DNA of 63,760 bases, filler included, from Reclinomonas americana ATCC 50394 (lineage: Eukaryota), in the NCBI GenBank assembly GCA_048213135.1. It is 20 parts of 20 records of this genome, joined end to end, with 100 filler letters (N's around TTAATTAATTAA, not from the genome) between each part and the next. Parts side by side here need not be neighbours in the genome. Positions count along the whole stretch, not along the records: positions 19,408 to 26,014 come from AFZH01019474.1; positions 26,115 to 27,268 come from AFZH01019475.1; positions 27,369 to 32,030 come from AFZH01019476.1; 17 more parts are not named here. One strand, 5' to 3'. Below, in pieces: positions 1-63,760 of the stretch (position 1 is its first letter; every line of letters starts with the position of its first letter). The notes beneath the pieces are model-generated. The model was not told where the DNA came from, made no database searches, and saw only the letters and a list, made by a program, of their open reading frames with translations. Position numbers and translations under genes: made by a program.

Positions 1-470
1 GGGGTGATTGGGTGAGAGAGCAATGAGTGAAGTATGACAGAGAAGGAGAGAGAGGAACACGCATCGTGGCCGAGAAAGAGACTCATGATCTCGAGGTGTG
101 ATTGAGTGAGAATGAGTGAAGTATGACAGAATGATAGGAACGTGCATCGCGATCGAGAAAGAGACTCACGAGAGGCGTGATTTAGAGTTAGAGCAAATAG
201 TGCAAGTATGGCAGAGAGGGAGGGAGAGAGAGGAACGTGCATCGCGATCGGGAAAGAGACTTATGATCTCGAGGGGTAGAGTTAGAGCAATGAGTGAATG
301 CATGCCAGAGAGAAGGTGAGAGAGGAACACACATCGCGATCAAGAAGAGACTCATGATCTCGAGGGGTAGAGTTTGAGCAAAGAGTGAATGCTTGACAGA
401 GAGAAGGAGAGAGAGGAACGTGCATCGCGATCGAGAAAGAGACTCATGAGCGCGACGAGTGATTGAGAGA
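1..470. repeat. Degenerate ~90-bp tandem repeat (about 5 copies) in an intron of the kinase gene
   Basis: Core AGGAAC(G/A)(T/C)GCATCGCGATCGAGAAAGAGACTCATGA recurs near 53, 136, 231, 323 and 414. Confidence 0.85.
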
Positions 471-569
471 GATAGAATGATGAATGCTTGACAGAGAGAG
501 AGAGAGAGAAGAGAGATAGAGAGCAATATGCAACGTCTCGTTCACGCCTGATCACCGTGTCTCGCGCAG

Positions 570-2000
570 GAGGTATTTGCAATGCAGCCACACTCCAAGG
601 CCGCCGACATGTGGAGTTGCGTGCTCCCCAAGCTGTGGAGTATCTCTTGTTCTCGCCTCTCATGCACCCCCACCGCAGGCTTCGGAGCACTGTTGTATTC
701 GATGTTGCGCGCTTTTCGCACCCTCTTCGCTTCTCTGTCCCTCCTCACCCAGTGCACGCTTGTCAGAATCACACGTCGCTTCCTCTTCGGCACCAAGGAC
801 GGTGCGGTCATTCGCCAACGCCTGTCAACACTGCTGCGGGAGCGCACTCTGCCCAACTTCCCCGACTTCAAGAAGAACAAGGCGTTTGAGGCATACTCAA
901 CTGACGTGCAAGATGTTGCGTGCACTCTCACTCAGCCGCCCTCTCCGCCCCATCTCACCCACTTTTCCTGCCGGCAGTTGATTTCTCGCTGCTTGCAAGT
1001 GGACCCTGCAAAGCGACCAACTGCAGAGCAAGGCACGGCCTCTTGATGTTGTTGTCTCTCTCTCTCTCTCTCTCTCGTGCTCGCCACTCACCTCCATGCA
1101 GCCCTCATGCACCCGTGGATCACGGGTGGTGGCATTATCGACCAGTCGCCACTGGTGGACGTCAACATGATTGTCGACACTCTCCGATCATTCGCGGGCT
1201 CACGAAGCCCGCGACACGGTCCCGTGGTCACCATGTCGCGGCTGGTCAGCGGTGACTTTCGTGCAGTGACACGCCACATTCTCGACTCGGTGAGCACCGA
1301 TGATGAGGCGCGAACTCGTGCGGTGGTCGAGGATGTGTATGGTGCGGTGGTTGCTTGCTCGCTTCGAGGAAATCGAGGTGGCTGACTTGTGGCTCTCTCC
1401 GCAGATTCCATCGGCATTCACACTGTCTACGCTGGCTTGCGCGATCCGAGCTCACGGCGTCAAGCCGCCCTCGTGCTGATGAATTTGTGCAGCAATGGTA
1501 CGCTTGCTTCTCTCCCTTCATCCATCCTCGCACAACCACGCTGACGATTATTGCAGTTCACGGACGGCAGGTGGTGGCCGAATCGGGTGGCATTCGCCAA
1601 GTGGTACTCTTTCTCATCTCTTGCTGCATGTTTTCTCGTCGCTCATATCGTTTCGTAGGTGCAAAGCCTGTGCGATCTGCACCGCACGCGTGCCACCCAC
1701 GAGTGCGATGCAGACTCCAAGTACCTGCTGCTGCAGGCCATTGGAGCCTTGTGCTGCGACGGTGCGCTTCTGTGTTTCTCGAACGAATCATCAGAGTCGA
1801 GAAAGAGAGTGAGAGAGACAAGTGAGAAGAGAGTGTGTGTGAGAGAGAGAGAGACAAGCAAGACTGCGCACACCTCACGTCTCTGCACACGCAGTCTCTA
1901 CGACAACTGACATGATTCCATGTGTGCGCAGCATCGTGCGCCCGACAGGTGGTTACTGTCGGCGGGTTGAAGGCGCTCCTTCCGCTTGCGCTGGACCCGC
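570..2000 (+). CDS. Ser/Thr protein kinase (C-lobe) followed by an armadillo-like helical region; both ends lie outside the readable sequence
   Basis: Exons 570-615, 679-703, 767-914, 978-1032, 1102-1341, 1405-1497, 1557-1603, 1659-~1761 splice to KAADMWSFGALLYSIITRRFLFG ... DLISRCLQVDPAKRPTAEQALMHPW (subdomains IX-XI), then QAALVLMNLCSN..VAESGGIRQVVQSL and VGGLKALLPL (ARM-like). Confidence 0.8.
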
Positions 2001-2320
2001 CGTACGTCGGCGCTCGTGTTCTTGTTGAGATCGCTGCATTATGTGAGTCTGCATATATCGTTTTCCGTATTTTCTCTCGTTCATGCTCGACCCAAGACCA
2101 TTCTTACCCAGTGAGAAACTTTCTGACCTTTTTCAACCTTGCTGTTCCATTCCTTTCCTCTCCGATTTCTCACTCCCTTTCCGGTTGGCTCCATCCCTTC
2201 CCTTCATCCCCCTTTCCCCTTCCCCTTTCCCCTTCCCCTTTCCCCCTTCCCCTTCCCCTTTCCCCCTTCCCCTTCCCCCTTTCCCCTTCCCCCTTCCCCC
2301 TTTCCCCCTTCCCCTTCCCC

Positions 2321-2420
2321 NNNNNNNNNNNNNNNNNNNNNNNNNNNNNNNNNNNNNNNNNNNNTTAATTAATTAANNNNNNNNNNNNNNNNNNNNNNNN
2401 NNNNNNNNNNNNNNNNNNNN
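2321..2420. other. Assembly spacer N44-TTAATTAATTAA-N44 (first of 19; others start at 4535, 10237, 11590, 14738, 17140, 19308, 26015, 27269, 32031, 37430, 40832, 50633, 53272, 54913, 56444, 59104, 60842, 62581)
   Basis: Identical 100-nt block with stops in all six frames; genes continue across spacers in the expected order, so they behave as scaffold gaps. Confidence 0.97.
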
Positions 2421-2808
2421 GGCGGACGACAGCGTGGAGGTTTGTTGTGGGGTTTGCTACGCACATGCACACGCTCGGCTTCTAACCCGTGCCGAGTGCA
2501 GGTTGATTTTATTCTGCACGGGCGGAGCGCCTCCCTGGCGGGCAGCAGTGGCAGTTGCCGCTGTTGCATTCCGCGTGTTGGCGGAGTCGATTTTGTGGGG
2601 CGTGTGACGCTGGAGCCGAATACCACCGTGCGCGTCAACACCGGTCAGCAGCCGTATCGTTGGAGGTGAGAGGCTGTGAAGAAGGGGGAAGACAGGAGCT
2701 GTTCTCTTCTGCATACTGATTCGTTGTCATTGCGAAGTGCGTCGGTGCCGATGTGATTAGAGGTGGTGGAGTGGTTCAAAAATGACGGGACTATCGATGT
2801 ATTTCGTC

Positions 2809-3759
2809 TCACATGCTGGGCCACGAGTCCAGCACATCGGGTGGTTCGAACAGCACATTTGATCCCCACTCTTCATGCACACCAGATTCCCCGCTCAGTG
2901 TCGGGAAGGGAGTGGCCCAGCAATTAGGAGTGGTCAGTGAAGGCGGCTGCAATGATTGGAGATAGTGGTCTGCATGTGGTTGCTGTGCTTGCTCTGGTAG
3001 TTGAGGCAGCGGTACCGGTGGCAGTAGTGGCTGTGACAATTGCAATGGTGGCTGTGACAATGGCACAGACGTCGGCAACATCGTTGGTGGCGGTGGCGGT
3101 GGCGGTGATGGCATCGATACAGCTGATTGCGGCCGCGGAGCTCGCTGTGGCGGAGTGGAGCTGCTACGCGCAACCGGTGATACATCGAGAGCCGGCAGCC
3201 AGTCTGCGAGCGTGGGTAGAGCGTGTGAGTGCACGGAACTGCATAGGACTGCTCACGCGCGAAGAGTACCGTCATCGTCTTCGAGCCAGTCGGTGAGAAG
3301 GAGAACACTATCGGTCCATGTCTTGTTGGTCTTCTTGGCATGCTCCGTCATGACTTTGCGGCACTCCGCCCACAGCCGGTCGACAATGGTGGCAAAGAAC
3401 TCCTTCCGCGCCTCACTGTGCTCACCCAATAAACAACAAGTCAGTCGCCGAGTGTCTACTGCCAAAAACAGCTCCGGAACAAACCAGCAAAAGTCCAGCT
3501 GGTCGAGTTCTTTCTTGATCTTCTTTGCCCGGCGCGTCGAAATGCTGCAGCCGAGTGCCTCGACTGGCTCCCTGCTGGAACCGCACAAACAGCCGGCCGG
3601 AAGCACCGCCGAGTCGGTGAACAGCTGCACCCTCACCATCTGTGTAATAAGCTTGATTTTCAGTCGCCGTTTCGAGCGGAAGCCGTTGGAGGGCGTCCGC
3701 GGCGCCTTCCTGCTGCCTGCCTTAGCCAATGATGATGACGCATCGTCGCGCCTCGTCAT
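2809..3759 (-). CDS. Hypothetical protein, probably spliced, with Pro/Gln-rich C-terminal part
   Basis: ORFs 3253-3759 and 2809-3234 have coding-like composition (RRAKKIKKELDQLDF, RKEFFATIVDRLWAECRKV); no family recognised. Confidence 0.35.
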
Positions 3760-3853
3760 GTCAATAGCGCACTGCGGCGACAGAGAGATTCTTAGTCAAA
3801 CGACTCTCTCACTCAAGATGCACAGTCTCACGCGTCTAGCTGATTGTCAGAGG

Positions 3854-3890
<37 letters not shown>

Positions 3891-5233
3891 AAACGTAGTA
3901 CACTGCAAAGAGCCTCCTGTATTTCAATATAGTGTCACTGCGTATCATATGCTATATTGCATGTGCGAACATCACAAGTGCGTCCCCCTGTGCCCACCAC
4001 ACGCACACGCTGGCACCTCTCTCTCACTCTCTCTCACACGCACACTGACACTCACCTTTGCAAACGCTGGGTACCGATCCGCCAAGTGCACTGCGCGCTC
4101 CGGTAACCGCATCGCCGGGGTGACCTCATCCTGCCGCACATTGTGCAGCAGCAGCATCGTCACCATGTTAAACATGTTGCGTGCAATGTACCACAGCAGC
4201 GCTCTGTCGGGCGCCACGGTGCCCAGCAGCTGCAGTCGACGCAGCATTGCTTGCACCACGGCCTCGTGTTCCGCCTGCCAGGCGGACAAAGATGCAGAGC
4301 ATGGTGGCGAGTGGTTAATGTGTGTGGTGGTCGTTGTAGAGAGTGCGTGCATTGCTGCTCTCCTCTCCTGTGCTCCCCCCTCCCTCTCTCTCACGATGGC
4401 CGGCAAAATCAAAATGCTGTCACTTTTTGTCCGTTTTTGTATGCATCATCACCTCATACCCGGCAATGTGCCTCGTTTTGGACCACGAAGTCGCTCTCCT
4501 CCCTCTCTCGAGATGATGCCTCTCCCTGCTGCTTNNNNNNNNNNNNNNNNNNNNNNNNNNNNNNNNNNNNNNNNNNNNTTAATTAATTAANNNNNNNNNN
4601 NNNNNNNNNNNNNNNNNNNNNNNNNNNNNNNNNNGAGAGAGAGAGAGAGAGGCTGGGAAGAAGGCAGCGATGCAAGGATCAATAAACGAGGACATGGCCT
4701 CCTAATTTGCATGAACATGCAAAACAGGCAACGCACATGAGAAACACAGAATGGAAAGAGAGAGAGCGCAGGTGGGGGAGTGGGAGGCAGCGAGGGGCGG
4801 AGGGGACCGAAAGCAAGAATGAGAATAAAGGACATGGCCTCCTAGTATGCATGAAACATGCAAAACAGGGAATAGGTGACGCGGAAGAAAGGACACGCAG
4901 CGGGGAGAATGATGGCGGCTCACACGCGCCCTCAGAAAACTCCACGAAGAAAACCATGGCATCCACGCCACTGCATCTGACCGAACACGCAGGATAAAAG
5001 TGAAACGAGGGAGAGTGGAAGAAATGCAACCCAACGGAGGAGCACCCGAGTGAGAGTGAGAGGAGGAGGAGAAGGGAGACGGAGAGAAATGAATCGGGGT
5101 CAAGTGGAAAATGGACGCTGGCACATGGACATGGCACACCGCCCCACAAATACGACACTCTTTGAAATATCCTACCCGCTCTCACCTCCCACCCACGCAA
5201 CACACCTGCAGCACGAGTGGCTCATTCATTCTC

Positions 5234-7443
5234 TCACCGCCTCCTTGTCAGGTGGCAGATGGACATGACGGCGGCGGCGGCGCCGTTGAGCTTGACCAGA
5301 TCGGGGAATCGTGCCGCGAGGGTCTCTGCTGCCCTCCGCAAGCTATCGTCGTGGTGGGTGGCGGCCACTGTGCACGAAGAAAAATAAATAAGCCAGTCAG
5401 CTTGATTTTCTGGTGTGGCAGGGAAGCCTTTACCTCGTGGATACAACTGGACGGAAGCAGAGGCAACGCCGATAGTGGAGACAGAGATGGTCCAGCGCAG
5501 CACAAAGTTCATGCTGTGGGAGAGGCGAAGGTGAGGGCAAAAGGAGAGAGCGAGAGAGAGAATTGGAGGAAGGAGATTGGGAGGAAGAAGAGGATGAGCA
5601 CGTTGATGACGCAGCAAGAGCCAAGTACACTCTCTTCTTCCTGGAGAGGAAGAAGTGCACAAGGAAAAGAGAGGAAAGGAGGTGGAGACAAGCACGATGA
5701 AAGAGAGAGTGACAGATACACGCTTTACTCTGTACCACGCTCAGGTGTGCAAACTGGAAGAGCAGGAGAGAGAAACGTACCTCCAAAGATCTCGAAGCAC
5801 GAGCACAACGAGGAACAGAGAAACAGACGCATCCCTGACAAGAACCCGCACGCTTACCTCCTCGGAAGGACGGGGAGGAAGGAGAAAGGCAACACCTCAA
5901 GTCACTCGAAGCACGAGCAGAAAGAGGTGCTTTGCAGCAGAAAAGGCACAAGTTCTCGCCCCCCTCCCCCGCTTACTTGGAAACATGCACACCTTCTTTC
6001 TCGAAGAGATGAGGAGGAAGAAAGGCCCCAACACTCAAGCCTCTCCAAGTACGAGCACAAACAGAGAAAACAGACACAAACAATCGCGCCCACACCCTGC
6101 TGACTTGAAGCACGCACACCTTCTTCTTCTTGGAGCAGAAAGCGCCTCCAACACAGCCCAAGTACGAGCACAACCAGAGTACAAGACACAAACTATCGCG
6201 CCCACTCCCTCGCTCACTTGGAAACATGCACACCTTCTTTCTCGAAGGGATAAGGAGGAGGAAAGGCGCGCTACTCAAGCCTCTGCAAGCACGAACACAA
6301 AAAGGGACTGCCACACTTTCCCGCCCACTCACACCTCGCCCCACCGCGCTGACTCGGAGCACTCGAGAAGGATAAAGACAGAACTGAAACCTCTTCACAC
6401 AAGAGCACACACATCCACTCGTTCAGTCGCGCTGACTTTTCCTCAGAAGGACAAGGAAGAGGAAGAAGAATGGCGCCTTCAGTCAAGCCTCTCCAGCAAA
6501 GTGCCAAACGAAGGACAGAGAAACACGAGTGAGAACACCTTCTCGCGCAGACCATCCCTCGGAAGAACGACAGCAAACATGCAGGCAAGCCTCCAAAATC
6601 ACAGAGAAGGGAAACAAAACAAAACAAAACAACACACGCACACACACATACCACTTCCTCTCTCCTACAGACATGAAGCAGCAAACCCTCTCACAAGAAG
6701 CAGGAGACGAGATTCAATCAATCCTCGCCCCCTTTCCCTCCCCCGTCTCCCCTTTCCCTCCTTACTCACCCGCCACCCATCTCCAACCACACCACCTGTG
6801 CATTCTCCGACCTGCGCCTCACCCCCCTCCCAAACTCCTCCTCCAACTCGCGCACCGCCTCACGCCGCTCCCTCGACAACACCGCAAACGACGCCAGTCC
6901 CCGCACCAACACCCGCACATCACGCGCACGCACACACTCGCCCAGAAAGCTCCCAATCTCCTCGCGCACCCACGCAGGCACTCGCACGCGCACTCCCAAC
7001 ACCCGCTCCCTCCGCTCATCAGTTTCCACGGCCACGCAAAAGCACACGTGTTTACGGTCGGCTTTACAGTGGCCAGCAGCCTCCAACACTCTGTGCAGAG
7101 TCGTGTTGCTCCCTCCTCCTCCGCCAGTCAGTGAGGAGCGCACGCGATGCAACTCAATGTCTCCAATGAGCTCGCTCAGTCCAATCAGTGATAGATCGTC
7201 TTTGTCAGAGGAGGAGAAGTCCTCTTTCTCTTGCACAGGTGGAGCAGTCTGTGTGAGTGCGTTGGCACGCAGCAGAGCAGCACTGTTGAACGACCAATGA
7301 GCACACGTGAGCACAACATTCTCTCTCTCACACACACGCGCGCGCAACTCCAGCTTTTCCCACTCTGCCTCTTGTGCCTCCAACGCACGCACTTCCTCTC
7401 GCAAAGTCGCCACTCGTTGACGCTCTTGCTCAACACGAAGCAT
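5234..7443 (-). CDS. CENPP: Centromere protein P-like kinetochore (CCAN) subunit: coiled coil plus tandem RWD region
   Basis: Exons 7443-7349, 7282-6770, 5513-5434, 5367-5234. N-terminal coiled coil (VATLREEVRALEAQ); EIGSFLGECVRARDVRVLVRGLASFAVLSRERREAVREL; FVLRWTISVSTIGVASASVQL; FPDLVKLNGAAAAVMSI follow the CENP-P pattern as I recall it. Confidence 0.7.
5790..6300. repeat. Degenerate ~120-bp tandem repeat inside CENP-P intron 2
   Basis: ACTTG(G/A)AA(A/G)CA(T/C)GCACACCTTCTT and CAAGTACGAGCACAA recur near 5975, 6103, 6216 and 6046, 6159. Confidence 0.7.
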
Positions 7444-7476
7444 ATCGTTTTTCTTTACACTATCTTTCTTACACAA

Positions 7477-9994
7477 TCAATCGCTGGAGGAGGACATGAC
7501 AGGTGTTGTCTCGTCACTGTCGACGTTCTCCGGTGTGGCCACGAATTGCAGCACTGTGTGTGTGCAAAGGTACAAAGTAAGCGCCTTTTCTTATTTGCCT
7601 GTGACAGCAGAAACCGCAACTGTCCGCGTGCATGGCCAGTAATCTCGCCTCCTCGCGTACAAAGCACCGAAGTACAAGTCGTGGCAGTGGTTCTCCGTTT
7701 TGCTCGTCGTCGTCGTCGTCGGTGTACCCGAGGTTGGCTGGTGGTGCTGCAGCTGTGCGACATCGTGTGTCTGGGGTGGTCGTCGTCAACTGTGCGAGAG
7801 CGTCGACTGCGCGACTGGCCGACAGCCATTCTTGTCGGCTGCACCATGCGGGGTTCCACTCTGTGTTGGAGTGCGTGCGGTGGCGTGAGCAGAAGCAGCC
7901 CATGTCGTTGTCGGCGCCCGCGGAGAAAAAAGAGCACGGATAGAAACACACGCGGACCTTGGCCCCACACGCGGAGTGTGGTATCGAATGATACGCTGAC
8001 GATTCGTCCGTCGCCCAGGAACGCGGCCGCGTAAGCCGGGCCAAAGTGCACGCCGAGAGCCACCATGAGGCGGCCACTGGCCACGTTGAACACGCGAACT
8101 AGGCCGTCTGCGGCAAGTAATGAGGAGAAGGAAAGGAGGAGGTATGAGAGAGAAAGAGGAATGAGGAAGAGGAGGAGAGATAGACGAGCACGAGAAGGAG
8201 AGCTTGAGGAGAGCGAGGATGAGAAAAGAGGAGAACGAGGAAGAGGTGCAAAAGGAAGAGGAAAACGACGAGAAGAACAGGAGGTTGAGAACAGGAGAAG
8301 GCAAAGAAACGCAACAGCGACAGAAGAAGTGAAGCAGCAGAGCGCATAAGAAGAGAAGATGATCAAGGGGGACAGGAAAAATAGAAGAAAAACAAGAAGA
8401 GAAGGAGACGGAGAACGAAGAGGAGAAAAAGGAGAAACAGAATAAGAAACCAAGAGAACGAGAAGAGAGGAGAGGGGAACGAGAACAGGAGGAGGAGAAA
8501 AAACAGGAAAACTATGAATGGCCAAGCGGCGACACAAATGAGAGATAAAGCAGAGAGCAAACAGGTGGTGAGACTAAGAAGAGTCAGAAGAAATGAAAGA
8601 ATAACCCCGAGGAAAAGGCGACGGAGGAGAAAGTCAACGAGCAGATAAGGGAGACGAGGGGAATGGTGAGCCTAAGAAGAGGAGGAGGAGGAAGAAAAGA
8701 ACATGAGAGAGATCAGAAGCAGCAGTGACACAAACGAGAGATGGAGCAGCAAGCAAAACAGAGAGAGAGAGAGAGAGAGAAAGAAAGAGAGAAGTAAAGA
8801 CAGAGAAGGAGCAGTGTGAAAAGAGAGAAGACAAGTCAAGGAGGACGCAGGTCGGAATGAAAGAATAAACCCGCCTGCAAGGGAGGCCACGGAGAAGAGG
8901 ATGAGTCAAAGAGCAGGAAAAGGAGGAAAGCAGATGAGAGAAGAGGCGACGAAGGTAGAATGCAACACGGAGAAAGCGCGAAAAGAAAAGAGACAAGCCT
9001 GACGGAAAAGATTCCATTCCTCGCGCTCCATCTTCATCTGTCCCCTTATTCTTCCCTCTTTCCCCCCTTTCCCCTCCACCCCCTCCTCACCCCACGCCGC
9101 ACTCGTCACCAACGCCCCATCCACGGAAAACGACATCGAACTGACCACCGCCGTCGCCGGATCCTGCACCCTGCGCTGCCTCACAATCTTACACTGACTA
9201 TCGTCGCCGTCCTCGTCGGAGAGCGACCACCACTGCACGGTGCCATCGCGCTGCCCCGTGATCAACGTATCGGTGTGTGGAGCCGGCGCCAGGGCCAGGG
9301 CCGACACTGCGGAAGCGGGCGACGACGACGACGACGAGTCCACGCGCAACACGCGCACGCACTCACCACTCACCAGTGACCACCACCGCAACGTGCAATC
9401 ATCCGACGCGCTAATCACCTGCGCGCGCTGCTCGACCACCACCAGTGCCCGCACAGGTCCCTCGTGTCCCTCCATCACATGCACCGCGTTGCCAGTGGCC
9501 GCATCCCATACACGCACCGTCCGATCGCCCGATCCCGACACCACCATTCCCAACAATGACGATGATGATGCGGCCAGTGCAGACACATACGACGAATGCC
9601 CATACGCGCACCACACACTCTCCTGCGCAGACGACGAGGCCAGATCCCATAGCTGCACACTGAAATCACTGACATCGAGGACTCCACCACTGCCCGACAC
9701 CAATCGCCACTCGTCCACAAAGAGCACGCGCAGCACAGGCGCAGTCAACGAGGCACGAAAGGAGTGTGTCAACTCCACACACGGATGCAGCTCATCAGTG
9801 TCGTCGCTGTCGGTGACCTGGAACACGCGAATGATGCCATCAGAGCTGCATGTGGCGATGCGGTTGTCACACGTGGAGACCCATGTCACCGGCTGTGTGT
9901 GTGTCTCGTCGACGGCGAGCATGGTGCCTTGTGAGCGAAGGATGGTGGTGCTGCCTGAAGGGCCGATGGTGGTGGTGATGATGGAGCGCCACAT
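7477..9994 (-). CDS. WD40-repeat protein with a short helical C-terminal domain
   Basis: Exons 9994-9091, 8107-7958, ~7860-7621, ~7553-7477. Repeats such as GHSSYVSALAAS..VVSGSGDRTVRVWD and GHEGPVRAL..VISASDDCTLRWWS; tail LPRLVLRCFVREEARLL; TGA at 7479-7477. Confidence 0.85.
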
Positions 9995-10058
9995 GGGGAG
10001 GAGGGAAGAGAAGGACGAGAGCGGGACACTCAATCAATCTGTAGTGTCACTGCACGCA

Positions 10059-10128
<70 letters not shown>

Positions 10129-10413
10129 CTCGCGAGACGTACTATCACGACTATCTACCTACCCTTCCCCTTCCCCTCCTACACTACGTAGTCGACGTAC
10201 GTTACGGTAAGGTTAAGGTTAAGTTGGTTGTTCGGTNNNNNNNNNNNNNNNNNNNNNNNNNNNNNNNNNNNNNNNNNNNNTTAATTAATTAANNNNNNNN
10301 NNNNNNNNNNNNNNNNNNNNNNNNNNNNNNNNNNNNAGGAGAGGAAGGACGGAAGAGACGGCGGACGACCGAACTACTAACTACTACGTAGTAGTCGTAC
10401 TACGACCAACGAC

Positions 10414-10484
<71 letters not shown>

Positions 10485-10504
10485 CTTCTGCAGAGTCATT
10501 CAGC

Positions 10505-11589
10505 ATGTCACTTCCTCCCCTCCTTCCATCGATGCAGTTCGAGTGGGTAAAATGGTTGTTGTGGTCTGTTGCCATAACCCCAGACGGGCAATACGTCATC
10601 GGCGGAAGTGCAGGTAACTCATTGCCAGTTTGCTGTCTGAGGAGCCGAAGAGAAGTGCGGCGACTGGAAGGGCACACTGGACAGGTGTATTGTGTCGCCG
10701 TCACTCCCGATGATAAGCACGTCATCAGCGCGAGTGCAGACTTCACTCTGCGAGTGTGGTCTGTGGAGAGTGGTGAGGAGGTGCGACGGCTGGAGGGACA
10801 CACAATGAGAGTTTACTGTGTCGCGGTCACCCCCGACGGCACACATGCCGTGAGTGGTAGAGGTGACGAGACAGTGCGATTGTGGTCTCTGGCCACTGGC
10901 GATGAAGTTCGACAGATGAAGGGGCACTCTTATGGTGTACATGTGTTGTCTGTTGCCGTCACTCCCGATGGTCGGCACGTTGTCAGTGGAGGTACAGACG
11001 AGACGGTGCGTGTGTGGTCACTGGCGAGTGGAGAGGAGGTGCGAAGGATGAGAGGGCACACTTGGCATGTTCAGTCTGTCTCGGTCGCTCCCGACGGTCG
11101 GCACGTTGTGAGTGGGAGTTCAGACAAGACAATCCGACTGTGGTCGCTGACGAGTGGAAGGGAAGTGCGAAGGCTGGATGGACACACTGAAGAAGTGCTA
11201 TCCGTCACCGTCACCCCCGATGGCCAGCATGTTGTGAGCGGGAGCCGGGACTGCACAGTGCGGGTGTGGTCACTGGCTAGCGGAGAGGAGGTGCGAAGGC
11301 TGGACACGCAGAACGGGTGGGTGGCATCGATTGCCGTCACTCCTGACGGCCAGCACATTGTGGGTGCGGCCAACGAAGCCTCCGGCACTGTGGCCATCCG
11401 AGTGTGGTCGACGCCGTGTGGTGCCACCCGTCTCGAACTGCACACTGCTCGCTCTGCGCTTCATGCCGTGCAGGAGATGCAGCGCACACTGATGGCTGAC
11501 GATGAGGTGGATTCGCGTTGCCTGCCAGAGATGGTACTGCGGTGCTTTATCGTGGAGGACGCGGAAGTTGTGGTCTACCGATGTGTCAG
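10505..11589 (+). CDS. Intronless WD40-repeat protein with highly similar repeats; 3' end lost in gap
   Basis: About 7 repeats of type LEGHT..V..VAVTPDG.HVVSGS.D.TVRVWSL.SGEEVRR; tail LPEMVLRCFIVEDAEVV. Confidence 0.92.
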
Positions 11590-11690
11590 NNNNNNNNNNN
11601 NNNNNNNNNNNNNNNNNNNNNNNNNNNNNNNNNTTAATTAATTAANNNNNNNNNNNNNNNNNNNNNNNNNNNNNNNNNNNNNNNNNNNNT

Positions 11691-11817
11691 TGAGAGAGCA
11701 CGGCAATGCGCGTCACTCGTGATCAGTGCATTCGCGCAACGTGCATGCAAACTGTATCGATATCAATGCACATCAGTTTCGACGATATGCAGCACCACTG
11801 CTTACACTGCATGACCA
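11691..11817. repeat. Direct-repeat segment, copy 1 (copy 2 at 14839-14948)
   Basis: TGAGAGAGCACGGCAATGCGCGTCACTCGTGATCAGTGCATT ... ATATCAATGCACATCAGTTTCGACGATATGCAGCACCACTGCTTACACTGCATGACCA at both sites. Confidence 0.92.
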
Positions 11818-12084
11818 GTGGATAGCCCCTGTCGTCTGCTTGATGCAACCACTTGCACAGAATATTGCCGAATTCGGAAGTCGATATTGCGATATCGATT
11901 GGTCGGGATCGCATGCGACGTTGCGCTGCATTCGGTGCTTCCCTCACAATCGCTCATCGTTGCGACTACTGAGAAGCAGCGACCTGTACCGAAGCACGGC
12001 GTCTGCGAACACTCGAGTAAAACTGGTCGCTCTCACTTTACACAACGGGTTGTCATGGTGGGACGACACTCCTCCGCGGCTGTG

Positions 12085-22676: not shown

Positions 22677-25600
22677 TCATCTAAGGTCGACCTCGCCCAG
22701 GTCGGATTCTAGTTGCTCATCGCGCAGTTCGTCGTCCGTCACCATGGTCCACGAGGTGATGCGCAGACCGGAGCTCGGCACCTCCTCCGAGAGCATGGGA
22801 ATGTCGTCGGCGGTGAGTGACGACGGCGACATGGCCGCAGGCACCCGCACCGGTTTCACCGCATCCTCGTCCTGCTCATGCGGCGTGCCTTCTCTGCCGC
22901 CGCCACGCTCCTCCTCGTCTCCGGCCGCAGCACTGAGCGCAGCATCTTGATCCAATGCCGATGCTGCGGCGGCAGCGGCCGCAGCGGACGATTGGGCGTG
23001 CGACGGAGCCGCAACTGGTGCCGCTGGTGGTGGAGGCGGAGGCGGTGGTGGAGGAGCCAACTCGGCGCGCAGCTCGGCCAGTGGCTCGCAGCGGTCGAGA
23101 ATGCCCCAGGTAAGATCGCGGATTTCCTGCAGTGGAGAGGGGAGAGTCAACCAGCTTGTTTTTCTCTGTCGCAGCTGTACCGCATTCTCTCTCTCACCTC
23201 GCCAATGATGCTGTAGATATTTTGCGCGTCCATCACGCGCAAAATGTTTTTCAGCGTCTCCCGCACACCGTCGACCAGCATCTCGGTGCAGCTGCCGCGC
23301 GTGTACTTTTCCATGAAGCGCAACAGCTGTGTCCACAGCACGTGGAAGTCGCGACTGTGCGCCAGGACAGACAATTGACTGCGAGGGGAAAGGGGGAGAA
23401 GGGAGTTAGGAGAGAGTGAGAATATATGGAAGTCAAGTCGTCGTACACTGCCGCAGAGATCAGACTCGTGCAGAACTCGTCGATACCAAACGGCTCACAT
23501 ATTCCTCCTCATTCTACCTCTGCTCTTTTTTGCCAACTCTCATCCTGTTCGCTTCTGCTCAATTCTCTTTCTTCTGTTTTCTCTTCTCCTCCACCACAAA
23601 GAGGCACGACATATCACACGCGCTGCATCCGCACAAAATGCCTTCCTTACCAACAGTCCTTTCCACCTCTTCCTCTGTTCCGTCGTCTCTCCTCTTCTTC
23701 TGCTCTTGCTCATACACGCACCAGCATTCGCTGTGCACTTCAGATGCTGCTGAATAAAGTCGCGCTCCAACTTTCCTCTCCCTCACACTTTGCGTGTCCA
23801 CCAATTCCTTCTTTGTCCTACCTCCTCCCCCTTCCCCCTTCCCCCTTCCCTCTTTACCCCCTTCCCCCTTTACCTCCCCCTTCCCCCCCTCCTCCCCCCA
23901 TCGGCGCAACTGCAAGAACGTCTTGGAAATGACACTGACAGCACGCAGCCGCTCATCATCGGCCGTCCCAGCCGCCTTGTCAAACAGCGGGCTATCCAAA
24001 AAGTCCTCCATCAGCGGGAACAGAGTCTGCTGGAACACCGACATCCAGTCGGCGGCGCTGGGTGGCACAATCTTCAAGTGCATCGGTTGCAGCGCATTCG
24101 ACAGCGCAATGAGGCCGTGATGTCTGGCGTTGCGGTTGCGAATGGTGCACACGATGCGCAGGCCACGCAGCACGCACATCCACGTGTAGACCGACTTGAC
24201 GCCTGAGGGGAGGAAGAACGGGGTCTCAGTGCAAGGAAAGGAGTGAATGTGGTGCCGTGCTACGCAACGTTCGGCAATGTCGAGCATGAGGGCGAGGCAT
24301 TTGCGCACGGCGTCCGGCACGCCATGCATGCGGCACGCAAACTTGACCAGCGTGTCCAAACAGTCGCTGGCCAGCGTCTCGGCCGTGTTGGTCGGTGCAC
24401 CAGCCGCCACCGCCATCATCGGGTACTTTTCCACGCAGCGCAGCAAGTGGCCGCGCTCCACAATCAGGCCGACCACCTCCAACGCCGCCTGCTGTGCCGC
24501 CGGGTACATGGACAGATTCTTCCAGCACCGCAACACACAGCGCCACTCGCTCGGGTGCGCACTGCCAGGGCGATGAAGTGTGAGCACGGGTTACGCCAGA
24601 TGCACACAGATGCTTGAAGACGAAACTTTTCGCCCAACAAGCAGAGGGTGGAGGCCAGCTCGCGGAACGCCACCGCCAATCGCCCAGCAGCATAGGTGGT
24701 GTCCGGCTGACTCTGATACACCTCCGAGTACACGTTGCCGGGGACGCCTCGCGCGCTAGTCGGAGCCACCTGCTGAGCCGCAAAGTCGCCCGACGATCTG
24801 CCAGGCTCGCCCTCTGCCATATGGACAGGGTGAGAATCGGAAGGAGAGATGGTCGCGGAATGTCGACGCAAACATACCGGCTTTGTCCATCACCGCAAAG
24901 GCACGCGACAAGGAGGCACAGGCCACCAGGGCCAGTGAGGCACGGACACTGTCGCGCAAACTTGGATGCAGTTGCAATGCCGCCGCGGATTCTGCAAGCA
25001 CACACACACGATGAGGAAGGGAAAACCGTTGTTGACAAGGACGAACTGCAATTCACACATACCGCCCGGATTTACGCGCAACGGCGACACGAGTCGCAAG
25101 ACGCGTGTGCACAGTCGCAACAGACTGATGGCCACTCGCTCCACCAGCACAAATGGCACAGAAGTTTCCTCCAATGTGCCGCCCACAATCGTCACACGGT
25201 GTTCGCAGACCTCCTGTGATACGCACACAAATGGTGAGTGCGACACGCGGAGCATAGGAGACATTCGAGTGCACGCTCACCAAATACGACGTGGCCGGGG
25301 TGGTGACCAGTTGCTCGGGGCGCAAGCCAATAGCCCGCACCACCGTCGACGCCAAAAAGTCAAACACCATCTCCCACACGGTGAGGATGCGGTGCTCGTT
25401 CTCCAGCACAATGCGCGTCAGCAGCTCCACGCCAAACACAACCGTGTGCACGGTCGGACGCGCGCCGTCCTTCTCCGGCTGTAGTGACATGAGCATCGAC
25501 TTGACTAGGAACACCAGACTGTCGTCGGAGAGCATGCTGTGAAATGAACGAGGGCGGTAAGTAAAAACTACCCCAATCCATTCCGTGTGGACTTGACAAC

Positions 25601-28600
25601 CCCCACGAAACTGTGTGTTCTCGAGCCAATTCTGCAAGGCACATTCGCGCACAAAGGCCTCGAGACGCGAGTACGAGCGATCGTATGCAATTCGATGTTC
25701 CTCCGTGTCGGCAGCTCGGGCGCTGCTGAAGAACGAGAAAAACGAACCGATGCCGGAAGACGAGTCATCGCGAATCGGCCGAATCACGACTGAGGATGGG
25801 TGAGTGAGTGAGGTGATGCGATAGCGGAGGCAGGAATCGAGAGGTACGCACATGGTCGCATCACCCGGCGACTGTCGTCAGCACTGACATCGCGACACTC
25901 GAGCAACTCCACCGGCAGCACGCCGAGACGGTGGAGGCGGAGAATGATTTCCAGCACCTGCATCGCAATCCAATGTCAGCAGGTAGCAGATGAAGAGATG
26001 AGAGAGTTACATTANNNNNNNNNNNNNNNNNNNNNNNNNNNNNNNNNNNNNNNNNNNNTTAATTAATTAANNNNNNNNNNNNNNNNNNNNNNNNNNNNNN
26101 NNNNNNNNNNNNNNGTCGACATCGTGGGTGTGCTCGAGCACTGCAATGGAGTCAGTGAGTCATCAATAGACACAGGAGCACAGAGACGCAAAAAGAAAAG
26201 AGAGGGGAAAATTAACAAGTGGAAACTGTGTCAACGGAGGATGAGAAAAGTATGACAGAAGAAGAAGAGTGTGCGCATGAGAAAACGAAAGAATAAGTAG
26301 GAGTCAAGCAAGCACATTGCCCCTCCTCTTTCACTCGCCCACTCTCACTCTCTCTCTCTCTCTCTCACACACATTCGCCCACTCACTCATTCAACCTTGC
26401 TCATGTCTCTCTGTTCAATCGACAGTCACTCACTCGCCCACTCTCTCTTTCTCTCATTCCCTCTCTCTCTCCTCTCTCTCTCATTCCCTCTCCATGAGTA
26501 CGTCTGTCTCTCCCTCTCTCTCCCTTCCTCCCTTCCACCACCACTCACCATACGTGAGCGAGCTGACGGCCGGTCGCCAGGCTTGGGAGAACAAATTGCG
26601 AGCAAACGGCAAGTACCCATTCTCAGAAGCCTGCATGAACACACATTGTAAGCACACAACAAAAAACTCCTCCAATCAGCTTCACCAGTACACGCAACAT
26701 GACGCATGGCGGCCTCCACCACCGGGTCGCTGTGCGTAAAATTGCCAGCGTGGCAACACGCCTCCTCCACCAACTCGGCCCAGCGCGAGGCGTTGCGATG
26801 GCAATTCACGATGCGATCCTCGTTGGCAAACGCACGAGCCGACACCGACTCGAAGATGCGGCGCAACAGCGTCTCTGGCAGATCCACACCCTTGTTCACG
26901 CCGCGATTGTTTGACACGAATTCGTCGGCCGTCATGCGTTTCTGTGCACGCACACATACTCCTAAGAACGAGCTTCTTCTCTCTTGTACAAATCACGCGC
27001 AACGCACCCGCACTGACGGATTGTGCTGGTCCGTCTGCAACATCATAATGGAAAAGGCCATCACCACTGTCGTGTCGGTGGACGTGAACACGTGCCCGAA
27101 CGTCTCGTCTTCGGCGAAAACCTCCTTCTCGCCGTGATGGTGAATGAGATGTGGCGGGCGTGCTGTTCCTGCAACGCCGCCGGCACCTCCGCCTCCCTGT
27201 GCAACTCCCCCTGCTGCACCAGCACCACCAGCGCCACCGGCAGCACCACTGCCACCGACGCTGGCCGCNNNNNNNNNNNNNNNNNNNNNNNNNNNNNNNN
27301 NNNNNNNNNNNNTTAATTAATTAANNNNNNNNNNNNNNNNNNNNNNNNNNNNNNNNNNNNNNNNNNNNCCCTTCAAAGTGCAACAACTGCTTCCCACTGC
27401 CCGCATCCCACACGCGAATGGTCTTGTCGAGACTCGTGGTCACCAGGAAGCGATGATCGCGCGAGAAGGTGGCACTCGTCACACGATCCGTGTGGCCCTT
27501 TAGCGTAAAGGCCAGCGCCGCTACTGGCTCCTCGGGTGCCGCCTTGGCCGCCGTCTCGTCGGCACACCGCCAGACACGCACGGCCTCGTCGGAGGAGCCG
27601 GCGCAGCACATGCGACCGTCCGAGGCGATGGAGACGCAGGTTGTCCGGCTGCCAGCGGGGCCACAGTTGAAGGTCTGCAGGCACGTCTGCGACTCCACGT
27701 CCCACAGTTTGGCCGAGGAGTCGAGGGAGCCGGAGATGACGCGGCGGCCGTCCACCGTGATGCACACACTGGAGAAGGGGGAAGATTGAGGGAAGGGTGG
27801 AAGGGGAACGAGGAAAGGGGGAAGATTGAGGGAAAGCGAGAAAGAAAGAATGAAAAGAAAGGGAAAGAGAGAAAGGGAAAGGGAGAAAGGGAAAGGGAAA
27901 GTGAAACGAGGGGAAGGAAAGGGAGGAGAGGAAAAGGAGAGAGAAAGTGGAAAGAGAAACGAGACAGGTGAAGGAAGGCGAGCTGAGATGACTCGAAATG
28001 GTGAGAAACGGACGAGAATTCTCGTCGACCTCGCGGTTCGATGCTCTCGACACGAGACGAGTGGGGACAAGAAAGTGAAAACGGGAATTCTGTTGAAGAA
28101 GCTTAGCGAGGACAAGAAAATTGAGGAAAGAGGCAATCGACGGACTTGTAGTCTACGAAGCGAGAAGCATGCTGCTCGCGAAATGAGACGAGTAGAGGGA
28201 CAGGAATGAGAGAAAACGGGACTCATCGTTGGAGGAGCTCGCTCTTCGTTGCAAATGAGAGACAAAGAGAGGCAAATGGAGGAATGAGAGAGATGGAAAG
28301 GACTTGTCATTGAGGAGACAAGAAGCATTCCGCTTGCAGACTGCTCGCCCCATTGAATGAGAAGGGAGGGCAGAAATTAGCGAAAACGGGACCTCTCGTT
28401 GAAGAAACATGACTATACGCTCCAAATGTGAAGAGAGAATAGGGATATAGTAGCAAGAAACATCCTGCTCACAGATCGCTCTCACCCTTGCATGAGAAGG
28501 GTGGGGACAGCAATAAGTGAGTTGGGTCTTCTCAGCGAAGAAAAGCTCTTCCTTCTTCTCTATCTGCGATCAGAGAGAAATGGATGGCCGACATCTTTTG

Positions 28601-31600
28601 AATCATGCAGCGTATTCTCTTGCCCACTTATCCCTCTGCCTGTCACTCTTCGCCTCCCCCCTCTCACCTCGTAACGCTCGCCGTGTGACCACGCAGAATC
28701 GCCAACGACTCCCCCGTCAGCAGGTCCCACAGCCGCACACTCTTGTCGACACCGCCCGTGACGGCCACCGTACCCGCAGTGGCCAACGACGTAATGTCAT
28801 TGGTGTGGCCGGTGACAATGCGCACACACTCCGTGTCCGCCACACCACCGTCGTCACGCAGCCGCACACACCACAGCCGCACCGAGCTGTCGCTGCTGGC
28901 CGAGGCGAGCCAGTAGTTTTTCGAGTTGGGAGCAGCGGCCACCGAGGCATCCTCCTCTGGTACACCGCGCACAAACACCACCGCTGTGACGCGATCACCG
29001 TGACCCTCCAGCACGGCCGCACACTCGGTGGCTCCCGCCGCCGCCCACACACGAATAGTGCGATCGCGGCTGCCGGACGCCACGCACCGTCCGTCTGGCG
29101 AGTACGCCACCGATGTCACGCAATCGGTGTGGCCCGACAGCGTGCGCAGGCACGTCGGCACCTCCAGCAACTCCACATCGGAGAGACTGCTCGAGGAGGC
29201 GCCGCCACCACCCACCACTCCCGTCAGAGACCACACGCGCAGTGTGTTGTCCACCGATCCCGACACGATGAGCGACGAGTTGGGCGAGAAGGCGGAGCAG
29301 GTGACACCGGCGCCGCCGCCATTCTGCTGCACGTACATGCGAGCGAACGAGGTGACCACGTGATCCACGCGCTGTGCCTCGCCGGGGCAGAAGAAGCTGC
29401 GCCAATGGGGGAAAGTGTCAAGGAGAGAGAGTGCGATAAAGAAAGGGCGACGATTATGAGTGTACCTGGTGATGAACTTGCGCAGCGCCTCGTCGATGCG
29501 CAGGTTGGCAAAGTTGAACGACTTGAGGTACTCCTCCAGCACCGACACGTTAAAGTCGCCAGGTCGCGAAATGTACTCGCCCACCAAGTGCGGATTGAGA
29601 CCGCGCGCTTGCAGGAGGAATTGCGTGACCTCAGAGGGAAGCGGTGGGGTGCTGATAAGCCGGTGCTCCTGCAGGTACGCCACGCCATACTCGGGCTTGC
29701 GCGGTTCGCGGTTGAATTCTTGCACGGCGGCCTTGATCATGGCCTTGCGATGACTGGCAGCAGTCAGGTGATCCGAGGCCTGTAGTGTCCCGGTGCACGA
29801 TAAGCTCAACATCGATGAGAGAGAAATATGATGTGCATTGCACCTCACGATCCACAGCCGTGTCGACCAGCGGGCGGTGCTCGTCAATACTTTCCACCAG
29901 CTTCAACAGTGCATCGAGAGCCGACAAATTGAGGGAGGTCAGCTGCTGATGTGTTGGAACAACGACCTGTATGACACGGGCGCAGGTAAGCGGTCGTGGT
30001 GAAGGAGAATAACAATCAGGCATCGCACCTTGAAGAGATCACGCATGAGCAGTTCGAGCACCGATTCGGAGCGCAGCGCGCAGTCGAACTGGGCGTACAG
30101 GTAGGCGGGAACCAGCGGGTGGGAGAGCAAGTCGCCGACGGCGTCGATGAAGAGTTCGGCGGCTTCGGGTGAGCGGACTCCGATGCCGGAGACTGGGTTG
30201 GAGCTCTGCGAAGGGAAAGGGAGGAAAGGGGAATAAAGGGGAAGGACAAATGTGAGCACAAACGAAGAAGAATGAGGGTGAGAGGACCAGCGAGAGAAGA
30301 GAGAAGAGGTAAAACATGCAGTCGTGCACAAGGTGACTGAAGAGCTAATCGGATCTCCTTTGCCCCACAAACCTTGCCACCCAAATCACTCGAATTGACG
30401 GCATCGCGCGACAACTGCGTGAAGATCGGCAAGTCACCGCCTCCCAGATACGTGTTGACCATGATGGCCTCGACTTGCGGCTGGAGTGACTGGTTGAGCA
30501 CCGGCACGGTGACGATCAAGTGCGCGGTGCGCAGCGCCAGCCACAGCAGGCCCAGTTGCGCCAACTCCTCCACGTCCTTCATCACGCCGAGACAGAGGCG
30601 ATCGGCAATCACCTGCTGAATGGTCTTCGGCAGACGCAGTGTGGTTGGGTCGGGGGCCAGCGCCGCCGACGATGCAATGGCCTCCAGCGCCGTGTTGGCC
30701 AGCGAGAGGCCGAGTGCGCGTGTGACGGTGGAGTTGCCGTCGGCCGAGTCGGGGTCGCACAGCGACGCCACAAACTCCAGTACGTAGGCCGCCGTCTCCG
30801 AGGTGGATGGTACATCCTGCGACCGGGGGCAATATGTGAGAAAACAAGGAGAGACAAAGCGAGAGAGGTCGACACGCACACTCACCACTTCTTCGTCGTC
30901 GCTGCCGTCGCATTGCACGCGGCGGAAGATCGACGAAATCATCTCCAGCAGGAACATATCCGAGGTACGCTTCAGCAGATCCGTGGCGCGACTGTGGCGC
31001 CCGATCTTGTACGACGTGTGCACGACGTCAAAGAGGTAGTCGCTGTCGAGCAAGGCGCCGAGGTCGGAGCGCACGAGGGAGTTGAGCACTTGGAGGATCT
31101 TCATCAGCACGATCTCGTCGGATTCGTAGTCGGCCATCTCGAACTGGCAGTGCGTGACGGCGTCGCCAATGGCGTTGGCGGCTTCGCGGAGGAGGCGGCG
31201 GCGTTGACGGAGGGAGGGGTCGTCGCCTGTGGGGAGGGTGAAGGGGAACGGGGGAAGGATGAGTATGAGGGGAAAAAGTGAGGATGGGTGAGGGGGAGGG
31301 AGAATGCAAGGTCACTGTAGGGCAAGGGGTAAGTGGGCGGAGAGAATGGCGGGAACCGGGGGAGGACGAGAAAGATAGAGAATGTGAGGGTGAGAGTGAG
31401 GTGTAAGGTCGGAACGAGGAGGGGAGAGGGCGAGGGTGAGGGGAGAGGAAGGGGAAAAGGGAAGCAAGGAATGAGAGAAGGAAGGTGGATCGGTCCAAAG
31501 GTGAGATGGATACTGAGAGAGACAAACAATGAAGACGATCAGGAACAGAATCAGCATGAGAAGAGAGCCGTGATTCATGTACGTGCGTTGGCCATGTTCC

Positions 31601-31920
31601 CAAGCTGTGCTATGAAACGCAACATCGTGGCTGTGGCGGTACCAGCAGGAGCGGATGCGACACAAAGCGGTGAATCGCCGACAAGCTCACGCCCGTCACA
31701 GGTCCCGAAGTGATGTTCGAGCGTACCACGGCCAGGAACGGTTGCAGGAGCTCCAGCAGGGGGATTGATCGCCATTCTGTGCAAGCGAGAAGGTGTGAGT
31801 GTGCACAACAGAGGTGAAGCAATGGATGACGGACAAACCGCGCGATGACAGCAGGCGGCTGCGTAGGATGCGAAGTCCCTGTACCAGCTCGTTCTCTGAT
31901 CGCAGAGAGACCTCGCGACG
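22677..31920 (-). CDS. GBF1: GBF1/GNOM-type large ARF guanine nucleotide exchange factor (DCB-HUS-Sec7-HDS) with a WD40 insertion in Sec7; possible ATG at 32143 beyond the gap
   Basis: DCB LLQPFLAVVRSNITSGPVTGVSLSAIHRF and DAVTHCQFE..SDEIVLMKILQVL; HUS LYAQFDC; Sec7 EFNREP..VGEYIS..IDEALRKFITSFFCPGEAQRVD and AFSIMMLQTDQHNPSVRKRMTADEFVSNNRGVN; HDS LFSQAWRPAVSSL, ELLTRIVLENEHRI, LVERVAISLLRL, ETLKNILRVM. Confidence 0.93.
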
Positions 31921-32607
31921 CTGTATTGGGTGTGGGAAGTGAGGAGTAGATGAATTGAGGGGGGGAGAAAAGAAGGACGATTGGTGAGGAAAGAAATTTA
32001 AGGAAAGAAGAAGAAAGAAGCAGAGACAGGNNNNNNNNNNNNNNNNNNNNNNNNNNNNNNNNNNNNNNNNNNNNTTAATTAATTAANNNNNNNNNNNNNN
32101 NNNNNNNNNNNNNNNNNNNNNNNNNNNNNNTCTCGCGCTGCATGGAGGAGGAGAGAAGGAGGAGGCTGTCGTCAGTCTCTCTCGCTCGCTTGCGTGCTTG
32201 CTCGTCTGTCGCGCGCTGTTAGTCTGCGCGCGTGCTCTTGAATGACCGTTGCGGGACAAATGCGGGACACGACGTTGCACGGTTCGAGCTCGGTTGCTGA
32301 CGAAGACCTCCTCGTTGTCTACAAACGTTAGGAGCCCTGGGCGCGAGGGTAAAGTGTCGAAAGGAACGGCAAAACGCGGTGCGCAGCGCCTTGCAAGAGT
32401 CATCCAGAGAATACTGCTGTCTTTTTGACACTCACATGCACGGGACTTACTGGTGCATCCACTCCTCCAAGGCTGGACCGGCTGGAGCGGAAGCAGCGTC
32501 GCCTCGAAGAGCTTTAACGGAGCATGACTTCTCTCGTGACACGATGCGAAACTGAAGTGGGACAATGAGCCACACCCAGTGTGTGTGTTTGCGTGAGTGA
32601 GTGTGTA

Positions 32608-34839
32608 ATGCTCGTTCGCTTGCTGTGCAACCGTCTCGTTGTGGCGCGGTCTCCGACAATGCGACTCAGTTCCGTGTGTGTCCCCTTGCACGTTTTCTCT
32701 TCTGTGCATCGCTTCCTCACTTTGACGACCACAAACAACAGAGTCGGCTTTCACTCCTGCTGTGCGTGCTGTCCATGCGAACGCCGTGGCTCCACCTGGC
32801 GCGGAAACCGGCTTGTTGTGTGCGTGCGTGTGGACAGGTACTGTTTTATTTTTACATAAGGCTTATCGATCTTTCAGCTGTGTGCCCTCAACCTCGACGC
32901 GCTCGCTGTGTTCCCAGTCGTGGGAACGTTAGCTGCTGTTGCCACGACTGTCATTGGGACGTCGACATATTGGATCGAGAGAGGAAAGGATGAACGAGAT
33001 CAGGAACGACATGAACGTGACCTGGAGCGCCTGGAACGTGAACGGGTGATTGCGACGCAGGCGGCAGAGAAGCACCAGCGTGAGAACGTTGCCCCGCTTC
33101 GAGTGTTCATCGACGGCAAAATGGATCCTCCTCTCGAAGTGCGTCATTCGTGAGCCTCTTAGTGGCATCTATTTCTCATCTGATCGCTCGTTAATTGCAG
33201 TATGCGGGACACTTGGTCGAGCTTCGAGACGAGGGTTTCTTCAATGTCATCATTGGTCAAGTGCTCAACGCCCACTACGTTAGTGCGGAGATGAACGATT
33301 CGATTTACGTCGTGGTTGGCGAGCACAGCTGTGGAAAGTCGACCATGATCCGCCACTACGCACAACAACTGAACGAGGGCAAGCTGCCGAAGCGAGAGCT
33401 TGTCCATCCGTCACCCAAGGCTGGCCACTCTGCGATGTTGAACCCGATGTGGCGAGTCACGACGATGAACTACGTCGTACAAGATCAATCGCGGAAGGGC
33501 GGGATCGTGTATGTGGGTCGCCCTGCCGCCTTCGTGAATGGAAATGGTATTGCATGTACTGCAGCCTCCGCAGTGGATTGCAATGTTTACCTCACGTGCT
33601 GCTTATCCAGAGGCAAGCAGCGAGAGAATGGGCCAGTGGCTGGCCAGACCGTTCTTGGCAGGCACAGAACGTCTCGGAGGTACGTTCGCTTGTCTGCTGA
33701 GTCGTCTGCTTTGCATCACACTTATCATATGCTCTGTCAGAGATCAAGAACGTCGAGGGGGCTGCGGCGTTCATCGCATCTGCTGCCAAAGAGTACAAGA
33801 AGCACGTCGGTGAACATACTCGGCCGGTGTTTGTGATTGATGGCGTCAACGAGATCAACGGCGAAGTTAGTGCCATGTTCCACGACTCGCTGGAATTGCT
33901 GCCTGACTTGTGGGTTGCAGGCCATGTCTCTGTTCATGAGCTTCTTGAAGATCATCAACGACTCAGTTCAGATCGTGCTGGTGTTGAGCGGACGCCGCAC
34001 GCTGCCGTTGCTGAGTTGCACCTGCGTGTAATGCGTTCACTTGCCGTGAATTTGATGGGCTAACCAGTGAGATCTTGACAGTGAAGTATGCGGGAGGGGA
34101 AAAAGATCGCCTTCACGAGCGCGAGTGGCCTGACTTGACGCAGGAAGATTGCATGGAGGTTCTTGAGCTCTTCAGTCCGAAGATGTCGCCGAAGGCTCGA
34201 CAGTTTGTGGCGGATGTGGCGGGCGATAACATGGGTCTGGTCAGGCGCATTGCTGTTCGTTTCAATAACCGGCAGAGGGAGGACGGTGAGATTTGTGCTG
34301 ATTTGTCTCTTGTCAGATTTGAGTGAGAGGGGTTTCATGACGGTGTGCTGCACACAGGTGATGAGGTGGAGCATGTCTCGTGGGTTGTTCGCGAAGTGTT
34401 GCAGAGTGAGATCGCCGCATCGCGTCTCAATGGTACTGACCTGTTGCACGCACCGTATGGTTGGCTTCTCGCGAAGGCGCTGTGCGATGAGTGCAACAAG
34501 AAGAGCAACCAGAACAAGTCAGCCGGTGGCACACCCGGTGGACGGGAGAGGATCCCGCTGGCATCTCTCCCAAGTGATATGGTCGCAGAAGATCTTATTC
34601 CACAGTGGATGACTGAGCTTGGCGAGCTCCAAGGCGACCGAGTCGATGCTGTCTTTGAGGCGCTGACGCACAGCAGCACTGGACGCGTTTTCAAGCAAGT
34701 TGACGGTCGAGTGCAACTACACTCTCGTGCCATGCGACATTTTCTGTGTGGCGACAAGGAGCTGCTGCAGATGTACGCGCACACGCGGCAGGCTTTGATC
34801 GGGGGCGGAAGCGGTATGCTTGAACGCTGCGTCCAGTAG
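32608..34839 (+). CDS. Membrane-anchored P-loop (archaeal-ATPase/AAA-like) protein with mitochondrial-type presequence
   Basis: MLVRLLCNRLVVARSPTMRL|KSAFTPAVRAVH; hydrophobic VVGTLAAVATTVIGTSTYW; Walker A YVVVGEHSCGKST; GGIVYV; AAKEYKKH..PVFVIDGVN (Walker B); TAG at 34837-34839. Some internal splice sites uncertain. Confidence 0.7.
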
Positions 34840-35805
34840 TTGCCACATGTTGTATGCATGTTGTGTGTTTGAGATGCATGTGATTATTAACTCTGAATGT
34901 GAGCAGAGAAGGCGCGCGATATGAGGGGGGACACCAAAGTGACTGCGCGCCGCGTCATGGTTGGAATCCGACAGCCACAGGCAATTGAGATTGAGCCGGC
35001 GGCAGGCACAGGAGGAGCATACACCTTGACGCTCTAGGCTGAGTGTCTGTTGCAATATACGCAGCCGAGTGCTGGTGGAAGATGTACGATGCCCGCAGAG
35101 AGAGAGAGAGGAAGGGGGAGCGGGGGAGGGGGTGGTATGACATATATGTCTCTGGCACTACGATATCTTGTCAGAGATGTTGCACACGCGGAAGTACAAA
35201 TTCTTGTTGGCGATCACTGGTAGATGCTCATTGTTGTGATGAACCAGTGAAGTTCTATTTTTTATAGATGTATTCATGACTAGTCGCCACAATTGCAACA
35301 GAGGAAGTGACCTTGCACGAGAACTCAGTGACTCCAAAGTACACAGCGAGGCAGTCCTCTACACTGAGATAGTTCCACAATATTTGTTGCCAGCAGAGGG
35401 AAACCAGTTAGCACAGCTGAAACCAGACATTGTGGCTGTGACTCGAGCGCGTGCAGGAATAAGGAGGTCCAGTTTGTTTATTTTTTCTCTGCATCGTTGG
35501 CCTATCAGGGCAATCTCTCCCACTCGACGAGAAAAAGGGAGGATTTTGGATCCACGGTAAGGGTTGGAGGTGCGTGGTTGCAAGATGCAACAACGGTGCA
35601 GCAAGCGAGCGAAATAGAGAGAAGAGTGAGATGCGGACGCATTGCGAGCGACCAATTGCATGCGCGCGCAACAGACCAGGCTCTCGTCACCTGAACTCAT
35701 CCTCGCAAAACGGCACCACCCCAACCGCCACCTCCAGGGCCGGACGGGATGGCAGCGAGAGATGGCGAGGCCACCCAATCAGGCTCTCGCCACTCGTCAT
35801 CCGCT

Positions 35806-36510
35806 TCACACCTCGTCAGCCAGTCGCCGCTGCGCTTCTTCAACGCACGGCCATCGCAGATTGAGGAACAGCTCCAACTTCTCGACACACCCAACACGTT
35901 CAGCCTCGAAAACCAGTTGGGGTCCTTCACCGACCAGCAGCCTGCTCAGCAGACCAGGCGCCTTCACAGTCTCCATGAACACCAGCTCACGGCGATAGTC
36001 TTTCAGCATGTCGAAGAGAAGCAGGTTGAAGACGGAGGTGGTGTCTTGCGCGGCTGTGATGGTGACAGTGGGCTCGAGCCAGCACTTGCCTGTGGTTCCG
36101 ATGAGTGGCGACACAAACACAGTGGTGAGGCGCAGTCGTTCTAATCACCAATTGCTTGCATCAGCTTGGTGGTGAGTGTCGATATCATGGCTAGTGCTGC
36201 CTGGCTGTCCGGATCTGGCCAGCTGTGCACTCGGTCGCGCGCTGCAGGAGGAGAGAGACAGGGAGAGAGAGACAGGGAGAGAGAGACAGGGAGAGAGAGA
36301 CAGGGAGAGAGAGACAGGGAGAGAGAGAGAGAGAGAGAGCTGTGTGATGAACAAAGTCTGTTTGATCCTGCTTCTCTCTCTCTCGCTGTGCGTGTTGTGC
36401 GACCATTCTGAGAGCACCATTCGACTGCTACATCGTGACTCACCAGCGGTGCTGGCGTCCATCAGCGATTCCAGCACCTCATGAACGGAGACAGTCACCG
36501 AAGACATCTG
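35806..36510 (-). CDS. Hypothetical spliced protein (boundaries uncertain)
   Basis: Coding-like exons (VSVHEVLESLMDAS; SQAALAMISTLTTKLMQAI; FNLLLFDMLKDYRRELVFMETV) separated by CT-microsatellite introns. Confidence 0.35.
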
Positions 36511-36746
36511 AGAGAAGCAGGCAGATGAGGGCGAGCGCTTTGCACTACATAGACACACGCATACACACGCACGCCACACACCCCTGCTCCGGAGATCGAT
36601 TGTGTAAAGTGCGAGTGGGACAAGTGAGGAATGCTTGCTTGTGGCGAGGCGGCAGAAGCTGCCAGTGCTTTCCGCTAACAATCGTGAGCGCGTACTTCTC
36701 TTTCACATGCCTACAACACGAACTGGCTCAAACAAAGAAAATGATA

Positions 36747-36893
36747 TCGACGTCGAACTTCGAAGTTCGCCGCTGCGCCCACTCTGCTGTCGCGCCCCAG
36801 TCGCACGAGATCGAGGATGATAGCAATACTACAAGTGCATCCCAACAAGCATCACAGCGACGAGCAACAAGTTCGACGTCGAAATTCGAATTT
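36747..36893 (+). promoter_or_regulatory. Two copies of candidate upstream element TCGACGTCGAA(C/A)TTCGAA
   Basis: TCGACGTCGAACTTCGAAGTTCG at 36747-36769 and TTCGACGTCGAAATTCGAATTT at 36872-36893, 150-290 bp upstream of the TRAPPC12 ATG. Confidence 0.45.
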
Positions 36894-37038
36894 GAATTCT
36901 CACTTGCAAGCTTTCACGTGCGATCCTGCACTCGCGCTTCCCTTACTCGTAACAAAAGGCATAGCAAAGAACTCTCTCTCTCTCTCTCTCTTTGTCGAAC
37001 TTCGCGGTCCCTATTTTCCTTCATCTTCTCCTTCTTCA

Positions 37039-37325
37039 ATGAGCGATCACCCTTCGTGGCGAGAATCAGCTGCCCGCGCCGGAGTTCCCGTGCCCAGCAG
37101 CAACTCCTCTTCCTCTGCCTCCTCTGCTGCGGCCATTGGAGTCAGTGCCAGTGGGCTGCTCAGACCACCTCCACTGCCACCTGTCAGTGGAGGAGGAGGA
37201 GGCACACTGAACTCGTTGCGTCTGTCTGTCTGTCTGTGTGAGTGTGTAAGAGGAGAGTGTGCTCATGCGCTGTGTGTGTGCGCAGGTTGACTAACATGGC
37301 TCGGGAGAGAAGGTACTGTGGGTAA

Positions 37326-37371
<46 letters not shown>

Positions 37372-37384
37372 GACGAACGACGAA

Positions 37385-37429
<45 letters not shown>

Positions 37430-37563
37430 NNNNNNNNNNNNNNNNNNNNNNNNNNNNNNNNNNNNNNNNNNNNTTAATTAATTAANNNNNNNNNNNNNNN
37501 NNNNNNNNNNNNNNNNNNNNNNNNNNNNNGAGAGAGAGAGAGAGAGAGAGCGACAACGCAAGG

Positions 37564-37596
<33 letters not shown>

Positions 37597-40500
37597 CACA
37601 CACACAGAGAGAAAGTGCATCGCCTTAGTCGTCGCTTTGTGACGCCTTTTCACGCCTAAGTCGTCGCCTGCACACACGCACTCACTCACTCACTCACTCA
37701 CTCACTCACTCACTCACTCACTCACTCACTCACTCGCCCACTCACTCACTCCCTCCCTCCCTCCCTCCTCCCTTCACAGCAACTCTGGCGGCTTGCACCC
37801 CCTCGACAACGGCTTCAACCCGCTGATGCCGCCCCCACCCCCCGCACCTCCCTCGAGTTCCCTTGCGCCTCCTCCTCCGCCTCCGCCTATTCCACACCCG
37901 CTGGCCATGGCCGCGGCCTCCATGGTGCTTCCGCCTCCTCCGCCTCTGTCGAGCAGCAGTGGAGCAGGAGCGCACCCGCCACTGCCTCCGCTGCCGCCAC
38001 TGCCGCCAATGGCGTCGGGAATGCCAACGTCGGCGACCATGTCGTCGTCGGCGTCGTCGGCGAGCAGCTTGTCGTCGCCCTCGGGAGGTGAGAGGGGGGA
38101 GAGAGGGAGAAGGGGTGCAGTCTGGACAAGAGCGCGAGGTAGAGAGAGAGGGAGGGAGGGAGAGAGAGAGAGAGAGCATAAGAAAACGAAGAGCGGGCAG
38201 TCAGAGGCGACAGACTGTGAGCGAGGGGCAAAGAGGACGACTTGGAGTTGTGTTGGACTACAAATTAGAGGAGAAAGGGATTGTGAGCGAGAGATCGGGG
38301 GTCACGTGGGAAGAGACAGAGATTGCTGAATGAGATCGAGAGCAGGCAACCAGAGGCGAGAGATTGTGAGCGAGGGCAAAAGAGGAAGACAGAGTGAGCG
38401 AGAGACTTAGAGTTGTGTTGGGCTACAAGAAAGATGAGAAAGGGATTGTGAGCGAGCGAGAGATCGGGGGTCACGTGAAAAGAGACAGAGAGACTGCGAA
38501 GTGAGAACGAAGGGCGGGTAGTCGGAGGCGATAGATTGTGAGCAAGGGCAAAGAGGAAGACAGAGTGAGCGAGAGACTTAGAGTTGTGTTGGACTACAAG
38601 AAAGATGAGAAAGGGATTGTGAGCGAGCGAGAGATCGGGGTCACATGAAAAGAGACTGAGAGATTGCGAAGTGAGAACGAGGGGCGGGCAGCCAGAGGCG
38701 ATAGATTGAGCGAGGGCAAAAGAGGAAGACCGAGAGTGTGCGAGAGACTTGGAGTATTGTTGGACTACAAGTAAGAGGAGAAAGGGATTGTGAGCGAGCG
38801 AGAGATCGGGGGTCACGTGGGAGAACGAAGGGCGGGTAGTCAGAGGCGATAGATTGTGAGCGAGGGCTAAGAGGAAGACCGAGAGTGCGCGAGAGACTTG
38901 GAGTTGTGTTGAACTTCAAGTAAGAGGAGAACGGGTTGTGAGCGACCGACAGAGCGAGCGAGTGAACAGAGGTCGCGCGAAGAGAGACAGAGATTGCGAA
39001 ATACAATGAAGGACAGACAACCAGAGGCGGTGGACTTTGAGCGAAATAGAGTGTGAACAAGAGATCGGGGGCCACATAAGGCGAGGCAGAGAGCGTAAAC
39101 AGAAGTAGAACGATCCTTGTCGTCTTTAAGCATTTGGTATGGAACGAATTGAAGCACTCGGCACAGATATGTGCACAAGAGGAGACCGAGAGACGTTGAG
39201 AATCCATCGATAGCGACAGCGTGCACAGTGCGTTTCTTGAAGTTGTTGCTGCTGCTCACTTTGCTTGCCGCAGTGTATGGAGCCAAGGAGTTCCTCGGGG
39301 TCAAGGATCTACCGTTCTTGCCGCTGCCGAACTCGGATACGGTGCCGCATACGCTGGATGGCATTGTGCGACTCATGGTTCGTTACTGTGTGTCAACAGT
39401 GGGAGGGAGGGCATTGTGGTGCTGTGTGAGAGAGAAAGAGGGACCGACTGACCGAGGGGATGAGCGTGACTATTTCTTTTTGACTGTCTCACTGTCTCAC
39501 TGTCTCCTCTTCCCCCTTTCCCTTTCCCCACCGCGCAGCGCTTTGGAAGATGGACAGACATCACCCGAGTGGCCGAATTCGCGACACAGACGAGTGCAGG
39601 CGCCGCGGCGGCATCGCACACCGTCACACTCTCCGATTCGCCATTGTGGGCCATTGCGGCGCGTGTACTGGCACTGGTGCGCTTGCGAAAGTTGGACTCG
39701 GCGGAGACGGAGTTGACGATGGTGGCGGCCGAGTACTTTTCGGATGAGGTGGTGCGCTTGTCGGACACGCATCCGAGGCGAGTGGGCGAGCCGCCTCTCG
39801 GAAACACGGTGGAGTTTGATCACGGTGAGTGGAGGAGAAGGGAGGAGAAGGGAGAAGGAGCTTCGTGGCTGCCGACCCCTTGCTATTTTTTCTTCTTATT
39901 CCCTCTCCTTCCTGCATTTGTGGCGTCGGTTACGCTGGTCTCTCCTGCACTCTGACTGTCTGTTTGTGTGTGCCTCCCCCTTCTCGCGGTCACATCTCTT
40001 TCCTCTGCTATGTCTCTCCCCCTGTCGGTGTGTGTCTGTCCTTTTCTTCCTGCTTCGTTATCTCGAGTTCACATTTGTCGCTCCTCTTTCACTTTCACTC
40101 GCTCTTGTCTTTCTCTCGAGTTTCATGTCTCGGCAAAGACACTTCTCTCTCCCTCTCCCTTTTCCTTATCCTTGCTCCCTCTTTGCAGTCGCGGAACTCT
40201 CGCTCTTCACCCTCCGCCTCCTGTGGGCCGAATTCCCCGCATTGCGCCTCTCCCGAGAGGAATCCATCGATCGCCTCCACCGCGTCGCCTTGTTGTGTCA
40301 CGACCGCCTCGCCTGGGCGTCCGCCAATGTCGCCGAAGACGACACGCAAGGTGAGCAAATGATCCACTCCCTTCTCCCCGTATCTCCTCTCCTCCTCTCA
40401 CCCCCTCCCCTCACCACGCAGACTCGGCCAACGCGCTCGGCGACGACCCTCTCAGCAAATCGAACAAGGGCGGCGACGACGACTGGCTGGAGGAGAGCGA

Positions 40501-42290
40501 CATTGATCCGCTGTCGCGGCCGGGTCACGCGTTTGCGGCCGAGTCGCACTCGGAGGGCTCCGAATCGCGCTCGCTGGTGGCCCTGTGGGGCCGACGCATC
40601 GTGTGGGTGGCCAAGCGCCTGTGCTCCATTTACTTGGCCAACAACGACGTGCGAGCGGCCATTGATGCCGCCGATTCGAGCGCCGCGGTGTTGGGCTCCC
40701 ACCTGGCTGTCGGGCATCGGTGCGTCTGTCCACGAAGAGAGAGAGAAAAGTAGTGTTTGCTGACTTTATGTCTCCCCAGATCGTTGATGCCACACTGGCG
40801 GCACTTGACGTCGGAGAAGGGGCGGATATTGNNNNNNNNNNNNNNNNNNNNNNNNNNNNNNNNNNNNNNNNNNNNTTAATTAATTAANNNNNNNNNNNNN
40901 NNNNNNNNNNNNNNNNNNNNNNNNNNNNNNNTTGCAGCTCGGCGATCAAGTGAGTGCGGAGACGGTGTTCCGACAGGTGGAGGACACGGTCAAGGATGGT
41001 GTGGAGGTGGCGCTACTGCACATGAATCGGTGAGTGACGAGGGCAGGAGGAGGAGGAGAGAGCGGGAGAGAAAGAGAGGGAAACTGAGAGACAAATGAGG
41101 TGAGCGAAGGATATGAGAAGAGAGAGTGAGAAAGACAGAGAGAAAAGGATGAGAGACGGAGTTCCGTGGTGACGTATCGAACGAGAAAGAATGGGAAAGA
41201 GGTGACAGAACAACTCTTTGTCGCCGACTTCCTCCTGCCTCATTTCTTCATTCGCCATTCTTGGTGTATCTTAGGTTCGTGCTAATCTATCTCCTTCCTC
41301 AGCGTTATTCACCAACGCCGTGAGCGTCTAGTCTCCGTTGACTATTTATTTGCAATCGTCGATAGACCTCTTCCTCCTTTCTGCATTCGTCAGCTTCTTG
41401 TCCACGGTCTGTCTGTGTCAGCTCCGTCTTCCCCCCTTTGTTCTTGCCATCCACGCCATATCCACAATACCTCACTTCTCCTTCCCCTTCCTCCCTTCTC
41501 CACCCCCTGCCCCCTCTCTCCCCCTTCCCCCTCTCTCCCCCCTTCCCTTCCCTTCCCCCTTTTCTGCATTTGTCAGCTTGCTGTCTTCTATGCCCGTTTG
41601 TGTCTGTTCTCTGTGAGTCTGTTGACAGCGCCTTCTTCTACGTGTCTGCCTTTGTCAGACTCTCGTCTCATGCTCGTCTTTGCTCGCTCCGTCTTCCTCC
41701 TACTGCATTCATCAGCTTGCTGTCATGTCTGCTCCCTTTGAATACGTTGACAGAGCCTTGTTTCTCGTTCTGCATTCGCCAGCTACTTGTGTTCTTCCCT
41801 TCCGTACGTCATCCGCACCATATTAGCCTTTCTCTGGCTCTTCGCTAACTGAGTTCCCTTTGCCGATGGGCAACTCCACATAATCTCACTCTCCCTTCCC
41901 CCTTTCCCCCTTTCCCATCCCTTCCCCCCTTCCCCTTTCCCTCTCTGCCCTCGTTGCAGCGGCCTGCTCTTCTTCGCCCGCAGCGAATTCGAGGCCGCCG
42001 AGCGCAGCTTCCAGCGCGCCCAAGAACTCGACCCCTCCAACATTGCCGCCTGCAACAACCGCGCCCTCTCACTCATGTACCAACTCAAGGGCCCCGAAGC
42101 GCTGGCCGTGCTCGAGTCAATGCTGCGCGCCGACCCAATTCGGCACACGGACCCGTGGCTCGTCAAGAACCTGTGCACGCTGTACGAGGTGCAGAGTCCG
42201 AAAGCGCGCGAGAAAAAGGTGGCGGTCGCCAGTCTCGTGCGTCTGTATGCGCCCGACGACTTTCCCTACGGCGTGCTGAAGCTCGACTGA
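37039..42290 (+). CDS. TRAPPC12: Trafficking protein particle complex subunit 12 (TTC15), TPR protein with Pro/Ser-rich N-terminus
   Basis: LALVRLRKLDSAETEL; LFTLRLLWAEFP..ESIDRLH; LQLGD..AETVFRQVE; MNRGLLFF; NIAACNNRALSLMY; LVKNLCTLYEV..AREKK..PDDF; TGA at 42288-42290. Confidence 0.88.
38200..38960. repeat. ~170-bp tandem repeat (4-5 copies) in TRAPPC12 intron 38088-39273
   Basis: GAGATCGGGGGTCAC recurs near 38291, 38460, 38631, 38802, with conserved GGATTGTGAGCGAG and GAGTTGTGTTGG blocks. Confidence 0.88.
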
Positions 42291-42374
42291 GGGTGGAAGG
42301 AGTAGGGGAACCACGCAGCATGCCGTGAATGAAAGAGAACTGCAATCTGCAAAAAGTGATTTTGTCATTCATTG

Positions 42375-44218
42375 TCACTGTGCTCGTCGAGTACCGCTAT
42401 AGTCAATCACATGCAAGAGAGAGCTGCCGCCGCCGGCCACCAGTACGTCACTGGACGCCGCCACACTGTAAATCGGCAAGCGCGAATCGTCCTGCAGGAG
42501 CAGCACGGGCTCGGAGCCGCGCACGCCAGGGTCGACGCGATAGACGCCGCCGGTCATGGTGCCGGCCAGGATCTTGACTTCATCAATCTGTGCGTAAGTT
42601 GTAGGAGGTGGTCAGTGATCGCCCTTTCACAGTGGACTCTTCCGCACGCACCGTCACTGTGGCCAGGTCCGGCACCTCGGTCCACTGGATGGTGCTGTCG
42701 GCGCGGCGCAAATCAAACACGCGCAGTATGTTGTCGGCACAGGCTGTCACTGCCACATTGCCAATGACATCGCACGAAAACACGGTGCCGCGGTAGGCGC
42801 CGGCGCCAAACACACGCACATTGCAGTTGGCACGCAGATCGCTGAGGGTGACCAGTCGCGACCTCGACGCAGTCACCACGCAGTGCGGCAGCGCGTAGCG
42901 CACCGTGTACAAAAAGTCGTCGGGGATCACCGGCAGCTCTTGCGTCAGCGTCTCCGTGTCGAGATCCCACAGCATCACCGAGCGGCCGACCGCCGCCACG
43001 GCTGACACGCCATCGGAGCGCACCGATGAGGCGGGGCGGCCTGTGGGAGGAGGAGGAGGAGGGTGTTGAATGAAAAGGAAAGGGGAGTGAGAGATGATGA
43101 GCGCGTGGGTACCTTCGGCGGCGCACGCAAAAGAAGCCAGCTGACCGCCGACACTCCACATGCGCACAGTGCGGTCGGCGCCGGCCGTCAGCAGCATGCT
43201 TCCGTCGGGCGAGAATGTGGCGTCGTTGAGGCCGCCCTGCAGGTGGTGGGGAGGGGGTGAGGAGGAGGTGAAAGAAAAAACTGGGGAAACTGGATGACAC
43301 TCTCACCCTGTGTCCACCAAACAGCAACACCTGCTCCGGCGCCTCGGCAGTGAACAAATCAAAGACGCGAATGCGGCGATCGTTGCCGCACACGGCCACT
43401 CGGTCGGCGACAGGCGACAGCGCCACAGTGGAGATGTGTGCGGCCATCTCCTGCCGCTGCCGAATGAGACTGTCGGTGGCGAGCACGCGGCCGCCACCTG
43501 GCACCATGCGCGTGTCGGCAATGTGCGCGGCGCGGCAGAGGACCGACCATGTGCGGGCCTCGGCGAAGAGGTGTTGAGTGGGGATGGTGCTGTGTGGGGG
43601 GAAGGAGAGGAGGGCGAAGGGGGGGAGGGAGGGTAATGGTCCATGAGAATACGCTGTATACAAAGAGAGACGGGGTTGTGCGAGAGAGAGAGAGAGAGAG
43701 AGAGAAGACCACGAGAACACACTGCATTTGATCGCCAGCACAGAGAGAAATGAAGAAAAGTTTCATGACCTGCTTATTTGTACGCCTCGTGAGAGAGAGA
43801 GAGAGAGAGGCTCGTAAGATCAACAGCAGAGAGTACAAATCCCACGAGCAAAGCACAGGGCGAAAGAAGAGCATTCGTACTGCTATCTTCATACCCCAAC
43901 AATCCTCGTGTGCGTGAGAGACAGAGAGCACACTGGCCTCGCTCACCAGCACAGAAACAGAGAAAGAAGACCTTTCGTGACCTGCAATCTTCATACGCCA
44001 CTATCCTCGCAAGCATGATCAACAGCAAATCGCCAAGCATGATCAACAGCAAAGCGCAACACAGTCTACCGTTCCCCCCACAATCGTGGAGACAGAAAGA
44101 GAGATCAACTGCTCAGTGCACCTTGGCTGTGAGAGCCTCTGCTCGCCAGAATAGAGAGAAAGAACGGAGAGCACAGCTCTGCCGACAAACCCCAACACAC
44201 ATCGTGTGTCAGAATGAG

Positions 44219-44249
<31 letters not shown>

Positions 44250-45252
44250 CGAGCAACTGAAGAGCGCATCAATCCCACGTGGAAAAGAACAGGGAGAAGA
44301 ATGAATACCTGATACCCCAACAATCCTCGCGCGAGAGAGGGAGAGAGAGAACCACACACGGTCATCTTCAGAGCACACCAATCCCGACGACGCATGTGCT
44401 CACAAGCATAAAAGGAGAGATCTATCCGTACTGGCCTCCTCTGTCGACCGAACCCCTATACACCTCCTGCGAGAGAGAGGAGAGAACCACGCAAGCTGAA
44501 CAACAGATCTTACCAAACCCCAAGATCAAGTTACCTGTGCTCACCAGCATGGAAGCAGAGCTTTCTGCGCAGTGATCACTATCTCTCTACAGAACCCTAA
44601 CACTCCTCCCTTTCCTCTTTCCCCTTTCCCTTCCCTTCCATCCCCCTTCCCCCCTCCCTTCCCCCTCTTACTCAACGACTCCGGCACCTGCTGCACCGGC
44701 ACCACCACCTGCCTCCCCGCCACTCCCTGCTGATCCACGGGAGGCGGATCGGGCTTGGCAAAGCGCGGATCGGCCTCCCACATAATCGCCCTTCGCCGCC
44801 CGATCGCCCTCTGCAGCACCGCACATCCCAGCTGCGGCCAGGCGACTGGCGCAGACAAACATGGCACGTCATCATCTCTGCCATTGTCTGCCTCTCGCTG
44901 CGTGCTCCACTCGCGCAGCAGTCGTCGAGTGTCGTCTTCTGCGTGAGCGCGCGAGAGGTCCACAGTCACGCGTGCGCCACTGGTGAGAGAGGCGAGGTGG
45001 CGGGCGACTAGCATGGGGTTTGTGTGGAGGAGGAGCTCGCGCCAGAGGTCGGCGTTGGTGTCGATCACGTCTGTGGTGAGAGGTGCGGTGGGTGATCGCG
45101 CGCGAAAAAAAACACACTGGAGACGGGTGTGTGTGTGTGTGACCTTTGTATTCTCTGCTGAGGATGCGCAGACGAGTGAGGTCGTTGATGGGGAGGTATT
45201 TGCACACGAGGAGCCAGAGGTCGCTGGGAAAGGAGAGGCCGAGGGCTTGCAT
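42375..45252 (-). CDS. F-box/WD40-repeat protein
   Basis: F-box LSFPSDLWLLVCKYLPINDLTRLRILSREYK|DVIDTNADLWRELL; WD repeats ISTVALSPVADRVAVCGNDRRIRVFD, GHR|GGLNDATFSPDGSMLLTAGADRTVRMW, AVTACADNILRVFDLR; phase-compatible introns. Confidence 0.85.
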
Positions 45253-45967
45253 GATGATGACTTGAGCAAAATAAAAATGAGACAAGTGGCACGTGACAAA
45301 AAGGAGGACGTGGTGGGTTGTGAGGTGGGTGTGTCGTGGTGAGCCAGTGAGCGGGGAGATGAGGGCCATTAGCATTGATGGTGCGAGAGAGAGAGACAGT
45401 CTTGCGAAGTTGATGTCGACGTTCGAGGTGGTGGAAGCTCTGCATGTCCATCGCGGAAAGTGGTGCTATTACTTGGAGCACAGTGCATTGGAGAAGGGAT
45501 CATGAGGTCAGTAGTCAGGCTCCGGAAGCTGCGTGTCAGCTGCTGCGCGTTAGCCGGCGAGCTCGCGAATTCGAATTCGAAGCACGAGTTCGAATCCGAC
45601 TACAACATTCAACCAACAGACAAGCTCTTGAGGACCAAGTCCAACTAAACCCGAAACGAACTCAAAAAACGTCTTGAGGGCAGCACGGTTTACTTGAGCG
45701 AGTGTTCGCAATCGCGATATCGACGTCAAAGCTTCGAACAAGTCGAAAACTTCGATTGCACACTCGCTCGGAAGTGCTGCCACGACTGTGTCTTCCTCAT
45801 GGAAAGGCCGTCTGCGGAAGCACTGTAATACAGGCAGACCTCCGCGGAAAACTGCAGACGAAATTGACTCGGGTTCGAACGCTTCGGTTTCGATATCGAA
45901 TTCAAACAGCTGTGGAGAAGATTGCCTGTGATGTGAGTACATGTGAGCGAGAGAGAGACACACACAA

Positions 45968-46054
<87 letters not shown>

Positions 46055-46518
46055 CTTTTCCCAAAGAACAAACACGCCTCTTGGAAGTACGCAGTACTGC
46101 GGAACTCCATGGCTGCTCACAGCTGGCACAGGAGGCGAATTCTTCAGCCCTTTGCAGCTGGCCATGGATTTCGAGGTGTACTTAAGACAGCTGTTGCTTG
46201 TTTGTTGGTGAATGAATTGTTGTTGTTGCTTCTCGTACTGTTTCTGAGATGCCTCAGTTTCTGGTGCTAGCTCAACGTGGCCATCATGCCCTTTGGATAC
46301 GCACAGTGGACGCTGTTGTAGTCCGCAACTGCATGCGAATGCCAGCTGCCCTGCAATTCGAATTCCGATTTCTCCTCCGGATCCACTCACTTCGCCTCAC
46401 ACGCCACCTACACTAGAACAGAAGGCGACACCACCTCGCCCCACCAGCTGCCTTTCTTCTCCCCACTTCCACCAATTCCACTCAACCAATTTTCCCGCCA
46501 ATCTCACTCACTCTTTCG

Positions 46519-47001
46519 ATGCTTGCCGAGGACGACCTCTCGGCCTTCCTGCACACACACGCTCCATGGCTGACACCCACCTCTGACGACCCTCACACCC
46601 TCGCCTCCTCTTGCATAAGTCCTCTCCATTGCGCCTTCTTTGTGGAAGAGGACTCGTCACGCGCTGCTGCTTCTGCTGCGTGTGAGCAAGTCGAGTCACT
46701 GTCGTATGTGATCCGCACCAGTCAGCAGTCACACTCGCAGGCGGAGGATGATGATGATGATGAAATGGAGGAGGAAGGGGTGAAAGGGGGCGAAGAAGAA
46801 GGGGAGGAGATGACGACGACGACAATGACGACGACAATGATGACGGTGACCAAGGTGGTGCGACTGGAGAGCTCGAGTGGGAGGCTCAAGAAGGGCAGGA
46901 AAAGGGATGCTGAGGTGGAGAAGAATGGGGAGAGACGGGCAGTCATGTTTTCGTCGGTGTCGTCGCAGTACTTGGTGAGTGCGAAGGAGGGGATGGGAGG
47001 G

Positions 47002-47043
<42 letters not shown>

Positions 47044-48669
47044 AGAAGGGCAGGAGAAGGATGCTGAGGTGGAGAAGAATGGGGAGAGGCAAGCAGTCGT
47101 GTCGGCGTCGTCGCAGTACTTGGTGAGTGCGAAGGGCGGCAAGGGGGAAAGAGAGTGAGAGACACAAGAAGGGCAGGAAAAGGGATGGTTATGTGGAGAA
47201 GAACGGGGAAAGACGGACAGTCATGTTTCGTCGGTGTAGTGGCAGTACTTTTGACGAGGGGCGAAGGGAATGCAAGGGCACTGCCACTGAGAATCGAACA
47301 GTGAGGAGCGTGGAGAAGTGTAGGGTGAGTTCTTGGCGAGTCAGGGGGACCTTGACAGAGAACAGAGAGCGCTGATAGGAGAGGGAGACTGGAGGCGCAA
47401 GGTGGGCATGAAAAGGGATGCTGATACGGAGAACAACGGGGAGAGAGGGGCGGTTGCTGAACCATCGACTTGCCTTGCCCTCTCACTCTCATTTCCTCCC
47501 AGGCCGCCGAACTCGCCTCGGTTCCGGATTCGTTGCGTGGCCTTTTCCACTGCTGCGCTTGTCGCACTGAACGCTCACATCTCCAGTCCGCACAGTGGCG
47601 TGTACCTCCGTCTAGAGCGGTCGTGGTACGCCATGCATCTCAGTCGGCCACCTCTCGTGAAACTTGTCACGCGGCGCGTTGGCGCTGGTTTGCGGATTAT
47701 TCTCTCGTTCAATCGTGCTGTGTGACTCACCGGTACTTTGCCGCAGTCTCGATACCCGCCGTGGCGTTGGACTTTGACGGTGGTTTGCGAATGCAGCTCT
47801 TTGCTGCGAGTGCGGTGGAGGACAAGGCACTCTCTGCCGATGTCAACAAGAGGTTTGTGCCTGGGGCGAATCGGGTGTGCGTCTCGACGCGTCCTATGGT
47901 GGAGACTCACATCATCTGCTTGACTGACAGAGTACTGGGCGTGCTGGTGCCACACTTCACCGAGCTCGCGGAACACGGCGGTGGTGCATTACCGTCACAA
48001 ACCGCAAGCAGGAAACGAATACGGGACGCAGCGGCCGGTGACCTTGGCGTTGAGGAACGTGCGTACTTCCATGCAGGCTGCCACACTCGCCCTCTTTTGT
48101 CGTTTGGCCTTTCTCTGCAGCCTGGTCATTGTTTTTCTCTCTTTCCCTCCTTCTCTTTGTCTGCATCGCTCAACCCTTCCTCGCGTTATGTTTTTTCGTT
48201 CTTTCTCTCTCTTTTTGCTCTCATTCAACTTGGCTGCATCGCTCACTCTCTGCTCACTGTCCACATTTCTTGTCGTCCTCTCTTCTTCCTCCTCATCCAT
48301 CTCTCTTCGTTCCGAATCACTCAGCTCTCACTTGCTCAATCGTAAATCCTTCCTGCCTTCTTCCACGCTTATCTGTTTTCTTGCTTGCTCGCAGTCGCTC
48401 TCTCTCTCTCCACGGTCTCCTCTTCCGCATGTCTTCCATCTCCTGTTTTTGTGTTTGTCTGCATCACTCAAGCCTTCCTCGCTCAATCATCATTCCTTTT
48501 CCCTCGTCCTCGTCGGCTTTCACCCTCCGCTCTTGACTTGGTTGCTTGCAGTCGCTCGCTTCTCCCTCTTGTTTCCTCTCTCCTCGGTCTGTTTAAATTT
48601 GTCTCCAGTACTCAACCCTTCCTCGTTCTCTCATCGTTCCTTCTTCCTCTTCCACCCACCGCTCTTGTC

Positions 48670-48718
<49 letters not shown>

Positions 48719-50293
48719 GTTCTCTCCTTCACCCTCCTTGTGCTTGTGTAAATCATCGTCCTCTTCCATCCACCTGTTTTCCTTTTCCTCCCCCCTCTCC
48801 TTCTTCTTCTTCTCCTCCTCCCCTCTCTCCTCCTCATCCTTTCCCTCACCCCCCTCCCCCTTACACAGCCCCCGAGAAACGCCGCTCCGGCGCCACCAGC
48901 TGCATGATAACGCAGACACCGGCACCATGGACACAAGTTATCAGCGGTGCGCAGTATTATTTCAAATGCCCTCCTCCTCCTCCTCCTCCTCCTCCTCCTC
49001 AACCCTCCTCTTTTTCAGCGTCCGCCTCTAGCGAGGCAGATTTCACGCGCCAGCTGCAACAAGTGTTGTCCCGCATGCCTCCTGCTCGGCCCGGCATCCA
49101 CGATGTGCCTCCCGCTCCGTGTGCATGCTCGGCACGCTGTGGACCTGCGCGCCTCTTCAAGTGCAGTCCATTTTGTTGTGTTGCAGACCGAGGTTCGTGC
49201 TCACATTCTCTCTCCTCCTTCTCTGCCACACCACTCATCGTTTGAGTGCTCTCCAGCTATCATGTATGACCGACGGTTTGAGAGTGCACGACCTGTGCCC
49301 ACGACTGAGGAGGTAACAACTGTGGCCGCACACTTGCCGCGCGACGTGCCCGGCCAGTGGCTCTCCGCGGTCGGGGCTCTGTGTCGCACGGCTGTTCGCG
49401 ATGCTACGGAGACCGAGCGAGGCCTGCCTGTCGATCAGTTTCGGCAGCAGTCTCTCACATTCTCTCTCTCTCTCTCTCTCTCTCACTCTCTCTGCCTCCC
49501 AGTCCCTCAGTCTCCATCCCTCTCGTGCACGCTCCCTCTCTTGCTATCGCTGATCTCCCTCTCCTCTTTCTTCTCCTTCGCCACTCTCTCCGTCTCCTGT
49601 CCCTCCCTCTTTCTCACACACACTGCCTCACAGTCCCTTGATCTCGACTCCCTCTTTCTTCTCCTTCTCTCTCTTCGCCTCTCTCCCACTCTTCGCCAAT
49701 CCGCATCTCTGCCTCTCAGTCCCTCAGTTTCCATCCCTTTCATGCACACTCTCTTTCTTTCCCCACTCTCTCTCTCATTCGTCGCCAATCTCCGAGTGTG
49801 CCTTGCTGTGTCTCAGTCTTCATCCCTCTCACGCGAGCGTCCCCTGTTCCCGTACCTCTTCCTCTCTTGCTATCTCTGATCTCAACCTCCTCTTTCCTTT
49901 CCTTCTTCTTCTTCTTCGCTGCTATCCCTCTCTTTCCCGTCGCTGACATGCACCTCCCCTCCTGTTTCTCCTTAGATGGACTGCCGCGCTGGACGGACTT
50001 ACCGCCACCACGCTCTCACCAACCGCGAGAGCCACTCTTTGCCAGGCACGAATGGACGTGCTGCACTCGGCTCTCCGCCAGCAGCGATTGGAGACAGCCG
50101 GCAGCTGGCAGGCGGAGCTTGAGTGGGTGAGAAGCCGAGTCTTGCCACACAACAGTCGGCAGATATGACTAACATCAACGATGATCCGCCAGTGGGACAA
50201 CTGGTTGCAGCTCGACATACTGGAGACACTATGCGCCGCAGGCAGTGGATGCACTGCACAGCCTCCACCACCACCACCACCACCACCACATGA
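46519..50293 (+). CDS. Hypothetical multi-exon protein (structure not resolved)
   Basis: Coding-like blocks at ~46519-46700, 47502-47625, 47747-48060, 48869-48946, 49258-49312 and 49977-50127 flanked by plausible AG/GT sites and pyrimidine-rich introns. Confidence 0.35.
46888..47235. repeat. Three degenerate direct repeats of ~100 bp
   Basis: AAGAAGGGCAGGA(A/G)AAGG(G)ATG..GTGGAGAAGAA(T/C)GGGGA..CAGTC..TCGG near 46888, 47043, 47166. Confidence 0.75.
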
Positions 50294-50732
50294 GTAATGC
50301 AACTCTCTCTGTCTGCATATGGTATGTTGCTAGTCACGAGAGACAGTACGTAGTGCGGGAGGCATGGGTGACAGTGACACGTTTGTCCACGTACTCGCCA
50401 CAATTCCAATTGCGCACGTTGGTGGAGAGCGCGCTCGCCCCAACACACACAAACACACACACACACACACGCACGCTCACTCACACGTGCTTGAATAAGC
50501 ACTGTTTGAACACAGAGACAAAAACAAACCGAAACCAAGGTATGCGCACATCCAACTGATCTGTGTTTTTTTTTTTTGCGAGTGTGTGTCATCTGTCTGT
50601 CTCTCTCTCTCTCTTTCTCGCACACACACACGNNNNNNNNNNNNNNNNNNNNNNNNNNNNNNNNNNNNNNNNNNNNTTAATTAATTAANNNNNNNNNNNN
50701 NNNNNNNNNNNNNNNNNNNNNNNNNNNNNNNN

Positions 50733-50785
<53 letters not shown>

Positions 50786-50840
50786 CTGCAGTGCGCACCG
50801 CGTGGTGGCAGTCGTGCACTCTTCGTTTGTGTTTTTTTGG

Positions 50841-51036
50841 TTTCGCGCGCATTCTTCGTCTTGTTCGTTTTAGTGCGCGCTCTCTCACTCTCCTCCCTGC
50901 TCTCTCACTTTCTCTGTCTCTGTGTCTGCCTGTCACTCTCTCTCTCTTTCTCTGTGCGCGTGTGCTTGCATGAGCGACGCACGCGCGCGCAACGGTCGTG
51001 CACGTGTTGTAACGGTCATCTTATTTTTTCGCGCGC
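50841..51036 (+). promoter_or_regulatory. E2F-like (TTTCGCGC) and Myb/MSA-like (AACGGTC) motifs upstream of adhesin copy A
   Basis: TTTCGCGCGC 50841, AACGGTC 50991 and 51011, TTTTTTCGCGCGC 51024; the same motifs recur upstream of copy B. Confidence 0.35.
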
Positions 51037-51169
51037 AAAACTGTTCGTTCTTTTTCTCTCCCTCTTTTCGCTTGTGTCGTGCACCTTTCATTCACGCCCG
51101 GGTTTCTTTGGGACGTGGCATGCTGCTTTTTTCTGACGCGTTTTCCCTCGCAGACGCGCAGCAATACAA

Positions 51170-52915
51170 ATGTCTCGCGCACTGATGACGCAGGCCGTTG
51201 TTGCGGCCTTGCTGCTCATTGTGGTCACACTGGCCGTGAGCATCTCGGCCACTCCCCTCCCGCCTCCGCCTCCGGGCACGGCGAAGATCCTGCAGCTGGG
51301 CAGTCTCTATGCTCGTATCAACCTGGGCGCTGGCGCCGCCCGCGGTGGCGCGTCGCAGAACAATGAGTGCGAGGCACCGATTACCACGTGCGCCGGAACC
51401 GTCTTCTACCCCGACACATTCACCGATTTCCCCGCTGGCAAGTGGACTGCTCCCAAACTGGGAAAGTGAGTTTGCAGTCTGCAGTTGTTGCATGCGTGCT
51501 CTGCTCTCGACTCTTTTGACTCTTCTGGTGGCTGTCGTTTCCTTCTTCTCATTGTCTCTGACTTTTCTCACTCTCACTCTTGCCCACTTCCAAGTATCGC
51601 TGTACTGACTCTCCTCCTTCAGCGCCTATCCAAACAGCGACGCTTTGTACACATCACTCGACGCCCTCAACCCGGAGAGTGTCATCAATGTCAATGATGG
51701 ATCGGTGCAGACCATTCTGGGCTGCGGTGCCAACGCCATTGGCGTCTCCGAGGTGTGTACTCCTTATTTTTTGTTTCGATATCGATATCTGTTCACATTT
51801 GCCTTTGCAGCGCATCTTCCGGTGTGCTCGTTTCGCCGTCCCTGGTAACAACATGGAGTGGCAGCTCAACGACCGTTGCGTACACGTGTTCCTGGCTGTC
51901 TTCTGCTGAATTGTGCTTGTCTGCTGACGGCATGTTCCAATTTCCTTGCGTACAGTGGCGGCCGGTGACTACCAGGTCCGCTTCTACTTTGCGGAGAACG
52001 GTGACCGTCCGCCGTCTGCCACTCGCTGTGAGATCTTCAACGTCAACGGCAACCAGTCCACTGTTGCGTCGATCATCTCTTCCGACCAGCTGCTTGTCAT
52101 CGCCCTTCACGCATTCATTGACTTTGTTCATGTTTCTATCATGTCTAGCAACAAGACACCGTGGCTCTCGCCGCGGGCGTGCAGCGCGCTGGCTCGTTTG
52201 TGTGGCCGCCGATCGACTCGAACAACCATGCTGCCACGGTCGCCGCCAATGGCAACCTGAATATCAAGGTGTGTTGCTGTGCTCGAGAAATAAGAATTGA
52301 TTCTGCCATTGTTCTCACTTGCACCCTCATTTCCGATCCCATGCAGGTCATCTCTGGTTCTGGCTGCGCCAACAACTACGCCTCGATCAATGCGATTGAG
52401 GTGTACTACTTGAGTTACGTGTCTCCCTTCTCGTAACACCAGCGACGAGTTGCTTTATTATTGGTTACCCTGACGAACGTATGTGCCACTCAAAGATCGC
52501 CAGCCGACGAACATGGTCTTCACATTCGATGCCAACTGGTCGTCGAAGAAGACTCCGGTCGCCGTCGGCACCGTTGTCGGTACCTTCTCGGCCACCGACG
52601 CTGAGAACGACACGCTGACGTGGTCGCTGCCCAACAGCCAGAACGGTCGCTTTGCGATCTCGTGCACTGGTGTGGTCACCGTCAACCAGGTTCTCAACGA
52701 CGATCTTATCCGTGGCGTGCTGTCCATCACGGGCGCTGTGTCTGACGGCACCAATCCTGCCGTGACGCTGAGCAAGGATGTGTCATTCAGTTGCGTCCTT
52801 GGCAGACAGCATGCGTGTTTGTTCACTCTTCTCTATCTCTCTCTTGGTATTCTTCCTACTCTCCTCCTCCTCCTCCTCCTCTTCCTCCACCTCATCGTTA
52901 TATTCATCACTCTCA

Positions 52916-52947
<32 letters not shown>

Positions 52948-53371
52948 CACACACACTCACTACTGTGCTTCTCATTCGTCTCACCGTAATAATCCTCTCG
53001 TTCCATGCACACCGTTGCTTGTGAGCTCACTGTTCATCATCTTCCACAGCTGTGGCTGGCCTGGACAATGGCAACAAGACTCTGGTGCTCGGCGGCAAGG
53101 ACGCTCGCATCCACTTGGGCATTGGCGATGCTGGTGGTGGTGCCTCCAATGTGAACGTGTGCAACAACGACATCACTATTTGCACTGGCCAGACGTTCTA
53201 CAAGAGCACTCTTGCCGACTTCCCGTCGATCGGCACTGTGGTGACCAACGGAGTGTTGCGTTGCCTTCCACNNNNNNNNNNNNNNNNNNNNNNNNNNNNN
53301 NNNNNNNNNNNNNNNTTAATTAATTAANNNNNNNNNNNNNNNNNNNNNNNNNNNNNNNNNNNNNNNNNNNN

Positions 53372-53409
<38 letters not shown>

Positions 53410-56400
53410 CCGTCATCCTTCTCGTCTCACTCGACTTGCTGCGACAGTCCGTACCCGGCGAGCAACGGCGACCGCAACGATGCGATTGGCGACGCTGATC
53501 TGACTGCCATGTTTGGTTGCGTGGACCAAAACCTCCGCGACCTGTTCAAGTGCCAGCGCTACGTGCTCGCCCCCAACGTCATGGAGTACAACTTCAACGT
53601 GCCGGCTGGTCGCTACCGTGTGCGCTTCTTCTTTGCCGACACTGCGGGTGGTCAGAACAAGCGGTGCGGTCTGTTCAGCGTCAACGGCGTGCAGTCGCCG
53701 GAGATTGAGCAGGTCAGCTTCCTGGCCGCCAAGTCTGGACGCGCATCCGAGTACGCCTGGCCGCTCGGGTCGAGCCCGGCCACGCTCACGTCTCCCGGCG
53801 TGCTCAACATCAAGATTCTCGCTGGCTCGAGCTGCACTGGCTCTGGCGAGGTGTGTAGGCGGTCTTGGTGCTGATGAAATACGCTGATGTTGAGCTGACA
53901 TTTGTGTTTGATTTTGTGCGCTGCTGCAGCTGAACGCCATCTCGGTCAACTCGTTCGAGATTATTGACGTCAGTTTCGTCTTTTTGTATTTTCATTAGTC
54001 GTCTCAGCCCCTCCCACTCCACTCTTGGCAGAAGTCTCACTCTCTGTTCTCCTCCTCCCCCCTCTTACCCACCGTCAGACCTGCCGCCGAAGAACCTGCA
54101 GTTCACGGCCTCCAAGGCGTATCTGGTGCTGCCGGCCTTCTCGAACGTGAGCCTGGGAACGGTGTCGGCCACCGATCCGGAGAACGATCAGATCACGTAC
54201 TCGCTGGACGACAACGATGGTGGCCTGGTGAAGATCAATTCGTCCAATGGCCAAGTGCGCACCAACCAGCTGATCAACCGCTCTGGCTGCAAGCTGGTGT
54301 TGAAGTTCGTTGTGCGTGCCACTGACAAGTACGGCCACTATGTGACGAAGGAGGTCACCTTCCCTCGTTGCGTTCATGCTTTCCTCGTCATCGTCATGGT
54401 TTGACATTTCCAGCATGTTGTTTCGGTTTTCTGACGTTTTCTTGTTCTTCACTTCCACGCAGTGGCCAACCGTCCAAGCCCTCCGGACATTCGTCTGTTC
54501 CCGTTCCATCCGTACGACCCGACGTTCACTCCTGTGGGTGTGGTGTCGTCGCTGATTGTGGACAACAACGAGTCTGTGTACCAGCTGGACAACCCTTTCA
54601 TTTGTGGGCTCGTGGGTCTGCTGCCGTTCAATCTTCAGGCGGCGACGGAGCTTGTGGACGAGCCTGTGAAGGACGAGGACGATCCGTGCCCGACTCCCAA
54701 CCAGGACGGTCTCGACCTGTCGGACGATGCGCCGGATGTGCTTCCCGACAACTTCCCGCCGCCCGCTGGTGTGTCTGAGCCGTGGACTGAGACGCCGAGC
54801 AACGGCGACGACGCGTCTGCCATCACCTTGAACCCGGCGATCATCACTTCGGAGGGCTGGCTGCTGAAGTCTCAGAGCCTTACCGAGACGCAGCCGGTGT
54901 GCTTGTCGGCTCNNNNNNNNNNNNNNNNNNNNNNNNNNNNNNNNNNNNNNNNNNNNTTAATTAATTAANNNNNNNNNNNNNNNNNNNNNNNNNNNNNNNN
55001 NNNNNNNNNNNNAATCGGCACTCTGGGTGTGCAGGACTCGAACCTGTACGACACTCACACGTTCACGCTCAACAACTCGGCTGACGGAAGCAACGACAAT
55101 GGCCTGTTCTCGATCAATGGGTCATCCCTGAAGATCACGACTGCCACTGCGACTGCCGGCAAGGAGCTGCGCGTGGCAGTGAAGGCCAGTGACAAGCATC
55201 GGTTCTTCAAGCCGATCATTCCGCGTAATTTCACGACCACCGGAACTGTGCCGACGGAAGAAGATATTCTGGCGTTGTTGTTGACCAACCCGGGATCGTC
55301 TGCGGCCTCTGGATTCTTCGGCGGCCTCGAGACGTCGTATGCGTTCATCATCGACACCAACTCGGCACCGACCGACATTTACTGCCAGAGCGGCTCGCTT
55401 TGTTGCGTTCACAAAATTTTGTGTCGTTTCTTCTCTCCTCTTTCTCTCGCTCGCTTACGCTGCCGCTCGTGCTCAACACAGCGTACAACCCGCCGTCTGT
55501 GGCCGGTGACATTATCTGCCAACTGGCGGCATCGGATCCGGACTTGAACGAGTCGTTGACATTCTCGGCTCCGTGGGATGCTGATCTGGAGGTGACATCG
55601 GACGGCAAGCTGAAGTTCAAGACTGCTCGGTCGGGCTGCTTGACGCTGAGCGTGACGGTGACTGACCACAATGGCCTGACGTACACGGCGTTGTTGGCGA
55701 TTGGCGAGAGTTGCGTCTCATGCGAGAAGGGAGAAAGAGAGAAAGAGAGAGATAGAAGAGTGTTGATGTTGGTTGGTGTGAGAGACTGGGTGCTGACATT
55801 GCGAAAACCCCCACAGACCAGCAGCCGCCGACTGACATTTCGCTGACGTCGTACGAGTACATTGCACCGACGATCCGTGCCGACGATGTGTTTGCGACGC
55901 TGTCGGCGACTGACAAGAACACTGTCGACGGCAACTGCAACTCGTCGCCGGCGAGCAGCACGTTCCTGTACGAGGTGATTGCCGGTCAGAGCGATGCCAT
56001 CAACATTGCTGGCGACAAGATCCGCATCTCCAAGTACAACGAGGCACGGCCGAAGCTGAGCGTTCTTGTGCGTGTGACGGACAATGCTGGCGAGACGTTC
56101 CAGAAGATCATTGATGTGTTTGCCAGTTGCGTTTTCTTTACGGGAGTGGATAAGGAGAATACTTGTTGTATGTGTGGTAGTTGCTTGCAGGCGTGTGGAG
56201 TGAGAGAGCTTGAGTGAGGCAGTTCAATGTTTCTTCAGGTATCTTCTCTCCCCCCTCTCTCTCCCCACTGCTCACATTTTCCTTTCTCTCCCTTCCTCTC
56301 TATTTTCCTGTCGCTGTGCAGAGCAACCGATCCCGACTCCGGCGGTGGTGTCGTGCGACGAGGGGTGCAACGGCGGCGGCTGCATCACGTCGATCAACGC

Positions 56401-56443
56401 GTGCTCGTGCCCGGCTGGCATCTTCAAGTCACCGTTCTCGGCC
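51170..56443 (+). CDS. Secreted/surface protein, copy A: signal peptide, malectin, cadherin, malectin, ~5 cadherin-like repeats, EGF-like; 3' end in gap
   Basis: Signal AVVAALLLIVVTLAVSISA; malectin RINLG..YQVRFYFAE..GNLNIK..ASINAIEV and YRVRFFFAD..SVNSFEI; cadherin GTFSATDAENDTLTWSL..FAI, GTVSATDPENDQITYSL, NSAPTDI, SDPDLNESLTF, VRVTDNAGETFQK; EGF CDEGCNGGGC..CSCPAG. Confidence 0.85.
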
Positions 56444-56985
56444 NNNNNNNNNNNNNNNNNNNNNNNNNNNNNNNNNNNNNNNNNNNNTTAATTAATTAAN
56501 NNNNNNNNNNNNNNNNNNNNNNNNNNNNNNNNNNNNNNNNNNNACGAGGATCGCGTGTCTGTTGATGTCTCCGCTCTCTGTCGCTTGGCCTTCTTGCGCT
56601 CATTCTTGAACTGTACTTTTTCGCGCGCACTCAGTTTGCTTGTTTTCTCGTGCGCTTCCTGCTGTCACATCCGTGCTCTTCCTCACACGTTCGTGCGAGT
56701 ATTTCGGCAGAGCAGCAAGTGGTGTACTGTCGCACGCGCGTTTGTCTGTGTGTTGCGGTGCACGCGTCGTAACGGTCTTTTTTTGTTTCCATTTTCGCGC
56801 GCGTATCGTTCATTTCGTGCCTCGTCGCCCAATTCATTGCACGATCACTCTCCGTTTCTCTCTCTGTTTCTCGCGCAAGCAAGACTCGTGGTGTGCTCTT
56901 GGTTGCAACTTTTTCATTTCCCGTTACGAATGTGCGGTGACCGTTACGCTCACTGATTTTTTCGCGCGCGCAGTGAAAAAGCAAC

Positions 56986-62580
<5,595 letters not shown>

Positions 62581-62722
62581 NNNNNNNNNNNNNNNNNNNN
62601 NNNNNNNNNNNNNNNNNNNNNNNNTTAATTAATTAANNNNNNNNNNNNNNNNNNNNNNNNNNNNNNNNNNNNNNNNNNNNCGACGCGGTGGGAAGGAGCT
62701 TCATCTGCGTGTGCGCACATAC

Positions 62723-63456
62723 CCAGCGTCAGGAGACTCTTGTTGATGTGAGCGGTCTCCTTGGCAGTCATGCCGACCGACTTGGACTCTTTGAGGCGCT
62801 CGGAACCTGCAGCAGGGATATAGGTGAGTAGCTTGCTGACTCCACCAGCGTTCCTTGTGTGCGCGAAACACACCTGCCAGATCCACAAAGTTGATTCGAC
62901 CGTGTCGGCGGTGCACGAATCCGTCGTGATGATCGACGATTTCAGTGTCGATCAGAATGGAGAACATGCAGTGGCTTCGACTCGAATCCTTGTTCAGCTC
63001 GTGACTGGCCACCTTGCGGTTCTTGAGGCCTAGCACAACAAGCTCCATCAGCATCCGCGCGCTTTGTCACAACGAGAACAGTTCTCTCTCCCACCTTCCT
63101 TGACGACCTCCATGAGTTCCGCTGCACTCAGACACTCCACCACACATGCATTCTCCTGCGGGCGCGCACACCAGCAATGATGACACGTACGCGCATCAAC
63201 GGTATGGACACAGAAAGCAGCGTACCACAAAGAATCCGGCCTCTGATGACCACCTGACCGGTAGGTTTGAGCGATCCGGTATCAGCAAGTCGTTGACTCG
63301 CTCATTGTAGATCTCCAAGTACGACGCTCGCACAGTGACTTTGACAGTGCCAGGGAACCGGGCGACTGTATCGGTGGCCAACTGGAACACGCGATTGGCG
63401 GCGCGCGGGATGAGTCCCTGCACTTGCTGCGACTCTGTTTTCCCACAGGTGAGTCG

Positions 63457-63487
<31 letters not shown>

Positions 63488-63760
63488 CTGCTCGATACAA
63501 GAACCGCTCACCGCAGGTAAAGTCTGGTCCCGACTGCGTAAAGGTCTTCCCGCTGCCCGTCTGCCCACTGCACCACACCTTATCAGTCAGATTTGTCGGG
63601 GACAACCCCACGCCCGCGCCGCGGCCTCACACACGCAACTATGCAAACACTGTGGCGCTGAATCTGCGCTCGAGCACGTGATGTTAGCCGCCGGTGGCAT
63701 CGAACACCAACAGAGCGATGGTACACACACACAACGAACCCTTCCATGGCACTATCCAGT
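62723..63760 (-). CDS. KIF12: Kinesin motor domain, KIF12/kinesin-16-like; partial at both ends
   Basis: [80 protein letters not shown] resembles KIF12. Confidence 0.8.

Follow-up and report, generated by a model that had tools for sequence, protein, structure and literature searches.

Can a WD40 propeller be housed inside the catalytic domain of a working ARF-GEF? The question is raised by a locus in the draft genome of Reclinomonas americana ATCC 50394, in a window (the whole stretch of DNA analysed, 63,760 nucleotides) that is made up of 20 contigs, each 1.1-9.7 kb long, joined through 19 spacers of the form N44-TTAATTAATTAA-N44. The initial annotation had proposed that the Sec7 domain of a GBF1-type ARF-GEF is split, between its two groove-forming motifs, by a WD40 beta-propeller. 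Sec7 domains are usually regarded as compact, uninterrupted catalytic modules, and the regulation of large ARF-GEFs is attributed to the flanking DCB, HUS and HDS domains. The features of the locus are compiled in Table 1; an Rfam search of the whole window returned no matches.

Table 1. Features of the locus in the order of the gene, with positions counted along the window
Feature	Position	Strand	Evidence
DCB-type N-terminal region of the same gene	30913..31176	-	Gea2 alignment
Sec7 domain, N-terminal part, helices up to ...ALRKFIT	29466..29767	-	Pfam Sec7 positions 1-90
69-nt in-frame GT-AG intron directly upstream of motif 1	29397..29465	-	GT..AG ends read
Sec7 motif 1 and glutamic finger, helix G	29321..29396	-	cytohesin-3 positions 103-125
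WD40 exon A: GGGAG entry linker, repeats 1-4, start of repeat 5	28668..29320	-	Pfam
899-nt GT-AG intron within repeat 5, CT-rich, low-complexity repeats	27769..28667	-	splice ends, frame
WD40 exon B: remaining repeat 5, repeats 6-7, further strand (...LLHFEG) to contig end	27369..27768	-	Pfam
Artificial contig spacer, covering the inferred WD40-to-Sec7 return	27269..27368	none	N44-TTAATTAATTAA-N44
Exit linker, Gly/Ala-rich then His-rich, 58 residues seen	27095..27268	-	frame open from the contig's first base
Sec7 motif 2, HVFTSTDT...LQTDQHNPSVR, helix H	27008..27094	-	Pfam Sec7 positions 117-146
66-nt GT-AG intron	26942..27007	-	donor CGG/GTGCGT, acceptor ...GCACAG/
Sec7 domain, C-terminal part	26834..26941	-	Pfam Sec7 positions 145-181, E 9.3e-8
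Weak GBF1-like TPR (HDS-region) match	23910..24185	-	PF23325, E 6.5e-5

Gene identity and the two parts of the Sec7 domain

Upstream of Sec7, residues 46-133 of the minus-strand ORF 30019-31311 align with residues 143-230 of yeast Gea2 (7uro_A) at E 4.6e-10, and Gea2 is the only PDB family matched by this N-terminal exon. With a threshold of E 1, the Pfam DCB and HUS models detected nothing upstream of Sec7; ORF 29939-30385 contains a HUS-box-like YAQFDC that was spotted by eye only. The ten top full-length matches were looked up; five had a name entry, of which two were GBF1/garz and three were unnamed or SEC7-domain products, and the best named matches were animal GBF1/garz. Together with the Gea2 alignment, these names favour the original GBF1-type assignment. 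The PF23325 match, with 23.1 bits, is under the 27-bit cut-off and lies two contigs downstream on the same strand; this HDS-region candidate had no match in the PDB. In the explanation that we favour, which as a whole is quite likely, these exons would form one GBF1/Gea-type large ARF-GEF gene that extends on the minus strand over at least three scaffolded contigs.

In the PDB comparison, the N-terminal part of Sec7 aligns with positions 7-102 of cytohesin-3 (2r09_A), and this target is contiguous (102 to 103) across the 69-nt intron, which corresponds to a 23-residue gap relative to P0219, a protein from a metagenome contig described below. FFCPGEAQ of motif 1 aligns with SFRLPGEAQ of cytohesin-3, and the glutamic finger is intact, as first read, with its Glu codon at 29380-29378 within FFCPGEAQRVDHVVTSFARMYVQQN. 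The exon of motif 1 does run directly into WD40 sequence from 29320, both being contained in one open frame, the minus-strand ORF 28664..29902 of 412 aa (Pfam Sec7 E 1e-27, WD40 E 1.9e-37). On the following contig, the Gly/Ala linker starts at 27268, and Sec7 resumes with motif 2 from 27094, at profile position 117, in line with the earlier reading; motif 2 aligns with positions 128-158 of ARNO (1r8m_E) at E 6.5e-5. The exons on the two sides of the 66-nt intron match successive positions of the Sec7 profile. The Pfam matches and the cytohesin-3 alignment of motif 1 together cover PF01369 in full, the coverage being divided by the insert and two short introns. The two halves complement each other exactly, with Pfam positions 1-116 in one and 117-181 in the other (cytohesin-3 positions 7-125 and 131-159), and no profile position is missing.

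The probable WD40 insert and the presumed return to Sec7

Both WD40 exons scored well above the Pfam cut-off of 27 bits: exon A at E 1.9e-37 (4 stretches, 126.5 bits) and exon B, in frame at 27767-27369, at E 7e-22 (3 stretches, 77.4 bits). Seven repeats were counted in the two exons, each with an [RK][ILVF]W end, which agrees with the minimum of seven previously assigned to 29320-28668 and 27768-27369; seven canonical repeats are predicted to be enough for one beta-propeller. The exons add up to 653+400 nt, that is, 351 codons in frame, and with the 58 linker residues the G-H loop contains at least 409 residues (over 400 aa in the initial annotation).

The intron within repeat 5 has the donor AG/GTGAGA and the acceptor ...CTCCAG/, its removal restores the reading frame, and tandem repeats are found inside it at 27844-27959. 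The GC3 is 0.78 for exon A and 0.83 for exon B, compared to 0.74-0.84 for the Sec7 and DCB exons and to a GC3-equivalent of 0.48 for the 899-nt intron. Exon A contains no Met and therefore has no translation start of its own; the single Met of the insert is at residue 271. With a phase-consistent intron, exon-like GC3 and no Met in exon A, the WD40 exons behave like coding DNA belonging to the eukaryotic genome that also carries Sec7. A nested independent WD40 gene was rejected given the position of this sole Met and its absence from exon A. Another WD40 ORF of the window, 8909-10033 on the minus strand, was rejected as the source of the insert, with only 32% identity.

The initial annotation had noted a gap at 27269-27368; the position is correct, but this is one of the 19 artificial spacers between contigs. 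Assembly of the Gly/Ala triplet-repeat DNA probably failed, which would account for the contig break near 27269; an 18-nt tandem repeat is located in the exit linker at 27217-27257. The return from WD40 to Sec7 would fall within this spacer. Of the two junctions, only that from Sec7 to WD40 is thus seen, and contigs side by side in the window need not be neighbours in the genome, which leaves room for a scaffold mis-join: the fusion of the Sec7 N-terminal half to WD40 would be real, the linker and the C-terminal half would belong to another copy or allele, and the fusion would never return to Sec7 and would not be a GEF. We consider this quite unlikely, given that the halves complement each other at one and the same loop, neither overlapping nor leaving out a Sec7 profile position, and that consecutive contigs, three in number and on one strand, carry DCB, Sec7-N, Sec7-C and the GBF1-like TPR in this order. 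Moreover, an intact glutamic finger is kept in two species, which argues for a working domain.

The Sec7-to-WD40 junction and alternative readings

The earlier claim of a separation of only a few residues between the two motifs was tested on 168 Sec7 proteins: 80 contained both motifs, and in 78 of these 80 the spacing from PGE to motif 2 was 40-47 residues; mapping to cytohesin-3 and ARNO gives about 5 residues for the G-H loop of canonical Sec7 domains. The remaining two proteins (P0325 and P0355) have low-complexity inserts of 55-70 residues at the same loop, and therefore the G-H loop tolerates inserts.

The Sec7-to-WD40 junction was compared to that of P0219, an ORF of 162 aa predicted on a metagenome contig (899 bp, ENA) that comes from a separate assembly and another organism. 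P0219 is 56% identical (44/78) to the upstream Sec7 part; its tail is out of frame and aligns with the corresponding alternative frame of the window, the 23-residue gap coinciding with the 69-nt intron. The in-frame reading of this single 162-aa relative was reconstructed from the protein, with degenerate sets of 4-8 residues per position. When returned to frame, P0219 was colinear with the spliced protein across the junction, and 47 of 50 ungapped positions were compatible, compared to an average of 14.9 and a maximum of 23 at other offsets. Past the junction, 17 of 18 positions were compatible with the WD40 start, the only site with 16 or more among the 121,618 18-mers in the six frames of the window. 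A second contig, assembled independently and from another organism, thus repeats the junction.

This colinearity is evidence against the main rival reading, an assembly chimera, in which the 4.7-kb contig 27369-32030 would wrongly join a GBF1-type gene and an unrelated WD40 gene near 29320. In the real gene, motif 1 would then be followed at once by the Gly/Ala linker with which the next contig starts. Such an error would suit a highly fragmented assembly with one junction alone visible, a join within the low-complexity GGCGGCGGCGCCGGTG run, a next contig that opens in Gly/Ala codons, and the low-complexity inserts found at this loop in other Sec7 proteins. However, the linker fits the residues of P0219 past the junction at no more than 10 of 18 positions, compared to 17 of 18 for WD40, and the same junction with the same spacing occurs in an independent assembly; the frame from Sec7 to WD40 is also continuous, and exon A lacks Met. 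Accordingly, we regard a chimera as very unlikely. It should be noted that the junction is situated in a short GGC-rich run, a setting prone to false joins during assembly.

It is also conceivable that the WD40 exons are genomic but are skipped or spliced from the main GEF protein, the WD40 form being a minor or non-productive isoform. For example, a GT near 29309 might be spliced to an AG within the linker, which would yield a canonical Sec7, whose loop has only a handful of residues; a donor-like GTGTCA is located just past the junction, and several CAG sites are present in the linker. Conversely, these candidate acceptors have no pyrimidine tracts, the 351 WD40 codons are open, in frame with Sec7 and of coding-type GC3 with their own phase-consistent intron, and no indel interrupts the frame from motif 1 to repeat 1 in P0219, divergent as this relative is upstream. 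We consider removal of the insert unlikely. A real in-frame WD40 insertion in the Sec7 domain is the likely reading, as the repetition of the junction in P0219 and the complementarity of the Sec7 halves both indicate.

Relatives with the same architecture were searched for at several levels. Word-based protein searches with the 412-aa ORF and with WD40 exon A returned generic multi-WD40 matches (maximum identity 38% and 41%, respectively) and no recognisable orthologue, and the exon with the linker and motif 2 had no match at E up to 10, probably because Gly/Ala words crowded out relatives. An exhaustive search with the Sec7 N-terminal half found no close full-length relative, the best match having 95 bits and 34% identity. 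Metagenome scans gave 383 matches to lineage patterns, of which 0 were confirmed, and 16 loci with a degenerate PGEAQRVDH, none of which showed Sec7 outside the pattern itself (tblastn E 0.037 at best). The protein atlas yielded WD40 clusters only, at 0.86 (lead level 0.9), with Sec7 Pfam in 0 of the 10 clusters shown. Thus, no full-length relative with this architecture was found in the protein searches or metagenome scans. Limited searches among solved or listed Sec7 proteins, and of the literature likewise found no WD40 inside Sec7, in agreement with the earlier statement that no GBF or BIG protein of this kind is known.

Possible role of the insert and comparison with known systems

The likely insertion would be a lineage-specific one, in the short loop that links helix G, which carries motif 1, to helix H with motif 2, and would consist of (i) a Gly-rich entry linker of 5 residues; (ii) seven WD40 repeats, of which 351 residues are seen; (iii) a stretch under the contig break; and (iv) an exit linker, Gly/Ala- and His-rich, of at least 58 residues. 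Each half retains its catalytic and groove motifs, and the Sec7 profile is complete; judged from its sequence, the protein has therefore most likely remained active as an ARF-GEF. From Sec7 structures and the PDB mapping, we place the loop at the helix G end that lies opposite the glutamic finger; the earlier placement of the insert next to the active site was overstated. The propeller would be suspended from the G/H helical hairpin, at its end remote from the finger, and may serve as a built-in protein-binding platform beside bound ARF, for a coat, a cargo adaptor, a membrane receptor or a regulator; it may also affect the open/closed swing of the GEF domain, a motion described for Gea2. We tentatively suggest that the Golgi ARF-GEF of this protist lineage uses the propeller as an in-cis platform that couples or gates ARF activation, either by capture of a coat, cargo adaptor or membrane receptor or by control of this swing, although such a role is doubtful at present.

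If true, coupling or gating of ARF activation by an in-cis propeller would have no known counterpart in the regulation of any ARF-GEF. With a folded interaction domain of 40 kDa in the loop between the two groove-forming helices, the catalytic core would prove tolerant of a large domain insertion, and the nested propeller would provide a natural experiment in bringing partners to the site of ARF activation. Because the same junction is found in a second organism, the insert would be a clear molecular synapomorphy of a poorly sampled eukaryotic lineage. Domain-based annotation pipelines would call such a gene as two Sec7 fragments and a WD40 protein.

This gene resembles GBF1, Gea1/Gea2 and GNOM in the glutamic finger and motif 2 of Sec7, in the N-terminal region matching Gea2 and, weakly, in the downstream TPR match. 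It differs in that the Pfam DCB and HUS models give no score, and in that Sec7, uninterrupted in all 5 full-length matches scanned, appears to be split here by the long WD40-containing loop. P0325 and P0355 share an insert at this loop, but theirs are short, low-complexity and contain no folded domain. The ARF-GEF of Plasmodium falciparum reportedly has about 146 residues, with no folded domain, between two conserved Sec7 subdomains. Its 'unusual Sec7 domain' was described in 2001. In contrast to these inserts, that of the present gene is a recognisable seven-repeat WD40 with linkers. The regular GH...WD repeats are shared with WDR5, LIS1, Notchless/Rsa4 and cyanobacterial and fungal multi-WD proteins: the best PDB matches of the WD40 part were 2ymu (E 1.8e-100, summed over many repeats), PkwA, Notchless, LIS1 and WDR5, and identity to database WD40 proteins was 30-41%. 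Unlike the canonical seven-bladed propellers, the insert begins at strand A of blade 1 with no N-terminal closing strand before it; and whereas canonical propellers are free-standing or terminal, the one predicted here is nested in the loop of another domain.

Organization of the probably interrupted Sec7 gene

On the minus strand, the N-terminal half of a Sec7 domain, ending with the glutamic finger segment (motif 1, helix G), continues in one open reading frame into WD40 repeats, and the Sec7 domain resumes on the next contig with motif 2 (helix H). In ORF 28664..29902, Pfam recognized both Sec7 (E 1e-27; best stretch, profile positions 1-90) and WD40 (E 1.9e-37; four stretches). The last Sec7 part, 3' of the 66-nt intron, covers profile positions 145-181, and the two Sec7 halves are complementary, with zero overlap and no profile position missing. 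The initial annotation had described precisely this course, from Sec7 motif 1 into WD40 and later back into Sec7, and frame reading and Pfam confirmed both the observation and all of its coordinates.

In the PDB alignment, ORF residues 45-145 correspond to cytohesin-3 residues 7-102, and residues 169-191 to 103-125; the 23 ORF residues in between have no cytohesin-3 counterpart, which supports the 69-nt intron. Exactly those 23 codons are absent from P0219, a relative encoded by a 162-aa ORF on an 899-bp ENA metagenome contig. ORF 28664..29902 ends at the canonical donor of the 899-nt intron, whose acceptor brings the reading back in frame partway through a WD40 repeat. Taken together, WD40 exons A (29320-28668) and B comprise 653+400 nt, or 351 codons, with seven repeat ends of the [RK][ILVF]W type. 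Their only Met is residue 271; since exon A lacks Met altogether, it offers no start codon of its own. The intron sizes are bimodal, two being very short (69 and 66 nt) and one 899 nt. In P0219 and in another relative, P0221, introns occupy other places in the same Sec7 region, suggesting a turnover of intron positions within the lineage.

The window contains 19 spacers of 100 nt each (44 N, TTAATTAATTAA, 44 N), compared to none expected by chance in 63,760 bases; with these breaks, it is not a single continuous sequence but a chain of 20 contigs, each 1.1-9.7 kb long. The TTAATTAATTAA-containing spacer produces a stop in all six frames, and features crossing any spacer were treated as unverified. 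Successive parts of one gene run in order over consecutive contigs, and the Sec7/WD40 feature occupies two of them (27369-32030 and 26115-27268). The return from WD40 to Sec7 falls in the spacer at 27269-27368, which the initial annotation had located correctly as a gap, but which is an artificial contig spacer. Its claim of a WD40 insertion thus holds for the passage from Sec7 to WD40, which is matched in P0219, whereas the return junction is hidden. We consider it likely that the WD40 repeats are inserted in the Sec7 domain as a real architecture.

Two further WD40-repeat ORFs are present; that at 8909-10033, with 32% identity to the insert, was rejected as its source. The two methionyl-tRNA synthetase ORFs probably represent a single gene divided by an intron or a frame change, and converge on the 3' end of the probable GBF1-type gene. 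No RNA genes were found within the window.

Features of the window, with positions counted along the whole stretch
Feature	Position	Strand	Description
ORF	28664..29902	-	Sec7 N-terminal half, then FFCPGEAQRVDHVVTSFARMYVQQN, then WD40, no stop between
Glutamic finger Glu codon	29380-29378	-	inside FFCPGEAQRVDHVVTSFARMYVQQN
Intron	29465-29397	-	69 nt, GT-AG, in frame, without stops; just upstream of motif 1
Intron	27769-28667	-	899 nt, CT-rich, low complexity, GAAAGG-type repeats; donor AG/GTGAGA, acceptor …CTCCAG/
WD40 exon B	27768-27369	-	Pfam WD40 E 7e-22, three stretches
Linker	first 58 residues of next contig	-	Gly/Ala-rich then His-rich, open from the contig's first base
Motif 2, HVFTSTDT…LQTDQHNP	after linker	-	Sec7 profile 117-146; ARNO chain 1r8m_E 128-158
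Intron	26942-27007	-	66 nt, GT-AG; then last Sec7 part
WD40-repeat ORF	8909-10033	-	
WD40-repeat ORF	42586-43302	-	
Two ORFs	20996-22392	+	class I methionyl-tRNA synthetase catalytic domain, C-terminal part; PF09334 295-357, 347-390
Spacer starts	2321, 4535, 10237, 11590, 14738, 17140, 19308, 26015, 27269, 32031, 37430, 40832, 50633, 53272, 54913, 56444, 59104, 60842, 62581		

The passage from Sec7 to WD40

In the WD40 exons, the fraction of third codon positions occupied by G or C (GC3) is 0.78-0.83; the corresponding values are 0.74-0.84 for the Sec7 and DCB exons, 0.60 for the linker exon, and 0.48 for the long intron. Bacterial contamination was ruled out as the source of the WD40 part because this part carries a spliceosomal intron. 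It should be noted that the passage from Sec7 to WD40 is the sole visible junction, the return being hidden by the spacer, that it sits in a GGC-rich run of a very fragmented assembly, and that the following contig starts in Gly/Ala codons, all of which at first favored an assembly chimera in which Sec7 was falsely joined to WD40. An exhaustive protein search with the Sec7 N-terminal half revealed no close full-length relative (0 proteins at E 1e-30; top match, 95 bits and 34% identity); P0219 was also among the matches. The first 75 residues of P0219 show 56% identity (44/78 aligned) to the N-terminal half of the window's Sec7, and P0219 therefore comes from a different organism. Its tail, past an intron, is an out-of-frame reading and aligns with the corresponding alternative frame of the window at 29/91 positions (E 0.005); a gap of 23 residues in this alignment coincides with the 69-nt intron.

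We determined the residues allowed at each position when the codons of P0219 are read one base earlier. The spliced protein of the window fits these residues at 47 of 50 consecutive positions, ungapped (30/32 before the junction and 17/18 after it), compared to a mean of 14.9 and a maximum of 23 for all other offsets, the comparison being that of one short protein with degenerate residue sets, read at the protein level alone. Among 121,618 18-mers from the six window frames, a score of 16 or more is reached at the true site and nowhere else (next best, 15, in two cases). The Gly/Ala linker that a chimera predicts at this point fits P0219 at 10/18 positions at most, versus the much better fit of the WD40 start. 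Motif 1 thus continues in frame into WD40 repeat 1 in two independent assemblies from two organisms, which we regard as strong evidence against a chimera. The same in-frame continuity in P0219 argues for a translated long form; nevertheless, an isoform skipping the WD40 exons is conceivable, given a donor-like GTGTCA just past the junction and CAG sites within the linker, although these potential acceptors have no pyrimidine tracts.

Subfamily, insertion site and predicted activity

The gene probably belongs to the GBF1-type subfamily, judging from sequence similarity. The upstream ORF (30019-31311) matches Gea2, the yeast GBF1 orthologue, as the sole PDB family (residues 143-230 of Gea2, E 4.6e-10). 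Among the best 10 full-length hits that were looked up, 5 were named, 2 as GBF1/garz and 3 as unnamed or SEC7-domain products, and a GBF1-like TPR match, below threshold, came from an ORF that lies downstream by two contigs, also on the minus strand. The assignment is probable rather than proven because the Pfam DCB and HUS models gave no score on this gene. Between the DCB-like exon and Sec7, ORF 29939-30385 (minus strand) includes the sequence LYAQFDCALRS, similar to a HUS box (N-Y-D-C-D) that has diverged.

In cytohesin-3 (2r09_A chain numbering), 125 is the last position of motif 1 and 131 the first of motif 2, indicating that the insert, at least 351+58 = 409 residues long, replaces the loop of about five residues between helices G and H. 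In Sec7 structures, these helices form an antiparallel hairpin; the glutamic finger is located where helix G begins, and the G-H loop at the far end of the hairpin, separated from the finger by about the length of one helix. On this geometry, the insert borders the ARF-binding groove and does not lie in the catalytic center; its initial placement next to the active site is overstated.

The protein is predicted to be a probably active ARF-GEF because both catalytic motifs are intact. Motif 2 reads VMAFSIMMLQTDQHNP, then KRMT (27008-27094 and 26930-26941, minus strand); among what we take to be the brefeldin A determinants here, Ser, Asp and Met look sensitive-type and Phe resistant-type. The entry linker is short (GGGAG) and the exit linker long and presumably flexible (at least 58 residues), an arrangement that would hold a seven-bladed propeller close to where helix G ends. 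WD40 propellers act as platforms for protein binding, and in our preferred reading the propeller may serve as a built-in docking site next to the bound ARF, whose partner would be a coat, an adaptor, a receptor or a regulator. Alternatively, it could sterically control the open/closed swing of the GEF domain, a movement described for Gea2 (PMC9469209). The closest PDB matches of the propeller are 2ymu, PkwA, Notchless, LIS1 and WDR5, and its identity to database proteins does not exceed 41%; it is of a generic type and, therefore, points to no particular partner.

Comparison with other Sec7 proteins

We analyzed 168 Sec7 proteins, i.e., the 150 hits of the N-terminal-half search and cluster members. 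Both the PGE motif and the motif-2 pattern were present in 80 of them, with a spacing of 40-47 residues in 78; in the Sec7 proteins P0325 and P0355 the spacing is 96 and 113 residues, due to low-complexity inserts in the same G-H loop, which seems to be an insertion hotspot. These are Gly/Ala/Pro/Glu-rich inserts of 55-70 residues (at residues ~640-740 of P0325 and ~350-470 of P0355); one of the two proteins is a Logan assembly ORF and the other an NCBI protein named ARF-GEF GNOM. The P0325 insert contains NGGGA, reminiscent of QQN-GGGAG in the window.

In all five full-length relatives scanned, the Sec7 domain is uninterrupted, whereas that of the window gene is probably interrupted by WD40. 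A full-text literature search found no paper combining at least three of the subjects Arf GEF, Sec7 domain, WD40 repeat and domain insertion. By term search, "WD40", "insert" and "propeller" do not occur in the main text of a pan-eukaryotic ARF-GEF survey (PMC6727740), nor does "WD40" occur in a domain-architecture paper (PMC553965). The nearest precedents are the same-loop inserts of P0325, P0355 and the Plasmodium falciparum ARF-GEF. The P. falciparum Sec7 domain reportedly has a 146-residue insert between conserved subdomains (a finding said to be that of Baumgartner et al. in 2001). An unusual arrangement of its secondary structure is mentioned in PMC7061341. These precedents are of low complexity, whereas the insert in the window is a predicted folded domain, and a folded domain in the Sec7 G-H loop appears to be new.
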